The translations under genes were made by a program, and so were the position numbers. This document shows positions 1-13,147 of a stretch of DNA of 13,147 nucleotides, one piece after another. Where the stretch lies: positions 1-13,147 of IMG/VR virus record IMGVR_UViG_3300045988_144461, one strand, 5' to 3'. The DNA comes from a virus. Numbering within the stretch: the first letter of the stretch is position 1; each line of letters opens with the position of its first letter. Under the pieces are notes generated by a model, which was not told the origin of the DNA, searched no databases, and saw nothing but the letters and a program-made list of their open reading frames with translations.

Positions 1-44
1 GTACCCCCCTCTCGATAGCAGGCAGGTCACTTTCCCACTTTAAC

Positions 45-68
45 GTGCTAAAGTGCTAAAGTGCTAAA
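45..68 (+). repeat. Tandem 8-bp repeat GTGCTAAA x3 in the left ITR
   Basis: GTGCTAAA occurs at 45, 53 and 61. A further GTGCTAAAGCGG at 96..107 repeats 61..72. An inverted CTTTAG core lies at 81..86. The inverted repeat CACTTTA (36..42) / TAAAGTG (49..55) overlaps the first unit. Confidence 0.9.
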
Positions 69-113
69 GCGGAAGCAATACTTTAGTGTAGTAAAGTGCT
101 AAAGCGGTGAAGT

Positions 114-188
114 GAGTACAAATAATTGGACTTATAGCGAGTACAAATAATTGGACTAATAAAGTGTACAAATAATTGGACTAATCAG
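114..188 (+). repeat. Three tandem 25-bp repeats with core GTACAAATAATTGGACT (left ITR)
   Basis: The 17-bp core is identical at 116..132, 141..157 and 166..182, exactly 25 bp apart. Flanks are partly conserved (GAG/GTG before the core, TAT/AAT after it). Confidence 0.92.
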
Positions 189-288
189 AAAATAAAAATA
201 ATACCTTTACGCAACAGAAAGCAAAAATATTTAGTTAAATAGAATTAACAAATACATAAAAGAAAATATAATGTTTACAATTTATTCA

Positions 289-317
289 TTGACTTATGTG
301 TTGAGGTGTGGTATACT
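289..317 (+). promoter_or_regulatory. SigA/sigma70-type promoter in the left ITR, reading inward
   Basis: -35 TTGACT (289..294), 17-nt spacer, -10 TATACT (312..317). The -10 is preceded by TGg (309..311), which is extended -10 geometry. The predicted start near 324 gives an ~84-nt leader to the ATG at 408. Confidence 0.75.
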
Positions 318-376
318 ATATATAGAGTTAAGGGAGAGGACAAGAAAAGAAAACCTTAACAAACAAAAATTTTAAA

Positions 377-392
377 GTTGCAACGTTGCAAC
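377..392. promoter_or_regulatory. 16-bp palindrome GTTGCAACGTTGCAAC (exact), left ITR leader
   Basis: Exact palindrome. 15 nt separate it from the ATG at 408, and the SD AAAGGA lies in between. Confidence 0.9.
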
Positions 393-407
393 AGAAAGGA
401 TAAAATC

Positions 408-1070
408 ATGGAGAATATTATTAAATCAGAAAGCACAAACATCATGAACACATTTAAGAGTAACGCTCTTAAAGAGAGCACAAGGCGTATCTTTACAAGA
501 ATGGTAAATGTTGAGGATAACAAGAAAGCTATTTGCGTTGACCTTGCGGAGATATACAACAAGAACACATGGAAAGATGATTTCGGTGACTTTGGTGACT
601 ATACAATGACAATGTTTAATATCACAAAGTCAACCGCTAGCCGTATGAGAAGAGTAGCGGACAAGTTTATAACTGATATAAATTCACCGCTTAACGCTGA
701 AATGTACACTTTTAATCAGCTTGCCACTCTTGTAACTCTTGACAATGAAGTTATTGAAAATGGTAACATCACCCCAGATATGACAATAAAGCAATTGAGG
801 GAGTTTGTCAACAGTACAAAGGCTCTTGAAATGAAAGGCACTGAGGAAGAGGAAGCAGAGGAAAAGGAAGAGGAAGCAGAGGAAAAGGAAGAGGAAACAA
901 CAACCGCTGAAAGTTGCAACGTCGCAACCAAGGAAGCCCCGAGAGGAGTTCAGCACTTTGCAACTCTTAAAGACCTTTCAATATGGGTAAATGCACTCAT
1001 GGAGAAAAGAGAGAGCCTTGAAAATATCGATATTTCGTTTGACGTAACAACAAAACACACTGAGTTTTAA
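408..1070 (+). CDS. Early protein, putative HTH DNA-binding protein with an acidic repeat (220 aa)
   Basis: An ATG with SD AAAGGA lies directly downstream of the ITR promoter. The segment WKDDFGDFGDYTMTMFNITKSTASRMRRVADKF looks like a ParB/DUF3102-style helix-turn-helix. The C-terminal half carries EEAEEKE repeats. The TTG at 378 in the ORF track lies inside the palindrome and is rejected as a start. Confidence 0.6.
   Translation: MENIIKSESTNIMNTFKSNALKESTRRIFTRMVNVEDNKKAICVDLAEIYNKNTWKDDFGDFGDYTMTMFNITKSTASRMRRVADKFITDINSPLNAEMYTFNQLATLVTLDNEVIENGNITPDMTIKQLREFVNSTKALEMKGTEEEEAEEKEEEAEEKEEETTTAESCNVATKEAPRGVQHFATLKDLSIWVNALMEKRESLENIDISFDVTTKHTEF
843..896 (+). repeat. Coding tandem repeat (21-nt unit GAGGAAGCAGAGGAAAAGGAA x2 plus partial units)
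   Basis: Units lie at 849..869 and 870..890, flanked by partial GAGGAA copies. They encode EEAEEKE EEAEEKE. Confidence 0.85.
913..928 (+). promoter_or_regulatory. Palindrome variant GTTGCAACGTCGCAAC inside CDS 408..1070
   Basis: 15 of 16 positions match the motif. It lies in coding sequence (..CNVAT..). Confidence 0.6.
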
Positions 1071-1082
1071 TAACTCAGTGTG
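1056..1082 (+). other. Perfect 11-bp stem / 5-nt loop hairpin spanning the stop codon of CDS 408..1070
   Basis: CACACTGAGTT (1056..1066) pairs with AACTCAGTGTG (1072..1082) around the loop TTAAT. No T-tract follows on the + strand. The upstream AAAA would supply a T-tract only for the minus strand. Confidence 0.6.
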
Positions 1083-1104
1083 ATAGAAAGGTAGGTAAAT
1101 AGAA

Positions 1105-1308
1105 ATGAAAAAACTTTTTGTTTGTGAATTGTGCGGAAAGGTTTTTGAAGACGAGCATGAAGCTAGACGTTGCGAAAGAAGCCATTTTATACCGCTGAAT
1201 GTTGCACCAAAGTTTTATGATGAGGGAAAAGTTATTCCCGAATTAGTAACTGTGAGTTTCGGAGTGCATGAAGAAATTTACAGACGTGTAAAAAGTGATA
1301 ACTCATAA
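1105..1308 (+). CDS. Small zinc-finger protein, C2H2-like spacing (67 aa)
   Basis: SD AAAGGTAGG lies 9 nt upstream of the ATG. CELCGKVFEDEHEARRCERSH has the spacing C-X2-C-X3-F-X8-C-X3-H. That is the classical C-X2-C-X12-H-X3-H layout with Cys replacing the first His. Confidence 0.6.
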   Translation: MKKLFVCELCGKVFEDEHEARRCERSHFIPLNVAPKFYDEGKVIPELVTVSFGVHEEIYRRVKSDNS

Positions 1309-1322
1309 AAGGTGGTGTACAT

Positions 1323-1484
1323 ATGAAGATTACAATAAAATCAATTGTAACAATTCTGTTAACTATTATTTTTTGTCTGCTATCACTAGCAGGAAAAATA
1401 ACAAGCGACCAGTATATGACAGTATTTACCACTGTAATTGCATTTTACTTTGGCACTCAGTTTTCAAAGAACGGCAAGGTGTAA
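1323..1484 (+). CDS. Small two-TM membrane protein, putative holin (53 aa; not in the supplied ORF track)
   Basis: I translated it by hand: MKITIKSIVTILLTIIFCLLSLAGKITSDQYMTVFTTVIAFYFGTQFSKNGKV. SD AAAGGTGGTG sits just upstream. It has two hydrophobic segments separated by a short polar turn and a basic C-terminus. It lies immediately upstream of a second holin-like gene and the endolysin. Confidence 0.55.
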   Translation: MKITIKSIVTILLTIIFCLLSLAGKITSDQYMTVFTTVIAFYFGTQFSKNGKV

Positions 1485-1485
1485 A

Positions 1486-1695
1486 ATGTGGAGTTCAATA
1501 ATAGTTGCGGTACTGTCTTTAATAGGTACTTTTATAGGAAGCTATTCGGGGTTTAAGCTAACAGAGTACAGAGTTCAACAGTTAGAAAAACGAGTGGCAG
1601 AACACAATAATTTTGCAAGGCGTTTGCCAGTTGTTGAAGAACAGATAAAGGTAATTAACCATAGATTAACAGATTTAGAGGTGAAAGAAAAATGA
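1486..1695 (+). CDS. Holin-like protein, N-terminal TM helix plus coiled coil (BhlA/UviB-like architecture, 69 aa)
   Basis: Taking the ATG at 1486 (in frame with track ORF 1438..1695) gives MWSSIIVAVLSLIGTFIGSYSGF followed by a charged heptad-like tail. Its stop overlaps the endolysin start (ATGA at 1692..1695). Confidence 0.55.
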   Translation: MWSSIIVAVLSLIGTFIGSYSGFKLTEYRVQQLEKRVAEHNNFARRLPVVEEQIKVINHRLTDLEVKEK

Positions 1696-2360
1696 CGTTT
1701 AAAGAGTATATTTCTAAAAATCTAGGCAAGTCAATCGATTTTGACGGAGTTTTCGGTTTTCAGTGTTGTGATTTAGTCAATGATTATATGCAGAAATGTT
1801 TTAATATTTTCACATACTATCCACACAATTTCAACGCTCAACAGTATTTCACACGTTTTAATGAGGTATTGGCACTTGTAAAGAATTTTACAAAAATTTC
1901 AAATACACCTGAGTTTGTACCAATGCAAGGCGACATTTGTGTTTTCAAGTCGGCTGACAATATCGGGCATATCTCAATAGCAACAGGCGAGGGAAATACA
2001 AGCTATTTTTACAGTTATGACCAAAATTATAACGGGCACAATTTTGTGTCGAAAGAGCGTCACACATATACTAACTTTTTAGGCGTGTTAAGATACAAAG
2101 GTAACGCCCTCGACACTACAGGACTAAAACGTGGAGATAATAATGCAGGCGTATACGCTTATAAAATGTTGTTAAAACTAGCGAAAACTTGTAAAATAAT
2201 TAGTACAAGTGTAGATTTTAACGGAATTTACGGAAAAGGCACTGAAAAGGCTACAAACGAGATTTTGCGAATACTAAAAAAGAAAGAGAACGGAATAGCA
2301 GGAAAACAATTAATCAATGCACTGTATGAAGCTATTCTTAATAACATAGTCAATTTTTAA
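1692..2360 (+). CDS. Endolysin: N-terminal CHAP peptidase domain plus C-terminal PG_binding_1-like domain (222 aa)
   Basis: CHAP-style catalytic Cys context FGFQCCDLVNDY and His context GDICVF..NIGHISIATG. The C-terminal GVYAYKMLLKLA..FNGIYGKGTEKATNEIL..NGIAGKQLINAL matches the peptidoglycan-binding repeat pattern. Confidence 0.85.
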   Translation: MTFKEYISKNLGKSIDFDGVFGFQCCDLVNDYMQKCFNIFTYYPHNFNAQQYFTRFNEVLALVKNFTKISNTPEFVPMQGDICVFKSADNIGHISIATGEGNTSYFYSYDQNYNGHNFVSKERHTYTNFLGVLRYKGNALDTTGLKRGDNNAGVYAYKMLLKLAKTCKIISTSVDFNGIYGKGTEKATNEILRILKKKENGIAGKQLINALYEAILNNIVNF

Positions 2361-2529
2361 AGATAATACGCTTGTGAGCATTTAACAATACAACAGCAAA
2401 TTGATAATAATTAACATTTATAAAATAAGAGTGCTAAACCGATATTGTTATCTAGCGTACATAGCTATTATATATTACGGTCACATAATATTGAACAAAT
2501 TACAAAAAACATGGAAAGAGGTTTTTAAC

Positions 2530-2868
2530 ATGACAGGATTTAATGTGAACATGAGCAAAAAGGATATTTTTAACGCAAAGAGCGGAAGCATTTCAATCAA
2601 GACAGCAGAAGCGAGCGAGTGGCACACTGTTTCGGGGTGTGCAGTGGTAGAAAATGGTGGACTTGACAGGGATAAGAAGCCTTGTGATATTGGTTATATT
2701 GCAACAGATATCGGAGTTTTTGGCTTTTCTTCAAAGGTGTGTATTGACCACATGGAAGAACTTGCGGATATTCTCAGCGACTGTCTGAGTGACGGAGAGG
2801 AAGTAAAGGTACGATTTGTAAAAGGCAAGTCAACAAACGGAGAATTTTATTCAATTCAGATACAGTAA
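2530..2868 (+). CDS. Putative single-stranded DNA-binding protein (phi29 p5-like, 112 aa)
   Basis: ATG with SD GAAAGAGG. IFNAKSG.. near the N-terminus and ..EEVKVRFVKGKSTNGEFYSIQIQ at the C-terminus parallel my recollection of phi29 p5 (..IFNAQTGG.. / ..FKVKVVQGTSSKGNVFFSLQLSL). The size is also similar. This is recalled similarity and has not been verified by a search. Confidence 0.5.
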   Translation: MTGFNVNMSKKDIFNAKSGSISIKTAEASEWHTVSGCAVVENGGLDRDKKPCDIGYIATDIGVFGFSSKVCIDHMEELADILSDCLSDGEEVKVRFVKGKSTNGEFYSIQIQ

Positions 2869-2885
2869 ATAACAAAATCGGCATG

Positions 2886-2912
2886 ACGTGGTAACAAAAA
2901 AAGTTGCCACGT
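2886..2912 (+). promoter_or_regulatory. 10-bp hairpin whose 3' arm is the first 10 nt of the palindrome variant
   Basis: ACGTGGTAAC (2886..2895) pairs with GTTGCCACGT (2903..2912) across an A7 loop. There is one T-G pair, which is a legal wobble only in + sense RNA. Confidence 0.6.
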
Positions 2913-2918
2913 TGCAAC
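2903..2918 (+). promoter_or_regulatory. Palindrome variant GTTGCCACGTTGCAAC upstream of the portal gene
   Basis: 15 of 16 positions match. 18 nt separate it from the ATG at 2937, with the SD AAAGGGGTGAG in between. It is part of the duplicated leader module. Confidence 0.85.
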
Positions 2919-2936
2919 CGATAAAGGGGTGAGAAA

Positions 2937-3899
2937 ATGAATTCAAAAATAAAGCCGTGGGAATGGAGCGAGTTTGGAGTATCAAACATAGACAAAACAC
3001 AATTGACAAATTATTATTATAAAATGTTGTTAAATCGTGTTATTAATATGTTTACATGGAAAGGCTTGCCAGATACCATTGACGAACAAGTAATGAATTT
3101 TTGGCTTTTTGTAACAGGGCGTGTTGTTTTCACGGAATTTAACGGAAAATTATACGCACTAAACGGAAATTTCGGCGGTTATCCTAATGAGTATTATTTA
3201 CCTACAGAATTTATTGTTGCTAATCCAATTTTAGGAAGTAAAACTGTGAAGCTAGACGTTGACGGAGTTGCAATGTTTAACAGTGATACCGACAAATATC
3301 CTACACAAACAATGACGGGCGGTCTATATCCTATACTAACATTAACCGCAAATATGCTGGCTGATTGTGTGGTAACAATTTCTAGTGCGTTGAAAAATGG
3401 TAGAGTTCAAACAGCGTTTTTGTGTAAAGACGATACAGTGAGAATTGCTGGGGAAAAAGTTCTAAAACAGTTATACAACGGTAATCCAGCGGTCATGATT
3501 GACGACACTATATTAAATTGTATCACGCCAATAAAAATGGCAGATAATACAAGTGTTGCTACAATTCTACAGCAGACCGTCGAAACGTATCAATTTTGGC
3601 TTGCAAATTTTTACAACTCAATCGGAGTAAATGCAAATTTCAACATGAAAAGAGAGCGACTAAACACGGCAGAAGTTAACATTAATGATAGTGCTTTGTT
3701 TGTGAATGTTGTAAATATGCTAAACAACAGACAGCAGGCACTTGAAAAAATTAACAAAATGTTCGGTACAAATATAACTGTTGAAATTTCGGAAGAATGG
3801 AAAGACTTGACAGAGGAAGAGCCTACAGAGGAAGAGCCTACAGAGGAAGAGCCTACAGAGGAAGAGGAAAAAGACAATGAAAAAATTGATAACGCTTAA
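2937..3899 (+). CDS. Portal / upper collar connector protein (phi29 gp10-like, 320 aa)
   Basis: MFTWKGLPDTIDEQ..GRVVF and NMKRERLNTAEVNINDS..ALEKINKMFGTNITVE parallel phi29 gp10 (..FEWENLPPTIN.., ..NLEKKERMVTDEVSSND..ACEKINELYGLNVKV). An acidic EEEPT x3 tail sits at the C-terminus. Confidence 0.85.
   Translation: MNSKIKPWEWSEFGVSNIDKTQLTNYYYKMLLNRVINMFTWKGLPDTIDEQVMNFWLFVTGRVVFTEFNGKLYALNGNFGGYPNEYYLPTEFIVANPILGSKTVKLDVDGVAMFNSDTDKYPTQTMTGGLYPILTLTANMLADCVVTISSALKNGRVQTAFLCKDDTVRIAGEKVLKQLYNGNPAVMIDDTILNCITPIKMADNTSVATILQQTVETYQFWLANFYNSIGVNANFNMKRERLNTAEVNINDSALFVNVVNMLNNRQQALEKINKMFGTNITVEISEEWKDLTEEEPTEEEPTEEEPTEEEEKDNEKIDNA
3813..3866 (+). repeat. Coding tandem repeat (15-nt unit GAGGAAGAGCCTACA x3 plus a partial unit)
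   Basis: Units at 3813..3827, 3828..3842 and 3843..3857, followed by a partial unit. They encode EEEPT EEEPT EEEPT EEEE at the portal C-terminus. Confidence 0.9.
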
Positions 3900-4554
3900 T
3901 GAATGGATAGAATTATTCCCCTCTATAAATACTATTTTTGACAAGGTATCAACAGACTTGAAATTATTTACAATTTTTACATCTGCCGAAATGTTCTCAT
4001 ATTTTGTAAACAAGTTTGGTGAACGTGATTTTTATAAATATTATGATAATGAAAATGACGGAAGTAATACAAAAATGGTAAAACAGGCAAGCGACTATAT
4101 AGCATTATATGGTAAATCACATAAATATGAATATGATAAGCTTGTTGACACACTGTCATTAGAATATAACCCGATTGAAAACTATTCCATGACAGAAAAG
4201 GGAACAGACACAAGAACTCCGAACATTACACAAACAAACAAAGGAGTAAATACAAATACAGTCGGAGTTGATACGTCAATTACAACAGGAAAAACAACAT
4301 TTGATAAATCGGACAGTTTTATTAATGATACAAAGACCACCAATACAGGCACAAACACCGATACGCAAGATATAAATACTACAGTTACAACAGCAGGAAA
4401 CGAAAAAACTGTACATGAATTTACAAGAAGCGGTAATATAGGCGTTACCACGTCGCAACAGATGATTGAAAGTGAAAGACAGCTTGCAATGTTTTCTGTA
4501 GTTGACCTATTTATCAAGGCTATAGCCGATATAATTCTAATCGGTGTATATTAA
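3877..4554 (+). CDS. Virion structural protein, candidate lower collar / head-tail adaptor (225 aa)
   Basis: The ATG at 3877 has SD GAGGA 8 nt upstream and overlaps the portal gene by 23 nt. It sits next to the connector gene. It has a Thr/Asn-rich middle region and a ..GNIGVTTSQQMIESE.. segment. The function is assigned by position only. Confidence 0.4.
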   Translation: MKKLITLNEWIELFPSINTIFDKVSTDLKLFTIFTSAEMFSYFVNKFGERDFYKYYDNENDGSNTKMVKQASDYIALYGKSHKYEYDKLVDTLSLEYNPIENYSMTEKGTDTRTPNITQTNKGVNTNTVGVDTSITTGKTTFDKSDSFINDTKTTNTGTNTDTQDINTTVTTAGNEKTVHEFTRSGNIGVTTSQQMIESERQLAMFSVVDLFIKAIADIILIGVY

Positions 4555-4556
4555 AA

Positions 4557-4572
4557 GTTGCAACGTTGCAAC
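4557..4572. promoter_or_regulatory. 16-bp palindrome (exact) upstream of CDS 4590..4880
   Basis: Exact copy. It starts 2 nt after the stop codon at 4552..4554 and lies 17 nt before the ATG at 4590. Confidence 0.9.
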
Positions 4573-4589
4573 TAGAAAGAGAGGAATAT

Positions 4590-4880
4590 ATGCAAAAAGT
4601 GAGAAGTCCTACATATGCAGAAAATTATATCAACCTTGCGAGGACAGTTGTATTAAATGTAATTACTGACACTCTGCAACACAAGGAAGATTTAAAAGAC
4701 TATATTTTATATAGTGATGATTTTATGTTTTGGTTATCCCTTGCCAATTGGCTAGATTATGAAAATGTTATTAAAGATAAATTTTCACATTTCAAAGGGA
4801 TTGACAGAACGATAAGAAAAAAATTAAACACATACTATCGCATAAAAGGCGAGGAAATGAAAGCGAGGAAAAATTTATGA
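4590..4880 (+). CDS. Hypothetical protein (96 aa); scaffolding protein is possible by position only
   Basis: ATG with SD AGAGAGGA. Its stop overlaps the capsid gene start (ATGA at 4877..4880). phi29 gp7 scaffold (98 aa) occupies the same position before gp8, but I see no sequence resemblance. Confidence 0.35.
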   Translation: MQKVRSPTYAENYINLARTVVLNVITDTLQHKEDLKDYILYSDDFMFWLSLANWLDYENVIKDKFSHFKGIDRTIRKKLNTYYRIKGEEMKARKNL

Positions 4881-6013
4881 AAGTAACACAGATAGCAACA
4901 ATTTTGAATGAAGCTCAGAAAGAAATTGTCGGTGAAACCGCCATAACAACTGAAAACCTTGAAAACGTCGTCGATATGGGTAAGCAGATTTTGGGAGCGA
5001 CAGACGTTGATAATTATGTCCGCAAGCTGATTGATAAAGTTGGCAGAATGATTTTTGTTGACAGAGTTTACAACTCGACAGCCCCCGATATACTTGCCGA
5101 CAACTGGGAATATGGTTCAGCAATGCAGAAAGTCAGGTGTGAAATGCCTGATGCAGTTGAGAATGATAGCTGGAAATTGACAAGCGGACAGAGTTATGAC
5201 CCATTTGTATTTACAGCCCCTAATGTTCAGTCAAAATTTTACGACAGTAAGGTAACATATGAAGTGCAGATGTCATTTACAGAAATGCAGGTTAAGAGTG
5301 CATTTAATTCGCCCGCTGAAATGAACAGCTTTTTTGCTATGATTGAAAATCGTATCAGATTTAAACTCACTCTGTCAAATGATATACTTAAAACACGCAC
5401 TGTTAATAATCTCATTGCTGAGAAGATACATGGCAAAAACAACGTTGTTAATCTTTTGACAATGTATAATGCAGAATTTACACAAACCCTGACCGCAAGT
5501 CATGCACTTATGGACAAGGACTTTTTGAGGTATGCAATTGGCAAAATCAAGGAGTATATCAAATATATTCAGCGTCCGTCAACTCTATTCAATGACGGTG
5601 GGTATACTACATTTACCCCTGAGAGTGATATGAAAATGGTTCTTCTGTCAAGATTTGTAAATACGGCTGAGGTTTATCTACAGAGTGACACATTCCACAA
5701 TGACCTTGTAAAGCTAAATGGATATTCGGAAGTACCATATTGGCAGGGTAGCGGAAATAGCGAGAATTTCGACTTTGCAGAAATTTCCAAAATTAATGTT
5801 ACAACCGCAAGCGGTAATGCAGTTACTCAGACAGGTATTATAGGCACTATTTTTGACAAAGATGCTTGTATGATTTGTAACGCAAATCCGAGAGTTACAA
5901 GTATTTACAACCCAAAGGGTGAATACTGGAATTATTTCTATAAGTATGATGCAAGCTATTTCAATGATACTATGGAAAATTGTGTGGTATTTATAGTAGC
6001 AGATGCTGGATAA
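4877..6013 (+). CDS. Major capsid protein (phi29 gp8-like, 378 aa)
   Basis: The C-terminal DKDACMICNANPRVTSIYNPKGEYWNYFYKYDASYFNDTMENCVVFIV parallels phi29 gp8 [50 protein letters not shown] GAGGA lies 8 nt upstream. Confidence 0.85.
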   Translation: MKVTQIATILNEAQKEIVGETAITTENLENVVDMGKQILGATDVDNYVRKLIDKVGRMIFVDRVYNSTAPDILADNWEYGSAMQKVRCEMPDAVENDSWKLTSGQSYDPFVFTAPNVQSKFYDSKVTYEVQMSFTEMQVKSAFNSPAEMNSFFAMIENRIRFKLTLSNDILKTRTVNNLIAEKIHGKNNVVNLLTMYNAEFTQTLTASHALMDKDFLRYAIGKIKEYIKYIQRPSTLFNDGGYTTFTPESDMKMVLLSRFVNTAEVYLQSDTFHNDLVKLNGYSEVPYWQGSGNSENFDFAEISKINVTTASGNAVTQTGIIGTIFDKDACMICNANPRVTSIYNPKGEYWNYFYKYDASYFNDTMENCVVFIVADAG

Positions 6014-6037
6014 CAGCACAACAAAATAATAGTTAAA

Positions 6038-6065
6038 ACGTGGTAACTCAAAAAAGTTGCCACGT
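6038..6065 (+). promoter_or_regulatory. Second copy of the 10-bp hairpin overlapping the palindrome variant
   Basis: ACGTGGTAAC (6038..6047) pairs with GTTGCCACGT (6056..6065) across the loop TCAAAAAA. The arms and the T-G pair are the same as at 2886..2912. Confidence 0.6.
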
Positions 6066-6071
6066 TGCAAC
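6056..6071 (+). promoter_or_regulatory. Palindrome variant GTTGCCACGTTGCAAC upstream of CDS 6092..6583
   Basis: Same variant as at 2903. 20 nt separate it from the ATG at 6092, with the SD AGAGGGTGAG in between. Confidence 0.85.
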
Positions 6072-6091
6072 TATATAGAGGGTGAGAAAAA

Positions 6092-6583
6092 ATGCCAATT
6101 ATAACAACATATCAATGCACACAAGATGTGCGAACAGTTCAAAAAACATTAACAAATGCAATTGATTATAATTGTGAAATACTGGATACTATGAACAGTT
6201 TTTCACCGCACATAAGATTATTTTGCACGTCTGAAACGTTTAACGCAAATATGGCATATATACCATTTTTTGATAGATATTATCATATAATTTCAGCGGA
6301 CGTTGAAAGTGCTGAAACAATTATTTTACAGTGTGAATTTGATATTTTTACCTATTCAACAGCATTACTAAACAGCACATTTCTAGTTACTAGAAATGAA
6401 AATATCGGAAGTACATATATTCCTGATACAATGTTACCATTAAAAGGGAATAAGGAAATGAAAGTAATAGAATTTACTGGTGGAGATTTTAACCTTGACA
6501 CGGCTTCAGCAAATAGTTACAATTTTGTGCTAAATGTGGCAGGCGGTGGAAGCAATCAAGGAACATCAGAGAATGGAGCGTGA
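6092..6583 (+). CDS. Hypothetical virion protein, possible tail component (163 aa)
   Basis: Strong SD and the duplicated late leader lie upstream. ANMAYIPFFDRYYHIISADVESAETIILQCEFDIFTYS loosely resembles the N-terminal region of phi29 gp9 (..[43 protein letters not shown]..). This is recalled similarity and is unverified. Confidence 0.4.
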   Translation: MPIITTYQCTQDVRTVQKTLTNAIDYNCEILDTMNSFSPHIRLFCTSETFNANMAYIPFFDRYYHIISADVESAETIILQCEFDIFTYSTALLNSTFLVTRNENIGSTYIPDTMLPLKGNKEMKVIEFTGGDFNLDTASANSYNFVLNVAGGGSNQGTSENGA

Positions 6584-6590
6584 TTAACAA

Positions 6591-8621
6591 ATGAAATTAA
6601 ATACCGATTATTGGAGCGAGGGTTATCCTTATCTTACGTTTGATGACGGAAACGTGTTGACGATAGGACGATATGTTAGTACAATTGAAAGTCGATATCC
6701 AAGCCATTTGAAGCTAAATGAAGAGTTTGACCAATCTATTTTAATTGGCACAAATTTCAAAAACCCTAATTCAGTATTGTTATTTATTAACAATTTGAAT
6801 AGTACAAAGTGGGTTGAAACAGGGTTCACTGAACCTATTGATACCGGGGTTTATTTAGGTGCTTTACATGGCAGTAACTACGGCAGTCTATTTGAATGGT
6901 ATCGGAATAGAATTGCATACGGACAAACAGAAATATATACACAAATTCGTCCCGTGTTGAAATTTCCGTTTAAATCGTTATGTTTTTTAGTGCGAATAGG
7001 TGCGACTAATCCTACAGAATATATTGAATATCCCGTCGACGAATATTTCGGAACTGAAAACGAAAAAACCCACCCTACAATTACTACAATATCATTTAGA
7101 CCATATTTTGGTAATAATAAAAATAGAGATTATTATAAAAACGGGTGGGCAAATTCATTCATACCGCTACTATACGGAACAATAACAAATATTTCTAAAG
7201 AGGGGCTTTATCAAGAAGATATTTTCCCCTACTATAATAATGGTAATGAATTAACATATGGTCAAAAACCCAATAGCACATTTCATAGTAGCGGTCTTAC
7301 TAGCCATGAAGCAGTTTTTGAATGTCCGTATGGTAGTAAATTGTGGGAATTAGTCGATAATGGTACACAAGTTTATACTAAATTTAAAGGCACTCGTGCG
7401 GACGTTTTGAAAATAATTGCAAATACAGGGTTCTTTTGTGCGACTACATTTGACAGTGTGCAACATGCTGACCTAAAAAATATTACAGACCCACATATAA
7501 TTATAGGAAAAATGAATGATGAGGGGGCTATATCTGATACACCTCTAGAAGGAAAAGATATAAACGATAATACCCACCAAACTACATGGGATAAGACAGA
7601 AGATACAGGCAACGGCTTCAACGGAGTTGAAAACACTGACCCTAACAATTATACTGATAAAATAGACTTGAATAAACCTACACTATCTAATGTCAATGTT
7701 TTCAATAGGTCATTTGCGGTCACGTCAACTAATGTGCGACAACTTGCCGATTTTTTATGGAACGCTGACGAAACAAAATTTAACGAAATTGTGAAAGGTT
7801 TAGCCTTAATGGGCGAAAATCCTATGAACGGAATTATCGACTTGCGGTTGTTTCCGTTTAATGTGGCACATAAAAATTCCGCAACGGAAGCAGAGCCTAT
7901 TGTAATAGGCAGAACAAACACCGGTGTAAATGGTATTAAACTAACTGAAAATGTAAACAGTTTAATTGATTTAGGTGAATGTACATTTTTTACTAAATTT
8001 AAAAATTTCCTAGATTATGAACCATACACAACAGCCCAATTATATATACCATATATTGGCGTTGTACCTGTTTCGACAGCGGAGTTTATGGGTCACAAAA
8101 TTTCAGTAAAAATGATAGTTGACTATACAACAGGGGCAGGAACAGCAATTGTATTTAAAGACGATATACCATTTATTTATAGGAATGGAGTAGTAGGTGT
8201 ATCAATTCCAATGACAGGAACAGACAGCGCAAGTTATGCAAGCACAGTTGTGGGTAATGTAGTAAACGGGGCAATGGGCATTGCAAGTGCTACAGTTACG
8301 GACAGTATGAGCGGTTTAGTTAATAGTGCTAATCAGATGTATAGTGGTTTTGCAACGCCAGTACAATATCAATCAGCCAGTGCAAGTTCTCCGTCTGTTG
8401 CAACGTGGCAACCACAGAAGTGTTATTTTATTATTGACAGACCTATTTTAAATGTACCTGAAAATTACGGGCGTACTATAGGATATGCTTGCGAAATAAC
8501 TGGAAAACTATCTGATTTTAAGGGTTTTACAGTTGTTAGCAATCCTGAAATAAATTTCAGGTGTACAGACAGCGAAAGACAATATATAGTAAATATGTTA
8601 CAAGGCGGTGTATTTGTATGA
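6591..8621 (+). CDS. Tail protein; the C-terminal part is phi29 gp9 tail-knob-like, the N-terminal ~330 aa are of unknown function (676 aa)
   Basis: The Gly/Ala/Ser-rich hydrophobic stretch SYASTVVGNVVNGAMGIASATVTDSMSGLVNSANQMY is followed by CYFIIDRP..YGRTIGYACEITGKLSDFKGFTVVSNPEINFRCTDSERQYIVNMLQGGVFV. This parallels the gp9 membrane-active loop and the gp9 C-terminus (..[53 protein letters not shown]). Confidence 0.55.
   Translation: MKLNTDYWSEGYPYLTFDDGNVLTIGRYVSTIESRYPSHLKLNEEFDQSILIGTNFKNPNSVLLFINNLNSTKWVETGFTEPIDTGVYLGALHGSNYGSLFEWYRNRIAYGQTEIYTQIRPVLKFPFKSLCFLVRIGATNPTEYIEYPVDEYFGTENEKTHPTITTISFRPYFGNNKNRDYYKNGWANSFIPLLYGTITNISKEGLYQEDIFPYYNNGNELTYGQKPNSTFHSSGLTSHEAVFECPYGSKLWELVDNGTQVYTKFKGTRADVLKIIANTGFFCATTFDSVQHADLKNITDPHIIIGKMNDEGAISDTPLEGKDINDNTHQTTWDKTEDTGNGFNGVENTDPNNYTDKIDLNKPTLSNVNVFNRSFAVTSTNVRQLADFLWNADETKFNEIVKGLALMGENPMNGIIDLRLFPFNVAHKNSATEAEPIVIGRTNTGVNGIKLTENVNSLIDLGECTFFTKFKNFLDYEPYTTAQLYIPYIGVVPVSTAEFMGHKISVKMIVDYTTGAGTAIVFKDDIPFIYRNGVVGVSIPMTGTDSASYASTVVGNVVNGAMGIASATVTDSMSGLVNSANQMYSGFATPVQYQSASASSPSVATWQPQKCYFIIDRPILNVPENYGRTIGYACEITGKLSDFKGFTVVSNPEINFRCTDSERQYIVNMLQGGVFV
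8397..8412 (-). promoter_or_regulatory. Palindrome variant in inverted orientation inside the tail-knob CDS
   Basis: GTTGCAACGTGGCAAC is the reverse complement of the GTTGCCACGTTGCAAC variant. It lies in coding sequence (..VATWQP..). A TTGCAACG half-site lies at 8350..8357. Confidence 0.6.
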
Positions 8622-9166
8622 ATGAACATTTTGCAAGCGGTTTAACAAACGAACAGCTAAAAGCTGAAATTTTAAGACAAGGGCGTAAAGCAAATTTACG
8701 CCTTAGTCAATTGAAAAAAAGTGGAATGTATAGCAAAAATCCTATAATTTCTAGTAAATGGAATACGTTTCTACATGAAAGTAAATTTTCAACAAAAAAG
8801 AATTTTTTTAAGACAGGTACAAAAGGAGAAACAAGAGCAGAATTGTTAAAACATTATGTTCAGATTAGACAGTTTTTAGGGCAGAAAACAACAGTAAAAG
8901 AAACAAAGTCTATTATGTCAAAACACGCAAAACGTTTAAATATTTCTGAGGAAAATGTTGACAGAGTTTTAACGATTTTCGGAAATAGTGGAATAAGTGC
9001 AGAGTTACCGAACAGCGATTTTGTACAACAATTTATTGCAGAAATGGTTGAAAGCGGTTTTAATGATAATGAAATAACATCATTATTAAATACACTTGAA
9101 AATTCAGCACAAACACAAAATGAAATGTATGATTTAATGCGTGAGCAAATGCAAATGCTTGAATAG
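8618..9166 (+). CDS. Candidate terminal protein (182 aa)
   Basis: The ATG at 8618 overlaps the tail gene stop (ATGA). The gene lies directly upstream of the protein-primed DNA polymerase. The basic N-terminal KANLRLSQLKKSG .. TRAELLKHYVQIRQF resembles phi29 TP KAKIARTKKKYG .. TRAQFNKWKEQASSF. This is recalled similarity and is unverified. Confidence 0.45.
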   Translation: MNEHFASGLTNEQLKAEILRQGRKANLRLSQLKKSGMYSKNPIISSKWNTFLHESKFSTKKNFFKTGTKGETRAELLKHYVQIRQFLGQKTTVKETKSIMSKHAKRLNISEENVDRVLTIFGNSGISAELPNSDFVQQFIAEMVESGFNDNEITSLLNTLENSAQTQNEMYDLMREQMQMLE

Positions 9167-9181
9167 TTGCAACGTTGCAAC
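9166..9181. promoter_or_regulatory. 16-bp palindrome (exact) upstream of the DNA polymerase gene
   Basis: Exact copy. Its first base is the last base of the TAG stop at 9164..9166. 23 nt separate it from the TTG start at 9205. It is flanked by TTGAAT (9159..9164) and TATTAT (9182..9187). Confidence 0.9.
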
Positions 9182-9204
9182 TATTATCAAAGGGAGTGTA
9201 ATAG

Positions 9205-11343
9205 TTGATAAATGTAAATGATTTTGATTTTGATATTCTAAAGAATAGTAATTTACAGACAGTTACAACTCGTACAAAGGATAATCAATATATCGAATAT
9301 TACAACGCTCCGTTTGCATTTGATATTGAAACAAGTTCATTTTATGAGGGTGATAATAAAAGAGCGTGTATGTATATTTTTATGTTTGCATTAAATGGAA
9401 ATTATGTATACGGCAGAACATGGGAAGATTTTGATTTTACATTAAATAAGTTAAAAGAAGTGCTACAATTAAATGAATACAGAAGAATTATAATATATAT
9501 TCACAATTTAGGTTATGAATTTCAATTTTTAATCGGTCATGAACGTTTTAAAGACGTTTTCGCAAGAAACGCACGTCACCCTATTAAGTGTACTATGAAT
9601 GAATGTTTTGAATTAAAATGTAGTTTAATGTTAAGCGGTATGAGTTTAGCAAAAACCGCAGAAGATTTAACAAGCGTAAAAATACAAAAATTAACAGGTG
9701 ATTTGAATTATAAACTTTTAAGAACATGGAAAACGACACTGACAAAAGAAGAGTTAGGATATTGTGAACATGATGTCAAAATTTTACATTATTTTATACT
9801 CGAAGAAATGGCAAAAAATGATAATGATATAACAAAAATTCCATTAACTAAAACAGGATATGTTAGAAAATATTGCCAAAACTACATTAAGAAAAATACA
9901 TATTATCCAAAATATAGAGAAAAGATTAAAAAGATAGCCCCAGTCGATAAAGATTTATTTTGTCTATTGCATAAAAGTTTCATGGGTGGATATACACACG
10001 CTAATTATATGTATGTAGGAATGGTTTTAGAAAATGTTGCTAGTATCGATTTTACAAGTTCTTATCCGTCTGTTATGATTAGAAAAAAATATCCAATGCA
10101 ACCATTTACAAAAATTCACATAAAAGATTTAAAAGATTTTAGATACTGTATTAAAAATTATCCTTGCGTTTTTGAAGTGGAATTAACTAATGTTATTGCT
10201 AAAAAATGTAATCACATTTTATCAAGGTCAAAATGCTCTGTATGTGATAATGCCGTTGTTGATAATGGTAGAATTGTATCGGCAGATAGAGTATTTACAT
10301 ATTTTACAGATATTGATTTTAAGGACTTTGAGCAATTCTATTCATACGAGCATTTGTCAATCGGTAAATTTTACGCTTCAAGTTATGGATATTTGCCTAA
10401 ACAAATTATAGAATGTGCATTGAAATTTTATAATGATAAAACCACTTTAAAAGGTGTAAAGGGCAAAGAAGTAGAGTATTTAGTCGGTAAAGGTATGCTG
10501 AATAGTTTATTCGGAATGTGTGTGACCAATCCAGTAAACGATGATATTATTTTTAATGGGAAAGAATGGAGTACAGAAAAGAAAGATATAACGGAAGCAT
10601 TACAAGAAAATTACATAAAGAATAAAAAACAAGTGCTAGTATACCAGTGGGGAGTATGGATTACGGCATGGGCAAGACACGAACTTTTTAAAGGTATTTT
10701 AGAAATTGATGAAGATGTTATTTATTGTGATACAGATAGCATAAAATTTTTAAACTATGAAAATTATAAAAACTGGATAAATGAATATAACAAAAATTGT
10801 ATTGATGAGATTAACACGGCTTTAAGCTATTATGAAATTGATTTAAATTTAGCTAAACCTAAAACAATTAAAGGGGCTGAAAAGCCTTTGGGGGTATGGG
10901 ATTTTGAGGGAATTTACACAAAATTTAAAACGTTAGGTGCAAAGCGTTATGCCTATGAACAGAACGGCAAATTTAATATTACTGTTTCGGGACTAAATAA
11001 AAAGTGTGCCGTTCCATATATAGTTGCAACGTTGCAACCATTTGAGTTTTTTGACAATGAAATGTATATTCCGAAAGAGTATACAGGCAAAAACACATTA
11101 ACATATATTAATGACCCTTACAAAATTATAGTAAAAGACTATCAAGGAAATTATGCAGAAGTGGCAGAAAATAGCTACATTCACATGGAAGAGCAAGATT
11201 ATAATATGTCACTATCTGAACAGTTTATATATTATTTAATGTGTGGCACAAATTTTGGTGGCGGTGCAAAAGAGCATACATTATTTGAAAAAAGTCAAGA
11301 ATTGGCTACAAATTTTTGGGAGTGTGATTTTAATGAAAAATGA
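9205..11343 (+). CDS. Protein-primed family B DNA polymerase (712 aa)
   Basis: Exo I FDIETS, Exo II HNLGYEFQFL, Exo III YCEHDVKIL, motif A DFTSSYPSVM, motif B KGMLNSLFGM, motif C YCDTDSIKF and KxY LGAKRYAY are all present. The TTG start at 9205 is required because the first in-frame ATG lies after Exo I. SD AAGGGAG lies 8 nt upstream. Confidence 0.95.
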   Translation: MINVNDFDFDILKNSNLQTVTTRTKDNQYIEYYNAPFAFDIETSSFYEGDNKRACMYIFMFALNGNYVYGRTWEDFDFTLNKLKEVLQLNEYRRIIIYIHNLGYEFQFLIGHERFKDVFARNARHPIKCTMNECFELKCSLMLSGMSLAKTAEDLTSVKIQKLTGDLNYKLLRTWKTTLTKEELGYCEHDVKILHYFILEEMAKNDNDITKIPLTKTGYVRKYCQNYIKKNTYYPKYREKIKKIAPVDKDLFCLLHKSFMGGYTHANYMYVGMVLENVASIDFTSSYPSVMIRKKYPMQPFTKIHIKDLKDFRYCIKNYPCVFEVELTNVIAKKCNHILSRSKCSVCDNAVVDNGRIVSADRVFTYFTDIDFKDFEQFYSYEHLSIGKFYASSYGYLPKQIIECALKFYNDKTTLKGVKGKEVEYLVGKGMLNSLFGMCVTNPVNDDIIFNGKEWSTEKKDITEALQENYIKNKKQVLVYQWGVWITAWARHELFKGILEIDEDVIYCDTDSIKFLNYENYKNWINEYNKNCIDEINTALSYYEIDLNLAKPKTIKGAEKPLGVWDFEGIYTKFKTLGAKRYAYEQNGKFNITVSGLNKKCAVPYIVATLQPFEFFDNEMYIPKEYTGKNTLTYINDPYKIIVKDYQGNYAEVAENSYIHMEEQDYNMSLSEQFIYYLMCGTNFGGGAKEHTLFEKSQELATNFWECDFNEK
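11023..11038. promoter_or_regulatory. 16-bp palindrome (exact) inside the DNA polymerase CDS
   Basis: Exact copy in coding sequence (..VATLQP..). It lies 294 nt upstream of the packaging ATPase ATG at 11333. Confidence 0.65.
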
Positions 11344-12424
11344 ATACTATTCACTTAAAAAGATTAATAAGTTAAATGCTCTATACAATTTGATTATAGG
11401 ACAACGTTCAAACGGAAAAACTTATGCAGTGTGTGAGCAGGAAATAAAAGGATATTTTAAAGAGGGCTTTAGGCTTGCGTATATAAGACGTTATGATGAA
11501 GAAATTATGCCTAAAAATATACAAAATTTATTTAAACCACATTCAGCTTTAATTGAAAAATTATCTAATGGGCAATTTAACAGCACTATATACAAGAATA
11601 GAGAATTTTATCTATATAATACAAATACGGAAGAAAAAAGTGAACAAAGTTTTTGCAAGTGTTTTTCTCTAAATGCGTGGGAACGCACAAAAGGTGCTGA
11701 TAACGGCTATTTCAAATATATATTATTTGATGAATTTATGACACGTTCATTTTACCTTAATAATGAATTTGTTACATTCACTAACTTATTGTCGTCTATT
11801 ATTCGTGACAGGGATAACACAATTATTTACATGATAGCAAATACTGTCAATCAATATTGCCCATATTTTGCGGAAATGGGATTAGGTAAAATTTCAGATA
11901 TTAAACAAGGTGACTTGAAATTATTTACATATGGAGATAGCGAATTAACATTAGCACTCGAGTATTCAGACAGTAAAGGGCAGACTGGAAAAGTTAGTAA
12001 ATATTTCGCTTTTGATAATCCACAATTAAAAATGATAACAACAGGACAGTGGGAAATTAAAAACTACCCCCACGCACCATTTAAAATTAAAAAAGAAGAT
12101 ATTGTATACAGGGCTTATATATTTTTTGATAATGATATTATTGCTTGCAATATTGTACATTATAATAATAGTGTATTTCTATTTTTTAACATTCAAACGA
12201 AAACGGAAAATCTAAATTTAAAAAATAGAATTGTATACAGTTTTGAAACAGATACCAATCCTTTACACGTCCAATCACTGGCGGAACAGCCTACAGACGT
12301 ACATAAACTTATTAATAATTTAATAACGTTTAATCGTGTATTTTATGCAGATAATTCAGTGGGTGAAATTGTTAGAAACTGGATAAACGCACAAAGCAAA
12401 CACGCTATAAGTATAAGAGCATAA
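11333..12424 (+). CDS. DNA packaging (encapsidation) ATPase, phi29 gp16-like (363 aa)
   Basis: Walker A LIIGQRSNGKTYA, LAYIRRY and Walker B ILFDEFM parallel phi29 gp16 (VIGARGIGKSYA, FIYVRRY, IVFDEFI). The ATG at 11333 overlaps the polymerase gene by 11 nt. Confidence 0.9.
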   Translation: MKNEYYSLKKINKLNALYNLIIGQRSNGKTYAVCEQEIKGYFKEGFRLAYIRRYDEEIMPKNIQNLFKPHSALIEKLSNGQFNSTIYKNREFYLYNTNTEEKSEQSFCKCFSLNAWERTKGADNGYFKYILFDEFMTRSFYLNNEFVTFTNLLSSIIRDRDNTIIYMIANTVNQYCPYFAEMGLGKISDIKQGDLKLFTYGDSELTLALEYSDSKGQTGKVSKYFAFDNPQLKMITTGQWEIKNYPHAPFKIKKEDIVYRAYIFFDNDIIACNIVHYNNSVFLFFNIQTKTENLNLKNRIVYSFETDTNPLHVQSLAEQPTDVHKLINNLITFNRVFYADNSVGEIVRNWINAQSKHAISIRA

Positions 12425-12430
12425 AAATAT

Positions 12431-12463
12431 CCCCATGAGTTTTCTCATGGGGCTTTTTGTTTT
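12431..12463. terminator. Bidirectional intrinsic terminator between convergent genes
   Basis: CCCCATGAG (12431..12439) pairs with CTCATGGGG (12444..12452) around the loop TTTT, followed by CTTTTTGTTTT on the + strand. The upstream TAAAAATAT gives a T-run for the minus strand. Confidence 0.85.
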
Positions 12464-12740
12464 ATATCACATATTCTCTTAATACTGTTTGTACTGTTAT
12501 CATAGTAACACGATAATCATCATAATAAGCGTCCCTTATTAAATCAATAATATTTTCATATCTGAAATAGCCGTCGCTTAAACGCTCATTGCAATTTTCT
12601 TTATACCATATCCAGCTAACAGTCTGAACCTCTTTATTTTTCCTATCGTATATAATTGTTATATATTTTCTATTATCTAACTTATTCCACTCTCCTATAG
12701 CTTTTTTAATTCCTTTAATCTCAGTGCCATTAATTTTCAT
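12462..12740 (-). CDS. Right-end early protein of unknown function (92 aa)
   Basis: It uses the ITR-borne promoter, palindrome, SD and ATG, all identical to those of the left-end gene. Sequence: MKINGTEIKGIKKAIGEWNKLDNRKYITIIYDRKNKEVQTVSWIWYKENCNERLSDGYFRYENIIDLIRDAYYDDYRVTMITVQTVLREYVI. I recognise no motif. Confidence 0.7.
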   Translation of the reverse strand: MKINGTEIKGIKKAIGEWNKLDNRKYITIIYDRKNKEVQTVSWIWYKENCNERLSDGYFRYENIIDLIRDAYYDDYRVTMITVQTVLREYVI

Positions 12741-12755
12741 GATTTTATCCTTTCT

Positions 12756-12771
12756 GTTGCAACGTTGCAAC
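12756..12771. promoter_or_regulatory. 16-bp palindrome (exact), right ITR leader
   Basis: Mirror of 377..392. It lies 15 nt upstream (minus strand) of the start codon at 12738..12740. Confidence 0.9.
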
Positions 12772-12830
12772 TTTAAAATTTTTGTTTGTTAAGGTTTTCT
12801 TTTCTTGTCCTCTCCCTTAACTCTATATAT

Positions 12831-12859
12831 AGTATACCACACCTCAACACATAAGTCAA
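12831..12859 (-). promoter_or_regulatory. Identical SigA-type promoter in the right ITR, reading inward
   Basis: Mirror of 289..317: -35 at 12854..12859 and -10 at 12831..12836 on the minus strand. It would drive the CDS 12462..12740. Confidence 0.75.
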
Positions 12860-12959
12860 TGAATAAATTGTAAACATTATATTTTCTTTTATGTATTTGT
12901 TAATTCTATTTAACTAAATATTTTTGCTTTCTGTTGCGTAAAGGTATTATTTTTATTTT

Positions 12960-13034
12960 CTGATTAGTCCAATTATTTGTACACTTTATTAGTCCAATTA
13001 TTTGTACTCGCTATAAGTCCAATTATTTGTACTC
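12960..13034 (-). repeat. Mirror copy of the three 25-bp repeats (right ITR)
   Basis: Reverse complement of 114..188, as part of the perfect ITR. Confidence 0.92.
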
Positions 13035-13079
13035 ACTTCACCGCTTTAGCACTTTACTACACTAAAGTATTGCTTCCGC

Positions 13080-13103
13080 TTTAGCACTTTAGCACTTTAG
13101 CAC
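13080..13103 (-). repeat. Mirror copy of the GTGCTAAA x3 repeat (right ITR)
   Basis: Reverse complement of 45..68, as part of the perfect ITR. Confidence 0.9.
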
Positions 13104-13147
13104 GTTAAAGTGGGAAAGTGACCTGCCTGCTATCGAGAGGGGGGTAC

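Follow-up and report, generated by a model that had tools for sequence, protein, structure and literature searches.

The two leaders that precede the portal gene and the tail block of a small gut phage carry paralogous two-tier hairpins, at positions 2877–2922 (site 1) and 6029–6074 (site 2) of the window (the whole stretch of 13,147 nucleotides analysed here, IMG/VR record IMGVR_UViG_3300045988_144461). They look like ordinary between-gene hairpins and not like a two-state RNA switch. We put the probability at about 50% that each is a constitutive intercistronic barrier hairpin, whose 3' arm is supplied by a 16-bp palindrome that is itself a separate signal on double-stranded DNA.

The source phage and its relatives

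The phage is a tiny phi29-like phage from the human gut with a complete genome of 13.1 kb. Its coding layout is nearly single-stranded: genes lie on the + strand, which is A-rich over its whole length, and the sole - strand gene is shut off by a strong bidirectional terminator (12431–12452). The phage is lytic and encodes neither a sigma factor nor an antiterminator. A megablast search against 50,697 phage records gave no matches; by capsid protein, the nearest cultured phages (Acinetobacter phage Phanie, Salmonella phage astrithr and Amedibacillus phages) share only 32–46% identity. Some 60 or more contigs of the clade are represented in Logan and ENA. A host search by pattern scan of genome contigs found no match. 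Scanning the whole window with the Rfam 15 covariance models (E <= 1), which include pRNA, nut/put-like and leader families, also returned nothing, and a candidate pRNA-like structured RNA at 2361–2532 was not supported (z = -0.69).

Architecture of the leader hairpins

Each hairpin consists of an upper helix of 11–12 bp and a lower helix of 5–6 bp (16–18 bp in total), separated by a small internal loop (2–3 by 2–4 nt) and closed by an A-rich loop. All elements listed for the two leaders by the initial annotation were found at both sites: AACAAAAT (2871–2878 and 6020–6027), the upstream arm ACGTGGTAAC (2886–2895 and 6038–6047), the 16-mer palindrome variant GTTGCCACGTTGCAAC (2903–2918 and 6056–6071), and GGGTGAGAAAA followed by the ATG, with start codons at 2937 (portal) and 6092 (163-aa tail-block gene). 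Between the 16-mer and GGGTGAG, the spacer measures 7–8 nt and not the 5–6 nt given before. The 10-bp stem with one U-G pair proposed there is real, and RNAfold lengthens it by one pair at site 1 (11 bp) and by two at site 2 (12 bp); the lower helix had been missed.

At site 1, the 5' strand of the lower helix (AUCGG, 2877–2881) pairs with CCGAU at 2918–2922 in the RNAfold structure. The 5' arm of the upper helix (GACGUGGUAAC, 2885–2895) pairs with 2903–2913 across the loop AAAAAAA (2896–2902), as predicted by RNAfold and seen in relatives, so that the first 11 nt of the palindrome variant make up the 3' arm, and its last base (2918) opens the lower helix. At site 2, RNAfold pairs AUAGUU (6029–6034) with AACUAU (6069–6074), and the upper helix, supported by both RNAfold and covariation, joins 6037–6048 to 6055–6066 around the loop TCAAAAAA; the AAC of the palindrome (6069–6071) lies within the lower helix. 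All these elements are on the + strand, as are the Shine-Dalgarno regions with their start codons (GGGGTGAG, 2926–2939, for the portal gene; GAGGGTGAG, 6078–6094, for the tail-block gene), and none of the folds pairs the Shine-Dalgarno sequence.

The folds recommended for checking are stable (minimum free energies of -21.9 kcal/mol at site 1 and -24.0 kcal/mol at site 2), with z-scores of -4.5 and -5.95, respectively, and none of 200 shuffled sequences folds as well. The upper helix with short flanks (2880–2925 and 6032–6078) accounts for -17 to -19 kcal/mol. The proposed paralogy of the leaders holds too: a covariance model built from site-1 homologues alone matches site 2 with 51 bits (E = 9e-14).

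Conservation of the pairing

Comparison among homologous sequences, which represent few independent lineages, supports the view that the pairing has been kept by compensatory or wobble-compatible changes, and that it has been kept on one particular strand. The earlier argument for an RNA-level structure on the + strand gains support at site 1: all 11 upper-helix pairs are intact in 17 distinct sequences, seven of the 11 pairs vary, each on one side only, and the changes are always G-U-compatible (the arm varies only opposite a G or a U). One C.A mismatch occurs in an 18th sequence (L136), giving an informal tally of seven + compatible events against one - compatible event. On the - strand only 8–11 of the 11 upper-helix pairs survive, and the mean energy is -18.1 ± 2.3 kcal/mol, versus -21.3 ± 1.4 kcal/mol on the + strand. 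Variation in the lower helix leans slightly toward the - strand; a sixth lower-helix pair of site 1 is C-G, U-A or C.A among relatives. Because the support at site 1 comes from one-sided changes only, a shuffle control is uninformative there. Compensatory changes, which the initial annotation had suggested looking for, occur at site 2: four pairs are altered on both sides, and the covariation score is 0.287 versus 0.151 in shuffles (none of 500 shuffles scores as high), for three haplotypes only. In one relative (L022) the site-2 hairpin has 12 bp with three G-U pairs, and the upstream arm is absent from the portal leader.

Close relatives differ in the length of the loop (4–8 nt), which rules out a DNA site of fixed spacing. 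Both helices are also retained where the palindrome is not: L026 and L125 have lost its right half, and L114 and L115 keep a copy with one mismatch; this lineage has neither dispersed palindrome copies nor gene A (described below). In L027 a different 11-bp hairpin occupies the same place. L113 and L117 have no intergenic space ahead of the portal gene, and the hairpin element is therefore not essential to the phage group.

Position relative to genes and terminators

Site 1 lies in the gap between an SSB-like gene and the portal gene, and site 2 separates the major capsid gene from the tail block. Many relatives have canonical terminators after the capsid gene (L019, L023, L025–L032, L113, L114, L116, L117, L134 and L135), and two have them ahead of the portal gene (L116 and L135). 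The hairpins of the window thus occupy the same genomic position as intrinsic terminators past the major capsid gene (e.g. T7 Tphi and those of the relatives). They share with them a stable, G+C-containing hairpin, seen at both sites, right after the stop codon and 10–25 nt before the next Shine-Dalgarno sequence; protection of the 3' end of the upstream mRNA would be expected of both. Unlike intrinsic terminators, the leaders are two-tiered, half of a dispersed palindrome forms their 3' arm, and a + strand U tract (five or more U within 8 nt, beginning 0–2 nt past the stem) is absent after the stems at both sites, where the sequences are GCAACCGAUAAAGG and GCAACUAUAUAGAGG. Neither site is listed by a + strand terminator scan. 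Classical termination is unlikely, as no U tract follows either hairpin on this strand.

A third intercistronic hairpin (1056–1082, + strand), of 11 bp and likewise lacking a U tract, spans the stop codon of gene A and ends 22 nt upstream of the next start codon; in relatives, both partners have changed at two of its pairs. Hairpins are found 14–25 nt ahead of most start codons in the genome. AACAAAAT was also considered as a -10 element, which would place the hairpin at a 5' end, and was rejected: there is no matching -35 element, L114 and L026 do not conserve the stretch, and site 2 of the window reads CACAAC where relatives have TATAAC.

The palindrome as a separate signal

The 16-mer palindrome has 10 matches in the genome, versus 0.06 expected. 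The consensus copy (377–392, no strand assigned) is in the left ITR, within the 5' UTR and 15 nt upstream of the ATG of gene A; further copies lie at 913, 4557, 8397, 9166, 11023 and 12756, with a weak copy at 4444. In L022, L117 and L116, lineage-specific variants occupy these same junctions between genes. As for dispersed operators, near-identical copies are far more frequent than chance and equivalently placed in relatives. The copy in the PolB gene of L022 has been kept at the expense of a Leu-to-Gly change, and the variants of simple palindrome copies show no strand bias. We dropped the tail-gene copy at 8397 as regulatory evidence: that 16-mer (coding for VATWQP) is also the sole copy in L026 and L027. 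The 16-mer is probably a separate signal read on double-stranded DNA; a literature search for it found no paper.

Dispersed sites are known from mycobacteriophage L5 (stoperators; PMC9283540) and from phi29, which has five parS sites for the Spo0J of its host (PMC2731898). Like these and the OB sites of RK2 KorB, the 16-mer has many copies spread over a small replicon, chiefly in short leaders between genes, with lineage-specific variants and a candidate binder predicted to have a ParB/Spo0J/Noc-like HTH. It resembles parS in being a 16-bp palindrome with an ACGT centre; it is not parS, however, as each half is one base longer, and it is symmetric whereas L5 stoperators are asymmetric and oriented.

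The candidate binder is the product of gene A (408–1070, + strand), an all-helical protein whose structure model resembles the ParB/Spo0J/Noc HTH fold in Foldseek comparisons, at E-values of only 0.09–3. The N-terminal domain of ParB is missing from gene A, whose model is all-helical. Gene A co-occurs with the palindromes in the clade of the window, L116 and L117, and is missing from palindrome-free genomes; four genomes (L004, L018, L124 and L022), however, keep palindromes without an intact gene A, and we accordingly downgraded the protein from a proven binder to a possible one, weakly linked to the palindrome. Searches of gene A against Pfam, NCBIfam and PDB sequences gave nothing usable, and a profile search against PDB gave only coiled-coil false positives. 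One of 58 gene A homologues touches DUF3102, for which a literature search was uninformative.

Alternative explanations

The initial annotation proposed two competing folds, in which the palindrome pairs either with the arm or with itself, as in an attenuator, a riboregulator or a protein-gated switch. An attenuator or riboswitch-like element of this kind would control whether transcription or translation proceeds into the two structural blocks, portal and tail. The 3' arm does coincide with one half, the left, of a probably protein-bound motif, the upstream arm is found only in the two leaders ahead of structural blocks, and in type B relatives the arm belongs to a second, degenerate 16-mer. 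But the palindrome self-hairpin is about 16 kcal/mol weaker than the long hairpin: when enforced, it reaches -5.9 kcal/mol at site 1 and -9.3 kcal/mol at site 2, and its fraction of the ensemble is 1e-11 to 1e-6 (about 1e-11). The long hairpin is favoured kinetically too, since the upstream arm is transcribed first. We found neither comparable folds, nor conservation of both, nor an output in the form of a terminator or a sequestered Shine-Dalgarno sequence (the terminator scan shows no downstream terminator that could be gated), and the hairpin is unchanged in the lineage that lacks gene A and in which the palindrome is lost or decayed. We regard such a switch as improbable, and none of the observations favours a protein-gated form of it. 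The base said to break the internal symmetry of the palindrome, the C in GTTGCC, does pair with a G of the upstream arm, as claimed; judging from the palindrome consensus of L022 (GTTGCC..GGCAAC), it is more likely an ancestral base held in place by pairing than a recent change that broke the symmetry. An equally doubtful variant is that the fusion of hairpin and palindrome is functional, with gene A product or a host protein of the Spo0J/Noc type on the palindrome DNA changing what happens to RNA polymerase or to the nascent hairpin at the portal and tail leaders, which would make them factor-dependent attenuators that time the late genes. A purely DNA-level role, in which the upstream arm is an auxiliary half-operator for cooperative binding of the palindrome-binding protein at both leaders, strikes us as very unlikely. 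The right-hand 10 nt of the 16-mer recur, in diverged form, as the arm, and the upstream copy of type B (GTTAAAACGTTGCAAC) has two mismatches to the consensus; yet the arms of site 1 diverge from the motif (GTGGTGGC, four of eight positions mismatched) with RNA pairing kept, the spacing between arm and motif differs by 4 nt among close relatives, the centres of arm and motif are complementary in L022 whereas those of other copies vary freely, and the arm is retained in the L026/L114 lineage, without dispersed palindromes or gene A.

Two other alternatives concern the fate of the transcripts. The hairpins may be processing signals for RNase III (or RNase Y), like the R sites of T7, with cleavage parting early from late message and leaving hairpin-protected ends; we consider this unlikely. 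The T7 RNase III sites (R0.3, R1.1 and others) and the processing sites of Bacillus phage SP82 are repeated intercistronic hairpins with an internal loop, and the leaders resemble them in being paralogous structures on a polycistronic mRNA, just upstream of genes, with an asymmetric internal loop between an upper helix of 11–12 bp and a lower helix of 5–6 bp, and with an A/U-rich single-stranded stretch directly 5' of the structure. Unlike those sites, the leaders have a shorter helix (for RNase III sites of the T7 type, with about two helical turns of dsRNA, the total of 16–18 bp is short), and the sequence of the internal loop is not conserved (AU, AA, AG or UGU opposite GCA, ACA or CU). The hairpins could also be terminators of antisense transcription, as each is followed on the - strand by a U-rich run: AACAAAAT, common to both leaders, reads AUUUUGUU on that strand, a - strand scan lists 2919–2902 and 6072–6055 together with 1082–1056 and 4573–4556, and C.A and A.C in the lower helix become G-U. 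This is nevertheless a poor candidate in our view: changes in the upper helix give one to three C.A mismatches on the - strand, leaving eight of 11 pairs in L006 and L012; the A-rich flank is not kept at the third hairpin (1056–1082) in L011 and L013; the whole + strand is A-rich anyway; and the sole - strand gene is already shut off by the bidirectional terminator at 12431–12452.

Comparison with other leader hairpins

The aprE leader, ermC and cggR-gapA of Firmicutes are known for 5' stem-loop stabilisers or processed operon hairpins. Like them, the leaders of the phage place a stable hairpin within a few nucleotides of a downstream Shine-Dalgarno sequence that is strong and unpaired, and by analogy differential stability of the neighbouring cistrons would be expected; unlike them, no conserved promoter precedes the leader hairpin, and a processing event would therefore be needed to expose it. 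Lambda nutL/nutR (boxB) and HK022 putL/putR offer another parallel, i.e. two paralogous leader hairpins, each heading a gene block, with an A-rich loop. However, boxB needs an exact, GNRA-like pentaloop on a 5-bp stem, boxA upstream and an N-type protein, whereas the leaders here have a variable loop of 4–8 nt, a stem of 11–12 bp and no boxA. Family searches of the phage proteins found no N-like protein, and there are no downstream terminators to override.

Proposed function and significance

Each leader encodes a conserved stem-loop in the + strand mRNA between two cistrons, at a terminator-equivalent position and without a U tract. We infer that it most likely acts constitutively as a barrier hairpin. 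It would weakly attenuate read-through and/or block exonucleases, shielding the preceding message at its 3' end and the following one at its 5' end, and would thereby tune how strongly the flanking genes are expressed relative to each other, with the Shine-Dalgarno sequence staying free. The palindrome that supplies the 3' arm would be a separate signal on double-stranded DNA, probably bound by a protein with a ParB-like HTH. With the two signals fused in a compact genome, the sequence would evolve under two simultaneous constraints.

No new regulatory principle emerges; the value of these observations lies mainly in the annotation of an uncultured phage group and in the design of expression experiments. 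They give a first testable view of the expression layout in phi29-like human-gut phages of about 13 kb: the canonical terminators of relatives are replaced here by hairpins without U tracts at the same junctions, and every gene block bears a copy of a dispersed, parS-like palindrome. Both leaders would be a clean natural case of dual constraint, by RNA pairing and by a DNA recognition site, for which the leaders of L026 and L125 provide a natural control, with the RNA constraint alone remaining.

Two leader hairpins with conserved pairing

The leaders before the portal gene (site 1, hairpin at 2877-2922) and before the 163-aa tail-block gene (site 2, 6029-6074) contain all the elements that the initial annotation had listed, where it had placed them; a trivial correction is that the spacer before GGGTGAG has 7-8 nt, not 5-6 nt. 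The proposed 10-bp stem between an upstream arm and the left half of a repeated 16-bp palindrome is borne out and is in fact longer, with 11 bp at site 1 (2885-2895 paired to 2903-2913) and 12 bp at site 2 (6037-6048 paired to 6055-6066). RNAfold predicts an extra lower helix, whose sequence is not the same in the two copies: AUCGG/CCGAU at site 1 (2877-2881 with 2918-2922) and AUAGUU/AACUAU at site 2 (6029-6034 with 6069-6074). None of 200 shuffled controls is as stable as the native folds (z = -4.5 for site 1 and -5.95 for site 2), and a covariance model built from site-1 homologues only recovers site 2 (51 bits, E-value 9e-14). This model also has a third, weak match (4419-4463, 24 bits) within a 225-aa gene, which includes an exact complement of the upstream arm (GTTACCACGT, 4444-4453); it is probably a decayed or chance copy, as the homologous positions in the related genomes L006 and L012 score only 16 bits.

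About 30 near-complete relatives were collected from IMG/VR and from assemblies that, where their records are labelled, derive from human gut metagenomes. For site 1 we compared 17 distinct sequences: those of the window's clade plus L114, L115, L026 and L125, which share the SSB-plus-leader module with this clade, yet have portal proteins that are only 45% identical. All 11 pairs of the upper helix are kept in all 17 sequences. Seven pairs vary, on one side only, and each retains a G-U or Watson–Crick pair on the + strand (A/G opposite U; C/U opposite G; a motif-side change from A to G once, in L012; and one pair found as C-G, U-G and U-A), while no variation is seen at the four positions of the arm at which a transition would disrupt pairing. 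Read on the - strand, only 8-11 of the 11 pairs survive in the same sequences, and the fold is weaker and less uniform (-18.1 ± 2.3 kcal/mol, versus -21.3 ± 1.4 kcal/mol on the + strand). An eighteenth sequence (L136) has a single C.A mismatch, so the informative events stand at seven to one by informal tally; a shuffle control is uninformative for covariation at site 1, the changes being one-sided.

Three haplotypes occur at site 2: that of the window, that of L022, and type B, which most clade members have; between them, four pairs differ on both sides. The covariation score over these three haplotypes is 0.287, compared with 0.151 in shuffles, and none of 500 shuffles equals it. L022 has a 12-bp helix with three G-U pairs, in which the arm and the motif are complementary at their centres, while the centres of the other L022 palindrome copies vary freely. 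With + strand pairing kept through one-sided changes at site 1 and two-sided changes at site 2, and fewer pairs kept on the - strand, the suggestion of an RNA-level structure holds: the leader feature is genuine and conserved, and it is specific to RNA of the + strand.

Proposed barrier hairpins rather than a switch

The initial annotation had also proposed two competing folds, the arm with the motif or the motif with itself. Forcing the palindrome to pair with itself carries a penalty of ∼16 kcal/mol (it would make up 1e-11 of the ensemble at each window site and 1e-6 in type B), and the upstream arm is transcribed before the palindrome. The helices also outlast the palindrome: L026 and L125 have lost its right half (GTTACCACGTTCTGTC) and have no other dispersed copies, but keep both helices, with U-G replaced by U-A and the sixth lower-helix pair by C-G. 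The hairpin at this location in L027 (11 bp) is unrelated. The Shine–Dalgarno sequence stays single-stranded in every fold, and no terminator was found downstream of the leader hairpins. The competing folds are therefore not supported, and we consider an attenuator gated by a protein quite unlikely. The C of GTTGCC, the palindrome variant at both leaders, had been taken as a symmetry-breaking change, but is better read as the ancestral base, since the L022 consensus is GTTGCC..GGCAAC; pairing would have locked this base while the other copies in the clade shifted to GTTGCA..TGCAAC. In type B both sides have changed together.

Each of the more distant relatives examined (L019, L023, L025-L032, L113, L114, L116, L117, L134 and L135) has a canonical intrinsic terminator in the gap downstream of the capsid gene, and L116 and L135 have one before the portal gene too. 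The window clade and L022 have a motif-derived hairpin without a U tract at these terminator positions. A third hairpin without a U tract on the + strand (1056-1082, 11 bp) spans the stop codon of gene A, the left-end gene; two of its pairs have changed on both sides among relatives, and it has a good U tract on the - strand. Because hairpins without a U tract occupy the terminator positions of relatives, we infer from sequence comparison that both leaders are constitutive intercistronic barrier hairpins, functional successors of terminators, which would tune the read-through and/or the stability of the flanking message segments.

Processing of the leaders by RNase III or RNase Y is an unlikely alternative to such barriers. 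A U-rich run follows each hairpin on the - strand, as would suit terminators of antisense transcription, but the wobble pattern argues against this role, which we regard as improbable. Loop length ranges from 4 to 8 nt in close relatives, as suits a hairpin but not a DNA site of fixed spacing, and the chance that the upstream arm is an auxiliary half-operator appears slim.

Genome organization

The 13,147 bp window is a complete linear genome with inverted terminal repeats (ITRs) of 417 bp (1-417 and 12731-13147). It encodes a CHAP endolysin (1692-2360), a phi29-type connector (portal, 2937-3899), a phi29-type major capsid protein (4877-6013), a protein-primed B-family DNA polymerase (9205-11343) and a gp16-type packaging ATPase (11339-12424), and all genes except one are on the + strand. 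No close relative was found among deposited phage genomes; the cultured phages closest in capsid protein are ∼11-kb podoviruses (32-46% identity). Despite the gp16-type ATPase and phi29-type connector, Rfam detected no pRNA in any part of the genome.

Each ITR contains two strong sigma-70-type promoters (245-272 and 289-317), a palindrome, a Shine–Dalgarno sequence and an ATG; promoter, leader and start codon are therefore common to both terminal genes (gene A on the + strand and a 92-aa gene on the - strand). The stretches 37-77 and 111-185, with their mirror images in the right ITR, hold tandem 8-nt repeats (GTGCTAAA, three to four copies) and three 25-nt repeats (AGTGAGTACAAATAATTGGACTTAT), to which factors associated with the replication origin or the terminal protein are likely to bind. 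The convergent ATPase and 92-aa genes are separated by an intrinsic terminator that is strong and bidirectional (12431-12452; 9 bp, six G-C pairs). Acidic in-frame tandem repeats, whose length differs between relatives, are found at the portal C-terminus (TEEEP, about four times, 3810-3889) and in gene A (Glu-rich, 840-895). The SSB-like gene and portal leader (window 2530-2939; L026 841-1249; L114 836-1246) share 88-90% identity, dropping to 45% in the adjoining portal, and have therefore undergone module exchange with a breakpoint at the leader or Shine–Dalgarno sequence. Upstream of the SSB-like gene are ∼170 non-coding nt (2361-2529) with no significant fold (z = -0.69); L005 has an extra palindrome copy there (2366).

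A dispersed palindrome and its candidate binder

The palindrome GTTGCAACGTTGCAAC occurs 10 times within three mismatches (0.06 expected). Copies at 377, 913, 4557, 8397, 9166, 11023 and 12756 mark nearly every gene block; six copies end 14-23 nt ahead of start codons, and the one in the ITR belongs to a 5' UTR, with a strong promoter ∼50 nt upstream. Those at 4557 and 9166, just ahead of their genes, form hairpins of 7 and 9 bp. At the same gene junctions other lineages have GTTGCC-N4-GGCAAC (L022), GTTGCG-N4-CGCAAC (L117) or GTGCGAATTCGCAC (L116): position 6/11 is A-T, C-G or G-C by lineage, and L022 and L117 have no fixed sequence in the central 4 nt. The palindrome of L117 and L116 adjoins a canonical terminator and is not a substitute for it. 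Variants of the simple copies have no strand bias, which suggests recognition as double-stranded DNA. The copy inside the DNA polymerase gene (window 11023-11038; L022 10261-10276) is retained in L022 through a Leu-to-Gly change (VATLQP to VATGQP), indicating that selection put the DNA motif before the encoded protein. The 16-mer within the large tail gene (window 8397-8412; L026 6607; L027 6448), which codes for VATWQP, shows no synonymous difference in L026 and L027, where it is the only palindrome copy; it may be where the motif originated or an element under a constraint of its own.

Gene A (408-1070) has a confident all-helical model (mean pLDDT 81), for which the 17 best matches in Foldseek are without exception DNA-binding domains of ParB, Spo0J or Noc, with weak E-values (0.09-3). 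Its homologues are present in the window clade, L116 and L117, and absent from palindrome-free genomes. As L004, L018, L124 and L022 keep palindromes without an intact gene A, its candidacy as the palindrome binder is only suggestive, and the binder is possibly a host protein; phi29 has five parS sites for host Spo0J (PMC2731898). Gene A has an acidic Glu-rich linker, one source calls a homologue DUF3102, and two distant homologues carry a fused RNA polymerase alpha-CTD domain. L004 (1-200) has a deletion exactly from the ITR palindrome to the copy within gene A, removing most of the gene; the left ends of L018 and L124 have no gene A and their right ends an extra small gene with its own palindrome; L022 (38-160) has only a 40-codon remnant. 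The palindromes may be recombination points. The leader element itself belongs to a familiar class, and its added interest is the fusion with a dispersed parS-like palindrome.
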